From: Escherichia coli
Lineage (GTDB): Bacteria > Pseudomonadota > Gammaproteobacteria > Enterobacterales > Enterobacteriaceae
Length of the DNA stretch: 64,000 bases
Reading direction: 5' to 3' (one strand)
Assembly: GCF_017348835.2 (NCBI RefSeq)
Contig: NZ_CP071375.1
In this document: one piece after another, positions 1 to 64,000 of the stretch
Numbering within the stretch: the stretch's first letter is position 1
Layout: each line of letters starts with the position of its first letter
Made by a program: the position numbers and the translations under genes
Notes under the pieces: model-generated
Told to the model about the DNA's origin: nothing
Databases searched by the model: none
The model's input: only the letters and a program-made list of their open reading frames with translations

Positions 1-17
1 GGCACGATAAGAAGGGA

Positions 18-1556
18 TTATTTACGTCGCTGACGCAGACTCATCAACACAGCAGCAAAACCAAACAGTGCCGTCAGCACCCACAGCGGCCAGTTGCCGG
101 TACGTGCATACGGTGTGAGTCCGGTGGTCGGCGTCACATTAGTGGTTAACACCTCGCGGGTGAACTGCGGGATCATCGCCTGAATCTCACCCTGCGGGCC
201 AATCACCGCCGTAATGCCGTTGTTGGTGCTGCGCAACAGTGGGCGCGCCAGCTCCAGCGCACGCATTCGCGCCATCTGGAAGTGTTGCCATGGACCAATA
301 GATTTACCAAACCACGCATCGTTGGAGATAGTCAGCAGATAGTCGGTATCCGGGCGGAAGTTATCGCGCACTTGCTCGCCGAGAATGATCTCGTAGCAAA
401 TAGCCGCAGTAAGCTCAATACCATTTGCCGACAGCGGCGGCTGGATATATGGCCCACGGCTGAACGACGACATCGGCAGATCAAAGAACGGTGCTAACGG
501 ACGCAGAATCGACTCCAGCGGGACAAACTCGCCAAACGGCACCAGATGGTTTTTGTTATAGCGATCGGCTGATTCGTAGCTGTACGGTGCACCTTTACCC
601 AGCGTGATGATGGTGTTGTAGGTATCGTAACGGTTCTGCTTATTAAGACGCGCGTCAACAATCCCGGTCACCAGCGTACTCCCTTTATCACGCAACTCAC
701 CGTCCAGTGCTTTGAGGAACGGTTGCTGATTAATTTCCAGATCGGTTATCGCCGACTCCGGCCAGATAATCAACGATGATTTGCCCATCAGTGGTGCCGT
801 TGCGTTGTAGTAAATCTTCAGCGTATTAAGAAGCTGGCCTTCGTCCCATTTCAGCGATTGCGGAATATCGCCCTGAACCATCGAAACCTGAATGGTTTTC
901 TCCGGTTGTGGGGTAAACCACTGGATGTAACGCAGCGGGAAGGGAAGGGCAAACAGCACGACGGCCACCACCAGCGGACGCCAGTTGCGTTTGACTAACG
1001 CCAGTGCCAGCAGGCCGCTAACCATCATCAGCAGGAAGTTAATGGCTTCCACGCCCATTAGCGGTGCCAGCCCTTTTAACGGGCCATCAATCTGGCTATA
1101 GCCGAACTGTAACCACGGGAAGCCTGTCAGTACCCAACCGCGCAGAAACTCGGTCACTTGCCAGAGAGCAGGGGCGGCAATCGCCACGCGCAGCCAGGTG
1201 GTTTTCGGCCACAGGCGCGACAGCACGCCAGCAAACAGTCCGGTATACAGCGACAAATACGCTGCCAGTAGCACCACCAGGAAGATGTTAACCGGGCCAG
1301 GCATTCCGCCAAAGGTCGCGATGCTGACATAGACCCAGTTAATACCGCTGCCAAAGAGGCCAAATCCCCAGCAAAAGCCAATAGCGGCAGACTGGAGTGG
1401 ACGGCGGTTAAAGGTCAACGCCTGAAGCCCCATCAGCGAAATAATCGCCGCAGGCCAGACGTCGTAAGGAGAGAAGGCCAGCGTTCCGCAGGCACCGAAT
1501 AATAACGCCAGCAGCAGGCGAATGCGCTGGCGTTCAATTAATGAGGCAAAAGCCAT
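18..1556 (-). CDS. lnt: apolipoprotein N-acyltransferase
   Basis: 512-aa ORF with ATG at 1556-1554; N-terminal membrane helices followed by a carbon-nitrogen hydrolase domain; sequence recognised as E. coli Lnt (CutE). Confidence 0.95.
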
Positions 1557-1580
1557 GTAGTTATCTATCCAGTTTCGGTT

Positions 1581-2459
1581 TTATTCATCCAGCTTTGGCT
1601 GGGGTGAGTCATCCGGGATTTTGACATGAACCTGAATAATACGCCGACTATCGGCCATCGCCACTTTGAACTGGTAACCGTCGATGTCGATGGTTTCGCC
1701 ACGCGCCGGAAGATGCCCAAATGCCTGCATCACCAGACCACCGATAGTGTCGACTTCTTCATCGCTAAAGTGGGTGCCGAACGCTTCGTTGAAGTCTTCA
1801 ATGGAAGCCAGTGCGCGTACGGTCCAAGTATGACGACTCAGCTGACGGAAGTCGATATCATCTTCTTCGTCATACTCGTCTTCAATCTCACCAACAATCA
1901 GTTCCAGGATGTCTTCAATGGTCACCAGACCGGAAACCCCACCGAATTCGTCAATGACGATCGCCATGTGGTAACGCTGAGAGCGAAACTCTTTCAGCAT
2001 CCGGTCTACGCGCTTACTTTCAGGAACGACAACCGCCTGACGTAACACTTTGTCCATGCTGAAGGCTTCAGCATCGCTGCGCATAAACGGCAGCAAGTCT
2101 TTCGCCATCAGAATCCCTTCAATGTGATCTTTGTCTTCGCTAATCACCGGGAAACGTGAGTGGGCGGACTCGATGATGACATCAAGGCATTCGTCCAGCG
2201 TCTGGTTGCGTTTCAGGGTAATCATCTGGGAGCGGGGGATCATGATGTCGCGGACGCGTTGGTCTGCGATGTCCATCACCCCTTCGAGCATATCGCGCGT
2301 ATCTTCGTCGATAAGGTCGTTCTGCCCGGAATCACGGATCAGCGCCAGCAGTTCGTCACGGTTTTTCGGTTCACCGTGGAAAAGTTGGCTGAGTAACAGG
2401 GAGAAAAATCCCTTCTTGTTGCTTATCGTGTCACTACTGTGTGAATTGTCGTCGCTCAT
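1581..2459 (-). CDS. corC: Mg/Co efflux-associated protein CorC (CBS-pair plus CorC_HlyC domain)
   Basis: 292-aa ORF recognised as E. coli CorC/YbeX; sits 24 bp upstream of lnt in the conserved ybeZ-ybeY-corC-lnt arrangement. Confidence 0.95.
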
Positions 2460-2548
2460 GGCGTCGTATGGGTTCTCAGGTTAGTTAATCAAAACGCCGT
2501 CGTTAATCACCAACGGCGGGGACGTCTGCCAGCCAAATGCCTGGCAAA

Positions 2549-3016
2549 TTATTCTTTCTCGGCAATGTACGGATCCTCATAGCCCAGAGCAAGCATAATC
2601 TCTGTTTCGAGGGCTTCCATTTCTTCTGCTTCGTCATCTTCGATGTGATCGTAACCTAACAAATGCAGACTGCCGTGCACCACCATATGCGCCCAGTGCG
2701 CCTCCAGTGGTTTGCCTTGCTCCTGAGCTTCCTTCTCAACCACCTGACGGCAGATAACCAGATCGCCCAGTAGCGACATCTCCATGCCAGGCGGCACTTC
2801 AAACGGGAAGGAGAGCACGTTGGTCGGCTTATCCTTACCGCGATAGGTCAGATTCAGACTGTGGCTTTCGGCGGTATCGACCACGCGAATAGTTACTTCC
2901 GATTCTTCCTGAAACTGCGGGATCACCGCATTCAGCCATGTTTGAAACTGGCTCTCTTCCGGCAATCCGGAGTTATCTTCACATGCCAGTTGTAAATCGA
3001 GGATCACCTGACTCAT
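2549..3016 (-). CDS. ybeY: endoribonuclease YbeY (16S rRNA 3' end maturation)
   Basis: 155-aa ORF with the metal-binding motif [11 protein letters not shown]; 4-nt overlap with the ybeZ stop. Confidence 0.95.
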
Positions 3017-4053
3017 TTTTGTTCCTGTTCTTCGCGCTTGCGTTCTGCTGCCAGCGCCGCTTTACGTTTTTGTTCTGCTTCTTCCCAGGCTTCATAAGCG
3101 TTAACGATACGCGCCACCACCGGGTGACGAACCACGTCTTCGCTGTGGAAGAAGTTAAAGCTGATCTCTTCGACATCGGCCAGCACTTCAATGGCATGAC
3201 GTAAGCCTGATTTAGTATTACGCGGCAGGTCGATCTGTGTGACGTCGCCGGTGATAACCGCTTTTGAGTTAAAACCGATACGGGTCAGGAACATCTTCAT
3301 CTGTTCGATGGTGGTGTTCTGGCTCTCATCGAGAATGATAAAGGCGTCATTCAGCGTACGACCACGCATATAGGCCAGCGGTGCGACTTCAATAACGTTG
3401 CGCTCAATCAGTTTCTCGACTTTCTCAAAGCCCAGCATTTCAAACAGCGCGTCGTACAGTGGGCGCAGATACGGGTCTACTTTCTGGCTTAAATCGCCAG
3501 GCAGGAAGCCCAGTTTCTCACCGGCTTCTACTGCCGGACGAGTCAGCAGAATACGGCGAATTTCCTGACGCTCCAGGGCATCAACTGCTGCAGCCACTGC
3601 CAGGTAGGTTTTACCCGTACCCGCCGGGCCAACGCCGAAGGTAATGTCATGGTCGAGAATATTGGCGATGTACTGCGCCTGGTTTGGCGTGCGCGGCTTA
3701 ATTACGCCGCGTTTGGTTTTGATATTGACCGCTTTGCCGTACTCCGGCACGCTCTCCGCGCTTTGCTCCAGTACCCGTGCTTCTTTAATCGCAAGGTGGA
3801 TCTGTTCCGGTTCGATATCCTGAATCTGACCGCGCATCGGGGCAGTATCGACATACAGGCTACGCAGAATGTCTGCCGCAGCGGTGACGCAAATCGGACG
3901 GCCGGTCAGTTTAAAGTGGTTATCGCGGCGATTGATCTCGATGCCGAGACGGCGTTCGAGCTGCTTGATGTTGTCATCAAACGGGCCGCACAGGCTCAAC
4001 AGACGCGCATTGTCTGCTGGCTCCAGGGTGATTTCGCGAGTGTCTATGTTCAA
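3013..4053 (-). CDS. ybeZ: PhoH-like ATPase YbeZ
   Basis: Walker A GPAGTGKT; the ORF track gives 359 aa, but the conserved N-terminus [12 protein letters not shown] is recalled from E. coli YbeZ and corresponds to a TTG at 4053-4051 preceded by a GAGGAA Shine-Dalgarno, giving 346 aa. Confidence 0.85.
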
Positions 4054-4205
4054 ACCGTTCCTCTTATCTGTATGCCGCCGGAAGCTGAACATTCACCGGC
4101 CTATAAGGAAATTATTCACGCCACAGGAAAAAGGCGCAAGCATTGCGATAAAGATGGGGATAAAGAGAGAAAAAACAAGGCCCACCGGAACGGCAGGCCT
4201 GAGAA

Positions 4206-5630
4206 TTACGGCTGATAATAACCCACGCCAAGGTCGTTTTCTTTGCGGGTACGGGCAATCACCGATTCCGGTGTTTCTGCCACGCGCAGACCCATTTCAT
4301 CTTCAGTTCGCACCACTTTACCGCGCAGAGAGTTCGGGTAGACGTCGGTAATTTCTACATCGACGAATTTACCGATCATATCCGGCGTGCCTTCGAAGTT
4401 GACCACGCGGTTATTTTCCGTACGCCCGGAAAGCTCCATGATGCTCTTACGCGATGTACCTTCTACCAGAATACGCTGGGTGGTGCCGAGCATCCGACGG
4501 CTCCATGCCATCGCTTGCTGATTAATGCGCTCTTGCAGAATATACAGACGCTGCTTCTTCTCTTCTTCCGGAACATCATCAACCATATCGGCGGCTGGTG
4601 TACCCGGACGTGCAGAGAAGATAAAGCTGTAGCTCATGTCGAAATTGACGTCGGCAATCAGCTTCATCGTTTTCTCGAAGTCTTCGGTGGTTTCGCCAGG
4701 GAAGCCAACGATGAAGTCAGAACTGATCTGAATATCCGGACGCGCCGCACGCAGTTTACGGATGATCGCTTTGTACTCCAGCGCCGTATGGGTACGTCCC
4801 ATCAGGTTCAGAATACGATCGGAACCGCTCTGTACCGGCAGATGCAGGAAGCTCACCAGCTCCGGCGTGTCGCGATACACTTCGATGATATCGTCGGTGA
4901 ATTCGATCGGATGGCTGGTGGTAAAGCGAATACGATCGATCCCGTCGATCGCAGCAACCAGACGCAACAGATCGGCAAACGATCCTGTGGTGCCGTCGTA
5001 GTTTTCACCACGCCAGGCGTTCACGTTCTGACCGAGCAGGTTGACTTCACGCACGCCCTGAGCCGCAAGCTGGGCAATTTCAAACAGAATATCGTCGGAG
5101 GGACGGCTTACCTCTTCACCACGGGTGTAAGGCACCACGCAGTAGGTGCAATATTTATTGCAGCCTTCCATGATGGAGACAAACGCGGTCGGTCCTTCGG
5201 CGCGCGGTTCCGGTAGACGGTCAAACTTCTCGATTTCCGGGAAGCTGATATCTACAACCGGGCTGCGGTCGCCGCGCACGGAGTTGATCATCTCCGGCAG
5301 ACGGTGCAGCGTTTGCGGCCCAAAAATAATATCGACATAGTGGGCGCGCTGGCGAATGTGCTCGCCTTCTTGCGATGCCACGCAGCCACCGACGCCGATA
5401 ATCAGGTCTGGATTCTTCTCTTTTAACAGTTTCCAGCGACCCAACTGATGGAAGACTTTTTCCTGAGCCTTCTCGCGGATTGAGCAGGTGTTCAGCAGCA
5501 GCACATCCGCTTCTTCCGCCACGTCGGTCAGTTGATAGCCGTGGGTGGCATCCAGCAGATCGGCCATCTTCGATGAATCGTACTCGTTCATCTGACAGCC
5601 CCAGGTTTTAATATGGAGTTTTTTGGTCAT
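4206..5630 (-). CDS. miaB: tRNA-i6A37 methylthiotransferase MiaB (radical SAM)
   Basis: 474-aa ORF with radical-SAM cysteine motif CNKYCTYC and a C-terminal TRAM domain; recognised as MiaB. Confidence 0.95.
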
Positions 5631-5775
5631 CGACTTGCTCTTGCGAAATAGTAGCCAGGAATGCAGGGCGCATAGTGTAATGCTTTGCTGCCGTTGTGAC
5701 CAGTATGAGCGTTATCAGCCCTTAGGGGTAAAAATCCTGTAAACTTAAAGCATATTGCTAACAGGATGATTGACC

Positions 5776-6951
5776 ATGACAAATCAACCAACGGAAATTG
5801 CCATTGTCGGCGGAGGAATGGTCGGCGGCGCACTGGCGCTGGGGCTGGCACAGCACGGATTTTCGGTAACGGTGATCGAGCACGCAGAACCTGCACCGTT
5901 TATCGCTGACAGCCAGCCGGATGTGCGGATCTCGGCGATCAGCGCGGCTTCGGTATCATTGCTTAAAGGGTTAGGGGTCTGGGATGCAGTACAGGCTATG
6001 CGTTGCCATCCTTACCGCAGACTGGAAACGTGGGAGTGGGAAACGGCGCATGTGGTGTTTGATGCTGCTGAACTAAAGCTGCCGCTGCTTGGCTACATGG
6101 TGGAAAACACTGTCCTGCAACAGGCGCTGTGGCAGGCGCTGGAAGCGCATCCGAAAGTAACGTTACGTGTGCCAGGCTCGCTGATTGCATTACATCGAGA
6201 TAATGATCTTCAGGAGCTGGAACTGAAGGGCGGTGAAACGATCCGCGCGAAGCTGGTGATTGGTGCCGACGGCGCAAATTCGCAGGTGCGGCAGATGGCG
6301 GGAATTGGCGTTCATGCCTGGCAGTATGCGCAGTCGTGCATGTTGATTAGCGTCCAGTGCGAGAACGATCCCGGCGATAGCACCTGGCAGCAATTTACTC
6401 CGGACGGACCGCGTGCGTTTCTGCCGTTGTTTGATAACTGGGCATCGCTGGTGTGGTATGACTCTCCGGCGCGTATTCGCCAGTTGCAGAATATGAATAT
6501 GGCACAGCTCCAGGCGGAAATCGCGAAGCATTTCCCGTCGCGTCTGGGGTACGTTACACCGCTTGCCACTGGTGCGTTTCCGCTGACGCGTCGCCATGCG
6601 TTGCAGTATGTGCAGCCAGGGCTTGCGCTGGTGGGCGATGCCGCGCATACCATCCATCCGCTGGCGGGGCAGGGGGTGAATCTTGGTTATCGTGATGTCG
6701 ATGCCCTGATTGATGTTCTGGTGAATGCCCGCAGCTACGGCGAAGCGTGGGCCAGTTATCCTGTCCTCAAGCGTTACCAGATGCGGCGCATGGCGGATAA
6801 CTTCATTATGCAGAGCGGTATGGATCTGTTTTATGCCGGATTCAGTAATAATCTGCCGCCGCTGCGTTTTGTGCGTAATCTTGGTTTGATGGCGGCGGAG
6901 CGTGCTGGCGTGTTGAAACGTCAGGCGCTGAAATATGCGTTAGGGTTGTAG
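5776..6951 (+). CDS. ubiF: 3-demethoxyubiquinol 3-hydroxylase UbiF (FAD monooxygenase)
   Basis: FAD-binding GxGxxG (IVGGGMVGG); the ORF track starts at TTG 5770, while the ATG at 5776 gives the recalled N-terminus MTNQPTEIAIV (391 aa). Confidence 0.9.
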   Translation: MTNQPTEIAIVGGGMVGGALALGLAQHGFSVTVIEHAEPAPFIADSQPDVRISAISAASVSLLKGLGVWDAVQAMRCHPYRRLETWEWETAHVVFDAAELKLPLLGYMVENTVLQQALWQALEAHPKVTLRVPGSLIALHRDNDLQELELKGGETIRAKLVIGADGANSQVRQMAGIGVHAWQYAQSCMLISVQCENDPGDSTWQQFTPDGPRAFLPLFDNWASLVWYDSPARIRQLQNMNMAQLQAEIAKHFPSRLGYVTPLATGAFPLTRRHALQYVQPGLALVGDAAHTIHPLAGQGVNLGYRDVDALIDVLVNARSYGEAWASYPVLKRYQMRRMADNFIMQSGMDLFYAGFSNNLPPLRFVRNLGLMAAERAGVLKRQALKYALGL

Positions 6952-6963
6952 CCTTACAACATT

Positions 6964-7017
6964 GCCGGATGCGTGCCAACCGTAGGTCGGATAAGACGCG
7001 GCAGCGTCGCATCCGAC
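6964..7017. repeat. REP (repetitive extragenic palindrome) element
   Basis: Imperfect palindrome gtaggtcggataagacgcggcagcgtcgcatccgac, typical of E. coli REP units, 3' of ubiF. Confidence 0.7.
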
Positions 7018-7073
7018 ATTGAAGGATAAGACGTGTCAACATCGCATTCGACATTGAATGAACGCAGAAAAGC

Positions 7074-7100
7074 AAAAAGCTCGCCGAAGCGAGCTTTTTT
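7074..7100. terminator. bidirectional intrinsic terminator between ubiF and the tRNA operon
   Basis: Hairpin gctcgc-cgaa-gcgagc flanked by an A-run on one side and a T6 run on the other. Confidence 0.7.
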
Positions 7101-7104
7101 AATG

Positions 7105-7179
7105 TGGCTGGGGTACGAGGATTCGAACCTCGGAATGCCGGAATCAGAATCCGGTGCCTTACCGCTTGGCGATACCCCA
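7105..7179 (-). tRNA. glnX: tRNA-Gln (anticodon CUG)
   Basis: 75-nt sequence whose reverse complement reads TGGGGTATCGCC...CCAGCCA; anticodon loop uuCUGau. Confidence 0.95.
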
Positions 7180-7216
7180 ACTGGGTGCACTTACAAGGTA
7201 AGCGTCTTGAATAAAT

Positions 7217-7291
7217 TGGCTGGGGTACGAGGATTCGAACCTCGGAATGCCGGAATCAGAATCCGGTGCCTTACCGCTTGGCGATACCCCA
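7217..7291 (-). tRNA. glnV: tRNA-Gln (anticodon CUG)
   Basis: Identical 75-nt copy of the preceding tRNA-Gln(CUG). Confidence 0.95.
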
Positions 7292-7339
7292 ACAAATTGG
7301 TTTTTGAATTTGCCGAACATATTCGACACATTCAGAATT

Positions 7340-7416
7340 TGGTGGCTACGACGGGATTCGAACCTGTGACCCCATCATTATGAGTGATGTGCTCTAACCA
7401 ACTGAGCTACGTAGCC
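7340..7416 (-). tRNA. metU: tRNA-Met (elongator, anticodon CAU)
   Basis: 77-nt sequence, reverse complement GGCTACGTAGCTCAGTTGGTTAGAGC...CCACCA; anticodon loop cuCAUaa. Confidence 0.95.
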
Positions 7417-7431
7417 AGATTGTTTCTTCGA

Positions 7432-7506
7432 TGGCTGGGGTACCTGGATTCGAACCAGGGAATGCCGGTATCAAAAACCGGTGCCTTACCGCTTGGCGAT
7501 ACCCCA
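7432..7506 (-). tRNA. glnW: tRNA-Gln (anticodon UUG)
   Basis: 75-nt tRNA-Gln with anticodon loop uuUUGau. Confidence 0.95.
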
Positions 7507-7540
7507 ATAACCGGGCGGTGAACCGCTTACTCGAAGAAGA

Positions 7541-7615
7541 TGGCTGGGGTACCTGGATTCGAACCAGGGAATGCCGGTATCAAAAACCGGTGCCTTACCG
7601 CTTGGCGATACCCCA
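7541..7615 (-). tRNA. glnU: tRNA-Gln (anticodon UUG)
   Basis: Identical 75-nt copy of the preceding tRNA-Gln(UUG). Confidence 0.95.
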
Positions 7616-7638
7616 TCCGTACAACGCTTTCTGGTGAA

Positions 7639-7723
7639 TGGTGCGGGAGGCGAGACTTGAACTCGCACACCTTGCGGCGCCAGAACCTAAATCTGGTGCG
7701 TCTACCAATTTCGCCACTCCCGC
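7639..7723 (-). tRNA. leuW: tRNA-Leu (anticodon UAG)
   Basis: 85-nt class II tRNA with a long variable arm; reverse complement GCGGGAGTGGCGAAATTGGTAGACGCACCAGATTTAGGTTCTGG...CACCA. Confidence 0.93.
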
Positions 7724-7731
7724 AAAAAAGA

Positions 7732-7808
7732 TGGTGGCTACGACGGGATTCGAACCTGTGACCCCATCATTATGAGTGATGTGCTCTAACCAACTGAGCT
7801 ACGTAGCC
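7732..7808 (-). tRNA. metT: tRNA-Met (elongator, anticodon CAU)
   Basis: 77-nt sequence identical to metU; first gene of the operon. Confidence 0.95.
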
Positions 7809-7848
7809 ATCTTTTTTTTCGCGATACCTTATCGGCGTTGCGGGGCGC

Positions 7849-7877
7849 ATTATGCGTATAGAGCCTTGCAGCGTCAA
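7849..7877 (-). promoter_or_regulatory. sigma70 promoter of the metT-leuW-glnUW-metU-glnVX tRNA operon
   Basis: On the minus strand: TTGACG (-35), 17-bp spacer, CATAAT (-10), then a GC-rich discriminator GCGCCCCGC about 35 nt upstream of the mature metT 5' end; A/T-rich UP-like sequence upstream. Confidence 0.6.
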
Positions 7878-8139
7878 CCTCTTTTTCAAGGAAAATTGCT
7901 CGAAAGTGACTGTTTGGTTAGGTTGCGAACAGCGTGGCGCTATATTCGTCAATTATTGTTTACTTTGTGTTTTTTCCCACCCTACAGCCATTCTTTTGTC
8001 ATACAGGATGAAATTCGGAATTTAACAATAGTGGTGGGAAATTAATCTATGAAATACTGGCCTACAGTGATGAGTTGTCAAACAGTGATGTGGCAAACCC
8101 GGAACATTTCCTTACTGCATATCAGAATCAACAAGCACC

Positions 8140-8177
8140 TCAATAACTGAAACAGCCCCGGATTTCACCGGGGCTGT
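8140..8177 (-). terminator. probable asnB terminator hairpin
   Basis: 10-bp stem acagccccgg / ccggggctgt 11 bp downstream of the asnB stop, followed on the transcript by a U-rich stretch. Confidence 0.55.
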
Positions 8178-8187
8178 TTCGCATTTC

Positions 8188-9852
8188 TTACTTATACGCC
8201 GACTGGTGAACACCAACCGCGCGACCAGACGGATCGTCCATTTTCTTGAACGCTTCATCCCATTCGATCGCTTTAGCGGAAGAACACGCGACGGAAGGAC
8301 CGCCCGGCACGCACTCAGCGGCACTCGGAAGCGGGAATAGTTCTTCAAAGATCTCCCGGTACAGATACGCTTCTTTTGAGGTCGGTGTGTTGTACGGGAA
8401 GCGGAAGCGGGCAGTTTCCAGCTGTTGATCAGAAACCTGCTGCGCCGCCACTTCTTTCAGGGTGTCGATCCAACTGTAACCGACGCCATCGGAGAACTGC
8501 TCTTTCTGCCGCCAGGCCACGCTTGCGGGCAGGTATGACTCAAAACATTCACGCAGGATGTGTTTTTCCATCTTGCCGTTACCGCACATTTTATCCTGCG
8601 GGTTAATGCGCATCGCCACGTCGAGGAATTTCTTGTCGAGGAACGGAACGCGTGCTTCCACGCCCCAGGCTGACATCGCTTTGTTGGCACGGGCGCAGTC
8701 ATACATATGCAGGGCCAGCAGTTTACGCACCGTCTCTTCATGCAGTTCTTTGGCATTCGGTGCTTTGTGGAAGTAAAGATAACCGCCAAACACTTCATCA
8801 GAACCTTCACCGGACAGCACCATTTTAATGCCCATCGCTTTGATCTTACGCGACATTAAATACATCGGTGTTGAAGCGCGAATAGTGGTCACATCATAGG
8901 TTTCGATGTGGTAAATCACGTCGCGGATGGCGTCCAGACCTTCCTGTACAGTGAAGTGAATTTCATGATGCACAGTGCCCAGATGGTTTGCCACTTCCTG
9001 GGCTGCTTTCAGATCCGGTGAACCCGGCAGACCTACAGCAAAGGAGTGTAACTGCGGCCACCAGGCTTCAGAGCGTTCCTGATCTTCCACGCGACGGGCT
9101 GCGTATTTCTTGGTGATAGCGGAAATAATTGAGGAATCCAGACCACCAGAAAGCAGCACACCGTAAGGCACATCAGACATCAGATGGCTTTTAACGGAAT
9201 CTTCCAGAGCCTGACGCAGCTCGTTTTTGTCGGTGACATTATCTTTCACCGCATCGTAGTCGAACCAGTCGCGATGATAATAAGAACGGATTTCGCCGTC
9301 CTGACTCCACAAATAGCTCCCCGCCGGGAACTCTTTAATCGTGCGGCATACCGGCACGAGGGCTTTCATTTCTGAGGCCACATACAGCTGACCATGTTCG
9401 TCATAGCCCATATACAGTGGGATGATCCCCAGATGGTCGCGACCAATCAGGTAGGCATCTTTTTCGCTGTCGTACAGGGCAAAGGCAAACATGCCCTGCA
9501 AGTCGTCGAGAAATTCCGGCCCTTTTTCCTGATACAGCGCGAGGATCACTTCACAGTCAGACCCTGTCTGGAACTGATAACGATCGCCGTATTCAGCGCG
9601 CAATGCCTGGTGATTGTAGATTTCACCGTTTACCGCCAGTACGTGGGTTTTTTGTTGGTTGTAGAGAGGTTGCGCCCCCGCGTTAACGTCAACAATTGAC
9701 AGACGTTCGTGGGCGAGAATGGCGTTATCACTGGCATAAATACCGGACCAGTCCGGGCCACGATGACGCATCAGGCGTGACAGCTCGAGTGCTTTCTTAC
9801 GCAGCTCAACTGCGTCTGTTTTGATATCGAATACGCCAAAAATTGAACACAT
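8188..9852 (-). CDS. asnB: asparagine synthetase B (glutamine-hydrolysing)
   Basis: The ORF track gives 581 aa; the conserved N-terminus MCSIFGVFD, with the catalytic Cys2 of class II amidotransferases, starts at ATG 9852, giving 554 aa. Confidence 0.95.
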   Translation of the reverse strand: MCSIFGVFDIKTDAVELRKKALELSRLMRHRGPDWSGIYASDNAILAHERLSIVDVNAGAQPLYNQQKTHVLAVNGEIYNHQALRAEYGDRYQFQTGSDCEVILALYQEKGPEFLDDLQGMFAFALYDSEKDAYLIGRDHLGIIPLYMGYDEHGQLYVASEMKALVPVCRTIKEFPAGSYLWSQDGEIRSYYHRDWFDYDAVKDNVTDKNELRQALEDSVKSHLMSDVPYGVLLSGGLDSSIISAITKKYAARRVEDQERSEAWWPQLHSFAVGLPGSPDLKAAQEVANHLGTVHHEIHFTVQEGLDAIRDVIYHIETYDVTTIRASTPMYLMSRKIKAMGIKMVLSGEGSDEVFGGYLYFHKAPNAKELHEETVRKLLALHMYDCARANKAMSAWGVEARVPFLDKKFLDVAMRINPQDKMCGNGKMEKHILRECFESYLPASVAWRQKEQFSDGVGYSWIDTLKEVAAQQVSDQQLETARFRFPYNTPTSKEAYLYREIFEELFPLPSAAECVPGGPSVACSSAKAIEWDEAFKKMDDPSGRAVGVHQSAYK

Positions 9853-10098
9853 AACCTTCTCCGTTAACCTGGTATTTGTTGCTTGTTGTGTTTGCTTGTT
9901 TAAAAAAATGCCGCAAAGCAGCACTGTGCGCAAGCGATTTGGCGGTGAAAAAATAAAAAACGTAATGGTGATTGCTGATTTGTGAAAAAGGGGAGGGTGC
10001 GGTGATGTATTTATTAATGGATCGATAATTTTTGGCGGGTTTTATTGAATGTTTATATTTTACGGGGGCCAAATTGCTGACAAAGTGCGATTTGTTCA

Positions 10099-10198
10099 TG
10101 CCGGATGCGGCGTGAACGCCTTATTCGGCCTACAAAAGCATGAAAATTCAATAAATTGCAGGAGCTGCGTAGGCCTGATAAGCGTAGCGCATCAGGCA
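10099..10198. repeat. BIME / RIP-like element (two inverted REPs with a conserved linker)
   Basis: REP tgccggatgcggcgtgaacgccttattcggcctac and inverted REP gtaggcctgataagcgtagcgcatcaggca separated by a linker containing aattcaataaattgcagga. Confidence 0.75.
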
Positions 10199-10248
10199 GT
10201 TTGGCGTTTGTCATCAGAGCCAACCACGTCCGCAGACGTGGTTGCTAT

Positions 10249-11001
10249 TCAGATAACGTCGATTTCAGCGACCGATGGGTAAATCCAGCTGGGGCGGAAC
10301 GGCATACTGTCGATATCGTCGAGCGATGAAACACCAGAGAGCACCAGAATCGTCTCCAGACCTGCCTGGAAGCCGGCCAGAATATCGGTACGCAGGTTAT
10401 CGCCGACAATCACCGTTTCTTCCGAATGTGCCTGCATTTTGTTTAATGCCGCGCGGATAATCCACGGACTCGGCTTACCAACATAGAACGGTTTACGCCC
10501 GGAGATTTTTTCGATCCCTGCACACAACGCGCCACAGGCGGGATAAAAACCGCGCCCGTGGGTGTCCGGGTTGGTGGCGATAAAACGTGCACCGTTAGCG
10601 ACGAAATAGGCCGCTTTATGCATCATGTCCCAGTTGTAGGAACGCGTTTCGCCAACAATCACAAAATCAGGGTTCACATCGGTAATAGTGAAACCGGCTT
10701 TGTACAGTTCATGAATCAGTGCGCCTTCGCCCACCACATACGCTTTCTTGCCTTCCTGGCGACGCAGGAAATCGGCGGTCGCCATCGCAGAGGTATAAAA
10801 CACGCTGTCAGGTACATCGACACCGGCAGTGGCAAAGCGGTTCGCCAGATCCTGCCCGGTCTGCGAAGGATAGTTGGTCAGCAACACCAGCGGCAGGCCT
10901 TTATCCATAATCCCGTGCAAAAATTCCGCTGCACCCGGTACGGCGACGTTATCGTGCATCAGCACGCCGTCGATATCGCAAATTACATTTTTAATGGTCA
11001 T
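10249..11001 (-). CDS. nagD: UMP phosphatase NagD/UmpH (HAD superfamily)
   Basis: 250-aa ORF with HAD motif I DIDGVL; last gene of the nagBACD operon. Confidence 0.93.
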   Translation of the reverse strand: MTIKNVICDIDGVLMHDNVAVPGAAEFLHGIMDKGLPLVLLTNYPSQTGQDLANRFATAGVDVPDSVFYTSAMATADFLRRQEGKKAYVVGEGALIHELYKAGFTITDVNPDFVIVGETRSYNWDMMHKAAYFVANGARFIATNPDTHGRGFYPACGALCAGIEKISGRKPFYVGKPSPWIIRAALNKMQAHSEETVIVGDNLRTDILAGFQAGLETILVLSGVSSLDDIDSMPFRPSWIYPSVAEIDVI

Positions 11002-11048
11002 GGACTACCCAGAATATTGACAACAATAAGCGCCACTATAAAAGCACA

Positions 11049-12269
11049 TTAATTTTCCAGCAAATGCTGGAGCAAAATACCGTTGAGCATGGCGCGTTTT
11101 ACCAGCGCAAAAGCGCCGATTGCCGAGCGGTGATCCAGCTCAGAACGTACCACCGGCAGATTAGTACGAAACGCCTTCAGCGCCTGGGTATTAATGCAGC
11201 TTTCAATAGCAGGGAGCAGCACTTTATCGGCTTCGGTGATTTCACCGGCAATAACAATTTTTTGCGGATTAAATAAGTTGATAGCAATGGCGATGGTTTT
11301 GCCCAGATGACGACCGACATACTCAATCACTTCCGAGGCCAGGCTATCGCCTTTGTTCGCGGCTTTGCAGATAGTTTTGATGGTGCAGTCGTCCAGCGGC
11401 ACGCGGCTCTGGTAGCCCTGCTTTAACAGATTCAACACCCGTTGTTCAATGGCAGCGTTGGCGGCGATAGTTTCCAGGCAGCCAAAGTTGCCGCAGTGGC
11501 AGCGTTCACCCAGCGGTTCGACCTGAATATGGCCAATTTCACCGACGTTGCCGTTGCGGCCAATAAAAATGCGCCCGTTAGAGATAATCCCGGCCCCGGT
11601 TCCGCGATGGACACGCACCAGAATGGAGTCTTCGCAATCCTGACTTGCACCGAAGTAGTGCTCTGCCAGCGCCAGACTACGGATATCGTGGCCGACAAAA
11701 CAGGTCACTTTAAAACGCTCTTCCAGTGCTTCTACCAGCCCCCAGTTTTCCACCTGAATATGCGGCATGTAATGAATTTTGCCGCTGTCCGGGTCAACAA
11801 GTCCAGGCAGGATCACGGAAATGGCGATCAGCTCGCGCAGCTTGCGTTGGTAGCTATCAATAAACTGAGCAATGGCATTCAGCAGGGCATGTTCCAGCGT
11901 CTGCTGGGTACGTTCCGGCAGCGGGTAATGTTCTTCTGCCAGCACTTTGCTGCTGAGATCAAACAGAGTGATGGTGGCGTCATGACGACCAAGCCGTACG
12001 CCGATTGCGTGGAAATTGCGGGTTTCGGTGACGATAGAGATAGCGCGGCGGCCCCCGGTGGAGGCCTGCTGATCAACTTCTTTGATCAGCCCGCGTTCGA
12101 TAAGCTGACGCGTAATTTTGGTTACGCTGGCGGGGGCAAGCTGGCTTTGCTCGGCAATCTGAATCCGCGAGATTGGCCCGTACTGGTCAATCAGGCGATA
12201 AACCGCCGCGCTGTTAAGCTGTTTTACGAGATCAACATTACCTATCTGAGCTTGTCCGCCTGGTGTCAT
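11049..12269 (-). CDS. nagC: N-acetylglucosamine repressor NagC (ROK family)
   Basis: 406-aa ORF with an N-terminal HTH and a ROK sugar-kinase-like domain carrying a CxCGxxGC zinc motif. Confidence 0.95.
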   Translation of the reverse strand: MTPGGQAQIGNVDLVKQLNSAAVYRLIDQYGPISRIQIAEQSQLAPASVTKITRQLIERGLIKEVDQQASTGGRRAISIVTETRNFHAIGVRLGRHDATITLFDLSSKVLAEEHYPLPERTQQTLEHALLNAIAQFIDSYQRKLRELIAISVILPGLVDPDSGKIHYMPHIQVENWGLVEALEERFKVTCFVGHDIRSLALAEHYFGASQDCEDSILVRVHRGTGAGIISNGRIFIGRNGNVGEIGHIQVEPLGERCHCGNFGCLETIAANAAIEQRVLNLLKQGYQSRVPLDDCTIKTICKAANKGDSLASEVIEYVGRHLGKTIAIAINLFNPQKIVIAGEITEADKVLLPAIESCINTQALKAFRTNLPVVRSELDHRSAIGAFALVKRAMLNGILLQHLLEN

Positions 12270-12277
12270 ACTTTCTC

Positions 12278-14286
<2,009 letters not shown>

Positions 14287-14440
14287 TATTCACCTCAATA
14301 AGTAAAATGTAAGCCGTTGGCGGATTAGGCATCTTTAAGCGTAACCTGGATTTGCGCAGACAGGCGTCAATCCGACCTGATTTTTTGAATGATAAAATAA
14401 GTTTTCTGGTTTAGCCAGTAAAAGGGAGTGATGATAACGA

Positions 14441-14466
14441 TATTTGGTGACAAAACTCACAAAAGA
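14441..14466. promoter_or_regulatory. probable CRP site in the divergent nagB-nagE control region
   Basis: GGTGAcaaaacTCACA matches the TGTGA-N6-TCACA consensus. Confidence 0.5.
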
Positions 14467-14472
14467 CACGCA

Positions 14473-14497
14473 TTTAATTTGCGATACGAATTAAATT
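14473..14497. promoter_or_regulatory. probable NagC operator
   Basis: AT-rich palindrome tttaatttgcgatacgaattaaatt next to the CRP-like site between nagB and nagE. Confidence 0.45.
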
Positions 14498-14618
14498 TTC
14501 ACACACTCTGTAGCAGATGATCTAACAATCTGATTACAGAACATCGGCAGTAAAATTTGCAGCAAAATAAAAATACGGCTTTAAACGAGCCAAATAGGGT
14601 TCTCGTAGGGGGAATAAG

Positions 14619-16565
14619 ATGAATATTTTAGGTTTTTTCCAGCGACTCGGTAGGGCGTTACAGCTCCCTATCGCGGTGCTGCCGGTGGCGGCACTGTTGC
14701 TGCGATTCGGTCAGCCAGATTTACTTAACGTTGCGTTTATTGCCCAGGCGGGCGGTGCGATTTTTGATAACCTCGCATTAATCTTCGCCATCGGTGTGGC
14801 ATCCAGCTGGTCGAAAGACAGCGCAGGTGCGGCGGCGCTGGCGGGTGCGGTAGGTTACTTTGTGTTAACCAAAGCGATGGTGACCATCAACCCAGAAATT
14901 AACATGGGTGTACTGGCGGGTATCATTACCGGTCTGGTTGGTGGCGCAGCCTATAACCGTTGGTCCGATATTAAACTGCCGGACTTCCTGAGCTTCTTCG
15001 GCGGCAAACGCTTTGTGCCGATCGCCACCGGCTTCTTCTGCCTGGTGCTGGCGGCCATTTTTGGTTACGTCTGGCCGCCGGTACAGCACGCTATCCATGC
15101 AGGCGGCGAGTGGATCGTTTCTGCAGGCGCGCTGGGTTCCGGTATCTTTGGTTTCATCAACCGTCTGCTGATCCCAACCGGTCTGCATCAGGTACTGAAC
15201 ACCATCGCCTGGTTCCAGATTGGTGAATTCACCAACGCGGCGGGTACGGTTTTCCACGGTGACATCAACCGCTTCTATGCCGGTGACGGCACCGCGGGGA
15301 TGTTCATGTCCGGCTTCTTCCCGATCATGATGTTCGGTCTGCCGGGTGCGGCGCTGGCGATGTACTTCGCAGCACCGAAAGAGCGTCGTCCGATGGTTGG
15401 CGGGATGCTGCTTTCTGTTGCTGTTACTGCGTTCCTGACCGGTGTGACTGAGCCGCTGGAATTCCTGTTCATGTTCCTTGCTCCGCTGCTGTACCTCCTG
15501 CACGCACTGCTGACCGGTATCAGCCTGTTTGTGGCAACGCTGCTGGGTATCCATGCCGGCTTCTCTTTCTCTGCGGGGGCTATCGACTACGCGTTGATGT
15601 ATAACCTGCCGGCCGCCAGCCAGAACGTCTGGATGCTGCTGGTGATGGGCGTTATCTTCTTCGCTATCTACTTCGTGGTGTTCAGTTTGGTTATCCGCAT
15701 GTTCAACCTGAAAACGCCGGGTCGTGAAGATAAAGAAGACGAGATCGTTACTGAAGAAGCCAACAGCAACACTGAAGAAGGTCTCAATCAACTGGCGACC
15801 AACTATATTGCTGCGGTTGGCGGCACTGACAACCTGAAAGCAATTGACGCCTGTATCACCCGTCTGCGCCTTACAGTGGCTGACTCTGCCCGCGTTAACG
15901 ATACGATGTGTAAACGTCTGGGTGCTTCTGGTGTAGTAAAACTGAACAAACAGACTATTCAGGTGATTGTTGGCGCGAAAGCAGAATCCATCGGCGATGC
16001 GATGAAGAAAGTCGTTGCCCGTGGCCCGGTAGCAGCTGCCTCTGCTGAAGCAACTCCGGCAACTGCCGCTCCTGTAGCAAAACCGCAGGCTGTACCAAAC
16101 GCGGTATCTATCGCGGAGCTGGTATCGCCGATTACCGGTGATGTCGTGGCACTGGATCAGGTTCCTGACGAAGCATTCGCCAGCAAAGCGGTGGGTGACG
16201 GTGTGGCGGTGAAACCGACAGATAAAATCGTCGTATCACCAGCCGCAGGGACAATCGTGAAAATCTTCAACACCAACCACGCGTTCTGTCTGGAAACCGA
16301 AAAAGGCGCGGAGATTGTCGTTCACATGGGTATCGACACCGTAGCGCTGGAAGGTAAAGGCTTTAAACGTCTGGTGGAAGAGGGCGCGCAGGTAAGCGCA
16401 GGGCAACCGATTCTGGAAATGGATCTGGATTACCTGAACGCTAACGCCCGTTCGATGATTAGCCCGGTGGTTTGCAGCAATATCGACGATTTCAGTGGCT
16501 TGATCATTAAAGCTCAGGGCCATGTTGTGGCGGGTCAAACACCGCTGTATGAAATCAAAAAGTAA
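14619..16565 (+). CDS. nagE: PTS N-acetylglucosamine-specific EIICBA component
   Basis: 648-aa ORF with a polytopic EIIC domain, EIIB (CITRLR) and a C-terminal EIIA; recognised as NagE. Confidence 0.95.
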   Translation: MNILGFFQRLGRALQLPIAVLPVAALLLRFGQPDLLNVAFIAQAGGAIFDNLALIFAIGVASSWSKDSAGAAALAGAVGYFVLTKAMVTINPEINMGVLAGIITGLVGGAAYNRWSDIKLPDFLSFFGGKRFVPIATGFFCLVLAAIFGYVWPPVQHAIHAGGEWIVSAGALGSGIFGFINRLLIPTGLHQVLNTIAWFQIGEFTNAAGTVFHGDINRFYAGDGTAGMFMSGFFPIMMFGLPGAALAMYFAAPKERRPMVGGMLLSVAVTAFLTGVTEPLEFLFMFLAPLLYLLHALLTGISLFVATLLGIHAGFSFSAGAIDYALMYNLPAASQNVWMLLVMGVIFFAIYFVVFSLVIRMFNLKTPGREDKEDEIVTEEANSNTEEGLNQLATNYIAAVGGTDNLKAIDACITRLRLTVADSARVNDTMCKRLGASGVVKLNKQTIQVIVGAKAESIGDAMKKVVARGPVAAASAEATPATAAPVAKPQAVPNAVSIAELVSPITGDVVALDQVPDEAFASKAVGDGVAVKPTDKIVVSPAAGTIVKIFNTNHAFCLETEKGAEIVVHMGIDTVALEGKGFKRLVEEGAQVSAGQPILEMDLDYLNANARSMISPVVCSNIDDFSGLIIKAQGHVVAGQTPLYEIKK

Positions 16566-16615
16566 TCTGCTTTATGCCTGATGCGACGCTTGAGCGTCGC
16601 ATCCAACAATGACAA

Positions 16616-16647
16616 GCGGTGGAGATCTTCTCTGCCGCTTTTTTTTT
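16616..16647 (+). terminator. nagE intrinsic terminator
   Basis: GC-rich hairpin gcggtggaga-tct-tctctgccgc followed by a T9 run; preceded by a REP-like palindrome at 16580-16603. Confidence 0.65.
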
Positions 16648-16767
16648 CATCAATCATCCCCATAATCTCAGTGAGATTTTCGATTTTCACTAACTAACAG
16701 TTGTCAGCCTGTCCCGCTTATAAGATCATACGCCGTTATACGTTGTTTACGCTTTGAGGAATCCACG

Positions 16768-18432
16768 ATGAGTGAGGCAGAAGCCCGCCCGACTAACTTT
16801 ATCCGTCAGATCATCGATGAAGATCTGGCCAGTGGTAAGCACACCACAGTACACACCCGTTTCCCGCCGGAGCCGAATGGCTATCTGCATATTGGCCATG
16901 CGAAATCTATCTGCCTGAACTTCGGGATCGCCCAGGACTATAAAGGCCAGTGCAACCTGCGTTTCGACGACACTAACCCGGTAAAAGAAGATATCGAGTA
17001 TGTTGAGTCGATCAAAAACGACGTAGAGTGGTTAGGTTTTCACTGGTCTGGTAACGTCCGTTACTCCTCCGATTATTTTGATCAGCTTCACGCATATGCG
17101 ATCGAACTGATCAATAAAGGCCTGGCGTACGTTGATGAACTGACGCCGGAACAGATCCGCGAATACCGCGGCACCCTGACACAGCCGGGTAAAAACAGCC
17201 CGTACCGCGACCGCAGCGTTGAAGAGAACCTGGCGCTGTTCGAGAAAATGCGTACCGGCGGTTTTGAAGAAGGTAAAGCCTGCCTGCGTGCGAAAATCGA
17301 CATGGCGTCGCCATTTATCGTAATGCGCGATCCGGTGCTGTACCGCATTAAATTTGCTGAACACCACCAGACTGGCAACAAGTGGTGCATCTACCCGATG
17401 TACGACTTCACCCATTGCATCAGCGATGCGCTGGAAGGTATTACGCACTCTCTGTGTACGCTTGAGTTCCAGGACAACCGTCGCCTGTACGACTGGGTAC
17501 TGGACAACATCACCATTCCTGTTCACCCGCGCCAATACGAATTCTCGCGCCTGAATCTGGAATACACTGTGATGTCCAAGCGTAAGCTGAACCTGCTGGT
17601 GACCGACAAGCACGTTGAAGGCTGGGATGACCCGCGTATGCCGACCATTTCCGGTCTGCGTCGTCGTGGTTACACTGCGGCTTCTATTCGTGAGTTCTGC
17701 AAACGCATCGGCGTGACCAAGCAGGACAACACCATTGAGATGGCGTCGCTGGAATCCTGCATCCGTGAAGATCTCAACGAAAATGCGCCGCGCGCAATGG
17801 CGGTTATCGATCCGGTGAAACTGGTTATCGAAAACTATCAGGGCGAAGGCGAAATGGTCACCATGCCGAACCATCCGAACAAACCGGAAATGGGGAGCCG
17901 TCAGGTGCCGTTTAGCGGTGAGATTTGGATCGATCGCGCCGATTTCCGCGAAGAAGCTAACAAGCAGTACAAACGTCTGGTGCTGGGTAAAGAAGTGCGT
18001 CTGCGTAATGCTTACGTCATTAAGGCTGAACGCGTGGAGAAAGATGCCGAAGGTAATATCACCACCATCTTCTGTACTTATGACGCCGACACCTTAAGCA
18101 AGGATCCGGCAGATGGTCGTAAAGTGAAAGGCGTTATTCACTGGGTAAGCGCGGCACATGCGCTGCCGGTTGAAATCCGCCTGTACGATCGTCTGTTCAG
18201 TGTGCCGAATCCAGGCGCTGCGGATGATTTCCTGTCGGTGATTAACCAGGATTCTCTGGTCATTAAACAGGGCTTTGCTGAACCGTCTCTGAAAGATGCG
18301 GTGGCAGGTAAAGCATTCCAGTTTGAGCGTGAAGGTTACTTCTGCCTCGATAGCCGCCATTCTACGGCGGAAAAACCGGTATTTAACCGCACCGTTGGGC
18401 TGCGTGATACCTGGGCGAAAGTAGGCGAGTAA
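16768..18432 (+). CDS. glnS: glutaminyl-tRNA synthetase
   Basis: 554-aa class I aaRS with HIGH (HIGHAKS) and KMSKS-like (VMSKR) motifs. Confidence 0.97.
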
Positions 18433-18447
18433 TTTTAAGTTTCGCTA

Positions 18448-18610
18448 TGCCGGATGGGGCGTTTACGTCGCATCCGGCAAGGAACAGACAAACAGTTTCA
18501 AACGCTAAATTGCCTGATGCGCTACGCTTATCAGGCCTACATGATCTCTGCAATATATTGAGTTTGCGTGCTTTTGTAGGCCGGATAAGGCGTTCACGCC
18601 GCATCCGGCA
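18448..18610. repeat. BIME cluster (three REP units)
   Basis: Three REP palindromes in alternating orientation: gccggatggggcgtttacgtcgcatccggca, gcctgatgcgctacgcttatcaggcctac, gtaggccggataaggcgttcacgccgcatccggca. Confidence 0.75.
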
Positions 18611-18630
18611 AGAAATATGCAAACAATCCA

Positions 18631-18657
18631 AAACGCCGCGTTCAGCGGCGTTTTTTC
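18631..18657 (+). terminator. intrinsic terminator 3' of glnS
   Basis: Hairpin cgccgcg-ttca-gcggcg followed by a T6 run. Confidence 0.7.
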
Positions 18658-19010
18658 TGCTTTTCTTCGCGAATTAATTCCGCTTCGCAATTTATCCATA
18701 AAATAAATTTAAAATCACGAAACATAATTAAATAAAATGTAACCGCTTTCATCTTGCTGGAATTTCACGCTTTTATTCTTCTGCAAGCCTTTCAACGGCA
18801 AACTTAAGCCTTGTAACAAAAATCATCAAAATATGTGCGGTTGCTCATGTTCTTACATTCTGGTTACAGAAAGAGATTGATAATTCGCGTCGCGAAAAAT
18901 AGTCTGTTCCTGTAGTCAGCGAGACTTTTCTCAACGCTACTTTTTTAATTTTTATTTTTTTCGCTGTTCACCTTTGGTGCAGCAATTTATACGTCAAAGA
19001 GGATTAACCC

Positions 19011-20417
19011 ATGCGTACGTTTAGTGGCAAACGTAGTACGCTGGCGCTGGCTATCGCCGGTGTTACAGCAATGTCGGGCTTTATGGCAATGCCGGAGGCT
19101 CGCGCCGAAGGATTCATCGACGATTCAACCTTAACCGGCGGTATCTATTACTGGCAGCGTGAACGCGACCGTAAAGATGTTACCGACGGCGACAAATACA
19201 AAACCAACCTTTCTCACTCCACCTGGAATGCCAACCTCGATTTTCAGTCTGGTTATGCTGCTGATATTTTCGGCCTTGATATTGCCGCGTTTACGGCGAT
19301 TGAAATGGCGGAAAACGGCGACAGCTCTCACCCGAACGAAATCGCGTTTTCAAAAAGTAATAAAGCCTATGACGAAGACTGGTCCGGCGACAAAAGCGGT
19401 ATAAGCCTGTATAAAGCAGCGGCCAAATTTAAATACGGTCCGGTTTGGGCGAGGGCAGGTTATATTCAGCCAACCGGTCAGACGCTGTTAGCGCCGCACT
19501 GGAGCTTTATGCCAGGTACTTATCAGGGGGCGGAAGCCGGAGCGAATTTTGATTACGGCGATGCCGGTGCGTTGAGTTTCTCCTACATGTGGACCAATGA
19601 ATACAAAGCGCCGTGGCATCTGGAAATGGATGAGTTTTATCAGAACGATAAAACCACCAAAGTTGATTATCTGCACTCCCTTGGGGCGAAATACGACTTC
19701 AAAAATAACTTCGTACTGGAAGCGGCATTTGGTCAGGCGGAAGGGTATATCGATCAATATTTTGCCAAAGCCAGCTACAAATTTGATATCGCCGGTAGCC
19801 CGTTAACCACCAGCTACCAGTTCTACGGTACCCGCGATAAAGTTGACGATCGCAGCGTCAACGACCTTTATGACGGCACCGCCTGGCTGCAAGCGTTGAC
19901 CTTTGGTTACCGGGCGGCTGACGTAGTGGATTTGCGCCTCGAAGGCACCTGGGTTAAGGCTGACGGTCAGCAGGGATACTTCCTGCAACGTATGACTCCA
20001 ACCTACGCTTCCTCGAACGGTCGCCTGGATATCTGGTGGGACAACCGTTCCGACTTTAACGCTAACGGCGAAAAAGCGGTTTTCTTCGGTGCGATGTATG
20101 ACCTGAAAAACTGGAATCTTCCAGGCTTCGCCATCGGCGCTTCCTACGTTTACGCATGGGATGCTAAACCTGCGACCTGGCAGAGCAATCCGGATGCGTA
20201 CTACGACAAAAACCGGACTATTGAAGAGTCTGCCTACAGCCTGGATGCGGTCTATACCATTCAGGACGGTCGCGCCAAAGGCACGATGTTCAAACTGCAC
20301 TTCACCGAATACGACAACCACTCCGACATCCCAAGCTGGGGCGGTGGTTACGGCAACATCTTCCAGGATGAGCGTGACGTGAAATTTATGGTAATCGCAC
20401 CATTCACCATCTTCTGA
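19011..20417 (+). CDS. chiP: chitooligosaccharide outer-membrane porin (chitoporin)
   Basis: 468-aa ORF with a signal peptide and C-terminal beta-barrel ending in ...APFTIF; recognised as ChiP/YbfM. Confidence 0.93.
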
Positions 20418-20466
20418 TGCCCGACGCGGCAGGTTTTGTGCCTGCCGCACGTTTGAGGAATTTGCT

Positions 20467-20793
20467 ATGAAAAAACTGATTCTCATCGCCATAATGGCAT
20501 CGGGGCTGGTGGCTTGTGCGCAATCAACCGCGCCACAGGAAGACAGCCGTCTGAAAGAGGCATACAGCGCCTGTATCAACACCGCACAAGGTTCGCCAGA
20601 AAAAATTGAAGCCTGCCAGAGCGTGTTAAACGTGCTGAAGAAAGAGAAACAACATCAGCAGTTTGCCGACCAGGAAAGTGTACGCGTACTGGATTATCAG
20701 CAGTGTCTGCGTGCAACGCAAACCGGAAATGATCAGGCGGTGAAAGCCGATTGTGATAAGGTCTGGCAGGAAATACGCAGTAATAACAAATAA
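20467..20793 (+). CDS. chiQ: lipoprotein ChiQ
   Basis: 108-aa ORF with lipobox LVAC; immediately downstream of chiP. Confidence 0.85.
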   Translation: MKKLILIAIMASGLVACAQSTAPQEDSRLKEAYSACINTAQGSPEKIEACQSVLNVLKKEKQHQQFADQESVRVLDYQQCLRATQTGNDQAVKADCDKVWQEIRSNNK

Positions 20794-20833
20794 GTGAGAG
20801 CTGTAACTCTCGCTTTTCTTATTTCCCTTGCAT

Positions 20834-20862
20834 AAAAAAGCCAACCCGCAGGTTGGCTTTTC
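20834..20862. terminator. bidirectional terminator between chiQ and fur
   Basis: Hairpin agccaacc-cgca-ggttggct flanked by an A-run and a T-run. Confidence 0.7.
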
Positions 20863-20876
20863 TCGTTCAGGCTGGC

Positions 20877-21323
20877 TTATTTGCCTTCGTGCGCATGCTC
20901 ATCTTCGCGGCAATCGCCTTCGGCACAGTGACCGTAAAGATAGAGACTGTGGTTAGTCAGGCGAATGCCATGTTTTGCGGCAATTTCACGCTGACGCGCT
21001 TCGATGGAGTCATCACTAAATTCGATTACCTTGCCGCAGTCGAGGCAGATCAGGTGATCGTGGTGATGTTGCTGTGTCAGTTCAAATACGGATTTACCGC
21101 CTTCAAAATTGTGGCGGGTGACGATACCAGCATCGTCAAACTGGTTCAGTACGCGATATACCGTAGCCAGACCAATTTCTTCACCCATATCGATCAGACG
21201 TTTGTATAAATCTTCCGCACTGACGTGATGGTTGTCCGGCTCCTGAAGAACTTCCAGGATTTTTAAACGAGGAAGCGTTACTTTCAGGCCAGCTTTCTTT
21301 AGGGCGGTATTGTTATCAGTCAT
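20877..21323 (-). CDS. fur: ferric uptake regulator
   Basis: 148-aa ORF with HHHDH and paired CxxC zinc motifs; recognised as Fur. Confidence 0.97.
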   Translation of the reverse strand: MTDNNTALKKAGLKVTLPRLKILEVLQEPDNHHVSAEDLYKRLIDMGEEIGLATVYRVLNQFDDAGIVTRHNFEGGKSVFELTQQHHHDHLICLDCGKVIEFSDDSIEARQREIAAKHGIRLTNHSLYLYGHCAEGDCREDEHAHEGK

Positions 21324-21402
21324 GCGGAATCTGTCCTGTTACTAAGCGGTTCACTTCATTAGAAGAAGTGACAGAATTTGCTCTTGAGATAATGCGTATC
21401 AT
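21316..21402 (-). CDS. uof: uof, upstream leader ORF translationally coupled to fur
   Basis: 28-codon ORF MIRIISRANSVTSSNEVNRLVTGQIPHD whose TGA overlaps fur codons 2-3 (ATGACTGA); matches the described uof leader peptide. Confidence 0.75.
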   Translation of the reverse strand: MIRIISRANSVTSSNEVNRLVTGQIPHD

Positions 21403-21611
21403 TATAGAATTGCCACGCCTAAATGAAAACCACAAGTCCCTGGCAAATATTGTTAATAAAAACGTGGCACAGCTTACATTTACAACAGCAAGGCCACTTG
21501 AACACCGGGACATTGTACAGGTACAACAGCAAAAGTTACAAATTTGTAGCAATTATTTTGATTGGCATTATCTATTAATACGGCGTAGACATGAGTCTAC
21601 GCCGCATCACA

Positions 21612-22142
21612 TCAGGCATTGAGAATTTCGTCGAGATGCAACTCTTCAGAAATCTGTTTAACCCATTTTTCTACACGTTCAGCGGTCAGTTCCGGCTGAC
21701 GGTCTTCGTCGATAGCCAGACCGACAAAGTGGTCGTCATCTGCCAGACCTTTTGATGCTTCGAAATGATAGCCCGCAGTTGGCCAGTGACCAACGATGGT
21801 TGCACCGCGCGGTTCAATGATGTCGCGGATGGTGCCCAATGCGTCGCAGAAATATTCGGCGTAATCTTCCTGGTCACCACAACCAAACAGCGCAACCAGT
21901 TTGCCATTGAAATCAATCTCTTCGAGAGTCGGGAAGAAGTCATCCCAGTCACACTGCGCTTCGCCGTAATACCAGGTTGGGATGCCCAGCAGCAGAATGT
22001 CATAAGCTTCCAGATCTTCTTTGCTGCTTTTTGCAATGTCATGGACATCGGCAACGTCTTTACCAAGCTGTTTTTGAATCATTTTTGCGATATTTTCGGT
22101 ATTACCGGTGTCGCTGCCGAAAAAGATGCCAGTGATAGCCAT
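21612..22142 (-). CDS. fldA: flavodoxin 1
   Basis: The ORF track gives 215 aa; the conserved flavodoxin N-terminus [16 protein letters not shown] starts at ATG 22142 (176 aa). Confidence 0.95.
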
Positions 22143-22281
22143 GAGTGAAATAACCTCTTGAAACTTATTGAAATGGGGGTGGAAAATTGCCCACGGATAA
22201 AGGCAATCATAGCAGAACAGGCAGTCTTGCGGAATCAGCAAACGAGCAGGACTGCACACTGTGCTACATGAAAGTGGAAAT

Positions 22282-22575
22282 TTAAACGATGCCCTGACTA
22301 CGCAGCGCCGCCAGTTGCTGCATTAACATCTCTTCGATCAGTTCGCTACGGCTCATATTGCGCGACTCCGCCAGCTCGTTCAGCGCCTCGACAGCTTCCG
22401 CGTTCAGCTTCAGTTCGACACGCTTAAGGCCTCGTACTTTGTCGCGTTTTAGCTGGTTGCGTTTATTAATACGCAGCTGTTCATCGCGCGAAAGCGGATT
22501 AGTTTTCGGTCGTCCCGGTCGACGCTCGTGCGCGAACAGATCTAATGTCGTACGGTCCGTTTGTTCTTTGGCCAT
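22282..22575 (-). CDS. ybfE: LexA-regulated small protein YbfE
   Basis: The ORF track gives 120 aa; the recalled YbfE N-terminus [14 protein letters not shown] starts at ATG 22575 (97 aa). Confidence 0.8.
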
Positions 22576-22714
22576 GATCTTGGTGACTTCGGGGGAAACA
22601 ATCAGCCAGGCCTCTGCCCGGATGGATAGCGCGCCATAATACATCAGCGCGATGAGTCACGCCAACGCCCACGCGCGGAAAGCGACGCGGACGCTGGGTT
22701 TTTAATCAGTTGCG

Positions 22715-23479
22715 TTAATCATTGAGATAGCGACGGATAGCGCGTAATACCGCATCCGGTTTTTCAGCATGGACCCAGTGACCCGCGCCTGCAATCACAT
22801 GCGCCCGTGCCTGTGGAAATTGTGCCAGTAAATCATCACGGTACTGCTCGCTAACATAAGGAGAATTGCCGCCAGGGATAAACAGGGCAGGGTGATCCCA
22901 TGCCGGGATTTTCTCCCAACCCACAATATGCGGATACTGATCCCACAATACCGGCACGTTAAAGCGCCACTCCCCGTCAACAAAAGATTTCAACAGAAAC
23001 TGAATCACCCCTTCTTCATTAAGATGCTGGCGCATTATTGCTGCTGCTTGCTGGCGAGTTTGTGCGTCCGATTCACTGACCGCGTTGATAGCCGCGAAAA
23101 TCTCATCATGACGGCGTACGTGATAGTCGACCGGTGCGATATCGATCGCCACCAGTTTATCGATGCGATCGGGGGCCAGTGCAGTAAGTGCCATTACCGC
23201 TTTACCGCCCATGGAGTGACCGATAAATGTTGCTTTGTCGATCTGCTGTGCATCCAGAGTATCAACAAGATCCTGGGCCATCGCCGGGTAATTCATTACC
23301 GGATCTCTCGGTGAAAGACCGTGGTTACGCATATCAACCTGGATGATATTGTGATCGTTTACCAGATCGCGAGCCAGTACGCCAAGGTTGTCGAGGCTGC
23401 CAAATAGACCATGGACAAGAACGATGGGAGAATTATTGTGCTGGTTTTGTGCAGTTTGCGCGCGGATATTCAATTTCAT
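22715..23479 (-). CDS. ybfF: alpha/beta-hydrolase esterase YbfF
   Basis: 254-aa ORF with nucleophile elbow GHSMGG. Confidence 0.9.
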   Translation of the reverse strand: MKLNIRAQTAQNQHNNSPIVLVHGLFGSLDNLGVLARDLVNDHNIIQVDMRNHGLSPRDPVMNYPAMAQDLVDTLDAQQIDKATFIGHSMGGKAVMALTALAPDRIDKLVAIDIAPVDYHVRRHDEIFAAINAVSESDAQTRQQAAAIMRQHLNEEGVIQFLLKSFVDGEWRFNVPVLWDQYPHIVGWEKIPAWDHPALFIPGGNSPYVSEQYRDDLLAQFPQARAHVIAGAGHWVHAEKPDAVLRAIRRYLND

Positions 23480-23663
23480 GGCAAAGTTCTTTTTTTCGCG
23501 TTGTCGGGTTAGGGTATTATGTTGACCATTGTGCCACAGGGCTGCAACAAATAAGGTTTATTCCGAGTTTTTCTGCAAGCCAGGCTTGACGCTATCCGCT
23601 GCCGGGATTTATTCATATACTCCTGGCGACTTGTATTCAGCTAAGACACTGCACTGGATTAAG

Positions 23664-24209
23664 ATGAAAACGATTGAAGTTGATGATGAACTCTACAGCT
23701 ATATTGCCAGCCACACTAAGCATATCGGCGAGAGCGCATCCGACATTTTACGGCGTATGTTGAAATTTTCCGCCGCATCACAGCCTGCTGCTCCGGTGAC
23801 GAAAGAGGTTCGCGTTGCGTCACCTGCTATCGTCGAAGCGAAGCCGGTCAAAACGATTAAAGACAAGGTTCGCGCAATGCGTGAACTTCTGCTTTCGGAC
23901 GAATACGCAGAGCAAAAGCGAGCGGTCAATCGCTTTATGCTGCTGTTGTCTACACTATATTCTCTTGACGCCCAGGCGTTTGCCGAAGCAACGGAATCGT
24001 TGCACGGTCGTACACGCGTTTACTTTGCGGCAGATGAACAAACGCTGCTGAAAAATGGTAATCAGACCAAGCCGAAACATGTGCCAGGCACGCCGTATTG
24101 GGTGATCACCAACACCAACACCGGCCGTAAATGCAGCATGATCGAACACATCATGCAGTCGATGCAATTCCCGGCGGAATTGATTGAGAAGGTTTGCGGA
24201 ACTATCTAA
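23664..24209 (+). CDS. seqA: replication-initiation negative regulator SeqA
   Basis: The ORF track gives 226 aa; the conserved N-terminus [16 protein letters not shown] starts at ATG 23664 (181 aa). Confidence 0.95.
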
Positions 24210-24234
24210 AACGTTGCAGACAAAGGACAAAGCA

Positions 24235-25875
24235 ATGGCAATCCACAATCGTGCAGGCCAACCTGCACAACAGAGTGATTTGATTAACGTCGCCCAACTG
24301 ACGGCGCAATATTATGTACTGAAACCAGAAGCAGGGAATGCGGAGCACGCGGTGAAATTCGGTACTTCCGGTCACCGTGGCAGTGCAGCGCGCCACAGCT
24401 TTAACGAGCCGCACATTCTGGCGATCGCTCAGGCAATTGCTGAAGAACGTGCGAAAAACGGCATCACTGGCCCTTGCTATGTGGGTAAAGATACTCACGC
24501 CCTGTCCGAGCCTGCGTTCATTTCCGTACTGGAAGTGCTGGCAGCGAACGGCGTTGATGTCATTGTGCAGGAAAACAATGGCTTCACTCCAACGCCTGCC
24601 GTTTCCAATGCCATCCTGGTTCACAATAAAAAAGGTGGCCCGCTGGCAGACGGTATCGTGATTACACCGTCCCATAACCCGCCGGAAGATGGTGGTATCA
24701 AGTACAATCCGCCAAATGGTGGCCCGGCTGATACCAACGTCACCAAAGTGGTGGAAGACAGGGCCAACGCACTGCTGGCCGATGGCCTGAAAGGCGTGAA
24801 GCGTATCTCCCTCGACGAAGCGATGGCATCCGGTCATGTGAAAGAGCAGGATCTGGTGCAGCCGTTTGTGGAAGGGCTGGCCGATATCGTTGATATGGCG
24901 GCGATTCAGAAAGCGGGCCTGACGCTTGGCGTTGATCCGCTGGGCGGTTCCGGTATCGAATACTGGAAGCGTATTGGCGAGTATTACAACCTCAACCTGA
25001 CTATCGTTAACGATCAGGTCGATCAAACCTTCCGCTTTATGCACCTTGATAAAGACGGCGCGATCCGTATGGACTGCTCCTCTGAGTGTGCAATGGCAGG
25101 CCTCCTGGCACTGCGTGATAAGTTCGATCTGGCGTTTGCTAACGACCCGGATTATGACCGTCACGGTATCGTCACTCCGGCAGGTTTGATGAATCCGAAC
25201 CACTACCTGGCGGTGGCGATCAATTACCTGTTCCAGCATCGTCCGCAGTGGGGCAAAGATGTTGCCGTCGGTAAAACGCTGGTTTCATCTGCGATGATCG
25301 ACCGTGTGGTCAATGACTTGGGTCGTAAACTGGTAGAAGTCCCGGTAGGTTTCAAATGGTTTGTTGATGGCCTGTTCGACGGCAGCTTCGGCTTTGGCGG
25401 CGAAGAGAGCGCAGGGGCTTCCTTCCTGCGTTTCGACGGTACGCCGTGGTCCACCGATAAAGACGGCATCATTATGTGTCTGCTGGCGGCGGAAATCACC
25501 GCTGTCACCGGTAAGAACCCGCAGGAACACTACAACGAACTGGCAAAACGCTTTGGTGCGCCGAGCTACAACCGTTTGCAGGCAGCTGCGACTTCCGCAC
25601 AAAAAGCGGCGCTGTCTAAGCTGTCTCCGGAAATGGTGAGCGCCAGCACCCTGGCAGGTGACCCGATCACCGCGCGCCTGACTGCTGCTCCGGGCAACGG
25701 TGCTTCTATTGGCGGTCTGAAAGTGATGACTGACAACGGCTGGTTCGCCGCGCGTCCGTCAGGCACGGAAGACGCATATAAGATCTACTGCGAAAGCTTC
25801 CTCGGTGAAGAACATCGTAAGCAGATTGAGAAAGAAGCGGTTGAGATTGTTAGCGAAGTTCTGAAAAACGCGTAA
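24235..25875 (+). CDS. pgm: phosphoglucomutase
   Basis: 546 aa from ATG 24235 ([13 protein letters not shown]); phosphoserine loop TPSHNP. Confidence 0.95.
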
Positions 25876-25895
25876 ACACATTAAATAATAAATAT

Positions 25896-25919
25896 CCTCC
25901 GGCATAGCCGGAGGTTTTT
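25896..25919 (+). terminator. pgm intrinsic terminator
   Basis: Hairpin ctccggc-ata-gccggag followed by a T5 run, 20 bp after the pgm stop. Confidence 0.65.
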
Positions 25920-26600
25920 CAAATGCGCCTATAAGGCTCTCTTACCAGCCGCGCCCTAACAGGCGCACACGATCTGACATTTGCATCCAACTTCGTTACT
26001 TACGGCCCGTAAACGGGCTGCCCGGATAGGGAATCGATAACTGCTCTACCATTTTATCCTCTTCAAGCTGGTGCTTTATGTAATCCTGTATCTTCGCCGT
26101 GTTCTTACCCACTGTATCGACGTAGTACCCTCTGCACCAGAACTCCCTGTTCCTGTATTTGAATTTCAAATCACCAAACTGCTCGTAAAGCATCAGACTG
26201 CTTTTCCCTTCCAGATATCCCATAAAGCCGGATACGCTCATTTTGGGCGGGATCTCCACAAGCATATGGATATGATCTGCACAGCATTCAGCTTCCAGAA
26301 TCCGTACACTTTTCCACTCACACAGCTTTCTCAAAATACTGCCTATTGCTCTACGCTTCTCTCTGTAGAACACCTGTCTTCGATATTTTGGCGCAAAAAC
26401 TATGTGATATTTACAGTTCCATCGGGTGTGCGCTAAGCTCTTTTCGTTCCCCATTGGGACCCCCTTTTGATTTCTTGTTTGACACTTGCAGTTGCCAGAC
26501 CGCAAGGTGTTTTAACAAATCAAAAGGGGTTTTAATAACTGGCTCAAAGCTGAAAGCTTTCCGGAACCCCCAGCCTAGCTGGGGGTTTTCTGTGCACAAG
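25920..26600 (-). mobile_element. IS200 insertion sequence (IS200/IS605 family); ends approximate
   Basis: Contains a 152-aa HuH tyrosine transposase and the characteristic IS200 5' leader hairpins; boundaries estimated to about +/-30 bp from the flanking pgm and potE terminators. Confidence 0.8.
25996..26454 (-). CDS. tnpA: IS200 transposase TnpA (HuH Y1 transposase)
   Basis: 152 aa from ATG 26454 (MGNEKSLAHTRWNCKYHIVFAPKYRR...) with HuH motif HIHML and catalytic Tyr in RGYYVDTVG; near-identical to the Salmonella IS200 TnpA from memory. Confidence 0.9.
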   Translation of the reverse strand: MGNEKSLAHTRWNCKYHIVFAPKYRRQVFYREKRRAIGSILRKLCEWKSVRILEAECCADHIHMLVEIPPKMSVSGFMGYLEGKSSLMLYEQFGDLKFKYRNREFWCRGYYVDTVGKNTAKIQDYIKHQLEEDKMVEQLSIPYPGSPFTGRK

Positions 26601-26631
26601 AAAAAGGGCGGTCGCAAGATCGCCCTTTTTT
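26600..26631 (-). terminator. potE-speF operon intrinsic terminator
   Basis: Hairpin gggcggtcgc-aa-gatcgccc with a U-run on the minus-strand transcript, 12 bp 3' of the potE stop. Confidence 0.7.
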
Positions 26632-26642
26632 ACTTTGCTTTT

Positions 26643-27962
26643 TTAACCGTGTTTATTTTTCAGTTCAAAGCGTGGTGATACCAGACCATACAGTGTCCAA
26701 CCGAGGAAGGTCACGATAGAACCGTACAGCATGGCTTCTTCCCCGGATGAGTACAGCGCATAGAAACTGTACATCGCGCCAACAAAAGCAACAAAGTTTG
26801 CAACTTTCGCTTTTGAGGGGGGCACATTAGCGACCTTTTGAATAATGACTAATGCCGCCATTGACAGAATATACGGAATGATATTGGTCACCACGGCCAG
26901 GTTAACCAGCACGTTGAACTGACTGTTTAGCGACGGGCTAATCGTCATCAGCGCCAACCCGCTCTGGATAATCACAATGGTCAACATTCCCTGCACCGGT
27001 GCATCCACTTTGGTTACACGGGAGAAAATTTTAGGGAAGTAGCCTTCATCAGATGAAGATTTAAACACCTGGGCAATGGTGAACTGCCAGCCAAGTAGCG
27101 AACCGCAGCAGGACATCACCATCAGCGCCATAATGACTTTACCCACTTCCGGCGTGAACATCTGCGCGAAGGCCAGACCAAATGGTGCCGTTGAATTTGC
27201 CAGCTCCATATTTGGCACAATCCCGGCAATCACGTTGGTGGAGACGATATAAATCACCGCCGCACCTAACGTACCGCCGAGTACCGCGATTGGCACATTA
27301 CGTTCCGGGTTTTCCACTATATCAGTATTTGCACACGCAGACTCCAGACCAAGAAAAGCCCACAGCGTCATAGCGATGGAAGAACCTACCGCACTGAAGA
27401 ACGGTGCATGATGCGGATTCCAGGAATCAACGTACAGCGTCGGGCTAAACCAGAACCAGCCAATAATGCACAGACCGACGACCGGAATAATGACCCCCCA
27501 CACGGTAATGCTACTGATTTGCCCGGTAATGCGCGCACCACCAAAGTTAGCCACGGTACAAATCCACAGCACCCCGATGGTCGCAAGACCAATCTGCACT
27601 GGCGACAAACTCGCGCCGAGCAGTTCGGTGCCGTAACCAACCGCCGAAATAGCAATCGCGACGTTAGCAATCAGCAGTGAGACGCCGTAGGTATAGTTCG
27701 CCATAAAGTTACCGGATTTACCGAAAGCATACTCGGCATAACCGCCCATACCGCCTGATTTACGGCTGAACATACCGCATTTTGCGAATGCCCATGCCAG
27801 TGCCATTGAGCCTACGGCTGTCACCAGCCAGGAGATAATTGAGATTGTCCCGACTTCGGCAAGCTTTGTCGGCAGCATGATGATACCGGAGCCCATCATG
27901 TTGACCATCGTCAGTATGGTTAACTGAACGACGCCCATTTTGTTCGATTTAGCCTGACTCAT
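26643..27962 (-). CDS. potE: putrescine-ornithine antiporter
   Basis: 439-aa APC-family transporter with 12 predicted helices; recognised as PotE; 4-nt overlap with the speF stop. Confidence 0.95.
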   Translation of the reverse strand: MSQAKSNKMGVVQLTILTMVNMMGSGIIMLPTKLAEVGTISIISWLVTAVGSMALAWAFAKCGMFSRKSGGMGGYAEYAFGKSGNFMANYTYGVSLLIANVAIAISAVGYGTELLGASLSPVQIGLATIGVLWICTVANFGGARITGQISSITVWGVIIPVVGLCIIGWFWFSPTLYVDSWNPHHAPFFSAVGSSIAMTLWAFLGLESACANTDIVENPERNVPIAVLGGTLGAAVIYIVSTNVIAGIVPNMELANSTAPFGLAFAQMFTPEVGKVIMALMVMSCCGSLLGWQFTIAQVFKSSSDEGYFPKIFSRVTKVDAPVQGMLTIVIIQSGLALMTISPSLNSQFNVLVNLAVVTNIIPYILSMAALVIIQKVANVPPSKAKVANFVAFVGAMYSFYALYSSGEEAMLYGSIVTFLGWTLYGLVSPRFELKNKHG

Positions 27963-30157
27963 AATTTTTCCCCTTTCAACAGGGTGCTTTGCGCATCACG
28001 AGGCTTGATGACATAGCACCAAACTTGCTTACGACCATCATGTTCTTCGATATAGACACCCTGCAGCTCCGGTGCAAAACCTGGCAGCAGGTTGATCCCT
28101 TCTTCCAGAGCGCTGAAGTAACGCAGAACAGCACCACCCCAGATTTCACCCGGAACAACACACAGCACACCCGGAGGATAAGGAAGCGCACCTTCGGCAG
28201 CGATACGGCCTTCTGCATCCGGCAGACGAACCAGTTCCACTTCACCGCGTAAATAGGCGTAGTTGGCTTCTTGCGGATTCATGCTGACGCGTGGGAAGTG
28301 CTCCTTACGGAACATCTCTTTTTGCAGTTGTTTCACGTTGTGGCGGGCATACAAATCATGCATTTCCTGACACAACTGACGCAGGGTATAACCGGCGTAG
28401 CGCTCTTCATGCTGTTTGTAGATGGAAGGTAGCACTTCTGCTAATGGCGCGTCGGACTCAAGCAGTTTTTCGAAGCGTACCAGCAGGGCAACAAGTTGCT
28501 GAAGTTTGGCCATATCTTCTGCCGGAGTCAGCAGGAAGAGGATGGAGTTAAGATCGCATTTTTCCGGCACTACGCCATTTTCGCGCAGGAAGTTAGCAAG
28601 AATCGTCGCGGGTACACCGAACGCTTCATATTCGCCGTTACGTGCATCAATACCTGGGGTTGTCAGCAACAGTTTGCATGGATCGACAAAGTATTGATTC
28701 TCTGCATAGCCTTCAAAAGAATGCCAGTGTTCCCCTGGTACAAACTGGAAGAAGCGCAGATCAACCGCAATTTGCGCTGTTTCATACGACTGCCAGGGTT
28801 TACCATCCACCAGTTCAGGTACGAACGGACGAATATGCTGACAGTTATCGAGGATCAGTTTGCGGGCATTAATGCCATTTACCACACAATCCATCCACAT
28901 ATTACGACCGCTGACACCTTCATGCATTTTGGCGTTGATATCCAGTGCGGCAAACAGCGGATAGAACGGGCTGGTGGAGGCGTGCATCATAAAGGCGTTG
29001 TTCATGCGTTTGTGCGGTACATAACGCTGTTGCCCTTTGATGTGGCTGTCTTTTTTATGAATTTGTGAAGTCTGAGAAAAACCAGCCTGTTGTTTATGCA
29101 CAGATTGCGTAACCAGAATACCCGGATCGTTCTCATTAAGTTCCAGTAGCAGCGGCGAACAGTCCGCCATCATCGGAATAAACTGTTCATAGCCGACCCA
29201 TGCTGAGTCAAACAGGATGTAGTCACACAGATGACCAATTTTATCCACCACCTGGCGGGCGTTATAAATCGTACCGTCGTAGGTGCCTAACTGAATCACA
29301 GCGAGGCGGAAAGGACGAGCCTCTTTTGCCCGCTGCGGTGCGACTTCCGCGATCAGCTCACGCAGGTAACTTTCTTCAAAACAGTGCGCATCAATGCCAC
29401 CGATAAAGCCATACGGGTTACGTGCCGTTTCCAGATAAACCGGTGTTGCACCAGCCTGTAGCAACGCTCCGTGGTGGTTAGATTTGTGGTTATTGCGATC
29501 AAACAGCACCAGATCACCCGGTGTTAGCAGGGCGTTTAAAACCACTTTGTTAGAAGATGAAGTGCCATTTAGAACGAAGTATGTTTTATCTGCATTAAAC
29601 ACTTTTGCCGCATGTTGCTGTGCAATGCATGGCGCGCCTTCGTGAATCAGCAGATCGCCCATTGCCACATCCGCGTTGCATAAGTCGGAACGGAACAGCG
29701 TTTCTCCGAAGTACTCCACGAACTGATTCCCTGCCGGATGACGACGGAAAAACTCACCTCCCTGATGACCCGGGCAGTCAAAAGCGCTATTGCCCTGATT
29801 GACATAATCGACCAGTGCGCGGAAGAAGGGCGGGCGCAGTTGCGTTTCATAATGGCTGGCAGCGGTTTCTAACTGACGTCCATAAAACTCTTTCCGTGAT
29901 TCGCAATGCTCGAAGACACCAGAAATACGTGGCAGATATTCTGCTGGTACACGTTCTTCATTTTCCGTTGCAATAAAAACAGGAATACCATAGCCAGTAG
30001 CGTCTATTTCATCGAGTTTTCCACGTTCAACATCACTGACTGATAAAATAATGGCGGCAACGTCAATATAATTACTTTCGTCTATATTCACGCATGCACG
30101 ATGAGTGGAAAAACAATCCGGGCAAGAACGACTAACGGCAATTTTTAATTCTGACAT
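27959..30157 (-). CDS. speF: inducible ornithine decarboxylase (PLP-dependent)
   Basis: Recognised as SpeF; two in-frame ATGs (30166 and 30157); the second gives the recalled 732-aa protein starting MS-LKIAVSRS. Confidence 0.93.
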   Translation of the reverse strand: MSELKIAVSRSCPDCFSTHRACVNIDESNYIDVAAIILSVSDVERGKLDEIDATGYGIPVFIATENEERVPAEYLPRISGVFEHCESRKEFYGRQLETAASHYETQLRPPFFRALVDYVNQGNSAFDCPGHQGGEFFRRHPAGNQFVEYFGETLFRSDLCNADVAMGDLLIHEGAPCIAQQHAAKVFNADKTYFVLNGTSSSNKVVLNALLTPGDLVLFDRNNHKSNHHGALLQAGATPVYLETARNPYGFIGGIDAHCFEESYLRELIAEVAPQRAKEARPFRLAVIQLGTYDGTIYNARQVVDKIGHLCDYILFDSAWVGYEQFIPMMADCSPLLLELNENDPGILVTQSVHKQQAGFSQTSQIHKKDSHIKGQQRYVPHKRMNNAFMMHASTSPFYPLFAALDINAKMHEGVSGRNMWMDCVVNGINARKLILDNCQHIRPFVPELVDGKPWQSYETAQIAVDLRFFQFVPGEHWHSFEGYAENQYFVDPCKLLLTTPGIDARNGEYEAFGVPATILANFLRENGVVPEKCDLNSILFLLTPAEDMAKLQQLVALLVRFEKLLESDAPLAEVLPSIYKQHEERYAGYTLRQLCQEMHDLYARHNVKQLQKEMFRKEHFPRVSMNPQEANYAYLRGEVELVRLPDAEGRIAAEGALPYPPGVLCVVPGEIWGGAVLRYFSALEEGINLLPGFAPELQGVYIEEHDGRKQVWCYVIKPRDAQSTLLKGEKL

Positions 30158-30312
30158 TTTGTTCATCTCTTTATTTCAGGTAATAGCAGGTCCTCAATTT
30201 CTCAAAGGAGAAATCGATCACGCCGGAAAAAAAGCAAAGCTCCACCGCTGATAAATAAATCAGTAGTTTGCTTTTTGCAGATGCAATAACCCAGACCAGC
30301 CCGGTAACTGGC

Positions 30313-30488
30313 TATACTCGTCATACTTCAAGTTGCATGTGCTGCGTCTGCGTTCGCTCACCCCAGTCACTTACTCATGTAAGCTCCTGGGGATTCACTC
30401 GCTTGTCGCCTTCCTGCAACTCGAATTATTTAGAGTATATACTCGTCATACTTCAAGTTGCATATGCTGCGACTCGAATTATGTAGAG
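30313..30488. repeat. ERIC (enterobacterial repetitive intergenic consensus) element with a partial tandem duplication
   Basis: Core at 30355-30398 contains both ERIC PCR primer sequences (reverse complement of AAGTAAGTGACTGGGGTGAGCG, then ATGTAAGCTCCTGGGGATTCAC); full palindromic unit about 30313-30440; the left arm (30313-30346) is repeated at 30438-30471 with one mismatch. Confidence 0.8.
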
Positions 30489-30592
30489 TTTAAAAGGGTT
30501 AGCAGTATATGAGCACCGAGGGATACAGGTATTAACCTGTAATGCTTAAAGTCAGGGAGACCTGTACGCTGGGGTGCCCTTTAGTCAGAAGA

Positions 30593-30697
30593 CTAGCGGG
30601 CATTAAAGAAATGAAAGTCAAAACTATTACGATGGGCAAACTTCATGATATGGGTTGTCCGCCTTATATGAGGCATTAAGCGGTTATTATTTTCCAT
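30593..30697 (-). CDS. speFL: speFL ornithine-sensing arrest leader peptide
   Basis: 34-codon ORF MENNNRLMPHIRRTTHIMKFAHRNSFDFHFFNAR ending in TAG; matches the described SpeFL arrest peptide. Confidence 0.8.
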   Translation of the reverse strand: MENNNRLMPHIRRTTHIMKFAHRNSFDFHFFNAR

Positions 30698-30892
30698 TTA
30701 CCTTTACCTCTTGCTGTGTCAGTTGAAGGTAGAGTTATTCTATCCATGAAATGGCTATAATCTGTGAAGAAGATCAACAAAAAACGATCATACCCCAGAT
30801 AATAAATCATTAATTATGAATAGCGCCATATTAGACGCTGTTTTGTTATTTAAATGTTGTAATTTTGTGTTTTATATTTGCGTTAAGAAATT

Positions 30893-30926
30893 AAACCTGC
30901 CAAATAATAATATTTGGTGCAGGTTT
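30893..30926 (-). terminator. probable kdpE terminator hairpin
   Basis: Imperfect hairpin aaacctgccaaata / tatttggtgcaggttt about 45 bp 3' of the kdpE stop, U-rich tail on the transcript. Confidence 0.5.
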
Positions 30927-30971
30927 AATAATAAATTAATCACTATTTAAGCGAATTTATTGAATAACAAT

Positions 30972-31649
30972 TCAAAGCATAAACCGATACCCAATACCGG
31001 TTTCAGTAATGAAATGGCGGGGGCGAGCGGGATCCTGTTCCAGTTTTTGTCGCAGATGTCCCATATAAATACGCAAATAATGACTGTGTTCGACCGCGTT
31101 TGGCCCCCACACCTGGTTAAGGAGTTGGCGCTGGGGGAGTACTTTTCCGGCGTTGTTGAGCAGCACTGCCAGCAGGCGAAACTCAATCGGGGTGAGGTGC
31201 ACCTCTTCCTCACCCCGGTGAATCACGCGGGCGGCTAAATCGACGGTAACATCGGAAAATTTCACTACCGGATCGGGCGCGGCAGTGGCTGAATGGCGGC
31301 GTAATGCGACGCGCAGACGGGCCTGCAATTCGCCAATGCCAAACGGCTTACTCAGATAATCATCCGCTCCGGCATCCAGCGCGGCGATTTTGTCGCTCTC
31401 TTCGCTGCGTGCGGAAAGCACTATCACCGGCACCGCGCTCCACTGGCGCAGGTCGCGGATAAACTCAATCCCATCACCATCGGGCAGGCCGAGATCGAGA
31501 ATAATCAAATCTGGCTTACGGGTTGCCGCTTCCAGCAAGCCGCGTTGCAGCGTTTCGGCCTCAAAGACGCGCATACCGTCGCCCTCCAGCGCCGTGCGCA
31601 GAAAGCGACGAATAGCCTGTTCATCTTCAACAATCAGAACGTTTGTCAC
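30972..31649 (-). CDS. kdpE: response regulator KdpE (OmpR family)
   Basis: 225-aa receiver plus winged-helix protein; the start codon is GTG at 31649, embedded in ATGTGA with the kdpD stop. Confidence 0.95.
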   Translation of the reverse strand: MTNVLIVEDEQAIRRFLRTALEGDGMRVFEAETLQRGLLEAATRKPDLIILDLGLPDGDGIEFIRDLRQWSAVPVIVLSARSEESDKIAALDAGADDYLSKPFGIGELQARLRVALRRHSATAAPDPVVKFSDVTVDLAARVIHRGEEEVHLTPIEFRLLAVLLNNAGKVLPQRQLLNQVWGPNAVEHSHYLRIYMGHLRQKLEQDPARPRHFITETGIGYRFML

Positions 31650-34330
31650 ATATCCTCATGAAATTCTTCAAGTTCAGGGGCAGTTTGCTGGGGAAGTGTA
31701 ACACGAAAACAGGCACCACCTTCCGGTCGGTTGAACGCGGTAATAGTGCCCCCGTGTACATCCACTATCTCCCGACAAATTGCCAGTCCAAGCCCTACCC
31801 CCGGTACTGCCGACTCTTTATTCCCGCGAGCAAACTTATCAAATATCGTCTGCTCCTGGCCTGGCGGAAGACCGGGGCCGTTATCCCAGACATCCAGTTG
31901 TAGATTTTCGCCCTCAACGTGGGCATCGATACCAATTTCGGCCTGCGCACCCGCATATTTCACCGCGTTCTCCAGCAGATTAATCAGCACCCGTTCAAAG
32001 AGTGGCCCGTCAACGTGGATTAAGGTCAGCGGTTCTGGCAGAGAAAGATTGATGGGCGACGATAAACCCGGTTCCAGCATTTGCAGCGCGCTGCCGACCA
32101 CTTCTTCCAGCGTTAACCACTCTTTCTTCAAATTAAAGCCGCCGGACTGAATTCGCGCCATATCCAGTAGATTATTCACCAGTCGGGTAGTGTTCAGCAC
32201 GTGCTGACGGATCTCGCTGGCCTGGCGGGCGTGGGGTGATCCTTCGCTTGCCAGATCGAGCGTTAAGATTTCTGCCTGACCAAACAGCACCGTAAGCGGA
32301 GTGCGTAAATCATGCGAAAGCGCCGCCAGCAGGGCGTTACGGATCTGTTCACGTTCGCTTGCCATCCGCGCCTGTTCTTCGCTGGCGGTCAGCGTCAGCC
32401 GCTCAAGCGCATTGGCGACTAACAGCGTAAACGTCTCCAGCAGGCGCTGCTGTTCCGGGATCATCAACTGACGCAGATTCCCCGGTTCCACCACCACCAG
32501 CCCGTAGGTTTTCTCACCGCTTTTTAACGGCAAAATCTGGTACGGCACGCCGGGTAACGTGTCGGTGCCCGCACCCGCAGGCAGGCCTTTATCAAAACTC
32601 CACTGCGCGATGGCATCGTCCCACGGCGTCATTCCTTGCGGATGTGTTAACGGCTGCAATTTACCGTTGTCATCGGGCAACAACACCTGACTGCGGGCAT
32701 GAAACGTGGAGGCAATAAATTGTTCGCTGGTGGCGGCGATGTCCTGCGGACTGCGGCCCACCGCCAGAGCTTTCGACATTTCATATAAGTGCCGTGTGCG
32801 TTGCTCGCGGTAACGGGCTACCCGCGCCTGATAACGCACACCCGCAGTAAGGTTCCCGATCACCAGCCCGACGGTTAACATCACCGCGAAGGTCAGCAGA
32901 TATTGCACATCAGAGACGGCGAGCGTGCCGCGTGGGGCGATAAAAAAGAGATCGAAACTCACCACATTAATGACGGTAGCAACCACCGAAGGCCAGCGTC
33001 CATAAAATAGCGCCACCACCACCACGCCAAGTAGATACAGCATCACCAGGTTGGCGGCATCAAACGCCATCAGCCACTGCATGGCAATTAAGGTGATAAC
33101 GGCGCATAACGCGGCGGCAACCACGCATCCCTGAATCTGTACCCGCCACTTGTCTTTAAAAGAGCGGCTATCCGGCGCGTTGTTAATCGTGCGGGCGGGT
33201 GGTTCATCAAGCGCGACCAGAACCTGATCGAGATCGGGGGCGATGCGCGCCAGCCGGTCAGCAAACGTTTCCCGACGCCACCAGCGGCGCGAGGCTGGGC
33301 GACCGAGAATAATCTTACCGAGATTATGTTCACGGGCATAACGCACTACCGCTTTCTCTTCCGCTGGATCAGAAAGTGTTGCCGTCTCCGCGCCCAGCTC
33401 CTGCGCCAGACGTAAGGCGCTGAGAATTGCCCGACGTTTTTTCTCCGGTAAGCGATGCAGGGCAGGGGTTTCAACATACACCGCGTGCCAGACGCTCCCC
33501 AGCCGTGACGCCAGCCGCGCCGCCGCGCGGACCAGTTTTTCGCTGCCGGTGTTATGGCCGATGCATAAAAGGATCGCGTCGCGCGTGTGCCAGACTTTCT
33601 CTTCGCCAGGATGCCCCCGCCAGGCGCGCATTTGCTCATCAACGCGATCGGCAGTACGGCGCAGTGCCAGTTCGCGCAGGGCGATCAGATTGCCTTTGCG
33701 GAAAAAATGTTCAATGGCGCGCTCCGCCTGCCCGGCAATATAGACTTTGCCTTCTTTCAGCCGCTGGCGCAGATCGTCCGGGGGCAAGTCCACCAGAACC
33801 ACGTCGTCGGCGGCATCGAAAAAAGGATCGGGCACGGTTTCCCGTACCTGAATTCCGGTGACGCCGCTGACCACATCATTCAGGCTTTCCAGATGTTGAA
33901 CGTTGACGGTAGTGAAAACATCAATACCAACTTCCAGCAGTTCTTCGATATCCTGCCAGCGTTTGGGATGACGGGAACCTGGCGCATTACTGTGCGCCAG
34001 TTCGTCCATTAAGATCAGCGCCGGGCGGCGGGCGAGGGCGGCATCGAGATCAAACTCGCTTATATGCCGCCCACGGTACGCCTGGCGTTTTAACGGCAGA
34101 ACAGCCAGCCCTTCCAGCATGGCGGCGGTATCTTTTCGCCCGTGGGTTTCTACCACGCCAACCACAATATCCAGCCCTTGCGCCCGCAGTCGCTGGGCTT
34201 CTGCCAGCATCGCCCAGGTCTTCCCGACGCCTGCGCAGGCACCGAAGAAAACTTTCAGCTTCCCCCGATGCGGCGCGGCAGTTTGTTCCAGCAGACGATC
34301 GGGGTCGGGACGTAAGGGTTCGTTATTCAT
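31646..34330 (-). CDS. kdpD: sensor histidine kinase KdpD
   Basis: 894 aa from ATG 34330 ([14 protein letters not shown]); KdpD N-terminal domain, four TM helices and a HisKA/HATPase core; start overlaps the kdpC 3' end by 8 nt. Confidence 0.93.
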
Positions 34331-34895
34331 CAAGTTTATCCAGCGCCAGATTGAGTTCGACAATGTTGACGATCGGCTGGCCGATATATTTCACCAGTGG
34401 TTGTTGGCTGTATTTTGCGATCAGTTGCGTGAGCTGTTCAACGCTGAGATTACGCGCTTTCGCTACGCGTGGGATCTGCCAGGCCGCCGCTTGTGGGGTG
34501 ATGTTATTGTCCAGCCCGCTTGCCGACGCCGTCACCAGTTCAACCGGAACGTTCGCGCTGGCATCCGGGTTAGTGGCCCGTAATGCAGCAACGCGTGCGG
34601 CTATTAGTTTATTCAGCTCAGGGTTACTGACTGCCAGATTGCTCCCGCCAGAAGCCTGTGGATTATAGGGCATTTCTGCCGTTGCCGACGGGCGACCATG
34701 AAAATAGCCGTTGCCGGTAAAATTCTGCCCGATTAATGCCGAACCGCGCACCGTATCACCTTCACGAATCAACGAACCATTGGCCTGCCAGGGAAACCAC
34801 CATTGCCCCAGCACGGTGGTCAGCAGCGGGTAAACGCCGCCAGTAATCAATAACAGAAAGATAAATGTCGATAATGCCGGACGTAATCCACCCAT
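34323..34895 (-). CDS. kdpC: K+-transporting ATPase subunit C
   Basis: 190 aa from ATG 34895 ([16 protein letters not shown]), single N-terminal TM helix. Confidence 0.9.
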
Positions 34896-34903
34896 GGTAA
34901 ACC

Positions 34904-36952
34904 TCACACCAGACCGCAAACGGTCAGCAGTAAATCAATGACTTTGATACCAATAAACGGCACCAGCAGCCCACCCAGACCGTAAATCCATAAGTTACGG
35001 CGCAACATGGCAGAAGCGGTAAGCGGTTTATAACTCACGCCTTTTAACGCCAGGGGAATCAAAAAGACGATAATCAAGGCGTTGAAAATAACCGCACTGA
35101 GAATGGCGGAGTCGGGCGAATGCAGGCGCATGATGTTCAGCGCATTTAACTGCGGATACGTTACCGCGAATGCCGCCGGAATAATGGCGAAGTATTTCGC
35201 CACATCGTTGGCAATGCTGAAGGTGGTCAGCGAGCCACGGGTCATCAGCATCTGTTTGCCAATATGTACCACCTCGATCAACTTGGTCGGGTTAGAGTCG
35301 AGATCCACCATATTGCCCGCTTCTTTCGCCGCCTGAGTACCAGAGTTCATCGCCACCGCGACATCTGCCTGCGCCAGCGCCGGAGCATCGTTGGTGCCGT
35401 CGCCGGTCATCGCTACCAAACGGCCTTCCGCCTGATACTGACGGATCAATGCCAGCTTGGCCTCCGGTGTCGCTTCGGCGAGAAAATCATCGACGCCCGC
35501 TTCCGCGGCAATGGCGGCGGCAGTCAGACGGTTATCGCCGGTAATCATCACCGTTTTAATACCCATTTTGCGCAGCTGGGCGAAGCGTTCTTTAATGCCG
35601 CCTTTGACGATATCTTTCAACGCAATAACGCCCAGCACACGAGAACCTTCCACCACTACCAGCGGCGTGGCTCCCTGACGCGCAACCTGATCGACTTTTT
35701 GATCAACATCGGCAGGGAAGTGACCACCGTTAGCCTCAACGTGGCGGCGAATGGCATCGACAGAACCTTTACGGATCATGCGGTTGTCGATGTTGATCCC
35801 GCTCATCCGGCTTTGCGCAGTAAACGGTACAAAGGTGGCATGGAGCGACTGCACATCGCGCTCGCGCAGGTTAAAACGCTGCTTGGCGAGGATCACAATA
35901 CTGCGGCCTTCCGGCGTTTCATCAGCCAGCGAAGCCAGTTGTGCGGCGTCAGCCAGCGTTTTTTCATCCACGCCCTGCGCAGGGATAAACTCCGATGCCT
36001 GACGGTTACCGAGCGTGATGGTGCCGGTTTTATCCAGCAGCAAGACGTCAACGTCACCCGCCGCTTCAACCGCCCGCCCGCTGGTGGCAATCACATTCGC
36101 GCCCAGCATCCGACTCATCCCGGCGACGCCGATCGCTGACAACAGGCCGCCAATAGTGGTTGGGATCAGACAGACCAGCAGCGCCACCAGTACCGTTACG
36201 CTGACTGCATTACCGCCCCACGCGGAAAACGGCCACAGTGTGGCGGTTGCCAGTAAAAAGACGATAGTCAGGGCAATCAGCAGGATGGTCAGGGCAATCT
36301 CGTTCGGCGTTTTGCGTCGCTGTGCGCCTTCCACCATCGCGATCATCCGATCCAGAAATGTCTCGCCGGGGTTAACGCTACACTCAATCACCAGCCAGTC
36401 AGAAAGAATACGCGTGCCGCCGGTGACGGAGGCAAAATCGCCGCCGGATTCACGGATCACCGGTGCCGATTCCCCGGTGATGGCGCTTTCATCGACCGAT
36501 GCGCCGCCTTCAATGACTTCACCATCGCAGGGGATAATATCGCCAGCTTCTACCAGCACGATGTCACCTTTACGCAGTTGATCGGCAGGAACTTTGTCTG
36601 CCACAGCGCCATATTTCGGTTCGCGCAGCTTGCGAGCAAAAGCAGTTTTTTTCACTCCTTTCAGACTGTTGGCCTGCGCTTTACTGCGGCCTTCTGCCAG
36701 CGCCTCGGCGAAATTAGCGAACAGTACGGTGATCCACAGCCAACCGCTAATGGCCGCGCTAAACAGCGCATTGCCGGGCATCGCACCGCTTGCCATCGCG
36801 ATGCTAATACAGGTGGTCAGCAGACTGCCGATCCAGACGATAAACATCACCGGATTGCGCCATTGCGCCTGCGGGTTTAATTTTTTCACCGCTTCTTTCA
36901 GCGCCTGAACGACAAGTGTTGGTTCGAATAGCGCCAGTTGTTTACGACTCAT
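34904..36952 (-). CDS. kdpB: K+-transporting P-type ATPase subunit B
   Basis: 682 aa with phosphorylation motif DKTGT and hinge motif GDGTND. Confidence 0.97.
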
Positions 36953-36974
36953 ATTCAGTGCTCACTCAATATCA

Positions 36975-38648
36975 TCAGGAGAGATATTCCGCCACCGGAC
37001 CAAGCGCTAGGGCAGGGATAAAGGTCAGTGCGCCAACCAGCAACACGGTGCCGATTAACAGGCCAACAAACAGCGGGCCGTGCGTTGGCAGCGTGCCGGA
37101 GCTGGCGGGTTGGCTCTTTTTACTCACCAGCGAACCGGCAATTGCCATCACCGGGATAATCACCCCGAAGCGACCGACAAACATGCAGAACGCCAGTAAA
37201 CAGTTCCAGAACGGAGAGTTGGCGCTTAATCCGGCAAAGGCGCTGCCGTTGTTGTTAGCGGCGGATGACACGGCGTACAGCACTTCGCTAAAACCATGCG
37301 GGCCAGGGTTGAGCATGGCGCTACGTCCGGCGTCGGTCATCATCGCCAGCGCCGCGCCCATCAGCACCAGTGTTGGAGTAACCAGAATCGCCAGTGCAGT
37401 CAATTTCATCTCACGTACGTCGATTTTTTTACCCAGATATTCCGGTGTACGACCAATCATCAGCCCGGCAATAAACACCGCCAGCAGGACAAACAGCATC
37501 ATGCCGTAAAGACCAGAACCGACACCGCCGAATACCACTTCACCAATTTGCATCAGCCACATCGGCACCATGCCACCGAGAGCGGTAAACGAATCATGCA
37601 TCGCAATCACCGCGCCACAGGAAGCCGCCGTAGTCACGACCGCAAACAGGCTACTGACCAGCACGCCGAAACGGCTCTCTTTACCTTCCATATTGATGCT
37701 GCTGTCCGCGCCCAGTGCCAGCAGATGCGGATTACCCTGAACTTCTGCCCACATCACCACGCCTACGCAGATGACAAAAATCACTGACATCGCCCACAGC
37801 AACATGCGCCCCTGGCGGCGATCGCCCGTCACTTCACCAAAGGCAAAGCACAGCGCTGTTGGGATCAAGAAGATCGCCAGCATCTGCACGAAGTTGGTCA
37901 GTGCGGTTGGGTTTTCAAACGGATGCGACGAGTTGGCATTAAAGAAGCCACCGCCGTTAGTACCGAGCATCTTGATCGCTTCCTGAGAAGCTACTGGCCC
38001 CATGGGTAACAGCTGTTGCGCTCCTTCAACGGTATTCACTGCCTGATAGGGCAGAAAGTTTTGCAGCGCACCTTGTTGAATAAAAAACAGTGCGATCAAC
38101 AACGCCACAGGGACTAGCACCCATAACGTGATGCGTAGCAGATCGACCCAGGCATTCCCGAGTGTGCTCATGCTCTGGCGAGTAAACGCACGGATGAGGG
38201 CAAAAATCACCGCAATCCCGCTGGCGGCAGAAAGAAAGTTTTGTACCGTTAAGCCCGCCATCTGGCTGAAATAGCTCAACGTGGTTTCACCGCTATAAGA
38301 TTGCCAGTTGGTATTGGTGACAAAGCTGACGGCGGTATTCAGCGCCAGATCCCACGACAGCCCCGGCAACTGCTGTGGATTAAGCGGCAGATAGTGCTGA
38401 CCGAGCAACATAAAAAAAAGCACCGCCAGCCCCAGCATGTTCAGGCCGAGAATGGCACAGAGATATTGCTTCCAGTTCATCTCATGGTCAGAGACGCCAG
38501 GTAAACGAAAGAGTACGCGTTCAACGCCCGCTGTACCGGGAAGAGATATGTCATTAATCAGCCGTGCCAGCCCGCTGCCTAAAGGGCGCGCCAGCACCAT
38601 TAACACCAGTAAAAACGTGGCGATCAGTAAGAACCCTTGCGCAGCCAT
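36975..38648 (-). CDS. kdpA: K+-transporting ATPase subunit A
   Basis: The ORF track gives 605 aa; the conserved N-terminus [14 protein letters not shown] starts at ATG 38648 (557 aa). Confidence 0.93.
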
Positions 38649-38737
38649 CAGAACGCCTCCGCATTGATCAGGGCATAAACCAGATAACCCAGTAATAAAA
38701 ACACCAGCAATACGCCGGCTATCACGCCTGCACTCAC
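38648..38737 (-). CDS. kdpF: K+-transporting ATPase subunit F (small membrane peptide)
   Basis: 29 codons (M)[28 protein letters not shown] from GTG 38737, with a GGAGG Shine-Dalgarno 6 nt upstream; its stop TGA overlaps the kdpA ATG. Confidence 0.8.
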
Positions 38738-38814
38738 AGTGCACCTCCAGTGGCCTAAAAGTGATACCGGAAGGGTAGAATTCTGGCTGCAAAGATTTCG
38801 CAAAAATCTGCGGG

Positions 38815-38840
38815 TGGGGTGTAAAAAAAGTATAAAAATG
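38815..38840 (-). promoter_or_regulatory. KdpE binding site of the kdpFABC promoter
   Basis: Minus-strand sequence CATTTTTATACTTTTTTTACACCCC with direct half-sites TTTATA and TTTACA, about 80 bp upstream of kdpF. Confidence 0.6.
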
Positions 38841-39049
38841 GCAAAAGCCATGATTTAACTAATGTTTAGTATTAATTTAACTTTTGTGTAACTTAATTAC
38901 AGGGTGAATGTAAATAAACCATCAATAAGCAAAAATAAGTGGTCGGATGAGTAGTAAAATTACACAAAAGGCGGTACTATTTTCATCAGATAAACAAATT
39001 CATTTTTCCGGTGCTATTCACCGGGTAGATACAAAAGGGGGAGAAAAGT

Positions 39050-39256
39050 ATGGAACTCTACAGAGAATATCCTGCATGGCTTATCTTTTTACGCCGTACT
39101 TATGCGGTTGCAGCGGGCGTTCTGGCGCTGCCTTTCATGCTTTTCTGGAAAGACCGCGCCCGCTTTTACAGCTACCTGCATCGCGTCTGGTCGAAAACCA
39201 GCGATAAACCGGTGTGGATGGATCAGGCCGAAAAGGCAACTGGTGATTTTTACTGA
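39050..39256 (+). CDS. ybfA: small uncharacterized protein YbfA
   Basis: 68-aa [36 protein letters not shown]... with a good Shine-Dalgarno; recognised as YbfA. Confidence 0.8.
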
Positions 39257-39280
39257 TTGCTGAGTTCTGAATACATTGAA

Positions 39281-39311
39281 AACCGCTAGTGGAAACGCTG
39301 GCGGTTTTTTT
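39281..39311 (+). terminator. probable ybfA intrinsic terminator
   Basis: Hairpin aaccgc...gcggtt followed by a T7 run. Confidence 0.55.
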
Positions 39312-39357
39312 CTTTTCGCCGTCTACACTTACTCCTGTAAACCGTTCAGGAGCAGTA

Positions 39358-39867
39358 ATGAATCAGCAACGATTTGATGACAGCACCCTAATCCGTATCT
39401 TCGCCCTTCATGAGTTACATCGACTGAAAGAACATGGCTTAACGCGCGGGGCGCTTCTCGATTATCACAGCCGCTATAAACTCGTCTTTCTGGCTCATTC
39501 CCAGCCGGAATACCGCAAACTTGGCCCGTTCGTGGCTGATATTCACCAGTGGCAAAATCTGGATGACTATTACAACCAGTACCGCCAACGCGTAGTTGTT
39601 TTGCTTTCTCACCCCGCCAACCGACGTGACCACACCAACGTTTTGATGCACGTTCAGGGTTATTTTCGCCCGCATATTGATTCCACAGAACGCCAGCAGC
39701 TGGCTGCGCTTATCGACAGTTATCGCCGTGGCGAGCAACCGCTTCTTGCGCCGCTGATGCGTATCAAACACTATATGGCGCTTTATCCTGACGCCTGGCT
39801 TTCAGGGCAGCGTTATTTCGAACTTTGGCCGCGTGTGATTAACTTGCGCCATTCAGGAGTTTTATGA
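39358..39867 (+). CDS. ybgA: DUF1722-family protein YbgA
   Basis: 169 aa from ATG 39358 (MNQQRFDDSTLIRIF) with an AGGAG Shine-Dalgarno; the ORF-track start at 39289 would read through the ybfA terminator. Confidence 0.85.
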   Translation: MNQQRFDDSTLIRIFALHELHRLKEHGLTRGALLDYHSRYKLVFLAHSQPEYRKLGPFVADIHQWQNLDDYYNQYRQRVVVLLSHPANRRDHTNVLMHVQGYFRPHIDSTERQQLAALIDSYRRGEQPLLAPLMRIKHYMALYPDAWLSGQRYFELWPRVINLRHSGVL

Positions 39868-41282
39868 CTACCCATCTGGTCTGGTTTCGCCAGGATTTAC
39901 GTCTGCATGATAATCTCGCGCTGGCTGCCGCCTGCCGCAATTCGTCTGCACGCGTGCTGGCGTTGTATATCGCTACACCACGCCAGTGGGCGGCGCATAA
40001 TATGTCGCCGCGTCAGGCTGAACTTATCAATGCTCAACTGAACGGGCTACAAATCGCGCTGGCGGAAAAAGGCATTCCTTTATTGTTCCGTGAAGTGGAT
40101 GACTTTGCCGCCAGCGTCGAAATAGTTAAACAGGTGTGCGCGGAAAACAGCGTTACTCATCTTTTTTATAACTATCAGTATGAGGTGAATGAGCGGGCGC
40201 GGGATGTGCAGGTTGAGAGAACGCTGCGTAACGTGGTGTGTGAAGGATTTGATGACAGCGTGATCCTGCCGCCTGGCGCGGTGATGACCGGCAATCATGA
40301 GATGTACAAAGTCTTTACGCCTTTTCAAAATGCCTGGCTGAAACGGCTGCGGGAAGGGATGCCGGAGTGCGTCGCTGCACCAAAAGTTCGTAGTAGCGGA
40401 TCGATAAAGCCCGCGCCATCAATTACGCTGAATTATCCTCGTCAGTCTTTCGATACTGCGCATTTTCCGATGGAAGAAAAAGCGGCGATTGCGCAATTAC
40501 GCCAGTTTTGCCAGAACGGTGCCGGAGAATATGAGCAACAACGAGATTTTCCGGCAGTTGAAGGCACCAGCCGTTTGTCCGCCAGCCTGGCAACGGGCGG
40601 GTTATCACCTCGCCAGTGTTTGCATCGCCTGTTGGCGGAACAGCCGCAGGCGCTGGACGGTGGGGCCGGTAGTGTCTGGCTTAGTGAGCTGATCTGGCGC
40701 GAGTTCTACCGTCATCTGATGACGTATTACCCCTCGTTGTGTAAACATCGTCCATTTATTGCCTGGACGGATCGTGTGCAGTGGCAAAGCAATCCCGCCC
40801 ATTTAAAGGCCTGGCAGAAAGGCAAAACGGGATACCCGATTGTTGATGCCGCTATGCGTCAGCTTAACAGCACTGGCTGGATGCATAACCGGCTACGGAT
40901 GATTACAGCCAGTTTTCTGGTGAAAGATTTGTTGATCGACTGGCGCGAAGGCGAGCGATATTTCATGTCGCAGCTGATTGATGGTGATTTGGCAGCCAAT
41001 AACGGTGGCTGGCAGTGGGCGGCTTCTACGGGTACTGATGCAGCGCCGTATTTTCGTATTTTCAACCCGACAACCCAGGGCGAGAAATTTGACCGCGAAG
41101 GCGAGTTTATCCGCCAGTGGCTACCGGAACTACGCAATGTACCGGGGAAATCGGTGCATGAGCCGTGGAAGTGGGCGCAGAAAGCAGGTGTGAAGCTGGA
41201 TTATCCGCAACCGATAGTCGAGCACAAAGAGGCGAGAGTACAAACGTTGGCAGCGTATGAGGCGGCGCGGAAGGGGAAATAA
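39864..41282 (+). CDS. phr: deoxyribodipyrimidine photolyase
   Basis: 472-aa ORF with photolyase N-terminal and FAD-binding domains; ATGA overlap with ybgA. Confidence 0.95.
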   Translation: MTTHLVWFRQDLRLHDNLALAAACRNSSARVLALYIATPRQWAAHNMSPRQAELINAQLNGLQIALAEKGIPLLFREVDDFAASVEIVKQVCAENSVTHLFYNYQYEVNERARDVQVERTLRNVVCEGFDDSVILPPGAVMTGNHEMYKVFTPFQNAWLKRLREGMPECVAAPKVRSSGSIKPAPSITLNYPRQSFDTAHFPMEEKAAIAQLRQFCQNGAGEYEQQRDFPAVEGTSRLSASLATGGLSPRQCLHRLLAEQPQALDGGAGSVWLSELIWREFYRHLMTYYPSLCKHRPFIAWTDRVQWQSNPAHLKAWQKGKTGYPIVDAAMRQLNSTGWMHNRLRMITASFLVKDLLIDWREGERYFMSQLIDGDLAANNGGWQWAASTGTDAAPYFRIFNPTTQGEKFDREGEFIRQWLPELRNVPGKSVHEPWKWAQKAGVKLDYPQPIVEHKEARVQTLAAYEAARKGK

Positions 41283-41309
41283 CAGACGCGTCAGGCAATC
41301 GAGCCCAGA

Positions 41310-41417
41310 TGCCGGATGCGGCGTGAACGCCTTATCCAGCCTACAAATTTGTGCAAATTCAATAAATTGCAGGAAATACGTAGGCCTGATAAGACGCGTC
41401 AAGCGTCGCATCAGGCA
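41310..41417. repeat. BIME / RIP-like element (two inverted REPs with a conserved linker)
   Basis: REP tgccggatgcggcgtgaacgccttatccagcctac and inverted REP gtaggcctgataagacgcgtcaagcgtcgcatcaggca separated by a linker containing aattcaataaattgcagga, as at 10099-10198. Confidence 0.75.
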
Positions 41418-41431
41418 TCGGTGCTGGCCTA

Positions 41432-43096
<1,665 letters not shown>

Positions 43097-43183
43097 TTAA
43101 TATGTCAAAAGATTGGCTATCGACGAACTGGCGAGGTAACGCTATGTTAACGGTGTAGCTATCAGAATACGGAAGGCGCGAAG

Positions 43184-43927
43184 ATGAAAAACACCGAACT
43201 GGAACAACTGATTAACGAAAAACTGAACAGCGCGGCGATTAGTGATTACGCGCCGAATGGTTTGCAGGTAGAAGGCAAAGAGACGGTGCAAAAAATTGTT
43301 ACCGGTGTCACTGCCAGCCAGGCTTTGCTCGATGAGGCAGTGCGTCTGGGCGCGGATGCGGTCATTGTGCATCATGGCTACTTCTGGAAAGGAGAGTCTC
43401 CGGTCATTCGCGGAATGAAGCGTAACCGTTTAAAAACGTTGCTGGCGAATGATATCAACCTGTATGGCTGGCATTTGCCGCTTGACGCACATCCTGAGCT
43501 GGGCAATAACGCACAGCTGGCGGCGTTACTGGGGATCACGGTCATGGGCGAAATTGAGCCGTTGGTGCCGTGGGGCGAACTGACCATGCCTGTGCCGGGA
43601 CTGGAGCTGGCTTCCTGGATTGAAGCGCGTCTGGGACGTAAGCCGTTATGGTGTGGCGATACCGGACCTGAGGTGGTCCAGCGCGTCGCCTGGTGCACGG
43701 GCGGCGGGCAAAGTTTTATCGATAGCGCCGCGCGTTTTGGCGTGGATGCTTTTATTACTGGCGAAGTTTCTGAACAGACCATTCATTCAGCCCGCGAGCA
43801 GGGATTGCATTTTTATGCTGCAGGTCACCATGCCACTGAACGTGGTGGTATTCGCGCATTGAGCGAGTGGCTGAATGAAAATACCGATCTTGATGTGACC
43901 TTTATTGATATTCCTAATCCTGCATAA
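43184..43927 (+). CDS. ybgI: Nif3-family metal-binding protein (GTP cyclohydrolase 1 type 2 homolog)
   Basis: 247-aa ORF recognised as YbgI. Confidence 0.9.
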   Translation: MKNTELEQLINEKLNSAAISDYAPNGLQVEGKETVQKIVTGVTASQALLDEAVRLGADAVIVHHGYFWKGESPVIRGMKRNRLKTLLANDINLYGWHLPLDAHPELGNNAQLAALLGITVMGEIEPLVPWGELTMPVPGLELASWIEARLGRKPLWCGDTGPEVVQRVAWCTGGGQSFIDSAARFGVDAFITGEVSEQTIHSAREQGLHFYAAGHHATERGGIRALSEWLNENTDLDVTFIDIPNPA

Positions 43928-43949
43928 CGAATAATCAGAGGGATCGAAA

Positions 43950-44606
43950 GTGCAACGAGCGCGTTGTTATCTGATAGGTGAAACGGCGGTAGTGCTGGAA
44001 CTGGAACCGCCGGTGACGCTGGCTAGCCAGAAACGGATCTGGCGACTGGCGCAGCGTCTGGTGGATATGCCGAATGTGGTTGAAGCCATTCCCGGCATGA
44101 ACAATATCACGGTGATTTTGCGTAATCCTGAGTCGCTGGCGCTGGATGCCATAGAGCGTTTGCAACGCTGGTGGGAGGAGAGCGAGGCCCTGGAACCTGA
44201 GTCTCGCTTTATTGAAATTCCGGTGGTTTACGGTGGTGCAGGCGGACCGGATTTGGCGGTGGTCGCGGCGCATTGCGGGTTGAGCGAAAAACAGGTTGTT
44301 GAATTGCACTCCTCCGTGGAATACGTGGTCTGGTTTTTAGGTTTTCAACCGGGCTTCCCGTATCTCGGGAGTTTGCCGGAACAACTACACACGCCACGGC
44401 GCGCTGAACCGCGCTTGCTCGTTCCGGCAGGTTCTGTCGGGATCGGCGGGCCGCAGACTGGTGTTTATCCGCTGGCAACGCCGGGTGGCTGGCAGTTGAT
44501 TGGTCATACCTCACTCAGCCTGTTTGATCCGGCGCGTGACGAACCCATCTTATTACGTCCGGGAGACAGCGTGCGCTTTGTACCGCAAAAGGAGGGAGTA
44601 TGCTGA
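43950..44606 (+). CDS. pxpB: 5-oxoprolinase subunit B
   Basis: 218-aa ORF starting on GTG 43950; recognised as YbgJ/PxpB; overlaps pxpC. Confidence 0.9.
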
Positions 44607-45532
44607 AGATTATTCGTGCGGGCATGTATACCACTGTGCAAGATGGCGGTCGTCACGGTTTTCGCCAGTCGGGTATCAGCCACTGCGGCGCACTGGATAT
44701 GCCTGCGTTACGCATTGCTAACCTGCTGGTGGGTAATGACGCCAATGCCCCCGCGCTGGAGATCACGCTCGGTCAGTTAACGGTTGAGTTCGAAACTGAT
44801 GGGTGGTTTGCTCTGACGGGTGCCGGTTGCGAAGCGCGGCTGGATGATAATGCCGTCTGGACCGGCTGGCGATTGCCGATGAAAGCAGGCCAGCGTTTAA
44901 CGCTTAAACGCCCGCAGCACGGGATGCGCAGTTATCTGGCGGTCGCGGGTGGTATTGATGTTCCGCCGGTAATGGGATCATGCAGCACCGATCTCAAAGT
45001 GGGGATTGGCGGGCTGGAAGGCCGTTTACTGAAGGATGGTGACCGACTCCCGATTGGCAAATCGAAGCGTGATTTTATGGAAGCGCAGGGCGTTAAACAG
45101 CTGCTGTGGGGCAACCGCATTCGCGCCTTGCCGGGGCCGGAATATCATGAGTTCGATCGCGCCTCGCAGGATGCATTCTGGCGTTCGCCCTGGCAGCTTA
45201 GCTCGCAAAGTAACCGCATGGGCTATCGCTTACAGGGGCAAATTTTAAAACGCACCACCGATCGCGAACTGTTATCTCACGGTTTGTTACCGGGCGTGGT
45301 GCAGGTGCCGCATAACGGGCAGCCGATTGTGTTGATGAACGACGCACAGACCACCGGTGGTTACCCGCGTATTGCCTGTATCATTGAGGCTGATATGTAC
45401 CATCTGGCGCAAATTCCGCTCGGTCAGCCGATTCATTTTGTCCAGTGTTCACTGGAAGAGGCACTGAAAGCGCGGCAAGATCAGCAACGTTATTTTGAAC
45501 AATTAGCGTGGCGGCTGCACAATGAAAATTGA
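44600..45532 (+). CDS. pxpC: 5-oxoprolinase subunit C
   Basis: 310-aa ORF recognised as YbgK/PxpC; overlaps pxpB and pxpA. Confidence 0.9.
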
Positions 45533-46256
45533 CCTGAACGCCGATCTGGGCGAAGGCTGCGCCAGCGACGCAGAGCTATTAACGCTGGTTTCCTCTGCCA
45601 ATATTGCCTGTGGATTTCATGCAGGCGATGCGCAAACCATGCATGCTTGCGTGCGTGAAGCAATAAAAAATGGTGTTGCAATTGGCGCTCACCCGAGTTT
45701 TCCCGACAGGGAAAATTTTGGTCGCAGCGCCATGCAGCTGCCGCCAGAAACCGTTTACGCCCAGACGCTGTATCAAATTGGCGCGCTGGCAACGATTGCC
45801 CGTGCGCAAGGCGGCGTAATGCGTCATGTCAAACCGCACGGCATGTTGTACAACCAGGCGGCGAAAGAAGCACAACTGGCAGACGCCATCGCCAGAGCGG
45901 TATACGCTTGCGATCCAGCATTGGTTCTCGTTGGGCTGGCAGGAAGCGAGCTGATTCGTGCAGGCAAGCAATATGGCCTGACAACGCGCGAGGAAGTGTT
46001 TGCCGATCGCGGTTATCAGGCTGACGGCTCGCTGGTGCCGCGAAGCCAGTCAGGCGCGTTGATTGAAAACGAAGAACAGGCGCTGGCGCAAACGTTGGAG
46101 ATGGTGCAACACGGCAGAGTCAAAAGTATCACCGGCGAATGGGCAACAGTCACGGCGCAAACGGTCTGCCTGCATGGCGACGGCGAGCACGCACTGGCGT
46201 TCGCCCGCCGACTACGCTCTGCATTTGCCGAAAAGGGGATTGTTGTCGCAGCATAA
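45522..46256 (+). CDS. pxpA: 5-oxoprolinase subunit A (LamB/YcsF family)
   Basis: 244-aa ORF recognised as YbgL/PxpA. Confidence 0.9.
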
Positions 46257-46291
46257 CCCCGATTAATAAAGAATGAAAAAAGGATATCACC

Positions 46292-47083
46292 ATGCCTGAA
46301 GGCCCGGAGATCCGCCGTGCAGCGGATAACCTGGAGGCGGCGATCAAAGGCAAACCACTAACTGAAGTCTGGTTTGCCTTCCCGCAGTTAAAATCTTATC
46401 AATCACCACTTATCGGTCAACACGTTACCCATGTGGAAACGCGTGGTAAGGCGTTGTTAACTCATTTTTCCAACGACTTAACGCTCTACAGCCATAATCA
46501 GCTTTACGGCGTCTGGCGCGTGGTTGATACCGGCGAAGAGCCGCAGACCACGCGAGTATTGCGGGTAAAACTGCAAACGGTTGACAAAACCATTCTGCTT
46601 TATAGCGCCTCGGATATTGAGATGTTGAGGCCGGAACAACTGACCACGCATCCGTTTTTACAACGCGTTGGTCCCGATGTGCTGGATCCGAATCTGACGC
46701 CGGAGGTGGTAAAGGAACGGCTATTGTCGCCGCGCTTTCGTAACCGTCAGTTTGCTGGATTACTGCTCGATCAGGCGTTTCTGGCAGGACTTGGCAATTA
46801 TTTGCGGGTGGAGATCCTCTGGCAGGTTGGGTTGACTGGAAATCATAAAGCGAAAGAACTCAATGCGGCGCAACTGGATGCACTCGCACACGCGTTACTG
46901 GATATTCCTCGATTTTCCTACGCTACGCGGGGGCAGGTGGATGAGAATAAGCATCATGGGGCGCTGTTTCGCTTTAAGGTTTTTCATCGTGATGGCGAAC
47001 TGTGCGAACGCTGTGGCGGCATCATTGAGAAAACCACGCTGTCATCTCGCCCGTTTTACTGGTGTCCGGGCTGCCAGCACTAG
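46292..47083 (+). CDS. nei: endonuclease VIII (DNA glycosylase / AP lyase)
   Basis: 263-aa ORF with N-terminal [14 protein letters not shown] (catalytic Pro2) and a C-terminal zinc finger CxxC...CxxC. Confidence 0.95.
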
Positions 47084-48126
47084 GCCGTACGTTTCGGCGC
47101 ATAGGTTGAAATAAACCGCGCAATGGCAGGCCCTGTCAGCAAAATACTGAACAGGCGCAGGGTTTGCATCGCCATAATGAGCGCCATATCGGCATTGCTC
47201 CCTGCGGCGATGACCGCCACGGTATCAAGCCCGCCGGGGCTGGTGGCGAGGTAGGCAGTCATAAAATCAATGTGCATAAACCGGGTCAGTCCCCACGCCA
47301 TACCCGCACAAATAGCCAGCAGAGCAAAAATCGACAGCAGGATTTGTGGTAGCGGGCGTAGTGCCCGCAGTAAGATTTGTTTATCGAAACCAAGACCAAT
47401 CCGCCAGCCAATTGCCATATACGCCATCGCCAGCAGCCATTCCGGTAGTTCGATGGTGATGAGCTGACCAGACTGGAGCACTGCGCCCGCCAGCATCGGG
47501 ATGAGCATCGTGCCGGAAGGAAGACGCAGCAGGCATCCCACTGTACCGGCAACGACCGCGAGCAAAATAGTAAGCAGGAGATTAATGCTCACTGGCGGGA
47601 ACCAGACGATATGCTGGTTAACCGCTTCAGCGTTATCACCCAGCATCATGCGAGTGACCAGAACAGCGGCCCCCGCGACGAACAGCACTCGCAGATATTG
47701 CATAAACGCCACCAGGCGAATATCTGCGCCGTAATCTTGCGCCATAGCGACCATTGCCGCCGCGCCGCCAGGAGAGGAACCCCAGGCACCGGTATTTCCA
47801 GGCAATGAGCTATAGCGCACCAATAACCAACCCACGATGGCGCTGGAAAGCAGCGTTACCAGTAAAATTGCAAGCACGATCGGCCAGTTGACGGCCAGGG
47901 TGGTGAGAATCGAACCAGTGAGGTTTTGCGCAATCATGCAGCCAAGAATGGCCTGCGCGGCGAGAAAAGCGGAGCGGGGGAGTTGCAGGATAACCCCGCG
48001 CATACTGAAGATGATCCCGGCGATCATCGGCCCAAGTAATAATGCCGCCGGGAGATGTACCGCGAGGAAACCAATAGAAAGGAGAAGTGATAGCACACAT
48101 AACATTCCCCACTGCAAAACTGGCAT
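47080..48126 (-). CDS. abrB: AbrB-family putative membrane transporter / regulator
   Basis: Polytopic membrane protein recognised as AbrB/YbgN; two candidate ATGs (48141 and 48126), the second chosen to match the recalled 348-aa length. Confidence 0.85.
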
Positions 48127-48274
48127 CCTTTGCTCCCTCATTATTTACTCTTTGGTGTATCGATACAGCATAAAGAATGCCGGGCATGGAAAAAATAACG
48201 GTAATCAATAAAAGCCGGAAAATTGGCAATTAACCGAAGAAGCCCTCTCCGGCTGGAAAGGGCAATAGGCTAAA

Positions 48275-49336
48275 TCAGTTGTAGTTAATTTTGAAAAGTA
48301 CCACTGTATCAAAGGGACCAACGTCGATGGGCGTACCCGGCGTGGATGACAATTCTGCCGTGTAGGTTTTTTCATACACTAACAGGTCGCTGGTAAAATC
48401 GGCATACTCACTGTATTTGTTGAAAGTATAGGGTGAGGCATTTTCATCCAACAATCGAAGCTTCAGGCCATTGCCAATGAGCAGTGATTTATCTTCGTCG
48501 ATAAGGGTTTCATCGGTATAAAACGAAGAGCTGACTTTAAAACCGTCGGTACACTGGTCGTTTTGTGATTTGGTTGTAGTTATTTTAAATTGCTGCGACA
48601 TCGTATGGCGACGAATATCCAGCACGTTAAATCGGCCAAAATCAACGACCTGGGTTTCAGGTGAGATAGCAAAGTTGACGCTGCAATCCAGCACGCGGAT
48701 ATTTTCCAGACCGGTAATGTGATATTTCAGATTCTTCGCGGTAGGGTCTTCGTTCACGCTGCCTGCGCCATCAAACTGTACGACGATGTAATCGCTGAGT
48801 TTGCTCTGATAATCATGGGGCGGCATGGCGCGAACTTTAACGTAAAGCCGCATACGCGCCACAAACGTCCGCGATTTGTGCATAACGGTTGGATCGCCGG
48901 AGCAAAGTTTATTTTGCCAGCCCATCGCAATGATCTGCTCCGGGGTGTAAATATCAATATTCTTACTGTCGATGCACTGATTCGTGTCGATGCGGCTTTT
49001 CCCAAGGCTTGCGTCATAGTCCACGCCTTCATAGGTTACGCCCAATTGATAATAGGGATCCTGAATACCGGGGTAAGGGTTTACCCAGGCGTAGACGTGC
49101 TCGCTTTCAAAATTACCGTTTGTGTTGTTGTCACAGTAGACCGGAATTTTTATATCGTCAGATTCCCAGATTTTATCGCCGGGTTTGGAATTGGCCGGAA
49201 CGGCGAAGGGCATAATAGCTTCCGATTTTTCTACAGCGCCGTTTGCGGTACCAAAATAGCAGTTCAGCGCCAGCGCCGCTTTTAGCGGCAAAAAAATCAG
49301 ACAGATGGCGAGCAACACGCCTTTGGCGAATCTCAT
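48275..49336 (-). CDS. ybgO: putative fimbrial adhesin (tip protein) of the ybg chaperone-usher operon
   Basis: 353-aa secreted protein with a signal peptide; last gene of the ybgD-Q-P-O operon. Confidence 0.8.
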
Positions 49337-50064
49337 TTTTTATTCTCCACCGGCTGCAGGCGGCATTGCCGCTGGCAGGAGAGCGTGTTCATACGCAATG
49401 CGCCGTAGTCGTCCATGTAGCCAAGATAAAACTGCTTGCCGCTATAGCTGCCCGTGCTGGTGGTGACCGAACTGAACGGTGCGACCATCGTGCTTTTAAA
49501 GCCAGGCAGCACGCCTTTCTCATCCCGCCCAAGATAGGCAATAGTCAGATAGTATCCGGTCGGGTTTTTCAGGGTAAGCTGGTTATTCTGCTGGCTAACC
49601 TGTAGCTGTTGCTCAACATGATCGCCCATTTTTTTGCGTAATGCGGCGGGTCGCCAGAATAGCTTAATGCGACTTTGGACGGCGACTTGCAGGATCGCAT
49701 GGCCCTCGCTGCCTTCCGGGACAGGCGGAATTTCACGCAGGTTATAGTAAAAGAGAGATTCGCGATCGGTGGGTAATTTCGCGGTGGCGGCTTGTTTCAT
49801 GATCCGAACCTGCGAAGCCGCTTTTGGCTCCAGTCGCTGGATAGGCGGCAGGGCGACGAGAAATTCATCGCTTTTCTCTCCCTTTTCATTTTCTATCCAT
49901 GAATAGGCGAGGTAGGGGAGTTTATCGCTGCGGTTTTCCACGCGCAGGCTGGTTGCTTTATCTTTGCTATTAAAGATGATGCGCGTGCGGTCAGGCTGCA
50001 CTGCGCCGTGGCTGCACATACTGGCAACCAGAAGAATCAAAGGGAATCCTTTAACAAATGTCAT
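49333..50064 (-). CDS. ybgP: periplasmic fimbrial chaperone (PapD-like)
   Basis: 243-aa ORF with signal peptide and PapD-like fold motifs; 4-nt overlap with ybgO. Confidence 0.85.
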
Positions 50065-50078
50065 CGTCTTTTCCTTAA

Positions 50079-52538
50079 TTAATGACAGGGTAAAATCAGG
50101 CGCTTAGTCACATCTTCCAGATGTTCCGGCAGATGAATGGCACACGTTTTCTGGTCGCCCCAGTGCACGGTAAATTGTTGATTTTCATCGACCCCACTCA
50201 GCCATGCGTGACCGTTTTCGCCAACCATCCCGACGCTGACACCGCCTTCAGCCTGGCGAACATCGGCACCGAGCGGCGGGAAATGCCCGTTAGCATCGCT
50301 GATAATGACGTTGAGATCTTTCCCGGCGCGGGACGCCAGCGATTTAAAGCCGATGGCGCCTTCGGTCCAGGTTTCTTTCACCACGTTTTCGGAAACGGTA
50401 ACGCCGTCAGGCAAGTCGTTCATATTGACCGCCACCGTCGTAGGCTGGTAGCTGGAAACAAACGGTACCACGGCAATACCAAAGCGGTTGGTGTAGTCAA
50501 TATTGCCCTGAATCGGAATATCGCCCACGCCGTCGGTGCTGACCATCAGGCGTGGTTCATTGGTGGAACTGCGGCGATGGAATGCCGCGCCATGTTGAGT
50601 CGCGGTAAACGAGCCGCTCCAACTGGCACTGGCGGAAGTGTAATCATTGGCGGCATAGGTTCCGGTCAGATCCCATTCCCCCGCCGAACTGAGGTGTTGG
50701 TAATTGCCGCTGACCTGCGCACCGTTATCCGGGCGATCGGATTGTATTCCAGCCGACATTCCCCAACTGTTTCGTTCATCCAGGGTATCGTTCCACGACA
50801 TGCGGTGGGTGGTACTATTACTGTTGTTCTGCATGTCATAACCCAGTCGACCACTTTCCCCAATCGGTAAGGAGATCGAAAAGTAAATCTGGTTGTCGCG
50901 ATCTTTATCTTCATAATGGGTGGTGTTGAACGAGGTCGAGACAGAAATATCTTTCCAGTCGCCAATGTCGACGTTAAAACCGGCGGTAATGTTGGCCGTG
51001 GTGGAGGTATCCGCATTCCACCAGCTCTGATGCAGGATGTTGGCGTAGAGATTAAGATTCAGCGGAGTAATAGGCTGACCGAAGGAGAGGCTGATGGTTT
51101 GCTTTTCATCCTGCGCGTCGGCGTCATTGTATTTGTGATCAATGTAGTTAGCGTAGCTGTGAAAATGGCGATCGGAGAAGCGATAGGCTGCCAATGAGAT
51201 GGTGCTGTTGGTCGCATCAACCTGTTTGCTGTAGTTAAAGCGGTAGCTGTAACCCTGCTCATCCTGTTGAGTATCAAAATGGCTGTCGGCCCAGGTCACG
51301 TCAAACGACAGCGCCCCCAGCCAGAGCATATTTTGCCCAATACCCAGCGCGCCGGAACGATAGTCATCGCCTGCGAGAAGCATGCCGCCATATAGTGAAG
51401 TGTTGGAGAGCATCCCCCAGGAGACTTCATGGCTAATGAAGGTTTCATCCTCGGTGTGGTGCGACATAGAGGAACGCGGGCGACCGGCAGCCAGTTTATA
51501 GCGCACCTGGCCCTGACGCGTCAGGAACGGGGTAGAGGCCGCTGAAACCTGGAAGTTATTCACCCGTCCATCTTCTTCGCTCACTTTGACATCCAGTGTA
51601 CCTTGCACTGACTGATTCAGGTCATCAATAATAAATGGGCCTGGCGGAACTTTTTTCTGGTAAATCACGCGACCAGAATGGCTTATCGTGACCGTGGCGT
51701 TAGTCTGTGCGATGCCGCTGATTTGCGGCGCGTAGCCGCGTAACTCCCAGGGGAGCATTCGATCGTCGCTGGCTAACGCCGCACCGGTATAGGAGAAACC
51801 ATCAAAAATGTTAGAGCTAAAATCGGTTTCGCCCAGGGTTAATCGGGAACCTATTTGCGGTAACGGGCGGAACAGGTAGGTCCGTGAAATCGCCCCGGAT
51901 TGTTCACGGTTGTCGCCGCTATCGGACTGGCTAAGCTGATAATCGCTGCGCAGACGCCATGCCCCGGCGTTGAGGCCCGTGGTGCCATAGGCGTTCAGGT
52001 TGTTGCTGCTGCTGCCGCTTTGTGGGCGATAAGTGCTGGCAAACAGGTTGTAATCCATCAGGAAGCCAGGAATACCGTTATTCCACGTTGAGGGTGGCGT
52101 CCAGTTTTCTGAATGCCACGCCAGCCATGCCTGCGGGATTGTAATATTGAGCTGTTGATTTGCCTGATCGAAAGTAAAGATGATTTCAGGGAAGACACTA
52201 AAATCGACACATTCTTTTATTGCCGGTAATTTTTTACGAAAGTCAGATTTAAGTCCGAAGAGTTCGATCAGCGATTCATTGATACAAGGAATAATTTTAT
52301 CGCCAGATTTTTGCCAGCGAATTTGTTGCCCATTACTGATTTTATTATTATTAACCGTAACACTAACAAAATAATCGCCGGGAGCTACGACGCCTTTTTG
52401 ATTGAGCAACGAAATATCAACGCTATCCCGAATCGACTTATCGAGAACGTTAAGGTTAAATTCAGCTGCCAGCGCAGGAGGGGTTACCATTGCCAGACAG
52501 GAAAGAACAGAGAGTCGATAAATATTCACGGCATCCAT
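50079..52538 (-). CDS. ybgQ: outer-membrane fimbrial usher
   Basis: 819-aa ORF recognised as the usher YbgQ; the exact start among nearby ATGs is not resolved. Confidence 0.85.
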   Translation of the reverse strand: MDAVNIYRLSVLSCLAMVTPPALAAEFNLNVLDKSIRDSVDISLLNQKGVVAPGDYFVSVTVNNNKISNGQQIRWQKSGDKIIPCINESLIELFGLKSDFRKKLPAIKECVDFSVFPEIIFTFDQANQQLNITIPQAWLAWHSENWTPPSTWNNGIPGFLMDYNLFASTYRPQSGSSSNNLNAYGTTGLNAGAWRLRSDYQLSQSDSGDNREQSGAISRTYLFRPLPQIGSRLTLGETDFSSNIFDGFSYTGAALASDDRMLPWELRGYAPQISGIAQTNATVTISHSGRVIYQKKVPPGPFIIDDLNQSVQGTLDVKVSEEDGRVNNFQVSAASTPFLTRQGQVRYKLAAGRPRSSMSHHTEDETFISHEVSWGMLSNTSLYGGMLLAGDDYRSGALGIGQNMLWLGALSFDVTWADSHFDTQQDEQGYSYRFNYSKQVDATNSTISLAAYRFSDRHFHSYANYIDHKYNDADAQDEKQTISLSFGQPITPLNLNLYANILHQSWWNADTSTTANITAGFNVDIGDWKDISVSTSFNTTHYEDKDRDNQIYFSISLPIGESGRLGYDMQNNSNSTTHRMSWNDTLDERNSWGMSAGIQSDRPDNGAQVSGNYQHLSSAGEWDLTGTYAANDYTSASASWSGSFTATQHGAAFHRRSSTNEPRLMVSTDGVGDIPIQGNIDYTNRFGIAVVPFVSSYQPTTVAVNMNDLPDGVTVSENVVKETWTEGAIGFKSLASRAGKDLNVIISDANGHFPPLGADVRQAEGGVSVGMVGENGHAWLSGVDENQQFTVHWGDQKTCAIHLPEHLEDVTKRLILPCH

Positions 52539-52587
52539 ACCTGAACAATATTCGCAAAAGGCGGCTAATCAGCCGCCTTAAAAAGGA

Positions 52588-53154
52588 TTATTGGTAATCC
52601 AGAACGTAAGTTGCGTTAGCAGTAACGGCCCCCGCGGTAACCGAAACTGCGTTATCCATCTGTTCCATCCAGGCAAAGAAGTTTAACGTTTGTTCTGTTG
52701 AACTTGCCAATAAGTCAATTGTTGGCGCTTCTGTTCCCAATACAACAAATGATTCATCTTTGTTCATGAGACGTACGCCAACGCCGGTAGCCTCGCCAGC
52801 ACTGATGTTACTAAGGAGCGGCGTTGCACCTGTCGTTTTAGCTGTGCTGTCGAAGGTCACGCCTACCTTTGAGACCACGCCACCGTTGCCATCATCCCAG
52901 CCTGCAATATCACAGTTGATTAAGCGAATATTGACAGGTTTTTTCTCGCTATGATGTTCTCGATTTATGTGGGATGTGGTTACTTCACCCAAGTCAATGT
53001 TCATATCAAGGTCATTAGGGTGAATTTCACAAGGTGCTTCAATAACTTCACCTTTAAAGTGGATTTCACCAGATCCTTCATCTGCAGCAAAAACAGGTGA
53101 AGCGAATAGTAGAGATATGGCCAGGGCGGCCAGTGTTTTTTGTCCTTTAAACAT
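52588..53154 (-). CDS. ybgD: fimbrial major subunit-like protein
   Basis: 188 aa from ATG 53154 (MFKGQKTLAALAISLLFASPVFA signal peptide); an alternative ATG at 53169 adds 5 residues. Confidence 0.85.
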   Translation of the reverse strand: MFKGQKTLAALAISLLFASPVFAADEGSGEIHFKGEVIEAPCEIHPNDLDMNIDLGEVTTSHINREHHSEKKPVNIRLINCDIAGWDDGNGGVVSKVGVTFDSTAKTTGATPLLSNISAGEATGVGVRLMNKDESFVVLGTEAPTIDLLASSTEQTLNFFAWMEQMDNAVSVTAGAVTANATYVLDYQ

Positions 53155-53480
53155 ACATGAATCCTTCATGGGCTATGATAAAGTATACTAATTATTCCGA
53201 CAGAATAGTGGTTTTTTGTTCATGTAATAATATTAATGTTGCTACATTATGTTTGAGAGTTTCTCAAAGCTCTCGAATCATAAATAAAGTGAATTAATCC
53301 TATTACGAGTTTATTTAATTGTGGGTGCTACCCAATGTATTCTACATCGATTGGCGGGATAACGGTGGTGGTGAATGAAAAATTAGGATTTTATTTAGTT
53401 GTCGGATATGTATTCTTGTAACGTGTAATTATGTATTTGTGTCCGATTACGTTTTTTTGTCGATAGACATAACTAACGAA

Positions 53481-53513
53481 CAAAAAAAAGCCCGCCAGAT
53501 ATTCAGGCGGGCT
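53481..53513 (-). terminator. gltA intrinsic terminator
   Basis: Hairpin agcccgcc...ggcgggct followed by U8 on the minus-strand transcript, about 30 bp 3' of the gltA stop. Confidence 0.75.
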
Positions 53514-53540
53514 AAACGATATATGGTTCAAATCAGATAA

Positions 53541-54824
53541 TTAATGTTTAACATCTGATTTAAAGTCTCGTTTTTCATAGCCGGTGTACAACTGGCGCGG
53601 ACGGGCGATCTTCATGCCGTCACTGTGCATTTCGCTCCAGTGAGCGATCCAGCCAACGGTACGGGCCATAGCGAAGATGACGGTGAACATGGAAGACGGA
53701 ATACCCATCGCTTTCAGGATGATACCAGAGTAGAAATCGACGTTCGGGTACAGTTTCTTCTCGATAAAGTACGGGTCGTTCAGCGCGATGTTTTCCAGCT
53801 CCATAGCCACTTCCAGCAGGTCATCTTTGGTGCCCAGCTCTTTCAGAACTTCATGGCAGGTTTCACGCATTACGGTGGCGCGCGGGTCGTAATTTTTGTA
53901 CACGCGGTGACCGAAGCCCATCAGGCGGAAAGAATCATTTTTATCTTTCGCACGACGAACAAATTCCGGAATGTGTTTAACGGAGCTGATTTCTTCCAGC
54001 ATTTTCAGCGCCGCTTCGTTAGCACCACCGTGCGCAGGTCCCCACAGTGAAGCAATACCTGCTGCGATACAGGCAAACGGGTTCGCACCCGAAGAGCCAG
54101 CGGTACGCACGGTGGAGGTAGAGGCGTTCTGTTCATGGTCAGCGTGCAGTATCAGAATACGGTCCATAGCACGTTCCAGAATCGGATTAACTTCATACGG
54201 TTCGCACGGCGTGGAGAACATCATATTCAGGAAGTTACCGGCATAGGAGAGATCGTTGCGCGGATAAACAAATGGCTGACCAATGGAATACTTGTAACAC
54301 ATCGCTGCCATGGTCGGCATTTTCGACAGCAGGCGGAACGCGGCAATTTCACGGTGACGAGGATTGTTAACATCCAGCGAGTCGTGATAGAACGCCGCCA
54401 GCGCGCCGGTAATACCACACATGACTGCCATTGGATGTGAGTCGCGACGGAAAGCGTGGAACAGACGGGTAATCTGCTCGTGGATCATGGTATGACGGGT
54501 CACCGTAGTTTTAAATTCGTCATACTGTTCCTGAGTCGGTTTTTCACCATTCAGCAGGATGTAACAAACTTCCAGGTAGTTAGAATCGGTCGCCAGCTGA
54601 TCGATCGGGAAACCGCGGTGCAGCAAAATACCTTCATCACCATCAATAAAAGTAATTTTAGATTCGCAGGATGCGGTTGAAGTGAAGCCTGGGTCAAAGG
54701 TGAACACACCTTTTGAACCGAGAGTACGAATATCAATAACATCTTGACCCAGCGTGCCTTTCAGCACATCCAGTTCAACAGCTGTGTCCCCGTTGAGGGT
54801 GAGTTTTGCTTTTGTATCAGCCAT
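53541..54824 (-). CDS. gltA: citrate synthase (type II)
   Basis: 427-aa [24 protein letters not shown]...; recognised as GltA. Confidence 0.97.
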
Positions 54825-55532
54825 TTAAGGTCTCCTTAGCGCCTTATTGCGTAAGACTGCCGGAACTTAAATTTGCCTTCGCACATCAACCTGGCTTTAC
54901 CCGTTTGTTATTTGGCTCGCCGCTCTGTGAAAGAGGGGAAAACCTGGGTACAGAGCTCTGGGCGCTTGCAGGTAAAGGATCCATTGATGACGAATAAATG
55001 GCGAATCAAGTACTTAGCAATCCGAATTATTAAACTTGTCTACCACTAATAACTGTCCCGAATGAATTGGTCAATACTTCCACACTGTTACATAAGTTAA
55101 TCTTAGGTGAAATACCGACTTCATAACTTTTACGCATTATATGCTTTTCCTGGTAATGTTTGTAACAACTTTGTTGAATGATTGTCAAATCAGATGATTA
55201 AAAATTAAATAAATGTTGTTATCGTGACCTGGATCACTGTTCAGGATAAAACCCGACAAACTATATGTAGGTTAATTGTAATGATTTTGTGAACGGCCTA
55301 TACTGCCGCCAGGTCTCCGGAACACCCTGCAATCCCGAGCCACCCAGCGTTGTAACGTGTCGTTTTCGCATCTGGAAGCAGTGTTTTGCATGACGCGCAG
55401 TTATAGAAAGGACGCTGTCTGACCCGCAAGCAGACCGGAGGAAGGAAATCCCGACGTCTCCAGGTAACAGAAAGTTAACCTCTGTGCCCGTAGTCCCCAG
55501 GGAATAATAAGAACAGCATGTGGGCGTTATTC

Positions 55533-55922
55533 ATGATAAGAAATGTGAAAAAACAAAGACCTGTTAATCTGGACCTACAGACCATCCGGTTCCCCATCAC
55601 GGCGATAGCGTCCATTCTCCATCGCGTTTCCGGTGTGATCACCTTTGTTGCAGTGGGTATCCTGCTGTGGCTTCTGGGTACCAGCCTCTCTTCCCCTGAA
55701 GGTTTCGAGCAAGCTTCCGCGATTATGGGCAGCTTCTTCGTCAAATTTATCATGTGGGGCATCCTTACCGCTCTGGCGTATCACGTCGTCGTAGGTATTC
55801 GCCACATGATGATGGATTTTGGCTATCTGGAAGAAACATTCGAAGCGGGTAAACGCTCCGCCAAAATCTCCTTTGTTATTACTGTCGTGCTTTCACTTCT
55901 CGCAGGAGTCCTCGTATGGTAA
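55533..55922 (+). CDS. sdhC: succinate dehydrogenase cytochrome b556 subunit
   Basis: 129 aa from ATG 55533 ([15 protein letters not shown]). Confidence 0.93.
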
Positions 55923-56263
55923 GCAACGCCTCCGCATTAGGACGCAATGGCGTACATGATTTCATCCTCGTTCGCGCTACCGCTATCGTCCTGACGCTCT
56001 ACATCATTTATATGGTCGGTTTTTTCGCTACCAGTGGCGAGCTGACATATGAAGTCTGGATCGGTTTCTTCGCCTCTGCGTTCACCAAAGTGTTCACCCT
56101 GCTGGCGCTGTTTTCTATCTTGATCCATGCCTGGATCGGCATGTGGCAGGTGTTGACCGACTACGTTAAACCGCTGGCTTTGCGCCTGATGCTGCAACTG
56201 GTGATTGTCGTTGCACTGGTGGTTTACGTGATTTATGGATTCGTTGTGGTGTGGGGTGTGTGA
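55916..56263 (+). CDS. sdhD: succinate dehydrogenase hydrophobic membrane anchor subunit
   Basis: 115-aa [22 protein letters not shown]...; overlaps sdhC and sdhA. Confidence 0.93.
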
Positions 56264-58029
56264 TGAAATTGCCAGTCAGAGAATTTGATGCAGTTGTGAT
56301 TGGTGCCGGCGGCGCAGGTATGCGCGCGGCGCTGCAAATTTCCCAGAGCGGCCAGACCTGTGCGCTGCTCTCTAAAGTCTTCCCGACCCGTTCCCATACC
56401 GTTTCTGCGCAAGGCGGCATTACCGTTGCGCTGGGTAATACCCATGAAGATAACTGGGAATGGCATATGTACGACACCGTGAAAGGGTCGGACTATATCG
56501 GTGACCAGGACGCGATTGAATATATGTGTAAAACCGGGCCGGAAGCGATTCTGGAACTCGAACACATGGGCCTGCCGTTCTCGCGTCTCGATGATGGTCG
56601 TATCTATCAACGTCCGTTTGGCGGTCAGTCGAAAAACTTCGGCGGCGAGCAGGCGGCACGCACTGCGGCAGCGGCTGACCGTACCGGTCACGCACTGTTG
56701 CACACGCTTTATCAGCAGAACCTGAAAAACCACACCACCATTTTCTCCGAGTGGTATGCGCTGGATCTGGTGAAAAACCAGGATGGCGCGGTGGTGGGTT
56801 GTACCGCACTGTGCATCGAAACCGGTGAAGTGGTTTATTTTAAAGCCCGCGCTACCGTGCTGGCGACTGGCGGAGCAGGGCGTATTTATCAGTCTACCAC
56901 TAACGCCCACATTAACACCGGCGACGGCGTCGGCATGGCTATCCGCGCAGGCGTACCGGTGCAGGATATGGAAATGTGGCAATTCCACCCGACCGGCATT
57001 GCCGGTGCGGGCGTACTGGTCACCGAAGGTTGCCGTGGTGAAGGCGGTTATCTGCTGAACAAACATGGCGAACGCTTTATGGAGCGTTATGCGCCGAACG
57101 CCAAAGACCTGGCGGGCCGTGATGTGGTGGCGCGTTCCATCATGATTGAAATCCGTGAAGGTCGCGGCTGTGATGGTCCGTGGGGGCCACACGCGAAACT
57201 GAAACTCGATCACCTGGGTAAAGAAGTTCTCGAATCCCGTCTGCCGGGTATCCTGGAGCTTTCCCGTACCTTCGCTCACGTTGATCCGGTGAAAGAGCCG
57301 ATTCCGGTTATCCCAACCTGTCACTACATGATGGGCGGTATTCCGACCAAAGTGACCGGTCAGGCGCTGACTGTGAATGAGAAAGGCGAAGATGTGGTTG
57401 TTCCGGGGCTGTTCGCGGTAGGTGAAATTGCCTGCGTATCGGTACACGGTGCTAACCGTCTGGGCGGCAACTCGCTGCTGGACCTGGTGGTCTTTGGTCG
57501 TGCGGCAGGTCTGCATCTGCAAGAGTCTATCGCCGAGCAGGGTGCACTGCGCGATGCCAGCGAGTCTGATGTTGAAGCGTCTCTGGATCGTCTGAACCGC
57601 TGGAACAATAATCGTAACGGTGAAGATCCGGTGGCGATTCGTAAAGCGCTGCAAGAATGTATGCAGCATAACTTCTCGGTCTTCCGTGAAGGTGATGCGA
57701 TGGCGAAAGGGCTTGAGCAGTTGAAAGTGATCCGCGAGCGTCTGAAAAATGCCCGTCTGGATGACACTTCCAGCGAGTTCAACACCCAGCGCGTTGAGTG
57801 CCTGGAACTGGATAACCTGATGGAAACGGCGTATGCAACGGCTGTTTCTGCCAACTTCCGTACCGAAAGCCGTGGCGCGCATAGCCGCTTCGACTTCCCG
57901 GATCGTGATGATGAAAACTGGCTGTGCCACTCCCTGTATCTGCCAGAGTCGGAATCCATGACGCGCCGAAGCGTCAACATGGAACCGAAACTGCGCCCGG
58001 CATTCCCGCCGAAGATTCGTACTTACTAA
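56263..58029 (+). CDS. sdhA: succinate dehydrogenase flavoprotein subunit
   Basis: 588 aa from ATG 56263 ([24 protein letters not shown]), FAD-binding fold. Confidence 0.97.
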
Positions 58030-58044
58030 TGCGGAGACAGGAAA

Positions 58045-58761
58045 ATGAGACTCGAGTTTTCAATTTATCGCTATAACCCGGATGTTGATGATGCTCCGCG
58101 TATGCAGGATTACACCCTGGAAGCGGAAGAAGGTCGCGACATGATGCTGCTGGATGCGCTTATCCAGCTGAAAGAGAAAGATCCCAGCCTGTCGTTCCGC
58201 CGCTCCTGCCGTGAAGGTGTGTGCGGTTCCGACGGTCTGAACATGAACGGCAAGAATGGTCTGGCCTGTATTACCCCGATTTCGGCACTCAACCAGCCGG
58301 GCAAGAAGATTGTGATTCGCCCTCTGCCAGGTTTACCGGTGATCCGCGATTTGGTGGTAGACATGGGACAATTCTATGCGCAATATGAGAAAATTAAGCC
58401 TTACCTGTTGAATAATGAACAAAATCCGCCAGCTCGCGAGCATTTACAGATGCCAGAGCAGCGCGAAAAACTCGACGGGCTGTATGAATGTATTCTCTGC
58501 GCATGTTGTTCAACCTCTTGTCCGTCTTTCTGGTGGAATCCCGATAAGTTTATCGGCCCGGCAGGCTTGTTAGCGGCATATCGTTTCCTGATCGATAGCC
58601 GTGATACCGAGACTGACAGCCGCCTCGACGGTTTGAGCGATGCATTCAGCGTATTCCGCTGTCACAGCATCATGAACTGCGTCAGTGTATGTCCGAAGGG
58701 GCTGAACCCGACGCGCGCCATCGGTCATATCAAGTCGATGTTGTTGCAACGTAATGCGTAA
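58045..58761 (+). CDS. sdhB: succinate dehydrogenase iron-sulfur subunit
   Basis: 238-aa ORF with cysteine clusters for the 2Fe-2S, 4Fe-4S and 3Fe-4S centres. Confidence 0.97.
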   Translation: MRLEFSIYRYNPDVDDAPRMQDYTLEAEEGRDMMLLDALIQLKEKDPSLSFRRSCREGVCGSDGLNMNGKNGLACITPISALNQPGKKIVIRPLPGLPVIRDLVVDMGQFYAQYEKIKPYLLNNEQNPPAREHLQMPEQREKLDGLYECILCACCSTSCPSFWWNPDKFIGPAGLLAAYRFLIDSRDTETDSRLDGLSDAFSVFRCHSIMNCVSVCPKGLNPTRAIGHIKSMLLQRNA

Positions 58762-58762
58762 A

Positions 58763-58885
58763 CCGTAGGCCTGATAAGACGCGCAAGCGTCGCATCAGGC
58801 AACCAGTGCCGGATGCGGCGTGAACGCCTTATCCGGCCTACAAGTCATTACCCGTAGGCCTGATAAGCGCAGCGCATCAGGCGTA
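58763..58885. repeat. BIME cluster (three REP units)
   Basis: Three alternating REP palindromes between sdhB and the sucA promoter region. Confidence 0.75.
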
Positions 58886-59061
58886 ACAAAGAAATGCAGG
58901 AAATCTTTAAAAACTGCCCCTGACACTAAGACAGTTTTTAAAGGTTCCTTCGCGAGCCACTACGTAGACAAGAGCTCGCAAGTGAACCCCGGCACGCACA
59001 TCACTGTGCGTGGTAGTATCCACGGCGAAGTAAGCATAAAAAAGATGCTTAAGGGATCACG

Positions 59062-61863
59062 ATGCAGAACAGCGCTTTGAAAGCCTGGTTGGACTCTTCT
59101 TACCTCTCTGGCGCAAACCAGAGCTGGATAGAACAGCTCTATGAAGACTTCTTAACCGATCCTGACTCGGTTGACGCTAACTGGCGTTCGACGTTCCAGC
59201 AGTTACCTGGTACGGGAGTCAAACCGGATCAATTCCACTCTCAAACGCGTGAATATTTCCGCCGCCTGGCGAAAGACGCTTCACGTTACTCTTCAACGAT
59301 CTCCGACCCTGACACCAATGTGAAGCAGGTTAAAGTCCTGCAGCTCATTAACGCATACCGCTTCCGTGGTCACCAGCATGCGAATCTCGATCCGCTGGGA
59401 CTGTGGCAGCAAGATAAAGTGGCCGATCTGGATCCGTCTTTCCACGATCTGACCGAAGCAGACTTCCAGGAGACCTTCAACGTCGGTTCATTTGCCAGCG
59501 GCAAAGAAACCATGAAACTCGGCGAGCTGCTGGAAGCCCTCAAGCAAACCTACTGCGGCCCGATTGGTGCCGAGTATATGCACATCACCAGCACCGAAGA
59601 AAAACGCTGGATCCAACAGCGTATCGAGTCTGGTCGCGCGACTTTCAATAGCGAAGAGAAAAAACGCTTCTTAAGCGAACTGACCGCCGCTGAAGGCCTT
59701 GAACGTTACCTCGGCGCAAAATTCCCTGGCGCAAAACGCTTCTCGCTGGAAGGCGGTGACGCGTTAATCCCGATGCTTAAAGAGATGATCCGCCACGCTG
59801 GCAACAGCGGCACCCGGGAAGTGGTTCTCGGGATGGCGCACCGTGGTCGTCTGAACGTGTTGGTGAACGTGCTGGGTAAAAAACCGCAAGACTTGTTCGA
59901 CGAGTTTGCCGGTAAACATAAAGAACACCTCGGCACGGGTGACGTGAAATACCACATGGGCTTCTCGTCTGACTTCCAGACCGATGGCGGCCTGGTGCAC
60001 CTGGCGCTGGCGTTTAACCCGTCTCACCTTGAGATTGTAAGCCCGGTAGTTATCGGCTCTGTTCGTGCCCGTCTGGACAGACTTGATGAGCCGAGCAGCA
60101 ACAAAGTGCTGCCAATCACCATCCACGGTGACGCCGCAGTGACCGGGCAGGGCGTGGTTCAGGAAACCCTGAACATGTCGAAAGCGCGTGGTTATGAAGT
60201 TGGCGGTACGGTACGTATCGTTATCAACAACCAGGTTGGTTTCACCACCTCTAATCCGCTGGATGCCCGTTCTACACCGTACTGTACTGATATCGGTAAG
60301 ATGGTTCAGGCACCGATTTTCCACGTTAACGCGGATGATCCGGAAGCCGTTGCCTTTGTGACCCGTCTGGCGCTCGATTTCCGTAACACCTTTAAACGTG
60401 ATGTCTTCATCGACCTGGTGTGCTACCGCCGTCACGGCCACAACGAAGCCGACGAGCCGAGCGCAACCCAGCCGCTGATGTATCAGAAAATCAAAAAACA
60501 TCCGACGCCGCGCAAAATCTACGCTGACAAGCTGGAGCAGGAAAAAGTGGCGACGCTGGAAGATGCCACCGAGATGGTTAACCTGTACCGCGATGCGCTG
60601 GATGCTGGCGATTGCGTGGTAGCAGAGTGGCGTCCGATGAACATGCACTCTTTCACCTGGTCGCCGTACCTCAACCACGAATGGGACGAAGAGTACCCGA
60701 ACAAAGTTGAGATGAAGCGCCTGCAGGAACTGGCTAAACGCATCAGCACGGTGCCGGAAGCAGTTGAAATGCAGTCTCGCGTTGCCAAGATTTATGGCGA
60801 TCGCCAGGCAATGGCTGCCGGTGAGAAACTGTTCGACTGGGGCGGCGCGGAAAACCTCGCTTACGCCACGCTGGTTGATGAAGGCATTCCGGTTCGCCTG
60901 TCGGGCGAAGACTCCGGTCGCGGTACCTTCTTCCACCGCCACGCGGTGATCCACAACCAGTCTAACGGTTCCACTTACACGCCGCTGCAACACATCCATA
61001 ACGGCCAGGGCGCGTTCCGTGTCTGGGACTCCGTACTGTCTGAAGAAGCAGTGCTGGCGTTTGAATACGGTTATGCCACCGCAGAACCACGCACTCTGAC
61101 TATCTGGGAAGCTCAGTTCGGTGACTTCGCCAACGGTGCGCAGGTGGTTATCGACCAGTTCATTTCCTCTGGCGAACAGAAATGGGGCCGGATGTGTGGT
61201 CTGGTGATGTTGCTGCCGCACGGTTATGAAGGGCAGGGGCCGGAGCACTCCTCCGCGCGTCTGGAACGTTATCTGCAACTTTGTGCTGAGCAAAACATGC
61301 AGGTGTGCGTACCGTCTACCCCGGCACAGGTTTACCACATGCTGCGTCGTCAGGCGCTGCGCGGGATGCGTCGTCCGCTGGTCGTGATGTCGCCGAAATC
61401 CCTGCTGCGTCATCCGCTGGCGGTTTCCAGCCTCGAAGAACTGGCGAACGGCACCTTCCTGCCAGCCATCGGTGAAATCGACGAGCTTGATCCGAAGGGC
61501 GTGAAGCGCGTAGTGATGTGTTCTGGTAAGGTTTATTACGACCTGCTGGAACAACGTCGTAAGAACAATCAACACGATGTCGCCATTGTGCGTATCGAGC
61601 AACTCTACCCGTTCCCGCATAAAGCGATGCAGGAAGTGTTGCAGCAGTTTGCTCACGTCAAGGATTTTGTCTGGTGCCAGGAAGAGCCGCTCAACCAGGG
61701 CGCATGGTACTGCAGCCAGCATCATTTCCGTGAAGTGATTCCGTTTGGGGCTTCTCTGCGTTATGCAGGCCGCCCGGCCTCCGCCTCTCCGGCGGTAGGG
61801 TATATGTCCGTTCACCAGAAACAGCAACAAGATCTGGTTAATGACGCGCTGAACGTCGAATAA
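59062..61863 (+). CDS. sucA: 2-oxoglutarate dehydrogenase E1 component
   Basis: 933-aa [33 protein letters not shown]...; recognised as SucA. Confidence 0.97.
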
Positions 61864-61877
61864 ATAAAGGATACACA

Positions 61878-63095
61878 ATGAGTAGCGTAGATATTCTGGT
61901 CCCTGACCTGCCTGAATCCGTAGCCGATGCCACCGTCGCAACCTGGCATAAAAAACCCGGCGACGCAGTCGTACGTGATGAAGTGCTGGTAGAAATCGAA
62001 ACTGACAAAGTGGTACTGGAAGTACCGGCATCAGCAGACGGCATTCTGGATGCGGTTCTGGAAGATGAAGGTACAACGGTAACGTCTCGTCAGATCCTCG
62101 GTCGCCTGCGTGAAGGCAACAGCGCCGGTAAAGAAACCAGCGCCAAATCTGAAGAGAAAGCGTCCACTCCGGCGCAACGCCAGCAGGCGTCTCTGGAAGA
62201 GCAAAACAACGATGCGTTAAGCCCGGCGATCCGTCGCCTGCTGGCTGAACACAACCTCGACGCCAGCGCCATTAAAGGCACCGGTGTGGGTGGTCGTCTG
62301 ACTCGTGAAGATGTGGAAAAACATCTGGCGAAAGCCCCGGCGAAAGAGTCTGCTCCGGCAGCGGCTGCTCCGGCGGCGCAACCGGCTCTGGCTGCACGTA
62401 GCGAAAAACGTGTCCCGATGACTCGCCTGCGTAAGCGTGTGGCAGAGCGTCTGCTGGAAGCGAAAAACTCCACCGCCATGCTGACCACGTTCAACGAAGT
62501 CAACATGAAGCCGATTATGGATCTGCGTAAGCAGTACGGTGAAGCGTTTGAAAAACGCCACGGCATCCGTCTGGGCTTTATGTCCTTCTACGTGAAAGCG
62601 GTGGTTGAAGCCCTGAAACGTTACCCGGAAGTGAATGCTTCTATCGACGGCGATGATGTGGTTTACCACAACTATTTCGACGTCAGCATGGCGGTTTCTA
62701 CGCCGCGTGGCCTGGTGACGCCGGTACTGCGTGATGTCGATACCCTCGGCATGGCAGACATCGAGAAGAAAATCAAAGAGCTGGCAGTTAAAGGCCGTGA
62801 CGGCAAGCTGACGGTTGAAGATCTGACCGGTGGTAACTTCACCATCACCAACGGTGGTGTGTTCGGTTCCCTGATGTCTACGCCGATCATCAACCCGCCG
62901 CAGAGCGCAATCCTGGGTATGCACGCTATCAAAGATCGTCCGATGGCGGTGAATGGTCAGGTTGAGATCCTGCCGATGATGTACCTGGCGCTGTCCTACG
63001 ATCACCGTCTGATCGATGGTCGCGAATCCGTGGGCTTCCTGGTAACGATCAAAGAGTTGCTGGAAGATCCGACGCGTCTGCTGCTGGACGTGTAG
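61878..63095 (+). CDS. sucB: dihydrolipoyllysine succinyltransferase E2 component
   Basis: 405-aa ORF with an N-terminal lipoyl domain ([11 protein letters not shown]), an Ala/Pro-rich linker and the catalytic motif DHRLIDG. Confidence 0.97.
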
Positions 63096-63114
63096 TAGTT
63101 TAAGTTTCACCTGC

Positions 63115-63297
63115 ACTGTAGACCGGATAAGACATTATCGCCTTCTCCGGCAATTGAAGCCTGATGCGACGCTTAACGCGTCTTATCAGGCCTACGGGAA
63201 GCACCGATGTAGGTCGGATAAGGCGCTCGCGCCGCATCCGACAAGCGATGCCAGATGCGACGCTTACACGTCTTATCAGGCCTACGGGTGACCGACA
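63115..63297. repeat. BIME cluster (several REP units)
   Basis: REP palindromes gcctgatgcgacgcttaacgcgtcttatcaggcctac, gtaggtcggataaggcgctcgcgccgcatccgac and gccagatgcgacgcttacacgtcttatcaggcctac in the sucB-sucC spacer. Confidence 0.75.
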
Positions 63298-63370
63298 ATA
63301 CCCGGAAGCGATACGAAATATTCGGTCTACGGTTTAAAAGATAACGATTACTGAAGGATGGACAGAACAC

Positions 63371-64000
63371 ATGAACTTACATGAATATCAGGCAAAACAA
63401 CTGTTTGCCCGCTATGGCTTACCAGCACCGGTGGGTTATGCCTGTACTACTCCGCGCGAAGCAGAAGAAGCCGCTTCAAAAATCGGTGCCGGTCCGTGGG
63501 TAGTGAAATGTCAGGTTCACGCTGGTGGCCGCGGTAAAGCGGGCGGTGTGAAAGTTGTAAACAGCAAAGAAGACATCCGTGCTTTTGCAGAAAACTGGCT
63601 GGGCAAGCGTCTGGTAACGTATCAAACAGATGCCAATGGCCAACCGGTTAACCAGATTCTGGTTGAAGCGGCGACCGATATCGCTAAAGAGCTGTATCTC
63701 GGTGCCGTTGTTGACCGTAGTTCACGTCGCGTGGTCTTTATGGCCTCTACCGAAGGCGGCGTGGAAATCGAAAAAGTGGCGGAAGAAACTCCGCACCTGA
63801 TCCACAAAGTTGCGCTTGATCCGCTGACTGGCCCGATGCCGTATCAGGGACGCGAGCTGGCGTTCAAACTGGGTCTGGAAGGTAAACTGGTTCAGCAGTT
63901 CACCAAAATCTTCATGGGCCTGGCGACCATTTTCCTGGAGCGCGACCTGGCGCTGATCGAAATCAACCCGCTGGTCATCACCAAACAGGGTGATCTGATT
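63371..64000 (+). CDS. sucC: succinyl-CoA synthetase beta subunit (5' part; continues beyond the window)
   Basis: Open frame from ATG 63371 translating to [63 protein letters not shown]...; no stop inside the window. Confidence 0.95.

Follow-up and report, generated by a model that had tools for sequence, protein, structure and literature searches.

Results

Organisation of the metT locus

The window, the whole stretch of 64,000 nucleotides of Escherichia coli DNA (contig NZ_CP071375.1) that was analysed, contains a cluster of seven tRNA genes between asnB and ubiF. ARAGORN identifies them in the order Met, Leu(UAG), Gln(UUG) twice, Met and Gln(CUG) twice, in agreement with Rfam, and places the mature metT 5′ end at position 7808. 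The cluster and its flanking terminators are the following:

7808–7105, minus strand: seven tRNA genes (ARAGORN, Rfam, RefSeq annotation)
7064–7099, minus strand: intrinsic terminator of the operon, made up of a stem of 11 pairs (7099–7074) and a tail rich in T
8148–8181, minus strand: asnB terminator hairpin, a 14-pair stem with 9 G–C pairs, directly after the asnB stop codon

The seven tRNAs in this order, from asnB to ubiF, with one transcript and one terminator, constitute the operon metT-leuW-glnUW-metU-glnVX. A preliminary description made from the sequence alone had named a seven-tRNA operon at this locus, which is borne out by ARAGORN and Rfam and by published Northern blots: probes placed between the region upstream of metT and the terminator that follows glnX detect a full-length polycistronic transcript comprising all seven tRNAs (PMC2241853), so that the cluster represents one transcription unit. 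Its Rho-independent terminator has been described by Mohanty and Kushner 2008 (PMC2241853). The operon is essential, and a plasmid copy under the natural promoter complements (PMC11480407). On the upstream side, the asnB terminator hairpin insulates the tRNA promoter against upstream transcription.

Window coordinates correspond to NC_000913.3 coordinates minus 689325. The interval 7700–8200 equals K-12 MG1655 except for the T-run of the metT-leuW spacer (7725–7730), which is one T shorter, and the sequence from the asnB stop codon to metT is identical. The K-12 metT (supB-E) operon shares the promoter without a difference, the gene order and the terminator, and its published primary 5′ end maps here. 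The region is matched in 5424 of 5426 complete E. coli genomes, with asnB, the seven tRNAs and ubiF annotated. In the asnB-metT spacer nothing other than tRNAs scored above the Rfam threshold, and the list of open reading frames holds mechanical ORFs only. The interval from the operon terminator to ubiF contains a REP-like repeat (6985–7053), for which Rfam gives a match to naRNA4 below threshold on either strand.

Core promoter elements upstream of metT

The region immediately upstream of the mature tRNA contains the following elements:

7877–7872, minus strand: −35 hexamer TTGACG, 5/6 to consensus
7871–7855, minus strand: spacer of 17 nt, without an extended −10 TG
7854–7849, minus strand: −10 hexamer CATAAT, 5/6 to consensus
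7848–7840, minus strand: G+C-rich discriminator GCGCCCCGC, with C as the second base after the −10 hexamer
7841–7843, minus strand: transcription start, a dRNA-seq cluster on C7843/C7842, with G7841 possible
7809–7842, minus strand: 5′ leader of 33–35 nt, the part of the primary transcript removed by RNase P

By the consensus scanner the two hexamers match the sigma-70 consensus at 10/12 positions; they lie close to TTGACA and TATAAT, and their separation of 17 bp is within the 16–18 bp range of a sigma-70 promoter. The sequence following the −10 hexamer, GCGCCCCG, is G+C at 8/8 positions with a C at 7847 and fits a discriminator of the stringent type. The 16-bp spacer that is typical of rrn P1, tyrT and leuV, and not obligatory, is replaced here by one of 17 bp. 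The preliminary description had listed TTGACG, a 17-bp spacer, CATAAT and a GC-rich discriminator within 7841–7880; each of these elements is present in that interval, and the strand, which it had left unstated, is the minus strand. Its distance of about 35 nt to metT is a fair summary, with the discriminator lying 32–40 nt and the end of the −10 hexamer 41 nt upstream of the mature 5′ end.

Position of the transcription start

The 5′ end mapping that had been proposed as a check on this promoter is available in a published dRNA-seq table and agrees with it. Table S2 of Romero et al. 2014 (PMC4681348) contains a high-confidence Class I start, that is, a TAP-enriched end at the leading edge of transcription, on the reverse strand at U00096.2 696390–696391. 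Conversion from U00096.2 to NC_000913.3 with an offset of 777, calibrated on the MG1655 sequence, places this end at 7842–7843 of the window, on two C residues at positions 6 and 7 after the −10 hexamer. The primary end is therefore found 6–7 nt downstream of the −10 hexamer, inside the 5–9 nt interval of a sigma-70 start, with an uncertainty of 1 nt. Neighbouring forward-strand starts fall on purines almost only with the offset of 777; reverse-strand starts fit slightly better with 776. The tyrT start of the same table, at 1286889–1286890, adopts the same register as metT: at both promoters, which have identical discriminators, the dRNA-seq cluster covers two C residues just upstream of a G. 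The G located 1–2 nt downstream of the tabulated tyrT start is the classical, biochemically determined start of that promoter. Because of the better fit of offset 776 and this shift at tyrT, the register is uncertain by 1 nt and we give the start as 7841–7843. The cluster on C residues reflects either a 1-nt coordinate shift on the reverse strand or real initiation at C; C residues would be unusual initiating nucleotides.

In the table of Romero et al. 2014 the metT start carries no RegulonDB-overlap flag (PMC4681348). An in vitro precursor from the same laboratory was designed to begin at CGCAACGCC, window position 7842 (PMC3985628). The start table of Kim et al. 2012 (PMC3415461) and the SMRT-Cappable-seq table (PMC6131387) have no entry for the metT promoter. 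The Romero table further contains a Class II start at U00096.2 696311, which corresponds to window position 7763 on the minus strand, position 46 of the mature metT tRNA, just after a CATAAT in the metT anticodon loop; this end more likely stems from a fragment of the tRNA than from a promoter.

Comparison with mapped stable-RNA promoters

The comparison with mapped stable-RNA promoters that the preliminary description had suggested was performed with promoters taken from NC_000913.3:

tyrT: −35 TTTACA, spacer 16 bp, −10 TATGAT, followed by GCGCCCCGC
rrnB P1: −35 TTGTCA, spacer 16 bp, −10 TATAAT, followed by GCGCCACC
leuV: −35 TTGACG, spacer 16 bp, −10 TAGAAT, followed by GCGCCTCC
thrU: −35 TTGCAT, spacer 17 bp, −10 TAGAAT, followed by GCGCGC
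argX: −35 TAGACA, spacer 17 bp, −10 TATTAT, followed by CCACCCCCGCAACGG

The metT promoter resembles tyrT, the classical stringent, Fis-activated tRNA promoter. Its nine-base discriminator is identical to that of metT, the motif CCGATAAGG recurs in the early leader of both, and the start registers agree; tyrT differs in its hexamers (TTTACA and TATGAT) and its 16-bp spacer. With rrnB P1 the metT promoter shares a near-consensus −10 hexamer and the adjoining GCGCC, in which C is the second base after the hexamer, as well as an A/T-rich stretch upstream of the −35 hexamer. The rrnB P1 promoter differs by its 16-bp spacer, by TTGTCA, by initiation 9 nt downstream of the −10 hexamer and by a much more A/T-rich UP element. 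The leuQPV promoter (leuV) has the same −35 hexamer TTGACG and a discriminator, GCGCCTCC, that contains GCGCC. The 17-bp spacer is found again at thrU, where GCGCGC has GCGC in common with metT, and at argX, which shares CCCCGCAACG around the start. All three differ from metT in their −10 hexamers and leaders, and the argX discriminator begins with CCACCC rather than GCGC. The wording of a textbook stringent-control signature is accurate for the sequence, the nine bases being those of tyrT and GCGCC recurring in rrnB P1 and leuV.

Conservation across Enterobacterales and E. coli

One genome per species was scanned with a pattern comprising the metT 3′ end, a gap and the leuW 5′ end; since this pattern lies wholly within tRNA genes, the retrieval of loci is independent of the promoter sequence. 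The scan returned 120 Enterobacterales loci from genera including Salmonella, Klebsiella, Serratia, Edwardsiella, Hafnia, Budvicia, Proteus, Morganella, Sodalis and Hamiltonella, and promoters were counted for those 115 gene pairs whose upstream sequence comprised 160 nt or more. TTGAC(G/T), 17 nt, (C/G)ATAAT and a discriminator beginning with GCGC are present at 110 of these 115 loci, which settles the promoter observation as real, elements and exact spacing together. Among the 110 related loci the spacer is 17 nt long without exception, the −35 hexamer is TTGACG in 105 and TTGACT in 5, and both the −10 hexamer CATAAT and the discriminator GCGCCCCGC are identical in 108. The sequence of the spacer mostly differs between genera at constant length. 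Fixed elements separated by a drifting spacer are a classical footprint of function.

The exceptions are internal duplicate copies, Enterobacter mori with CATAAG, and Fukatsuia with a one-base insertion. A further exception, the secondary endosymbiont of the psyllid Ctenarytaina eucalypti, whose genome is reduced, retains TTGACG and the 17-nt spacing; its −10 hexamer is TAAAAT and its discriminator A/T-rich, the G+C-rich form having apparently been lost. Budvicia diplopodorum carries a second metT-leuW copy with a diverged promoter consisting of TTGACG, 17 nt, GATAAT and GCGCTGCGC.

At the level of the species, 5424 of the 5426 complete E. coli genomes contain the 152-nt promoter region, and 4871 genomes carry it with at least 99% identity. 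In the most divergent E. coli sequences sampled the core promoter is unchanged, and variation is located in the A-run of the leader and further upstream. This A-run (7812–7819) comprises 6–9 A among E. coli strains.

Chance expectation of the signature

Between 6500 and 10000 the scanner detects a single promoter-like site, where shuffled sequences contain on average 3.0 sites of 9/12 or better; the hexamer match alone is therefore within chance expectation. Over the 64-kb window and both strands there are three sites at 10/12, compared to 7.8 in first-order Markov simulations of the window, so that strong sigma-70-like sequences are depleted (3 versus ~7.8 simulated). Only the metT site among the three is followed by at least 7 G+C in 8 bases. 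The simulated mean for this full signature (10/12 plus at least 7/8 G+C) is 0.37 per window, and extrapolation from this value yields an estimated ~2 × 10−4 for a 60-nt target upstream of the tRNA cluster on the correct strand. The other two 10/12 sites are found at 14899 on the plus strand and at 21429 on the minus strand, the latter upstream of fur and coinciding with starts 709940–709947 of the dRNA-seq table.

UP-like tract and candidate Fis sites

The upstream half of the promoter contains three further features, an A-tract and two candidate Fis sites, which are absent from the preliminary description. Positions are given relative to +1 = 7842:

7880–7899, minus strand: UP-element-like A/T-rich stretch, with a T-tract at 7895–7892 and an A-tract at 7886–7882
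7916–7930, centre 7923 (−81), minus strand: candidate Fis site I, GTTCGCAACCTAACC, a perfect match to GNNYRNNWNNYRNNC
7936–7950, centre 7943 (−101), minus strand: candidate Fis site II, GACGAATATAGCGCC, G-N13-C with an A/T-rich centre

GAAAAAG (7887–7881) lies directly upstream of the −35 hexamer and is preceded by TTTT (7895–7892). Promoters assisted by an UP element have an A/T-rich sequence from −38 to −59 with an A-tract at about −41 to −46, and this stretch fits that description. Counted by hand, the segment from −46 to −38, TGAAAAAGA, matches the proximal UP subsite at 7/9 positions, with 7/11 for the distal subsite; the proximal consensus is reportedly AAAAAARNR (Estrem et al. 1999). 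Over 34 genera, A7884–7882 is invariant and A7886–7885 at least 90% conserved.

For Fis sites we applied a simple rule, G-N13-C with no more than one mismatch to GNNYRNNWNNYRNNC, which at metT gives the perfect match centred at −81. In tyrT it yields 15-mers at −71, −91 and −122 and in rrnB P1 at −71, −102 and −143, the Fis positions of the literature, with −71 as the usual proximal site. The two promoters therefore act as positive controls. All three promoters have such 15-mers upstream, and those of tyrT are spaced by ~20 bp as at metT; the metT positions (−81 and −101) differ from those of either promoter. A degenerate consensus of this kind yields ~0.9 matches per 120 nt by chance, so that the weight of the candidates rests on positional conservation; the centre of site I is also rather G+C-rich. 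In 30 of 34 genera a 15-mer with no more than one mismatch occupies exactly the −81 position of site I, with differing internal sequence; G7930 is invariant and C7916 at least 90% conserved. Measured from the −35 hexamer, G-N13-C is present at exactly −101 in 32 of the 34 genera, and in 10 of these it deviates from GNNYRNNWNNYRNNC at one position or none. The conserved upstream bases cluster in TG and CA dinucleotides spaced by 15 bp, G7930...C7916 and G7950...C7936. We regard the two 15-mers, spaced by 20 bp and located off the usual −71, as candidate Fis sites.

Leader and early transcribed region

Conservation extends into the transcript: the first ~17 transcribed bases, 7842–7826 (CGCAACGCCGAT(G)AAGGT), show at least 90% identity over 34 genera. 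Part of this region is found again in other stable-RNA operons, CCGATAAGG being common to the early leaders of metT and tyrT and CCCCGCAACG to the start regions of metT and argX. A leader hairpin was considered and rejected, as its predicted fold of −6.6 kcal mol−1 (z-score −1.5) is not better than that of shuffles; covariation for this hairpin amounted to a single compensatory change in 31 distinct leaders. It is doubtful that the conserved bases form a separate, undescribed element, which might act as a signal tuning promoter escape or the response to ppGpp and DksA, or as a leader motif for a processing enzyme, and with which the −81/−101 geometry could share an order-wide design.

Discussion

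Proposed mechanism and regulation

At rrnB P1, the C two bases after the −10 hexamer makes poor contact with sigma region 1.2, and the open complex is short-lived. At metT, RNA polymerase holoenzyme recognises TTGACG and CATAAT at their optimal 17-bp spacing and initiates 6–8 nt after the −10 hexamer, at 7841–7843. The 33–35-nt leader and the seven tRNAs are synthesized as one precursor, ending at the terminator (7099–7064), that is processed by RNase P and RNase E. With its high G+C content and a C in place of G at the second base after the −10 hexamer, the metT discriminator should contact sigma region 1.2 poorly and, as a result of this poor contact, give rise to a short-lived open complex. 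Output would decrease when ppGpp and DksA rise and increase with growth rate and with the initiating NTP, as for tyrT and rrnB P1. The A-tract upstream of the −35 hexamer is expected to bind the C-terminal domain of the alpha subunit, and the 15-mers at −81 and −101 would bind Fis, raising activity in early exponential growth.

For the metT promoter we infer control by ppGpp/DksA, growth rate, the UP tract and Fis from these signatures and by analogy to tyrT, rrnB P1 and argX; the growth-rate and ppGpp regulation expected in the preliminary description likewise rests on analogy. In the literature, tRNA promoters count as targets of stringent control, which is proposed to act on them in a similar way as on rrnB P1 (PMC5137449), and the same paper refers to Rowley et al. 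1993 for the promoter of a leucyl-tRNA operon being inhibited stringently in vivo. The 17-bp spacer and the two hexamers at 5/6 each are nearer to consensus than those of rrn P1 and could lead to a longer-lived open complex and weaker regulation. Mainly on account of this spacer and these strong hexamers, we allow a small chance of regulation being weaker here than at rrn P1.

Alternative interpretations

The same features could belong to an essentially strong, constitutive promoter, in which the discriminator is conserved for another reason, such as supercoiling sensitivity or a function of the leader RNA, while stringent and growth-rate control is weak or exerted elsewhere. The optimal 17-bp spacer and near-consensus hexamers, compared to the 16-bp spacers of rrnB P1, tyrT and leuV, would fit this interpretation, and conservation reaching ~17 nt into the transcript means that contacts with sigma region 1.2 cannot explain all of it. 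A preprint puts the discriminator forward as a factor that determines how promoters respond to supercoiling, and published effects of DksA at the argX tRNA promoter are condition-dependent and opposing. Against this interpretation, spacers of 17 bp are also found at argX and thrU, and inhibition of argX by the stringent response has been reported (PMC5137449). The metT discriminator, moreover, is that of tyrT and shares with rrnB P1 both GCGCC and the C two bases after the −10 hexamer. We consider constitutive expression unlikely.

It is highly unlikely that the end at 7842–7843 is a processing site on a transcript that originates upstream, either by read-through from asnB, which is encoded upstream on the same strand, or from a promoter within 7880–8150. 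Weaker TTGAC-like sequences do occur in this interval, for instance TTGACG at 7952–7947 and TTGACA at 8080–8075, but the former is not conserved as a hexamer and the scanner finds no further promoter-like site on the same strand. The mapped end is TAP-enriched and at the leading edge of transcription (Class I), no other start is tabulated between it and asnB (PMC4681348), and the strong 14-pair terminator after asnB stands against read-through. Chance resemblance to the promoter consensus without function, for which matches of at least 9/12 are expected ~3 times in 3.5 kb, is refuted by position, strand, discriminator, mapped 5′ end and order-wide conservation together, and retains next to no probability.

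The site is thus very probably the already known sigma-70 promoter of the operon metT-leuW-glnUW-metU-glnVX, with stringent, growth-rate and Fis control being the mode of regulation that its signatures suggest.

Significance of the metT promoter

The metT operon was described decades ago, and its promoter is not a new discovery; the original papers are said to be those of Nakajima et al. (Cell 1981; J Biol Chem 1982). We agree with the preliminary description in regarding it as an ordinary promoter. Our analysis adds a coordinate annotation of the start site, the UP-like tract, the two candidate Fis sites and both terminators, as well as a comparative footprint in which the core, the exact spacing and the discriminator are fixed across Enterobacterales. 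Annotation and order-wide footprint together render this locus a good reference example for annotating stable-RNA promoters. All E. coli genes that encode elongator tRNA-Met, tRNA-Leu(UAG) or either of the two tRNA-Gln species belong to this operon, and its promoter therefore sets the supply of four essential tRNAs.

Follow-up and report, generated by a model that had tools for sequence, protein, structure and literature searches.

Two intergenic elements in a 64,000-nucleotide stretch of Escherichia coli DNA (the window), each built from a REP, a linker and an inverted REP, share part of their linker exactly, which raises the question of the repeat class to which they belong and of whether they are functional parts of the genes beside them. 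The original prediction had placed them at 10099-10198 (here the 10k element, in the asnB-nagD spacer) and at 41310-41417 (the 41k element, in the phr-dtpD spacer); a further element, at 18512-18609 (the 18k element, in the glnS-chiP spacer), is described below. The explanation that we favor, and consider very probable as a whole, is that these elements are Escherichia copies of BIME-1 (RIP, repetitive IHF-binding palindromic element; RIB, reiterative IHF BIME), with 10k and 18k in the canonical form and 41k as a chimera, and that they are passengers with mild effects.

A 901-nt query around the 10k element found a 100% match in E. coli PE164, and at least 80% of its length was matched in 5,374 other complete E. 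coli genomes. Gene names were taken from the E. coli PE164 record and from K-12, and the genes bordering the three spacers are as follows.

8188-9852, minus strand: asnB
10249-11001, minus strand: nagD/umpH
16768-18432, plus strand: glnS
Starting at 19011, plus strand: chiP
39864-41282, plus strand: phr
41432-42913, minus strand: dtpD

All three elements are located in 3' untranslated regions. The 10k element lies 50 nt downstream of the nagD stop codon and 247 nt upstream of the asnB start codon, and because asnB and nagD are both encoded on the minus strand it is not situated between convergent genes. The predicted location of the elements at the 3' ends of convergent genes is therefore correct for phr (+) and dtpD (-), the only convergent pair among the element loci, and incorrect for the co-directional asnB and nagD. 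Open reading frames at 10049-10282 (+), 9806-10099 (-) and 41257-41463 (+) were considered as genes and rejected: they cross the dispersed repeat, and no annotated CDS lies over the repeat in PE164 or K-12.

The 19-mer AATTCAATAAATTGCAGGA was found on the plus strand at 10145-10163 and 41356-41374, and nowhere else as an exact match in the window; further sites with up to three mismatches were absent from the window as well, with 0.02 expected by chance. The exact run common to the 10k and 41k linkers is 20 nt, one A beyond the 19-mer originally noticed. Each 19-mer copy sits in a 35-nt linker with a Y REP to its left and an inverted REP to its right; in both elements the left 34-nt REP reads GCCGGATGCGGCGTGAACGCCTTAT..GCCTAC and the right inverted REP starts with GTAGGCCTGATAAG, so that the proposed anatomy of a REP, a linker containing the 19-mer and an inverted REP was confirmed at both loci. 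The K-12 asnB-umpH copy reads CAATATATTG in the 19-mer region, and the 19-mer identity between the 10k and 41k loci is thus peculiar to this strain. The Y REP of the 10k element also differs from K-12 by one SNP, TTCGG versus TCCGG. The parts of the 10k element are the following.

10070-10098, plus strand: left outer flank, an A-like motif that includes TGCTGACAAA as an arm of the outer inverted repeat and fits the consensus TCAGATTGCTGACAAAGTGCGCTTTGTTCA
10099/10100-10133, plus strand: Y-type REP of 34-35 nt, TGCCGGATGCGGCGTGAACGCCTTATTCGGCCTAC (regex scan and alignments)
10134-10168, plus strand: 35-nt L linker, aligning to the linker consensus of the family, AAAATCaTGCAAATTCAATATATTGCAG...; Rfam ES036 matches at 10134-10176
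10146-10158, plus strand: IHF-consensus-like site ATTCAATAAATTG, one mismatch to WATCAANNNNTTR
10169-10198, minus strand: Z1-type REP of 29-30 nt in inverted orientation to Y, with the minus-strand sequence GCCTGATGCGCTACGCTTATCAGGCCTAC (regex scan)
10199-10217, plus strand: right outer flank, a B-like motif, GTTTGGCGTTTGTCATCAG, which fits the consensus ATTTTGCGTTTGTCATCAGT and includes an outer inverted-repeat arm

The arms of the outer inverted repeat of the 10k unit are located at 10075-10084 and 10207-10216, and other genomic copies align to window positions 10070-10217, a unit of 148 bp. The coordinates first given, 10099-10198 and 41310-41417, accordingly bound the REP-linker-REP core of the two elements, but the 10k unit extends further, to approximately 10070-10217.

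Furthermore, the window does not hold two copies only. A third element with an L linker, overlooked at first, is present in the glnS-chiP spacer.

18512-18540, plus strand: Z1 REP
18541-18575, minus strand: L linker, containing AACTCAATATATTGCAGAG read on the minus strand, with an IHF-like site at 18551-18563 (-)
18576-18609, minus strand: Y REP

With its order of Z1, linker and Y, the 18k element has the opposite orientation to 10k and 41k. It escaped the mismatch search with the 19-mer because its linker sequence, AACTCAATATATTGCAGAG, has four mismatches to the 19-mer; a three-way alignment nevertheless identified the same 35-nt linker in all three window copies. The 41k element consists of the following parts.

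41288-41300, plus strand: candidate REP-head remnant left of Y, GCGTCAGGCAA against the canonical GCATCAGGCAA, with a weak, short alignment to the Z2-S-Y of the BIME starting at 58765
41310/41311-41344, plus strand: Y-type REP
41345-41379, plus strand: 35-nt L linker; 41345-41387 is identical to the Rfam ES036 (CssrF) consensus, and an IHF-like site with one mismatch lies at 41357-41369
41380-41417, minus strand: inverted Z2-type REP, 37 nt long, with the minus-strand sequence GCCTGATGCGACGCTTGACGCGTCTTATCAGGCCTAC; 14 nt separate its end from the dtpD stop codon

The right arm of 41k matches in both length and sequence the Z2 REPs at 58765-58800 and 63159-63195, and the segment at 41288-41300 is a possible remnant of a REP head. 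The phr-dtpD spacer in K-12 is identical to that in the window. The treatment of 10k and 41k as equivalent elements does not hold, since their right arms differ (29-nt Z1 versus 37-nt Z2).

In the published classification, a BIME-1 is a single copy of z1 and y on either side of L, a long linker of high conservation in which an IHF site is often present; a BIME-2 pairs z2 with y, has the short linker S and is repeated in tandem; and atypical BIMEs combine the modules (y, z1, z2, L, S, s, l, r) in chimeric arrangements (PMC3333891). IHF is attached to BIME-1, and strong gyrase binding to BIME-2 (PMC2817692). Since the IHF linker defines BIME-1 and the short S linker BIME-2, the "RIP/BIME-2" label first applied to the elements merges two separate classes, and the class with the IHF linker is BIME-1 (RIP/RIB; PMC3333891, PMC2817692). 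One Y and one inverted Z1 stand tail to tail in 10k and 18k but not in 41k, where the second arm is Z2; a single unit is found at each of the three loci; and conserved outer flanks are present on both sides of 10k, partially and on the right only in 18k, and on neither side of 41k. Membership in the family was thus observed directly, in sequence and in architecture. Judged by their modules, 10k and 18k are canonical BIME-1, and 41k, as a Y-L-Z2 chimera, comes closest to the atypical BIMEs, even though only one unit and no tandem is present. The elements are genuine members of an intergenic repeat family that is well known in E. coli, and the finding is therefore an ordinary one: the status as ordinary REP/BIME elements with a common conserved linker is upheld, and the low interest initially assigned to them was fair. 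The NC_000913.3 annotation used here contains no REP/RIP repeat features, and a literature text search for Oppenheim's RIP term returned no match.

To place the elements among their relatives, a species-representative genome collection was scanned for a pattern of Y tail, L core and REP tail, in which the L core is forced by the pattern itself. The scan yielded at least 99 stretches, and E. coli proper was not among the matches listed despite its exact matches. Hosts among the matches listed include Escherichia albertii, E. whittamii, several other Escherichia lineages and three Pseudocitrobacter genomes, so dozens of related copies were observed in Escherichia and Pseudocitrobacter. Three further contigs among the matches listed look like contamination. 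About 80% of the 112 matches listed, a number that includes the three window copies, have the form Y (34 nt), L (35 nt) and Z1 (29 nt) with conserved flanks; the right arm of 10k is of this prevailing type, and 41k is the sole Y-L-Z2 combination among the 112. The 102 copies outside the window gave the flank consensus sequences TCAGATTGCTGACAAAGTGCGCTTTGTTCA on the left and ATTTTGCGTTTGTCATCAGT on the right, with similarity extending past the REPs, and the linker measures 35 nt in 83 of them. The conserved outer flanks are presumably the published A and B motifs.

As a counter-check that imposed no constraint on the linker, tail-to-tail REP pairs were collected from the fetched neighboring DNA. 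All unconstrained pairs with a linker of 34-36 nt carry L with one to two substitutions, which identifies L as a constant part of the unit. A linker-only search of 5,426 complete E. coli genomes detected a median of 22 copies per genome (range 5-40). One Escherichia lineage possesses 7-copy tandem arrays of the unit with a period of 115 bp, a departure from the "single copy" rule for BIME-1. Moreover, the phr-dtpD spacer of three Pseudocitrobacter genomes contains a complete BIME-1 with flanks, in which Y adjoins phr in two genomes and the orientation is inverted in the third.

Within E. coli, the presence of each element was counted with narrow queries against 5426 complete genomes. The 41k element was present in 1981/5426 (36.5%), 10k in 2279/5426 (42%) and 18k in 2456/5426 (45%), a polymorphism seen directly in the counts. 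More than half of the complete E. coli genomes are without each element, arguing against an important locus-specific function. The alleles that lack an element take a different form at each locus. The empty phr-dtpD allele has a spacer of 41 bp (108 bp shorter) with one hairpin, GCCTGATAAAACGCAGCGAGCGTTTTATCAGGC, which shows homology to the Z2 arm and includes the stop codon of phr; the C-terminal residues of Phr differ between the alleles (AARKGK versus EARKGA). The empty glnS-chiP allele is 130 bp shorter and has kept a single Y-like REP, and in the empty nagD-asnB allele approximately 170 bp (window positions ~10052-10221) are replaced by about 30 unrelated bases. Simple recombination between two Y-like copies was considered as the origin of the empty glnS-chiP allele, but the REP in that allele is not a clean recombinant. 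Because the empty phr-dtpD allele keeps the Z2-homologous hairpin, 41k is most simply explained as Y-L joined to a resident hairpin of the Z2 type.

These alleles bear on a stronger version of the explanation, in which BIME-1, as a unit of ~148 bp whose ends are conserved, would still be mobile today in a non-autonomous manner and would target REP or terminator hairpins already resident in 3' spacers. Fitting observations are the absence of all three window copies from the majority of E. coli genomes, the single REP-like hairpin kept in the 41k-empty and 18k-empty alleles, and, in other genomes, the occurrence of the phr-dtpD BIME-1 of Pseudocitrobacter in both orientations and the 7-copy Escherichia tandem arrays. 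According to the literature, the REPs bordering the RAYT gene of E. coli are Y and Z2 and not Z1 (PMC2817692), and BIME-directed cleavage has been reported for Y/Z2 substrates (PMC3333891). We regard an active mobile unit as possible but doubtful; if it were real, an insertion or recombination event that fused Y-L to a resident Z2 would have left the phr-dtpD chimera as its footprint. In the preferred explanation, of BIME-1 copies carried as passengers, the origin of the elements would most likely be REP-directed insertion or recombination of the RAYT/TnpA-REP type proposed in the literature, and the copies would be retained as passengers that are close to neutral and affect the stability of the upstream mRNA mildly and in a locus-dependent way.

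The position of the elements also invites the opposite view, that they are selected, locus-specific terminators or mRNA stabilizers for nagD, glnS and phr/dtpD, and hence functional 3'-end modules and not passengers. Their place in 3' untranslated regions speaks for it, as does the RNA structure, which was strong in the predictions: the folds of the elements are very stable (z-scores -4.9, -6.1, -6.4 and -6.9), and the predicted minimum-energy fold of 41k pairs Y with Z2 across the linker. Further hairpins were located around the 10k and 18k elements.

10218-10245, minus strand: strong 12-bp hairpin directly past the nagD stop codon, identified by RNA folding and outside the repeat
9907-9925, minus strand: terminator-like hairpin followed by a T-run, which on the nagD strand comes after the 10k element and before the asnB start codon
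18630-18654, plus strand: terminator-like hairpin followed by a T-run, downstream of the 18k element

On the nagD strand the order is thus nagD stop codon, 12-bp hairpin, 10k repeat, terminator-like hairpin with T-run, asnB start codon. The hairpin at 18630-18654 is likely the intrinsic terminator of glnS, and since it lies downstream of 18k, that element would sit inside the glnS 3' UTR. No canonical hairpin-plus-U-run terminator was found in the 149-bp phr-dtpD spacer, which favors a terminating or stabilizing role at that locus. At the other two loci the surroundings count against such a role, because terminator-like sites for nagD and glnS are present downstream of the element too, and because the strong hairpin past the nagD stop codon has a near-identical copy in the 10k-empty allele, as seen in the alignment with a genome that lacks the 10k element. 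Likewise, the 41k-empty and 18k-empty alleles retain a simpler hairpin that might serve equally well, and each element is absent from 55-64% of the complete E. coli genomes.

Published data on transcript ends were compared with the corresponding K-12 intervals (10k, 699424-699523; 18k, 707837-707934; 41k, 740953-741060). Mapping of mRNA 3' ends had been suggested as a check on these elements, and none of the 3' ends listed in the supplementary Term-seq tables of Adams et al. 2021 falls within these intervals, so that these data, for the conditions that they cover, lend no support to a role of the elements in setting 3' ends at these loci. The only nearby entry of Adams et al. is a bicyclomycin-sensitive Rho termination region with its peak at K-12 699190(-) (Rho score 3.17, p = 6.8e-11), located in the umpH-to-asnB spacer 234 nt downstream of the 10k element; its score derives from 800-nt windows and is not assignable to the element. 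REPs are viewed as protecting transcripts that Rho terminates further downstream (PMC6061677), and both this report and the Rho-dependent region in the nagD-asnB spacer can be cited in favor of functional 3'-end modules. The Rho peak is compatible with read-through of the repeat followed by Rho termination beyond it, and is no proof that the repeat matters. Taking the two sides together, we consider it unlikely that the elements are selected 3'-end modules, and retain the reading of BIME-1 copies as passengers.

The linker is the second feature for which a function has been suggested. The expectation that it belongs to a class reported to bind IHF was correct, the class being that of the BIME-1 L linker (PMC3333891, PMC2817692); IHF binding by the family was reported by Boccard and Prentki 1993, as that work is cited in PMC3333891 and PMC2817692. 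All three window copies contain an IHF-like 13-mer with one mismatch to WATCAANNNNTTR, namely ATTCAATAAATTG in 10k and 41k and ACTCAATATATTG in 18k. Sites with zero to one mismatch number 56 in the window, and a sequence match alone is therefore weak evidence; exact matches to the consensus occur five times in the 64-kb window, none of them inside a BIME. The IHF ChIP-seq paper PMC3333857 makes no mention of REP or BIME. The case for IHF at the candidate L sites thus comes, in our analysis, from the published family-level experiments.

A different role for the same segment is suggested by Rfam RF02751, "ES036 (CssrF) sRNA", a 43-nt family of the type "Gene; sRNA" with a gathering score of 37.6 bits. 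Window positions 41345-41387 are identical to the RF02751 consensus at every position (75.1 bits, the same score as at the K-12 phr-dtpD locus), and the 41k linker is therefore already catalogued. The 10k linker (10134-10176) scores 42.3 bits, above the gathering score, and the 18k linker 28.9 bits, below it. RF02751 also matches BIME-1 L linkers in E. albertii, E. whittamii, other Escherichia lineages and Pseudocitrobacter; evidently, the family was built on the phr-dtpD locus and is in practice a BIME-1 linker motif. A literature text search for ES036/CssrF retrieved unrelated papers only. The linker could on these grounds be primarily a small-RNA gene (ES036/CssrF) whose ends are defined by the REPs, with a functional trans-acting sRNA made from phr-dtpD and perhaps from other L linkers, and besides its type and the identity to 41345-41387 the RF02751 model includes a small hairpin (UUGUGCAA...UUGCAGGAA). 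But a family that matches the linkers of many BIME-1 copies in several species describes a repeat motif and not a single-copy gene, no promoter-like site was found in 41200-41520, a 43-nt RNA between two very stable hairpins is the expected appearance of a decay intermediate of the phr 3' UTR, and ~63% of E. coli genomes are without the element at the phr-dtpD locus. We therefore judge a dedicated sRNA gene to be very improbable, and keep to the interpretation of the segment as the linker of a BIME-1. Since RF02751 is in effect the BIME-1 linker motif, its matches should not be taken as independent sRNA genes, which is of value for annotation.

Finally, the window contains BIME-2-like clusters at 58765-58882 and 63159-63285, both of which match Rfam naRNA4, and the cluster at 58765-58841 has a head-to-head linker of 7 nt; at the gathering score naRNA4 matched none of the three L elements. 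That the elements are themselves BIME-2 and mainly strong DNA gyrase sites rather than IHF sites, as the Y and Z2 arm pair of 41k and the true BIME-2-like clusters elsewhere in the window might suggest, is scarcely tenable, being contradicted by the length and sequence of the linker in all three, by their occurrence once per locus, by the Z1 right arms of 10k and 18k and by the tie of IHF to BIME-1 (PMC3333891, PMC2817692).

The favored account can be put together as follows. BIME-1 is a non-coding, palindromic, REP-derived element. Its full unit of ~148 bp is organized as Y REP, 35-bp L linker and inverted Z1 REP, with a flank on the left and another on the right. At the DNA level, published work on the family suggests that the L linker may offer an IHF site flanked by two cruciform-prone palindromes. 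At the RNA level, the same body of work suggests that the REP stem-loops in 3' UTRs form stable structures able to block 3'-to-5' exonucleases, and that they may mark the ends of transcripts whose termination by Rho occurs further downstream. None of this goes beyond known E. coli BIME biology; what the polymorphism, the chimera and the overlap with Rfam ES036 contribute is useful to annotation and does not amount to discovery. The practical value likewise lies in annotation, in that the IHF-linked class is BIME-1 and not BIME-2. Because the three copies vary between E. coli lineages, natural strain pairs exist for measuring the effect of a BIME-1, and such pairs would make its influence on the mRNA of nagD, glnS, phr or dtpD, and on local IHF binding, directly measurable.

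Compared with known systems, the closest counterpart is BIME-1 itself: 10k and 18k match it in their Y, L and inverted Z1, in their single copy and in their 3' UTR location, while 41k differs in having a Z2 arm in place of Z1 and in the absence of the flanks. Atypical BIMEs resemble 41k in mixing modules of BIME-1 and BIME-2, here Y, L and Z2, perhaps with a REP remnant to the left of Y, but they have been described in multiple tandem copies, whereas 41k is one unit. The gyrase- and HU-associated REP clusters of the BIME-2 or naRNA4 type share their REP modules with the elements, and 41k has their Z2 arm; they are tandem with a short S linker, in contrast to all three window elements, which have the 35-nt L and no tandem repetition. 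RF02751 carries a name that implies an sRNA gene, whereas what it matches, both in the window and in other species, is the L motif of a repeat found at dispersed sites. REPINs and RAYT-mobilized REP doublets, lastly, resemble the elements in that an inverted REP doublet forms one long hairpin, in their dispersal, many copies and polymorphism, and in occupying the same spacer in different genera and in both orientations.

The window holds a third BIME-1 in addition to the elements of the nagD-asnB spacer (10099-10198) and the phr-dtpD spacer (41310-41417), and all three carry the same type of L linker. It is situated in the 3' UTR of glnS, upstream of a hairpin that is likely to be the glnS terminator, and its surroundings are as follows.
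18448-18479: Y-like perfect palindrome lacking the GTAG tail, just before the BIME-1.
18512-18609: third BIME-1, Z1-L-Y on the + strand, opposite in orientation to the other two.
18630-18654: terminator-like hairpin followed by a T-run, downstream of the BIME-1.
Three L-type linkers were observed in the 64-kb window against about 0.3 expected per 64 kb, an expectation derived from a median of about 22 detectable copies per complete E. coli genome; this local clustering is a post-hoc observation.

All three elements were found to be polymorphic for presence and absence: across the complete E. coli genomes surveyed (5,426), each occurs in 36-45%. Alleles were compared over window positions 41283-41431 (against L104, L105 and L106, lacking the phr-dtpD element), 10052-10221 (against L107, lacking the nagD-asnB element) and 18442-18572 (against L108, lacking the glnS element). 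A single REP-like hairpin was retained in the alleles without the phr-dtpD and glnS elements, and in the former the phr stop codon lies inside this hairpin. Moreover, the Phr C-terminus differs between the phr-dtpD alleles (AARKGK versus EARKGA). At the other end of this spacer, 14 nt separate the end of the Z2 REP from the stop codon of dtpD (41417-41434).
41432-41434, - strand: dtpD stop codon, TAA.
REPs located no more than about 15 nt from a stop codon reportedly reduce translation via ribosome stalling, according to a 2015 study.

The linker of the phr-dtpD element (41345-41387; K-12 counterpart, L002 2989-3031) is identical to the consensus of Rfam RF02751, annotated as "ES036 (CssrF) sRNA", and BIME-1 L linkers outside E. 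coli, from further Escherichia species as well as Pseudocitrobacter, match the same model. Because of this identity and these matches across BIME-1 copies elsewhere, the sRNA family RF02751 is in effect the BIME-1 linker motif. Rfam naRNA4 reached its gathering score at both REP clusters of the window, and, unrelated to the BIMEs, an Hfq-binding sRNA family, STnc490, was matched at 26464-26587 on the - strand (146 bits).
6982-7017: solo REP after ubiF.
58765-58882 and 63159-63285: Z2-Y-Z1 and Z2-Y-Z2 REP clusters, the former type with short linkers.

In the nagD-asnB spacer, Rho-dependent (bicyclomycin-sensitive) termination has been reported from a region whose peak, K-12 position 699190 on the - strand (about window 9865; Rho score 3.17), precedes the asnB start codon by 13 nt. 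Either this region or the hairpin below could serve as the nag-operon terminator or as an asnB leader attenuator.
9925-9907: terminator-like hairpin with a T-run.

Outside Escherichia, a complete BIME-1 with flanks occupies the phr-dtpD convergent spacer of at least three Pseudocitrobacter genomes (L043 6860-7095; L033 7615-7825; L099 1265-1470), and is inverted in P. vendiensis relative to P. faecalis, which suggests either an insertion hotspot or inversion of the palindromic unit. Among the matches listed, Escherichia-type BIME-1 sequence was also present on contigs L021, L022 and L086, assigned to a Bacteroides MAG, Desulfosporosinus sp. OT (262 bp) and a Collinsella MAG, likely reflecting contamination or mis-binning of those assemblies. 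Finally, while textbook BIME-1 elements are single copies, tandem arrays in which the Y-L-Z1 unit recurs about seven times, once every 115 bp (95-96% matches), were identified in Escherichia sp. MOD1-EC7003 (L098, 231-1071; L093, 7861-8667), as well as in L089, L090, L094 and L095.

Follow-up and report, generated by a model that had tools for sequence, protein, structure and literature searches.

The hairpin next to the nagD stop codon of Escherichia coli as the probable stem of an intrinsic terminator that lost its U-tract to a BIME-1-containing block

The hairpin that follows the nagD stop codon in the analysed region of the Escherichia coli genome (a stretch of 64,000 nucleotides, hereafter the window) is, in all likelihood, the stem of the ancestral terminator of nagD and hence of the nagBACD operon. 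The U-tract of this terminator appears to have been taken by a 159-nt block that contains a BIME-1 repeat element, leaving behind a hairpin that is now probably largely vestigial, with the 3' end of the transcript probably moved to another site.

The region 8188-14286 of the window encompasses asnB, nagD (umpH), nagC, nagA and nagB, all on the minus strand; nagD is the final gene of nagBACD, and its TGA stop codon occupies 10251-10249. A 601-nt segment surrounding the hairpin is 100% identical to the corresponding sequence of strain PE164 and 96.5% identical to that of K-12 MG1655. From the nagD stop codon through the proximal REP of the block described below, the K-12 sequence is identical to that of the window, and window coordinates were obtained from those of NC_000913.3 by subtracting 689325. 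The two features at the center of this analysis are:

10249..11001, minus strand: nagD (umpH) coding sequence, from the list of open reading frames and from RefSeq annotation of E. coli records that match the sequence exactly or almost exactly.
10218..10246, minus strand: hairpin, probably an orphaned terminator stem, from the repeat finder, RNA folding, homology with terminators composed of a hairpin and a U-tract, and covariation.

The initial annotation of this DNA was right in placing here an inverted repeat with a 4-nt loop (10231-10234) that is far from chance expectation, but the details of the stem and its span had to be revised. Instead of a perfect stem of 13 bp, for which the arms that were quoted comprise 13 nt (left) and 12 nt (right), the repeat finder delineated a perfect stem of 10 bp (CAACCACGTC / GACGTGGTTG, 10221-10230 and 10235-10244, 100% complementary), beyond which 2 outer pairs form only when one C, at position 10220 or 10221, is bulged. 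Accordingly, the element ends at 10246 rather than at 10247, and it is not one base away from the nagD stop codon: the outermost pair is 2 nt and the perfect stem 4 nt from it. The predicted folding energy is -18.4 kcal/mol on the nagD-sense strand and -16.4 kcal/mol on the other strand (z about -5 for both), and none of the 200 shuffled sequences folded as well. Perfect hairpins of at least 10 bp occupy 8 loci in the window, compared with about 0.7 expected in Markov-1 random sequence, and most of the others are terminator-like. The nagD hairpin itself has the GC-rich stem (about 5-14 bp) and short loop of an intrinsic terminator and lies where such a terminator is expected, on the sense strand downstream of a transcription unit. 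We also considered and rejected the possibility that the hairpin is a REP or BIME unit: it lacks the REP consensus (a GTAG...CTAC-type foot), E. coli genomes carry only one copy of the hairpin region, the window contains no second one, and a permissive Rfam scan of positions 9500-10700 gave no match at the hairpin, the only matches (ES036 and a weak naRNA4) being BIME-related.

The stem is conserved far beyond E. coli. We collected the nagD loci from 80 species representatives of Enterobacteriaceae and read 110 nt after each stop codon. In 41 of the 80 loci, a T-rich tail (typically TTTTTCATTTT) comes after a homologous hairpin of the form AACCACGYC, loop, GRCGTGGTT, with the homologous hairpins starting 2-7 nt after the nagD stop codon. 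The species with both the hairpin and the tail include E. albertii, a genome of an Escherichia cryptic clade and Citrobacter amalonaticus, as well as members of Enterobacter, Lelliottia, Leclercia, Klebsiella, Raoultella, Kosakonia and Atlantibacter. In an alignment of 50 sequences, 94.3% of the cells of the 10-pair stem are paired, a proportion that falls to 35-52% once the partner is shifted by 1-3 columns. Both sides have changed in 5 of the 10 stem pairs (35 cells), one pair varying between C-G (22), U-A (18) and U-G (5), and the observed covariation score was reached in 0 of 500 shuffles; the loop is free to vary in both sequence and length (3 to 6 nt). The initial annotation had held that a lack of covariation would speak against the stem, and compensatory changes are what we found. 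This is the pattern of an RNA helix under selection which, together with its U-tract, makes up an intrinsic terminator. The U-tract form appears, by parsimony, to be ancestral because the outgroups, namely E. albertii, the Escherichia cryptic clade and the other genera, carry it.

In about 25 of the 80 species, the CCACG hairpin is missing, and REP-like palindromes begin within about 5-15 nt of the nagD stop codon; these loci (L008, L011-L015, L017-L027, L030-L032, L039, L040, L044 and L064) belong to Citrobacter, Salmonella, Pseudocitrobacter, Trabulsiella and Yokenella. A different arrangement is seen in Superficieibacter sp. 1612_C1 (locus L069, 3253-3600), where the homologous hairpin is kept and is followed by a GC-rich insert (CAGACGGCTGCCAGCATGGCC...) without a U-tract; the insert is free of noteworthy ORFs, and asnB comes next in the usual way. 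The Superficieibacter locus is an independent case of U-tract loss at the same junction, and the end of the nagD operon has been remodelled several times by repeat elements.

Within E. coli, alignment of the nagD-asnB spacer from five strains resolved two forms. In the short form (O157:H7 and WGS1363), TTTCTTATTTTTA comes immediately after the same hairpin, and the two together read as a textbook intrinsic terminator. In the long form (the window, K-12 and strain 100248), a 159-nt block is found in place of 19 nt (TCTTATTTTTACCCATCAT). The long form is present in 2279 of the 5426 complete E. coli genomes (about 42%) and the short form in 3095 (57%); the latter figure is the number of complete genomes in which the hairpin is followed by UUUCUUAUUUUU or UUUUUCAUUUU, as it also is in the 41 of 80 Enterobacteriaceae species. 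The stem of WGS1363 shows a compensatory change from U-A to C-G, and that of strain 100248, a long-form strain, an uncompensated A-to-C change. Each of the two forms is found with either loop variant (TGCG or TCAG), and strain O177:H21 (L087) carries the exact hairpin of the window, including the TGCG loop, followed by the U-tract TTTCTTATTTTTA. In about 2000 long-form genomes, the hairpin is intact and nearly invariant, which fits recent common descent but also retained function. Because the 159-nt block, complete with its unique flanks, is also found in E. whittamii, it most likely arose once and would be common to this species and the long form of E. coli through descent or recombination.

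The block and its parts are as follows:

10063..10221, minus strand: 159-nt block in place of the presumably ancestral 19-nt U-tract segment (TCTTATTTTTACCCATCAT), from alignments of the long and short forms.
10095..10210, minus strand: BIME-1 core consisting of the proximal REP, L linker and distal REP, from self-BLAST and the published definition of BIME-1.
10169..10197, minus strand: proximal REP, sense strand GCCTGATGCGCTACGCTTATCAGGCCTAC, from its sequence, the inverted repeat formed with the distal REP and partial naRNA4 Rfam matches.
10134..10168, no strand assigned: L linker (35 nt), from an IHF-like motif in the sequence and an Rfam match.
10100..10133, minus strand: distal REP, sense strand GTAGGCCGAATAAGGCGTTCACGCCGCATCCGGC, inverted, from its sequence and a naRNA4-like Rfam match.
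10063..10094, minus strand: right flank of the block, present only in long-form genomes, at one place per genome in 2223 genomes.

BIME-1 has been defined as a REP, an L linker with an IHF site and an inverted REP, and such elements (RIBs) lie at the 3' ends of transcription units (PMC3333891). The core of the element next to nagD has a second copy in the window at 18499-18614 (89% identity in self-BLAST), and its linker contains ATTCAATAAATTG, one mismatch away from the IHF core WATCAANNNNTTR. It is thus the adjacent block, and not the hairpin, that has the multicopy character of REPs. Beyond the core, 43 nt of the block are unique sequence, split into a left flank of 11 nt and a right flank of 32 nt; a search of E. 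coli genomes for another copy of the right flank found it only at this locus. Because the right flank is single-copy and confined to the long form, the event was not a bare insertion of a BIME. The block and the 3' arm of the hairpin are directly adjacent, and the leading G of the block forms a pair with the C that precedes the old stem; because of this additional G-C pair, the stem comprises 10 bp rather than 9. For the entire 3' UTR, the predicted fold consists of the hairpin and a long REP-REP helix (-63.7 kcal/mol).

Several smaller observations concern the block. In the long form, the last nagD codons together with the stop codon (GUUAUCUGA) are predicted to pair with the left flank of the insert (CUCUGAUGAC; window 10210-10260, minus strand), and the resulting outer helix would surround the hairpin, with the stop codon inside. 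In addition, an inverted counterpart of the sequence TGATGACAAA, namely TTTGTCAGCA, is located across the BIME at 10075-10084. The Rfam family ES036 (CssrF sRNA) matches positions 10134-10176 on the plus strand with 42.3 bits, compared with a gathering score of 37.6; the match lies on the BIME-1 linker, so that this family apparently models the linker of a repeat element.

Intrinsic termination by E. coli RNA polymerase needs a U-tract. The tail that follows the stem in the window, GCTCTGATGA, contains 3 T among 10 nt, as against 8 of 10 in the short alleles, and intrinsic terminators are characterized by about 7-8 nt of U-rich sequence immediately following the stem. Such a tract is present in short-form E. 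coli and in the orthologues from 41 of the 80 species and is absent from the window. A score of the d'Aubenton-Carafa type ranges from -18 to -38 here and from +14 to +44 in the short alleles and orthologues, values that are indicative only, the formula having been combined with modern folding energies. With these 3 T of 10 on the sense strand, and with no call at the nagD hairpin in the scan for terminator and promoter consensus sequences, the observation of the initial annotation that neither strand carries a U-run holds. Its judgement that the hairpin is unlikely to be an intrinsic terminator is also sound for this strain, given the missing U-tract, the negative score and the read-through in K-12 described below, but it misses the probable origin of the structure as the stem of a conserved terminator.

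Published transcript ends of K-12 bear directly on the fate of the hairpin, and the relevant positions downstream of it are the following:

10096, minus strand: equivalent of the K-12 nagD transcript 3' end (NC_000913.3 699421), from PMC6131387 and the coordinate offset.
9926..10095, minus strand: C-rich, G-poor stretch, a candidate Rho-utilisation region, from sense-strand composition (51 C, 15 G).
9900..9925, minus strand: terminator-like hairpin (AGTGCTGC-TTT-GCGGCATT, 9925-9907) with a T7 run (9906-9900), from the terminator scan.

The Rich_TTS table of the SMRT-Cappable-seq study (Yan et al. 2018, PMC6131387) lists a primary transcript that extends from a TSS at 700354 to a TTS at 699421 and covers only b0675. 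Among the 31 reads that start at this TSS in rich medium, 11 stop at 699421, another 3 stop no more than 50 nt downstream and a single read continues past (PMC6131387). Thus, in these long-read data, which represent one internal promoter and one condition, at least 15 of the 31 reads pass the hairpin; the other 16 end upstream of 699421 at unreported positions and might include a minor 3' end at the hairpin. The mapped 3' end is located 4 nt after the stem of the distal REP and 122 nt beyond the hairpin. Neither of the two K-12 data sets (PMC6131387, PMC7815308), which are sparse, has a 3' end called at the hairpin, and, within the limits of these sparse data, K-12 transcripts of identical sequence do not show the 3' ends in a U-tract that mark an intrinsic terminator. 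In particular, the tables of Adams et al. (2021, PMC7815308) contain no Term-seq 3' end in the nagD-asnB spacer; this is probably due to low nag expression and is neutral with regard to the end at the REP. The initial annotation had favoured a 3' stabilising structure or an RNase processing site, naming transcript ends away from the hairpin as evidence against this view. K-12 3' ends indeed do not map at the hairpin and, with the sole mapped end lying this far downstream, the proposal gains no positive support here. Literature searches on RNase III with nagD, or on nagBACD transcripts, returned nothing relevant.

Downstream of the BIME, the sequence has properties compatible with Rho-dependent termination. 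On the sense strand, the C/G ratio of the 170 nt that follow the BIME is 3.4, which is rut-like, and the excess of C over G is found only beyond the BIME. An 'orphan' Rho termination region has been reported on the same strand at K-12 position 699190 (Rho score 3.17, p = 6.8e-11, 800-nt windows; PMC7815308). This position is equivalent to window position 9865, 13 nt upstream of the asnB start codon, and the signal could reflect read-through from nagD or else attenuation in the asnB leader or ORF. As modelled by Peters et al. and by Dar and Sorek (PMC6061677), Rho terminates transcription diffusely downstream, and exonucleases trim the transcript back to a stable stem-loop, often a REP; U-less stem-loops and REPs mark the trimmed 3' ends of Rho-terminated transcripts (PMC6061677). 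One REP has been described in a recent preprint as a partly Rho-dependent attenuator and stabiliser. In the long form, 3'-end formation has probably shifted to the BIME and the C-rich, Rho-sensitive region downstream of it.

Taken together, these observations suggest the following history. In the ancestral state, a hairpin 2-7 nt after the nagD stop codon and the U-rich tract next to it would have formed an intrinsic terminator that closed nagBACD. In the lineage of the window, the 159-nt block, that is, BIME-1 with its short unique flanks, would then have replaced the 19-nt U-tract segment. Judging from the established mechanism of intrinsic termination, the hairpin should still form on the nascent RNA but would not efficiently release RNA polymerase because the U-tract is missing, so that transcripts would run on past the hairpin and across the BIME. 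Their stable 3' end would then lie at the distal REP, as in the published K-12 data, probably as a result of diffuse Rho-dependent termination in the downstream C-rich region and subsequent 3'-to-5' exonucleolytic trimming to the REP, and the terminator-like hairpin in front of the asnB start site might provide a further stop. The nagD hairpin of the long form would accordingly be a retained relic that serves, at most, as a second barrier to exonucleases.

This history has to be weighed against readings that assign the long-form hairpin a current role. The hairpin might be a functional U-less protective stem-loop, or an RNase processing site, that sets the stability of nagD mRNA. We consider this improbable although worth entertaining, given that the hairpin is stable at -18.4 kcal/mol, that its stem is intact in the sampled long-form genomes, that the long form has an additional G-C pair as well as a predicted outer helix formed with the insert flank, and that 16 of the 31 K-12 reads end at unreported positions upstream of the REP site. 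However, a structure of this kind should combine a stable stem lacking a U-rich tail, which is found here, with a steady-state 3' end at the stem, which is not found in K-12: neither data set has a 3' end at the hairpin, and the mapped end is at the distal REP. Furthermore, the stem of strain 100248 has acquired an uncompensated A-to-C change, and recent common descent can account for the conservation among long-form genomes. A weak intrinsic terminator or a hairpin-dependent pause site that operates despite the missing U-tract is harder still to reconcile with the data, considering the 3 T of 10 after the stem, the negative score, the 15 or more of 31 K-12 reads that pass the hairpin and the well-established dependence of intrinsic termination by E. 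coli RNA polymerase on the U-tract. In its favour, the strength of the stem equals that of working orthologues, and inefficient intrinsic terminators with Rho backup have been discussed as transition states (Dar and Sorek, PMC6061677).

The other alternatives place the function of the repeat outside of termination. Located 4 nt past the stop codon, the hairpin might impede the terminating ribosome and so lower the output of NagD. The short distance from the stop codon is conserved (2-7 nt for the homologous hairpins among the 80 loci examined), and the predicted outer helix of the long form takes in the stop codon. A precedent also exists, as Liang, Rudd and Deutscher (in Mol Cell, 2015) reportedly found that REPs within 15 nt of a stop codon lower output. 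Terminators near stop codons are common, though, and the compactness of operon ends also explains such closeness, so we give this effect on translation only a slim chance. Finally, we attach almost no weight to the idea that the palindrome acts at the DNA level, for instance by binding a dimeric protein or extruding a cruciform, or has come about by chance. A perfect 10-bp inverted repeat with a 4-bp spacer would suit a DNA site, but compensatory changes in the stem combined with a free loop are the hallmark of an RNA helix rather than of a DNA site recognized by its sequence; only one copy is present in E. coli and, with about 0.7 such hairpins expected per window, this one is positioned exactly at the end of a gene.

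Like the intrinsic terminators of Enterobacteriaceae, to which it is homologous, with covariation of the stem, the hairpin is a GC-rich sense-strand stem-loop that immediately follows the terminal gene of an operon; unlike them, it is devoid of a U-tract in the window, and K-12 transcripts with the same sequence do not end there. It shares intrinsic-terminator energetics, the lack of a U-tract and the presence of C-rich sequence further downstream with the U-less Rho-dependent stem-loops (Dar and Sorek 2018, PMC6061677), but in K-12 the steady-state 3' end is found at the REP, 122 nt downstream, and not at the hairpin. The inserted block has the same architecture and 3'-end location as the BIME-1 / RIB (RIP) elements, whereas the nagD hairpin is not a REP, and the block differs from these elements by its 43 nt of unique flanks. 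Terminators have been predicted to switch class when the number of uridines behind the stem changes (Dar and Sorek 2018, PMC6061677). The nagD end is such a switch of terminator class, brought about by repeat insertion rather than by point mutation.

Taken by itself, the hairpin is unremarkable for a gene end, being a member of a well-known class that has been disabled, and the polymorphism that it exemplifies is of a known type: the presence or absence of BIMEs was reportedly recognized by Bachellier et al. in 1997 as a source of intergenic polymorphism in E. coli. What the locus offers is a worked example of how a U-less hairpin by a stop codon can arise via the insertion of a repeat element into an intrinsic terminator, such that the same operon end has two architectures of termination and 3'-end formation in one species. 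It also calls for caution in annotation because, when viewed in a single genome, such a hairpin may not be recognized as the disabled copy of a canonical terminator. The two forms are a natural allelic pair for tests of terminator type against mRNA stability, of asnB read-through and of REP function. Beyond this, we tentatively suggest, as a proposal more apt to fail than to hold, that this common within-species polymorphism of the spacer makes up an allelic pair for a switch between intrinsic and Rho-dependent, REP-stabilised 3' ends, with effects on nagD mRNA stability and read-through into asnB. A bolder version of this proposal would have the junctions between terminator hairpins and U-tracts as preferred landing sites for REP/BIME and other small elements, which would explain the repeated remodelling of this operon end (REP-like ends in about 25 of the 80 species and the Superficieibacter insert).

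In addition to the hairpin, several other elements of the nag-asnB region deserve mention. The K-12 asnB TSS at 699222 (PMC6131387) corresponds to window position 9897, with the asnB ATG at 9852. The terminator-like element at 9900-9925 ends 3 nt before this TSS equivalent, overlaps the expected asnB -10 region and is conserved in all aligned Escherichia forms; it might shield asnB from transcription coming through from nagD, or it may be no more than part of the promoter. A literature search combining nagD, asnB and terminator found only the prediction of a Shigella sRNA, 'Ssr4', in the nagD/asnB spacer of S. flexneri, which was derived from promoter and terminator predictions and is listed without RT-PCR confirmation (PMC4782007, Table 1). 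Within the operon, Term-seq 3' ends have been reported inside nagC and nagA (K-12 701367-701370 and 701696, minus strand; PMC7815308), which hints at processing or premature termination. A block of the spacer at about 10005-10051 (minus strand, CATTCAATAAAACCCGCCAAAAATTATCGATCCATTAATAAATA) is conserved across genera, taking the form CATCTAATAAAA ... ATTGAATAATCATCAATAAA in Enterobacter, Klebsiella and others; it is located more than 100 nt upstream of the asnB TSS and may be a candidate regulatory site of asnB.

What the first reader, a model, noticed from the sequence alone, without database searches (positions are those of the whole stretch)
14441..14497. CRP-like and NagC-like sites side by side in the divergent nagB-nagE control region
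GGTGAcaaaacTCACA (14446-14461) matches the CRP consensus, and the adjacent AT-rich palindrome tttaatttgcgatacgaattaaatt (14473-14497) resembles a NagC operator. This is the expected arrangement for repression of both divergent promoters; positions are assigned by eye and are approximate.
Basis: partly seen in the sequence, partly recalled or inferred. Interest (0 to 1): 0.15.

Follow-up and report, generated by a model that had tools for sequence, protein, structure and literature searches.

The report
Known nagE–nagB CRP and NagC sites

Summary
The window is E. coli nagDCAB / nagE. The 332-bp spacer (14287-14618) differs from K-12 at four bases, none inside a site.

- **CRP site.** GGTGACAAAACTCACA (14446-14461) is letter for letter the CRP box that RegulonDB places at -61.5 of nagE and -70.5 of nagBACD. 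It also lies under a genomic-SELEX CRP peak.
- **nagE-side operator.** The palindrome contains the published 23-bp nagE NagC operator TTTAATTTGCGATACGAATTAAA (14473-14495).
The stronger nagB-side operator lies at 14379-14401, 94 bp (about 9 helical turns) away. Published work shows the nagE operator alone does not repress; NagC must bind both operators and loop the DNA. The palindrome is also listed as a second CRP site (core 14480-14495).
- **Statistics.** A NagC matrix built only from sites elsewhere in the genome ranks the window's three known operators 1, 2 and 3 of 63,978 positions. The CRP core alone is not above chance at 64-kb scale (1 found, 1.8 expected).
- **Conservation.** In 61 of 79 species both operators are kept 93-94 bp apart. 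In 54 of these a CRP core sits at the same fixed offset, with a variable spacer.

Verdict: already known, low interest.

The parts
14443..14464 (.). CRP (CAP) site, 22-mer TTTGGTGACAAAACTCACAAAA. The core is 14446-14461 and the centre is 14453.5, which is -61.5 of nagE and -70.5 of nagBACD.
   Evidence: The sequence is identical to the RegulonDB entry and to the SELEX CRP box in Shimada 2011 Table S4 and file 4. It is the only hit with at most 1 mismatch to the core in the window. Its CRP-matrix score is 12.4, rank 4 in the window. The half-sites are near-invariant and the spacer is variable across 51 species.
14473..14495 (+). nagE-side NagC operator, TTTAATTTGCGATACGAATTAAA, centred at 14484. 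That is -31 of the inferred nagE start, so it covers the -35 hexamer. It is a weak, Mlc/NagC-hybrid operator with A/T base pairs at +/-11.
   Evidence: It is an exact match to the published operator (FITBAR Table 1; mapped). It ranks 2nd of 63,978 positions with the NagC matrix. It is the only inverted repeat found in the spacer. TT at -6/-5 and AA at +5/+6 are invariant in 51 of 51 species. Its properties are described in PMC4288165.
14379..14401 (-). nagB-side NagC operator, CTTATTTTATCATTCAAAAAATC on the - strand, centred at 14390. That is -7 of the inferred nagB start.
   Evidence: It is an exact match to the published operator. It ranks 3rd in the window with the NagC matrix. It lies 94 bp from the nagE-side operator, a spacing kept in 51 species (93 bp in 10 more). 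G/C at +/-11 is kept in 43 and 49 of 51 species.
14480..14495 (.). Second CRP site listed in RegulonDB, core TGCGATACGAATTAAA (22-mer 14477-14498), at -27.5 of nagE and -104.5 of nagB. It lies inside the nagE-side NagC operator.
   Evidence: It is listed in Shimada 2011 Table S4. It is the top CRP-matrix hit of the whole window, score 13.55. That paper says the role of the multiple CRP sites at nagBACD-nagE is not established.
14479..14515 (+). nagE promoter, inferred: -35 TTGCGA (14479-14484), 17-bp spacer, -10 CACACT (14502-14507), start at A14515, 104-nt leader.
   Evidence: The start is back-calculated from the RegulonDB CRP positions -61.5 and -27.5, which agree with each other. I picked the hexamers by eye. 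The generic promoter scan did not call them, which is not surprising for an activator-dependent promoter.
14383..14417 (-). nagB promoter, inferred: -35 TGGCTA (14417-14412), 17-bp spacer, -10 TATCAT (14394-14389), start at 14383, 97-nt leader.
   Evidence: The start is back-calculated from the RegulonDB CRP positions -70.5 and -104.5. The block T.GC.AG at 14412-14418 is conserved across 51 species. The -10 lies inside the nagB-side operator.
13486..14286 (-). nagB, glucosamine-6-phosphate deaminase, first gene of nagBACD.
   Evidence: NCBIfam equivalog NF001685, 627 bits.
14619..16565 (+). nagE, the GlcNAc-specific PTS IIABC transporter.
   Evidence: NCBIfam equivalog NF007608, 1449 bits.
11049..12269 (-). 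nagC, the repressor that binds the two operators, encoded in the regulated operon.
   Evidence: NCBIfam equivalog NF047937 (TransRegNagC), 719 bits.

Best explanation
The flagged segment is the right-hand two-thirds of the classical three-site control region of the divergent E. coli nagE and nagBACD operons.

**Activation.** cAMP-CRP binds the 22-bp site centred at 14453.5. From that single position it activates both outward-facing promoters: it sits at -61.5 for nagE (a class I distance) and at -70.5 for nagB.

**Repression.** NagC binds two 23-bp operators. The weak one (14473-14495) covers the nagE -35 region. The strong one (14379-14401) covers the nagB -10 and start. Their centres are 94 bp apart, about 9 helical turns, so they lie on the same face of the helix. 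NagC molecules bound at both interact and loop out the DNA between them, which includes the CRP site. Both promoters are shut at once.

**Induction.** GlcNAc-6-phosphate, made when NagE imports GlcNAc, releases NagC and opens the loop.

**Status of each step.**
- Shown here: the identity of all three sites with the published sequences, their matrix scores, their geometry, and their conservation.
- Taken from the literature: binding, looping, the inducer, and the inability of the nagE operator to repress alone.
- Inferred: the exact promoter hexamers, the transcription starts, and the idea that the CRP-induced bend is in phase with the loop. The CRP centre is 2.9 turns from one operator and 6.05 turns from the other.
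For: **Locus identity.** Genes. The spacer is 100% identical to E. coli genomes and is present in 5,424 of 5,426 complete genomes. It has 4 SNPs against K-12, all outside the sites.

**Site identity.** The published NagC operators of nagE and nagB map exactly to 14473-14495 and 14379-14401. The FITBAR genome coordinates agree with the window offset. The CRP box is identical to the RegulonDB site at -61.5/-70.5 and to the SELEX peak box at 703002.

**Independent matrix test.** A NagC matrix trained on 7 operators outside the window ranks the chiP, nagE and nagB operators 1, 2 and 3 of 63,978 positions.

**Conservation.** In 61 of 79 species from one genome-collection scan, the two best NagC-matrix hits upstream of nagB are 93-94 bp apart. 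In 54 of those 61, a CRP core with at most 2 mismatches sits exactly 30.5 bp from the nagE-side operator centre. Information content per column peaks on the three sites (means 1.49, 1.33 and 1.55 bits) against 0.14-0.62 between and beyond them. The CRP half-sites average 1.72 and 1.84 bits, against 0.70 for the 6-bp spacer.

[quoted passage not shown] Two sites are needed at nagE-B (PMC5401889). GlcNAc-6-P is the signal (PMC10634360).
Against: - Nothing contradicts the model.
- The original footprinting papers (Plumbridge & Kolb 1991, 1993, 1998; Plumbridge 2001) are not held in the library. Site positions therefore come second-hand through the RegulonDB table in Shimada 2011 and through FITBAR Table 1.
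- The CRP core and the CRP matrix score are not above chance at 64-kb scale.
- The generic promoter scan did not find the inferred promoters.
- PMC4288165 describes the nagE operator as '-11A,+11T'. The + strand here reads T at 14473 and A at 14495. These are A/T pairs either way, but the wording does not match literally.
Confidence: 0.95

Rival explanations
1. The AT-rich palindrome acts mainly as a second CRP site, centred at 14487.5 (-27.5 of nagE), rather than as a NagC operator. From that position CRP would occlude or modulate the nagE promoter.
For: RegulonDB lists it as a CRP site with 'dual' mode. It is the best CRP-matrix hit in the whole 64-kb window, score 13.55. Its left half-site, TGCGA, keeps the critical G.
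Against: - Its right half-site is TTAAA, lacking both C's of TCACA.
- The conservation pattern is symmetric about 14484, the NagC centre, not about 14487.5. The invariant TTTAATT at 14473-14479 lies outside the CRP core.
- TT/AA at +/-5,6 of the NagC frame are invariant in 51 of 51 species.
- The CRP matrix is AT-biased and discriminates poorly; the maximum score in shuffled 64-kb windows averages 12.1.
- The two roles are not mutually exclusive. The source states that the role of the multiple CRP sites here is not established.
Confidence: 0.15
2. The palindrome is an Mlc operator. nagE would then be controlled by the glucose-responsive paralogue Mlc rather than by NagC.
For: It has A/T at +/-11, the hallmark of Mlc sites. 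The literature calls it a hybrid Mlc/NagC site. A/T at +/-11 is kept in 49 and 51 of 51 species.
Against: [quoted passage not shown] It also reports that, with the nagB operator present, the site is preferentially regulated by NagC. The partner operator 94 bp away carries the NagC-type G/C at +/-11, and nagC is encoded in the regulated operon.
Confidence: 0.04
3. One or both motifs are chance matches in an AT-rich spacer.
For: The CRP core with at most 1 mismatch is expected 1.8 times per 64 kb by chance. The CRP matrix score is reached by 37.5% of shuffled 64-kb windows.
Against: The motifs are identical to experimentally derived sites. Their position, spacing and half-site sequence are conserved across Enterobacterales, Aeromonas and several Vibrionaceae, while flanking and spacer bases drift.
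Confidence: 0.01

Closest known systems
E. coli K-12 nagE-nagBACD regulatory region (Plumbridge & Kolb), as recorded in RegulonDB
   Same: It is the same locus. All three sites are identical in sequence and spacing. The CRP centre is at -61.5/-70.5 and the operators are 94 bp apart.
   Different: Only four SNPs in the 332-bp spacer: 14433, 14472, 14553 and 14582. The one at 14472 (A here, G in K-12) lies at position -12, just outside the nagE operator, and lengthens the perfect palindrome arm from 7 to 8 nt.
Other two-operator NagC systems (chbB, glmUS, fimB) and the single-site targets galP and chiP
   Same: They share the 23-bp quasi-palindrome with invariant TT/AA at +/-5,6, and in most cases cooperative binding to two separated sites.
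   Different: At nagE-B the two operators each cover one of two divergent promoters, with the shared CRP site inside the loop. At glmUS NagC activates. galP and LEE1 use one site.
Repression loops with an internal architectural protein, such as gal (GalR with HU) and deo/cdd-type CRP-CytR regions. This comparison rests on general knowledge and was not tested here.
   Same: A short loop of about 9-11 helical turns forms between two operators, with a DNA-bending protein site between them.
   Different: Here the internal protein is the activator CRP itself, and the repressor belongs to the ROK family.
Mlc operators (for example ptsG)
   Same: The sequence logo is almost indistinguishable, and the nagE operator shares the Mlc-type A/T at +/-11.
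   Different: It is regulated by NagC in vivo through cooperation with the nagB operator.

Membership tests
cAMP-CRP (CAP) binding site | A 16-bp core TGTGA-N6-TCACA within a 22-bp two-fold symmetric site. | tested here: met
   GGTGA-CAAAAC-TCACA matches 9 of 10 core positions. The flanks TTT and AAA are symmetric.
cAMP-CRP (CAP) binding site | A match stronger than expected by chance. | tested here: inconclusive
   One hit was found against 1.8 expected per 64 kb. The matrix score of 12.4 is reached by 37.5% of shuffled 64-kb windows but by only 2.3% of shuffled 332-bp spacers.
cAMP-CRP (CAP) binding site | Identity with a site recorded as bound by or regulated by CRP. | tested here: met
   The sequence is identical to the RegulonDB site (nagE -61.5, nagBACD -70.5) and to the box under the genomic-SELEX peak at 703002. 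nagB and nagE are listed among the known targets recovered by SELEX.
cAMP-CRP (CAP) binding site | Half-sites conserved and central spacer free to vary in orthologous regions. | tested here: met
   GTGA is kept in 50 of 51 species. In TCACA the first four columns are kept in 50-51 of 51 and the last in 44 of 51. The six spacer columns are mixed. The offset to the operator is fixed in 54 of 61 species.
cAMP-CRP (CAP) binding site | Direct binding of cAMP-CRP and activation of the promoters. | not testable with these tools
   This comes from the literature only (Plumbridge 1990; Plumbridge & Kolb 1991, cited). Those papers are not held in the library.
NagC operator (ROK-family NagC/Mlc 23-bp operator) | A 23-bp quasi-palindrome with TT at -6,-5 and AA at +5,+6. 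| tested here: met
   With the centre at 14484, TT is at 14478-14479 and AA at 14489-14490. The same holds for the nagB-side operator centred at 14390.
NagC operator (ROK-family NagC/Mlc 23-bp operator) | Identity with a published operator. | tested here: met
   There are exact matches to the nagE and nagB entries of FITBAR Table 1, which was compiled from El Qaidi & Plumbridge 2008 and from J. Plumbridge.
NagC operator (ROK-family NagC/Mlc 23-bp operator) | A high score with a matrix trained on independent NagC sites. | tested here: met
   The operators rank 2nd (nagE side) and 3rd (nagB side) of 63,978 positions. Their scores are reached by 0.16% and 0.94% of shuffled spacers.
NagC operator (ROK-family NagC/Mlc 23-bp operator) | C or G at +/-11, the mark of high-affinity NagC-specific sites. 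| tested here: not met
   The nagE-side operator has T and A at +/-11. This is the documented peculiarity of this weak, hybrid operator and is not grounds for exclusion. The nagB-side operator has G at both positions.
NagC operator (ROK-family NagC/Mlc 23-bp operator) | A partner operator placed for cooperative looping. | tested here: met
   The partner is at 14379-14401, 94 bp centre to centre, or 8.95 turns. The spacing is kept at 94 bp in 51 species and 93 bp in 10.
NagC operator (ROK-family NagC/Mlc 23-bp operator) | Binding by NagC and release by GlcNAc-6-P. | not testable with these tools
   This comes from the literature.
Mlc operator | A or T at +/-11. | tested here: met
   T14473 and A14495. 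A/T is conserved in 49 and 51 of 51 species.
Mlc operator | Repression by Mlc at physiological levels. | not testable with these tools
   The literature reports no cross-regulation in vivo and a preference for NagC when the nagB operator is present.

The most novel reading that the evidence does not exclude
The most novel reading my evidence leaves open is that this architecture is under much tighter selection than 'two operators plus an activator site' implies. Four observations point that way.

1. Across Enterobacterales, Aeromonas and several Vibrionaceae, the operator spacing (94 bp) and the CRP offsets (30.5 and 63.5 bp) are fixed to the base.
2. The weak (A/T at +/-11) versus strong (G/C at +/-11) operator asymmetry is kept.
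3. In 58 of 61 loci the first base of the left CRP half-site is G or A (GGTGA 44, AGTGA 9, 5 other variants); no locus has consensus TGTGA, counting the two register-shifted loci whose true core is also GGTGA.
4. The whole cassette is retained even where nagE has been replaced by a class only about 38% identical in its first 120 residues.

Together these would suggest that CRP acts as an obligatory architectural part of the repression loop, and that its affinity is deliberately held below optimum.

At least part of this is probably already covered by published comparative-genomics work on the NagC regulon (for example Yang et al. 2006, cited), which I could not read.
Probability: 0.12. Interest if true: 0.3.

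Novelty: already known. Interest (0 to 1): 0.08.

Why it matters
For annotation, it fixes three regulatory sites and two promoters of the nag regulon in this window to the base. It also corrects the picture from 'two sites' to 'three sites and a loop'.

Scientifically it adds little. The system has been a model for loop-mediated repression of divergent promoters since the early 1990s.

The cross-species comparison made here is a clean illustration that the published geometry is functionally constrained: the 94-bp spacing, the fixed CRP phase, and the weak/strong operator asymmetry are all kept.

Tried and rejected
- **Original papers.** I tried to read the primary footprinting papers (PMC29661, PMC147383, PMC2446801, PMC177988). 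None is held. The supplement of PMC4288165 is not held either. I used the FITBAR operator table and the RegulonDB/SELEX tables of Shimada 2011 instead.
- **Promoter scan.** The generic sigma-70 scan found only a CTTACA-17-AATAAT match on the - strand whose -10 overlaps the nagB ATG. I rejected it as the nagB promoter. It did not call the real, activator-dependent promoters.
- **Terminator-like hairpin.** The hairpin at 14592-14576 (- strand) is at chance level, 1 found against 0.5 expected, and I did not pursue it.
- **CRP matrix.** The matrix from 125 RegulonDB sites discriminates poorly. It is AT-biased and some training sites are mis-registered. I used it only as weak evidence.
- **RNA families.** The Rfam scan found no RNA family in the spacer, so a riboswitch or sRNA reading was dropped.
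- **Two reviews.** PMC2704942 and PMC4545359 were searched for statements about CAP and the loop and gave nothing useful.

Full report
**What the locus is.** The ORFs around the finding are the following:

| Gene | Coordinates | Strand |
|---|---|---|
| nagD | 10249-11001 | - |
| nagC | 11049-12269 | - |
| nagA | 12278-13426 | - |
| nagB | 13486-14286 | - |
| nagE | 14619-16565 | + |
| glnS | 16768-18432 | + |

All hit their NCBIfam equivalog models far above cut-off. The 332-bp nagB-nagE spacer (14287-14618) is 100% identical to some E. coli genomes. It is present in 5,424 of 5,426 complete E. coli genomes. Against K-12 MG1655 it differs at four bases: 14433, 14472, 14553 and 14582. A window position equals the U00096.2 coordinate minus 688,548.

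**The observation.** GGTGACAAAACTCACA (14446-14461) matches TGTGA-N6-TCACA at 9 of 10 positions. It is the only hit with at most 1 mismatch in the window. However, 1.8 such hits are expected by chance in 64 kb, so the core by itself proves nothing at that scale. The palindrome is the only inverted repeat found in the spacer (seed 6, arms at most 30 nt apart), with 8-nt perfect arms at 14472-14479 and 14489-14496.

**Identity with published sites.**
- FITBAR Table 1 (PMC3098098) lists known NagC operators compiled from El Qaidi & Plumbridge 2008 and from J. Plumbridge. The list includes nagE TTTAATTTGCGATACGAATTAAA and nagB CTTATTTTATCATTCAAAAAATC.
- These match the window exactly at 14473-14495 (+) and 14379-14401 (-). 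The ybfM/chiP operator matches at 18879-18901. The genome coordinates in that paper (703020/703043 and 702949) agree with the offset.
- Table S4 of Shimada et al. 2011 (PMC3105977) reproduces the RegulonDB CRP sites. TTTGGTGACAAAACTCACAAAA is listed at -61.5 of nagE and -70.5 of nagBACD.
- The same table lists a second site, ATTTGCGATACGAATTAAATTT, at -27.5 of nagE and -104.5 of nagBACD.
- Their genomic-SELEX table places a CRP peak in the nagBACD/nagE spacer, with the box GGTGACAAAACTCACA at 703002. That coordinate corresponds to window position 14453.5.
- The four RegulonDB positions are mutually consistent. They put the nagE start at A14515 and the nagB start at 14383 on the - strand.

**Matrix tests.**
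- I built a palindrome-symmetrised NagC matrix from the seven operators of that table that lie outside the window. It ranks chiP, nagE and nagB 1st, 2nd and 3rd of 63,978 positions. The nagE and nagB scores are reached by 0.16% and 0.94% of shuffled spacers.
- A CRP matrix from 125 RegulonDB sites, excluding the nag sites, is much less discriminating.
- The -61.5 site scores 12.4, rank 4. That score is reached by 37.5% of shuffled 64-kb windows and by 2.3% of shuffled spacers.
- The top CRP hit of the whole window is the -27.5 site inside the NagC operator, at 13.55.

**Phylogenetic footprint.**
- One scan of the species-representative genome collection with NagB returned 80 loci, ranging from Escherichia to Vibrio, Aeromonas and Pasteurellaceae.
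- In 61 of the 79 loci with enough upstream DNA, the two best NagC-matrix hits upstream of nagB are 94 bp (51 loci) or 93 bp (10 loci) apart.
- At the fixed offset of 30.5 bp from the nagE-side operator centre, 46 of the 61 have a CRP core with exactly 1 mismatch and 8 have 2 mismatches.
- In an ungapped alignment of the 51 loci with 94-bp spacing, information content peaks on exactly the three sites:

| Region | Mean information (bits per column) |
|---|---|
| nagB-side operator | 1.49 |
| CRP 22-mer | 1.33 |
| nagE-side operator | 1.55 |
| Between and beyond the sites | 0.14-0.62 |
| CRP left half-site | 1.72 |
| CRP right half-site | 1.84 |
| CRP 6-bp spacer | 0.70 |

- A fourth conserved block, T.GC.AG at 14412-14418, coincides with the -35 hexamer I infer for nagB.
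- TT/AA at +/-5,6 are invariant in both operators in 51 of 51 species.
- The nagE-side operator keeps A/T at -11 (49 of 51) and at +11 (51 of 51). The nagB-side operator keeps G/C at -11 (43 of 51) and at +11 (49 of 51).

**How it works.** PMC4288165 states four things:
- NagC and Mlc sites are quasi-palindromes whose only invariant positions are TT/AA at +/-5,6.
- High-affinity NagC sites carry C/G at +/-11.
[quoted passage not shown] PMC5401889 lists nagE-B among the operons that need two NagC sites and looping. PMC10634360 gives GlcNAc-6-P as the signal that lifts repression.

Combining these with the geometry measured here gives the model:
- CRP at 14453.5 activates both divergent promoters.
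- NagC on O_E (centre -31 of nagE, over the -35) and on O_B (centre -7 of nagB, over the -10 and start) forms a 94-bp loop of 8.95 turns that encloses the CRP site.
- The CRP centre lies 2.9 turns from O_E and 6.05 turns from O_B. All three proteins are therefore on roughly one face of the helix.

I infer from that phasing that the CRP bend favours the loop. I recall this as the conclusion of Plumbridge & Kolb 1998, but I could not read that paper.

Without it the flagged pair does not repress.
- CRP is the activator here, not part of 'repression'.
- One literal mismatch remains. PMC4288165 says '-11A,+11T' for the nagE operator, whereas the + strand reads T14473 and A14495. These are A/T pairs in either case.

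**Rivals.**
- A purely CRP reading of the palindrome is unlikely. Its right half-site is TTAAA, and its conservation is symmetric about the NagC centre. A secondary CRP role is not excluded, and Shimada et al. say the roles of the multiple CRP sites here are not established.
- An Mlc reading is contradicted by the published in vivo specificity.
- Chance is excluded by the conservation.
- Rfam finds no RNA family in the spacer.

**Novelty.** The feature is already known, and interest is low.

Noticed in passing
window 18879-18901 (+) and 18918-18933 (-): The published ybfM/chiP NagC operator GATAATTCGCGTCGCGAAAAATA is the top NagC-matrix hit of the whole window. The genomic-SELEX CRP box TGAGAAAAGTCTCGCT, reported for the glnS/ybfM spacer, lies about 35 bp (centre to centre) to its right. 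K-12 annotation also places the sRNA chiZ just upstream of chiP.
   Followed up: partly
L003, L008 and about 40 other loci, upstream of nagB (locus coordinates about 740-1180, - strand): Two deeply divergent classes of the divergent transporter gene sit behind the same conserved control region. One is E. coli-type NagE, more than 86% identical over the first 120 residues. The other is only about 38% identical and starts VSILGYLQKVG. Both hit the NagE IIBC model TIGR01998 above cut-off. The classes alternate even within Enterobacter (L007 against L008). One record labelled E. coli (L003) has the second class next to a 100%-identical nagB.
   Followed up: partly
window 14446; loci L002-L081 at the equivalent column: In 58 of 61 loci the first base of the left CRP half-site is G or A (GGTGA 44, AGTGA 9, 5 other variants); no locus has consensus TGTGA, counting the two register-shifted loci whose true core is also GGTGA. 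The deviation from consensus is conserved, possibly holding CRP affinity below optimum.
   Followed up: no
window 14472: This strain has A where K-12 has G, at position -12 just outside the nagE operator. The change extends the perfect palindrome arms from 7 to 8 nt. Across species this column is variable: T 30, G 13, A 6, C 2.
   Followed up: yes
window 55223-55238 and 55525-55547: The RegulonDB gltA/sdhC CRP site CGTGACCTGGATCACT is in the window. About 300 bp away is the 4th-best NagC-matrix hit, CGTTATTCATGATAAGAAATGTG, score 15.0. That score is within the range of shuffled windows (mean of maxima 12.9, sd 2.1), so it is probably chance.
   Followed up: no
window, between about 19000 and 55000: The offset between window and K-12 (U00096.2) coordinates is 688,548 at nag and chiP. 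At the gltA/sdhC CRP site it is about 10.3 kb larger: K-12 coordinate 754098 against the 743778 that the nag offset predicts. This strain therefore lacks roughly 10 kb that K-12 carries in between.
   Followed up: no
window 7108-7808 (-), 26464-26587 (-), 58768-58838 (-), 63212-63282 (+), 41345-41387 (+), 10134-10176 (+): Rfam gathering-threshold hits are a cluster of seven tRNA genes, STnc490, two naRNA4 copies and two ES036 copies. One ES036 copy lies just downstream of nagD.
   Followed up: no
window 14576-14592 (- strand): A weak terminator-like hairpin (5-bp stem, then a T-run) lies on the strand opposite the nagE leader. On the + strand the same GGCT...AGCC hairpin lies in the inferred nagE 5' UTR. 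It is at chance level, 1 found against 0.5 expected.
   Followed up: no
loci L041, L044, L046, L048, L053, L055, L063, L065, L067 and others (mostly Vibrio): In most Vibrio species nagB keeps one strong NagC-type site about 50 bp upstream of its ATG (for example ATTAATTCGCATTATAAAATAAG). It has no partner at 94 bp, no CRP core at the fixed offset and no divergent nagE. The three-site cassette is therefore tied to the nagE-nagB divergent arrangement.
   Followed up: no

Follow-up and report, generated by a model that had tools for sequence, protein, structure and literature searches.

Shared bases of the uof leader and the Fur operator upstream of fur in Escherichia coli

How is the synthesis of Fur, the master iron regulator, controlled by the short stretch of DNA in front of its gene, and which fur mRNAs do the different control elements reach? 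The locus sets the amount of Fur by a closed loop: Fur represses ryhB and its own promoter, and RyhB in turn represses Fur synthesis. All of these steps are established. The initial annotation of the window, by which is meant the whole 64,000-nucleotide stretch of E. coli DNA that was analyzed, pointed to a 28-codon leader open reading frame (ORF), uof, running into the start of fur. It also pointed to a Fur-box-like sequence at the uof start codon, and asked whether this was a real operator or a coincidental AT-rich match. The account that fits best, and one we hold with high confidence, is that this is the known E. coli fldA-uof-fur locus with two interleaved control elements, a Fur operator and the uof leader. 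Both are already known in E. coli. What the present analysis adds is 3-fold. (i) Promoter, operator, and uof start codon overlap, with a consequence for which mRNAs carry uof. (ii) Mutants of that start codon must be read with caution. (iii) In the body of the leader it is an RNA hairpin, not the reading frame, that is conserved.

The fldA-uof-fur locus

In RefSeq, the minus strand carries ybfE, fldA, uof, and fur, in that order, and chiQ and chiP are convergent with them. The fur coding sequence (20877..21323, minus strand) specifies 148 amino acids and scores 309 bits against NCBIfam NF006999, while fldA, encoding flavodoxin 1, lies upstream of uof-fur (21612..22142, minus strand). Of 5426 complete E. 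coli genomes, 5424 contain a 1.5-kb query taken around uof-fur, and strain PE164 matches it with 100% identity. Compared with K-12 MG1655, there are 5 differences over the 800 bases that comprise fur, uof, and the fldA-uof spacer. None falls in uof or the Fur operator, and the leader region differs only at 21487, upstream of uof.

The uof ORF (MIRIISRANSVTSSNEVNRLVTGQIPHD; 21316..21402, minus strand) emerged from ORF extraction, and RefSeq marks this very interval as "uof: fur leader peptide"; what the initial annotation described holds at its stated coordinates. Its ATG is at 21402..21400 and its TGA at 21318..21316, the fur ATG being at 21323..21321, all on the minus strand. The uof TGA thus overlaps fur codons 2 and 3 within the junction ATGACTGA (21316..21323, minus strand; read C-ATGACTGA). 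The same 8-mer contains a second TGA (A-TGA) in the other non-fur frame, and it is kept in 78 of 81 Enterobacterales loci.

Is this the uof described in K-12? It lies directly upstream of fur in the order fldA-uof-fur, with its stop overlapping the fur start region, and its DNA is 100% identical to K-12 b4637 (710639..710725), annotated as "RyhB-regulated fur leader peptide." The peptide is that of UniProt LPFUR_ECOLI, its exact sequence is publicly named "fur leader peptide," and it matches the NCBIfam equivalog NF011344, "fur leader peptide," over its full length (residues 1-28; 85.2 bits against a cut-off of 71, E 1.8e-24). Alignment with the characterized uof-fur region, which the initial annotation had proposed as a check, gave identity to K-12 in both uof and the junction with fur. 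The K-12 uof of Vecerek, Moll and Blasi (2007, EMBO J 26:965) agrees with it in all 28 codons, in the ATGACTGA overlap, and in having UCA as codon 6. There is no difference, and the window simply carries this element in a further E. coli strain.

Transcription of fur can also come from fldA, as a cotranscript (PMC7867234, PMC12683245). Eight nucleotides past the fldA stop lies a strong 10-bp hairpin, CGGCGTAGAC-tcat-GTCTACGCCG (21581-21604, minus strand). No T-run follows it, and it is not called an intrinsic terminator. It could be a leaky terminator or a stabilizer, either being compatible with fldA-fur cotranscription. An Rfam search of 18000..25000 at E values up to 1 returned no family over the fur leader. 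In the same search, 18448-18688, upstream of chiP, gave sub-threshold matches to naRNA4 and other REP-derived small RNA (sRNA) families, the best at 43.5 bits against a gathering score of 59.5; these look like REP-type repeats.

Promoter, operator, and the mRNAs that carry uof

A consensus promoter scan gave TTTTCA-17 bp-TATAAT (21429..21401, minus strand; 10 of 12 matches) as the best promoter-like site of the region. This proximal fur promoter combines a -35 hexamer TTTTCA (21424..21429, minus strand) with a perfect -10 hexamer TATAAT (21401..21406, minus strand). TATAATG is present in 73 of 81 loci (80 Enterobacterales fur loci plus the window), and 55 of these 73 have TTTTCA at the equal spacing of 17 bp. 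In three taxa (L055, L057, and L061), a 21-nucleotide insertion separates the conserved -35 region from TATAAT, so that the proximal promoter there must use a different -35.

One feature escaped the initial annotation: the uof ATG sits within the perfect -10 hexamer (TATAAT|G), which ends in the A and T of this start codon; the G that follows is position 7 of the Fur box. Judged by the position of the -10, the transcription start zone of the proximal promoter would be 21393..21397 (minus strand), inside uof and downstream of the AUG. Proximal transcripts should therefore begin inside uof and lack its start codon, and only transcripts from upstream promoters or from fldA would be able to translate uof. 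This dual-mRNA reading agrees with published northern blots, on which two species are resolved, uof-fur mRNA made from Puof and a shorter fur mRNA whose promoter, Pfur, is "located within the uof ORF" (PMC6191717). Likewise, start sites +1fur-a and +1fur-b have been placed within uof, with a separate +1uof upstream (PMC7867234). The existence of a Puof upstream of uof is reported by both studies (PMC6191717, PMC7867234). In the window, the promoter scan offers TTGTAA-18-TACAAT (21512..21541, minus strand; 9 of 12 matches) as a candidate, which is plausibly, and likely, Puof. Just upstream of the candidate -35 is a second, weak Fur-box-like 19-mer, GATAATGCCAATCAAAATA (21554-21572, minus strand; 14/19). 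It may be a chance match, because other matches with 5 mismatches exist in the window.

What of the Fur box itself? The string given in the initial annotation, gataatgcgtatcattat, is what 21388..21405 spells on the plus strand. The 19-mer that fits best, TATAATGATACGCATTATC (21388..21406), is read from the minus strand and matches the consensus GATAATGATAATCATTATC at 16 of 19 positions, against 15 of 19 on the plus strand. One rival reading makes the match a coincidental product of an AT-rich promoter, bound by no Fur, and 6 of the 16 matching positions do belong to TATAAT, which is required anyway. However, TATAATGATACGCATTATC is the sole site with 3 or fewer mismatches in the 64-kb window, where 0.01 would be expected from 100 dinucleotide shuffles. 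Because the left end of the box is the perfect -10 hexamer, the right-hand 12 nucleotides outside it, ATACGCATTATC, were scored separately; they have 2 mismatches, and only 4 of the roughly 128,000 12-mers in the window are that good. Conservation also extends past the promoter. Among 63 unique Enterobacteriaceae leaders, TATAATGA.ACGCATTA is at least 90% conserved, and this includes the bases GA.ACGCATTA downstream of the -10, which a promoter alone does not need. When the box is anchored on TATAATG, 55 of 73 loci show no more than 6 mismatches, and 27 of the 73 no more than 4.

Published work bears on the same choice. One study, citing de Lorenzo 1988, Zheng 1999, and EcoCyc, places a Fur box over the -10 of Pfur-a and describes fur as mildly autoregulated (PMC7867234). 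With iron present, Fur+ cells contain 3.8-fold less uof RNA than Fur- cells (log2FC -1.92; PMC10219339 Table S2). On the side of coincidence are the description of autoregulation as weak and one reporter study in which EcPfur::lacZ showed no effect of iron in the wild type (PMC7867234, section 2.7). Taken together, a match that exceeds chance, overlaps the core promoter, and is conserved in orthologues supports a genuine operator, and coincidence is very improbable; the question raised in the initial annotation thus comes down on the operator side. The geometry is that of the E. coli fur operator (de Lorenzo et al. 1988, Eur J Biochem 173:537) and of the 19-bp iron box GATAATGATAATCATTATC, with the same overlap of the -10 and start zone that is classical for occlusion. 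Strongly repressed promoters match better, fepA for example having a Fur box with 2 mismatches (PMC7867234), and the weaker match here fits the mild autoregulation reported for fur.

The proposed mechanism at the level of transcription is simple. The operator, at 21406..21388, covers the -10 and the expected start zone of the proximal sigma-70 promoter, and iron-loaded Fur bound there would occlude RNA polymerase, weakly repressing fur. The position of the operator comes from the present analysis, while repression, like the RyhB and MiaB steps described below, is taken from the literature. Operator and leader would act on different mRNAs, because the uof AUG is inside the -10 hexamer: proximal transcripts, starting within uof, could not translate it, and uof would be carried only on transcripts from an upstream promoter or fldA.

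One practical consequence concerns the start-codon mutant, an experiment also suggested by the initial annotation. Since uof start codon, -10 hexamer, and operator share bases, a mutation of the start codon also damages the -10 and the operator, and such a mutant is confounded and cannot be interpreted cleanly.

Coupling of uof to fur, RyhB, and MiaB

How does translation of uof affect fur? Several articles reviewing Vecerek et al. 2007 state that fur translation is coupled to that of uof and that RyhB blocks initiation at uof (PMC7534054, PMC12683245, PMC11448259). In E. coli experiments summarized by two of them, uof was translated, and fur translation was lost without translation of uof (PMC7534054, PMC12683245). 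A ribosome terminating on uof would be handed to the weak and partly paired ribosome-binding site of fur. RyhB, produced when Fur is inactive, would block uof initiation and so lower Fur synthesis, as the literature has it. A further layer is provided by the UCA codon, which is reported to make uof decoding dependent on the iron-sulfur enzyme MiaB (PMC11448259, PMC11550727); the corresponding step here would be the MiaB-dependent decoding of the uof UCA.

Several features of the sequence are compatible with the reported coupling and MiaB mechanisms. The uof TCA is codon 6 (21387..21385), though it is not conserved, with Enterobacter, for example, having CCA. Predicted Shine-Dalgarno pairing is weak for both uof (-3.6 kcal/mol) and fur (-4.0 kcal/mol), about 20% of random positions reaching -4 kcal/mol. 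The fur Shine-Dalgarno sequence AGGA (21337..21334) is predicted to be mostly paired, with a P(unpaired) of 0.27. A further observation concerns upstream-initiated transcripts, in which the Fur-box palindrome could fold as RNA into a small hairpin, AUAAUG/CAUUAU (21389-21405, minus strand; predicted -2.1 kcal/mol), that includes the uof AUG. In a model of a Puof-like transcript, this AUG has a predicted P(unpaired) of 0.08.

Can the RyhB site be recognized? When the leader was scanned in windows for duplexes with the RyhB core, the best value was -18.1, compared with -18.0 ± 2.7 for shuffled leaders, which is not above controls. A whole-sequence prediction of the RyhB-leader duplex was set aside because the structure was unphysical. 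The published RyhB-uof duplex is indeed described as not predictable (PMC3018821). Near the uof start the scan offers only one candidate for RyhB pairing, GAGCAA (uof codons 7-9, +20..+25; 21378..21383, minus strand), which complements UUGCUC at RyhB nucleotides 42-47. This 6-bp core lies within a -12.9 kcal/mol duplex that ranked 7th, a weak signal in an overall scan that is not significant. The core includes RyhB G44 and C45, two residues reported to be essential for repression of uof (PMC6191717).

One published result does not fit a purely uof-mediated route. RyhB reduced the short Pfur transcript, which lacks the uof AUG, and not the uof-fur transcript (PMC6191717). As proximal transcripts are without this codon, coupling through uof would apply only to transcripts from upstream promoters or fldA. 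Limiting uof-dependent control to the upstream-starting fur mRNAs matters for the partly conflicting published data on RyhB.

Two other leaders resemble uof in one respect. At thrL and ivbL, initiation at a short upstream ORF is likewise blocked by an sRNA (GcvB), with the result that the gene downstream is expressed less (PMC7534054). The thrL and ivbL leaders act by transcription attenuation. Unlike them, uof has no terminator, its internal hairpin (described below) lacking the U-tract that would make it one, and it is thought to rely on termination-reinitiation coupling at the overlapping stop and start.

Reading frame or RNA structure?

Is the uof frame itself under selection? The outcome of the ORF was traced from the ATG of TATAATG in 73 loci. 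It ends at the +5 TGA of ATGACTGA, as in E. coli, in 37; at the +1 TGA (A-TGA) in the other frame in 7; and prematurely in 24. In 4 it is in frame with fur without a stop, and in 1 it runs into fur. Stop-start overlap is thus common, not universal. The early-stop group includes Salmonella, Klebsiella oxytoca, and Raoultella. In Salmonella (L026 and L084-L088, an arizonae representative and five further assemblies with the same 150-amino-acid Fur), a 16-codon ORF, MIRIILSAISATSLMK, spans about -78 to -30 from the fur ATG. Its stop, 30 nucleotides before fur, falls inside the 3' arm of the hairpin described below, and there is no stop-start overlap. The early stop arises because the hairpin loop is 1 nucleotide shorter, which shifts the frame.

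Why, then, does the overlap occur so often? Fur begins Met-Thr-Asp (ATG ACT GAY), and this alone puts a TGA in either non-fur frame where fur starts. Selection on fur codon 2 for the sake of the uof stop was considered and rejected, as ACT is present in 78 of 81 loci and neighboring synonymous sites are equally conserved. These observations raise the thought that the uof ORF is largely a by-product, its ATG supplied by TATAAT-G and its stop by Met-Thr-Asp. Selection would then maintain promoter, operator, and a structured 5' untranslated region, and uof translation would be minor outside Escherichia and its close relatives. Such an origin would accord with an ORF that reaches the fur start in just 44 of the 73 TATAATG leaders, given the 24 early stops and 4 in-frame cases, and with leader lengths that are not confined to one frame (37, 19, and 9 of 65 unique leaders in the three classes modulo 3). 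However, 49 of 73 loci keep the ATG frame open as far as fur, compared with 31 and 1 for the two remaining frames, and the ATG frame survives 3-nucleotide indels (79, 82, and 85 nucleotides) in several diverged genera.

Codon-position bias is likewise absent among 22 unique 28-codon versions of uof, where variability at the three positions is 0.42, 0.33, and 0.45. Equal variability implies that the peptide is not under amino-acid selection. This too would suit a by-product, yet an unconserved peptide is normal, and expected, for a leader ORF that acts through its translation and not its product. The poor uof Shine-Dalgarno, the predicted pairing of the AUG, and the proximal transcripts that lack it (PMC6191717) can be added on the side of a by-product. 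Against it are the reviews cited above, which report translation of uof, the dependence of fur on it, and the action of RyhB at its initiation (PMC7534054, PMC12683245). On balance, we regard a by-product as improbable, if less so than a coincidental Fur box, and favor the interleaved Fur operator and uof leader. Counted against this preferred account are the RyhB scan at shuffle level, the published effect of RyhB on the short Pfur transcript, the lack of conservation of the overlapping ORF in Salmonella, Klebsiella, and Raoultella, the missing codon bias, and the poor uof Shine-Dalgarno.

What, if not the frame, is conserved in the body of the leader? Within uof lies an RNA hairpin, UCACUUC-uucuaau-GAAGUGA (21351..21371, minus strand; predicted -8.5 kcal/mol), whose structure is conserved. 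It is found at the same position in all 48 Enterobacteriaceae leaders by an alignment-free fold, with a mean z of -1.85 against shuffles. Its 3' arm ends 2-4 nucleotides ahead of a conserved block, placing it in the variable middle of the leader. Other genera have different stems there: ACUUCC/GGAAGU, GCUCC/GGAGC, CGCUCA/UGAGCG, GCCC/GGGC, and GCUUCG/CGGAGC. That complementarity is kept while the sequence changes implies that this is not a protein-binding palindrome. Both the hairpin and the conserved block that follows persist even where the uof frame is broken, another point on the side of a by-product.

Two alignments were used to count pairing. In a MAFFT alignment of 29 close leaders, 89.7% of cells were paired, compared with 34-50% when partners were slid, and in a covariance-model alignment of 63 leaders, 85.4% were paired, compared with 26-44%. 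Seven of 8 pairs have changed on both sides (for example, A-U in 36 and G-C in 13; U-A in 29 and C-G in 12), and the 43 doubly changed cells were reached in 0 of 500 shuffles. As a covariance-model alignment leans towards structure, the control with slid partners and the alignment-free fold give the fairer test. The E. coli leader folded alone was no more stable than its shuffles (z -0.5). RNAalifold on the plain MAFFT alignment returned nothing but an invariant 3-bp GGA/UCC stem; the hairpin escaped it, since indels in loop length misalign the arms. A long-range pairing, UCUGUC/GACAGA, over the fur Shine-Dalgarno was paired in 70% of cells, with compensatory changes only in the Pluralibacter group. 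Structure mapping was performed by Vecerek et al., according to a later article (PMC3018821), and the hairpin at 21351..21371 may already be in their structure model.

The block that follows is a near-invariant stretch of 30 nucleotides before the fur AUG (..GAAYCGYTTAGYAACAGGACAGATTCCGC; 21324..21353, minus strand), which contains the Shine-Dalgarno AGGA and the triplets AGC-AAC-AGG. Most of its columns are invariant or at least 90% conserved among the 48 Enterobacteriaceae leaders, a degree of conservation far beyond what a Shine-Dalgarno requires. The three A-R-N triplets (AGC AAC AGG) over the fur Shine-Dalgarno bear some resemblance to an Hfq distal-face motif. One tentative proposal, which we think possible and rather less than even in its chances, is that the conserved part of the leader, covarying hairpin plus 30-nucleotide block, is an RNA module constituting an undescribed cis-regulatory element. 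Coupling through uof would then be a lineage-specific overlay on upstream transcripts. Such a module could, for example, be a site of docking or protection involving Hfq, RyhB, or RNase E. It could act on the short Pfur transcript, which is abundant and has no uof AUG, yet is the species that RyhB was seen to lower.

A last observation concerns the four loci without a stop. In L055, L056, L058, and L061 (Enterobacter sp. R1, Buttiauxella, and Dryocola), the ATG of TATAATG is in frame with fur, and upstream-initiated transcripts there could give rise to a Fur protein with 22-23 extra N-terminal residues.

Follow-up and report, generated by a model that had tools for sequence, protein, structure and literature searches.

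A conserved hairpin just after fldA may serve as a leaky, Rho-independent terminator ahead of uof-fur in Escherichia coli

The window analyzed here is the whole stretch of 64,000 nucleotides of Escherichia coli DNA (contig NZ_CP071375.1), whose coordinates become MG1655 coordinates on addition of 689,323. Its minus strand carries fldA, the essential, SoxS-induced flavodoxin gene, followed by uof and by fur, the gene of the master iron regulator (Table 1). A cotranscript of fldA and fur has reportedly been known since 1999, when Zheng et al. are said to have shown a polycistronic message. It was described again in 2014 as part of a ybfE-fldA-uof-fur unit with three promoters (Conway 2014, PMC4161252), an account that describes the operon by these promoters and not by a terminator. 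Activation of both fldA and fur by SoxS was restated in a 2025 review citing Zheng et al. 1999. The fldA-uof spacer is 288 nt long, and fur's own promoters lie ~70 nt downstream of the hairpin with which this analysis is concerned; the promoter of uof-fur is listed as TTGTAA-18-TACAAT (Shimada 2014).

Table 1. Features at the fldA-uof-fur junction, in window coordinates
Feature	Position	Strand	Remarks
fldA coding sequence	21612-22142	-	mRNA ends at the hairpin
fldA stop codon TGA	21612..21614	-	7 nt (21605-21611) upstream of the core stem
Extended 15-bp helix	21576..21609	-	core plus 5 A-U/G-U pairs, UGAUG with UAUUA; includes the first 5 nt of the tail
Core hairpin	21581..21604	-	perfect 10-bp stem, 7 G-C pairs, 4-nt loop UCAU, in the fldA sense transcript; RNAalifold on 47 species gives the same 10 pairs
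Tail UAUUAAUA	21573..21580	-	A/U only; 4 of the 8 nt are U, with no U-run longer than 2
RNA 3'-end cluster	21571..21576 (MG1655 710894-710899)	-	5-10 nt after the core stem; three published genome-wide datasets
Conserved DNA element ATAGATAATGCCAATCAAAATAATTGCTACAAATTTGTAAC	21535..21575	-	directly adjoins the hairpin and overlaps the -35 TTGTAA; probable OxyR operator
uof-fur promoter, -35 TTGTAA	21541-21536	-	promoter hexamer scan and published listing
uof-fur promoter, -10 TACAAT	21512..21517	-	~65 nt downstream of the hairpin
uof	21316-21402	-	downstream of fldA
fur	20877-21323	-	downstream of uof

A preliminary description of this DNA had singled out the sequence cggcgtagac-atga-gtctacgccg as a strong hairpin 8 nt after the fldA stop. 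The sequence maps exactly to window 21581-21604, as described there, but the core stem begins 7 nt and not 8 nt from the stop codon. In the transcript it reads CGGCGUAGAC-UCAU-GUCUACGCCG, with pairing that starts 2 nt (extended helix) to 7 nt (core) downstream of the stop. A 101-nt context of the hairpin folds at -27.9 kcal/mol (z = -4.4), a stability that none of 200 shuffled sequences equaled, and the core hairpin alone contributes a predicted -18.2 kcal/mol. The stable, G+C-rich stem-loop that an intrinsic terminator forms in the nascent RNA is thus present at this site. Perfect hairpins, counted as stems of at least 10 bp with loops of 3-8 nt, occur at 8 distinct sites in the window and are ~16 times commoner than in shuffles; the same count gave 11 hits in the window against 0.5 ± 0.9 in 100 dinucleotide shuffles. 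With the hairpins of the window so far above the shuffled count, we rejected a chance palindrome as the explanation for the one after fldA. We also considered GUGUAGA, within fldA, as another partner for the 3' arm, but this alternative has only 7 bp and lies in translated sequence, and the local helix of 10-15 bp would be expected to outcompete it. No Rfam covariance model matched in overlap with 21570-21610, even at E = 10.

The site is nearly invariant within the species. A 401-nt query around it matched 5424 of 5426 complete E. coli genomes, nearly always once and with fldA, uof and fur as the annotated genes, and in 4531 E. coli genomes the 81-nt region shows an identity of 99% or more. 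The median of one place per genome among the 5424 also led us to reject a REP/BIME repeat. One natural variant, in E. coli GMF065, replaces GC of the 5' arm by AT at the equivalent of 21604-21605, converting a G-U pair to A-U and a C-G pair to U-G, and the helix is kept. For a wider comparison we took one genome per species, which yielded 80 Enterobacterales loci with FldA identities of 89-99%; fur lies downstream in all those that extend far enough. Together with the window these make up a set of 81 sequences, of which 77 contain a fold of -12 kcal/mol or lower in the first 60 nt after fldA. A z-score of -2 or below is reached by 71, and every first stem begins no more than 12 nt from the stop codon. 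The arms themselves vary by genus (AAUGAGGUGUGAU...AUCGCACCUCAUU in Kluyvera, GCCUGAUGUGGGA...UCUCACAUCAGGC in Pantoea and CGGAAACGC...GCGUUUCCG in Yersinia). A palindromic site for a sequence-specific protein, in which the arm sequence would be conserved between species, was rejected on this variation.

Covariation was assessed in a plain MAFFT alignment of 47 Enterobacteriaceae sequences on which the E. coli structure was imposed. Within it, 84% of the cells are paired, compared with 27-47% in controls with slid partners, and 13 of the 15 pairs show double-sided, compensatory changes; none of 500 shuffles equaled any of the observed measures. The outer pairs of the extended helix are partially conserved and covary at alignment columns 20-47. 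RNAalifold, applied to the 47 species, predicted the same stem independently. In the core, G-U or U-G combinations number 36 and A-C or C-A combinations 5, and from this large excess of G-U over A-C the folded strand is identified as the fldA sense RNA. The strand-specific covariation of the hairpin across Enterobacterales, as judged from these aligned sequences, is new here. The hairpin is real, conserved and functional, but it is ordinary.

The sequence that follows the stem, UAUUAAUAGAUAAUG, had been described beforehand as A/U-rich without a U-run, and this was borne out, with two consecutive U residues as the longest run. A simple terminator scan, whose rule asks for 5 or more U among the 8 nt that follow a stem, did not call the fldA hairpin. 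The tail lacks the U-tract of an intrinsic terminator, so we do not file the hairpin as a canonical one. A d'Aubenton-Carafa-type score was slightly negative (-7). With Sugimoto parameters the RNA:DNA hybrid over the tail comes to -4.8 kcal/mol, which places it in the weakest 1.2% of the window's 8-mers, and given so weak a hybrid the hairpin may still work like an intrinsic terminator despite having no U-tract. Only 14 of the 81 sequences carry 4 or more U in the first 8 nt beyond the folded helix. Real U-runs follow the equivalent hairpin in Atlantibacter, Franconibacter, the Enterobacter cloacae complex, Pantoea, Erwinia and some Yersinia. The tail of Citrobacter, CAUCAAUAG, is even poorer in U than that of E. 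coli and the hairpin is still kept, which points to some function independent of a U-tract.

Directly after the stem the consensus reads (U/C)AU(U/C)(A/G)AUAGAUAAAAGCAAUCAAAAUAAUUGCUACAAAUUU(G/U)UAAC and is highly conserved in Enterobacteriaceae. A 16-mer further on, GCTACAAATTTGTAAC (21550-21535), contains the palindrome ACAAATTTGT, overlaps the -35 hexamer of uof-fur and is conserved from Escherichia to Yersinia. When the 37 nt from ATAG (21575) were set by hand against ATAGnTnnnAnCTAT-N7-ATAGnTnnnAnCTAT, which we take to be the OxyR consensus, ~17 of the 22 specified positions matched. The conserved element beside the hairpin is thus probably an OxyR site. The OxyR site of E. coli fur has been stated to be 100% identical in Yersinia (PMC7867234). 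The tail forms the edge of this fur-promoter element and is therefore plausibly barred from becoming a U-run. Such a constraint, a new observation here, may explain why the putative terminator is U-poor and leaky. In seven loci of the Enterobacter cloacae complex, ~10-45 nt past the fldA stop, the hairpin is followed by CGTTTTCC and ATAG is replaced by CCAGG; U residues are gained there and the promoter-distal quarter of the conserved element is altered.

The preliminary description had made its proposal of a partial terminator depend on there being RNA 3' ends at the hairpin, and such ends are found in all three of the published genome-wide datasets that we compared. Term-seq places a strong 3' end of fldA at MG1655 710897 on the minus strand (window 21574), in an RNA that finishes ...GCCGUAUUAAU-3', 7 nt after the stem (Adams 2021, PMC7815308). 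This end, supported by 47,785 reads in LB at OD 0.4 and assigned to fldA as its primary one, has an intrinsic-terminator (Chen-model) score of 19.7 (PMC7815308). It is insensitive to the Rho inhibitor bicyclomycin: its Rho score is 0.92, it falls outside the significant regions of Rho termination, and the Rho-region table of the same study has no entry for fldA (PMC7815308). A TRS study scores termini by a signal defined as 1 minus local read-through. It reports a terminus spanning 710889-710901, significant in 3 of 3 libraries, with a signal of 0.72 and its dominant position at 710894, and a re-analyzed dataset places the dominant position at 710895 with a signal of 0.93; the fur and chiQ terminators both reach 0.99 (PMC10687069). 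The fldA terminus is annotated there as 'alternative primary in TU', meaning that the gene is not the last in its unit (PMC10687069). On these literature data the ends lie 7-10 nt after the core stem and are independent of Rho, as at an intrinsic terminator. In a SEnd-seq study, 9.4% of covering reads stop at 710898 in wild type as opposed to 2.4% in an RNase E mutant (PMC10667835). The same study gives a nibbling pair for RNase II, from 710895 to 710899 (PMC10667835). The 15-bp helix ends with base 710899, so that the trimming stops at the helix base, as expected of an exonuclease barrier.

The proposal of a partial terminator therefore stands in part. A 3'-end signal below that of the neighboring full terminators, together with published cotranscription, fits the word partial; termination and processing would each be consistent with the ends. 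We favor the reading, to which we give a probability a little under 60%, that the hairpin is a leaky, U-poor, Rho-independent terminator of fldA and also the protective 3' stem-loop of its mRNA. The reading builds on the hairpin, its sense-strand conservation, the 3' ends in vivo, their Rho-independence and cotranscription, all of which are supported. On the proposed mechanism, the hairpin would fold in the fldA sense RNA immediately upon its synthesis and would form the 3' end of the mRNA. RNA polymerase would then stand on the all-A/U stretch UAUUAAUA, where the RNA:DNA hybrid is predicted to be weak, and a sizeable fraction of complexes would free their RNA 7-10 nt past the stem without Rho. 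We infer in this way that the ends arise by termination and that a fraction of the polymerases is left to read through. Since the tail falls short of a true U-run, these remaining polymerases, from the ybfE and fldA promoters, would pass the fur promoters into uof-fur, giving rise to the known fldA-uof-fur cotranscript and coupling fur to the SoxS-activated fldA promoter. After release, RNase II would trim the tail to the base of the 15-bp helix, which would shield fldA mRNA from 3' exonucleases. In Escherichia the tail would be held from becoming a U-run by the abutting upstream element of the fur promoter, probably the OxyR site.

The rival that survives best makes the hairpin an exonuclease barrier only. 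Polymerases would read through almost completely, RNase E would cut downstream, and PNPase and RNase II would trim back to the helix, leaving a stable fldA segment. We consider this possible but rather unlikely. The fldA tail without a U-run speaks for it, as does conservation of the hairpin despite the very U-poor tail in Citrobacter, which gives it real weight. Many 3' ends arise by processing according to Adams et al. (PMC7815308), and in PMC10667835 RNase E dependence is recorded for the end at 710898, while the RNase II pair maps to the helix base. The RNase E-dependent class, however, also contains the genuine fur terminator end at 710157, at which 35% of reads stop in wild type against 2.4% in the mutant (PMC10667835), so the label is unspecific and does not exclude termination. 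The passages searched report neither a PNPase start nor a downstream RNase E 5' end for the site (PMC10667835). The Chen-model score of 19.7, the weak all-A/U hybrid and the real U-runs at the same place in related genera also speak against a barrier only.

A further reading, in which the hairpin is an adjustable gate that separates fur from the SoxS-driven promoter of fldA, we regard as improbable. With the hairpin beginning only 2-7 nt past the stop codon of fldA, its 5' arm could be covered by a terminating ribosome; occlusion of this kind could make read-through into uof-fur report fldA translation or transcription-translation coupling. A U-poor, structured 3' end could also recruit a 3'-end binding protein such as ProQ, which would control the stability of fldA mRNA against RNase II. 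If the gate existed, upkeep of the hairpin in genera nearly without U in the tail would reflect regulation or stability and not termination.

Rho-dependent termination downstream of fldA, followed by trimming to the hairpin, would agree with the general trimming of Rho-dependent transcripts back to stem-loops cited by Adams et al. (PMC7815308), but it is very unlikely in view of the Rho score of 0.92, the lack of a significant Rho region at the site after bicyclomycin and the absence of fldA from the Rho-region table (PMC7815308). That the palindrome acts in the DNA, as a cruciform or by binding a dimeric protein that regulates the fur promoter, is hardly credible even though a perfect DNA palindrome does adjoin the conserved promoter-upstream element, since the arms differ by genus while complementarity is kept (compensatory changes in 13 of 15 pairs), which argues against a sequence-specific protein site, since the strand-specific ratio of 36 G-U to 5 A-C points to RNA, and since RNA 3' ends map to the palindrome.

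The leaky terminator that we favor can be set beside several known systems. It resembles the canonical Rho-independent terminator between chiQ and fur in having a G+C-rich stem-loop just after the stop codon and 3' ends 7-10 nt past the stem that are insensitive to a Rho inhibitor; the two differ in that the chiQ/fur terminator has A4/T4 flanks and a signal of 0.99, whereas the fldA hairpin has a mixed A/U tail in which no more than two U are consecutive, together with a signal of 0.72-0.93, and in that ~9% of reads end at the peak position of the fldA hairpin as against 35% at the fur terminator. The leaky internal terminator of sdhCDAB-sucABCD (PMC4161252) likewise lies between cotranscribed genes, with an internal promoter just downstream, so that there are one or two transcription units. 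Intercistronic stem-loops that stabilize upstream RNA, as treated in PMC10667835, share with fldA a stable helix at a 3' end within a polycistronic unit and nibbling by RNase II of ~4 nt to the helix base; the stabilizing stem-loops there come with trimming over a long range from a distal cut by RNase E, whereas what fldA shares with them is the nibbling to the helix base. Suboptimal intrinsic terminators that are helped by NusA or NusG have interrupted U-tracts, and the fldA site shares with them a strong hairpin, an interrupted U-tract and a predicted partial efficiency.

Read-through from fldA into fur helps decide how superoxide stress feeds iron control, although with fur also served by promoters of its own the hairpin may not by itself set the amount of Fur. 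Published tables and papers already contain the cotranscript, the 3' end at the hairpin with its terminator score, and the independence of that end from Rho; with its components in print the finding itself counts as known. The hairpin is an ordinary, catalogued gene-end signal, and its description here is a tidy annotation point that holds no surprise. In the literature searched we found no text that discusses the fldA terminator, this hairpin individually or ProQ binding to fldA, and no in vitro termination data for the hairpin; fldA was absent from the supplements searched of the SMRT-Cappable-seq paper and of Dar 2018 (PLoS Genet).

Other hairpins and RNA ends in the window were observed alongside. 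Between the convergent genes chiQ (plus strand) and fur (minus strand) lies a perfect 11-bp hairpin, AAAAGCCAACC-CGCA-GGTTGGCTTTT (20836-20861), flanked by an A-run and a T-run, which looks like a bidirectional terminator; published ends lie at 710185-710187 on the plus strand and 710153-710157 on the minus strand, with a signal of 0.99 on both. Six other perfect hairpins of 10-13 bp lie at 7074-7099, 8149-8180, 10221-10244, 16580-16603, 18630-18654 and 26565-26587, and several of them have A/T-run flanks of the terminator type. Inside fldA, promoter-like hexamers TGGTCA-16-TATCAT occur on the minus strand at window 21765-21792. By the filtering rule that Adams et al. applied, a mapped transcription start should lie no more than 200 nt upstream of the fldA 3' end, and with a start so near a short RNA from the 3' region of fldA that ends at the hairpin is possible. 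A very abundant Term-seq 3' end (137,086 and 180,817 reads in two conditions) lies at window 21322 (MG1655 710645, minus strand), exactly where the stop of uof and the start of fur overlap, and is flagged by Adams et al. as 'uORF' only; an additional Term-seq 3' end lies inside fur at 710532.
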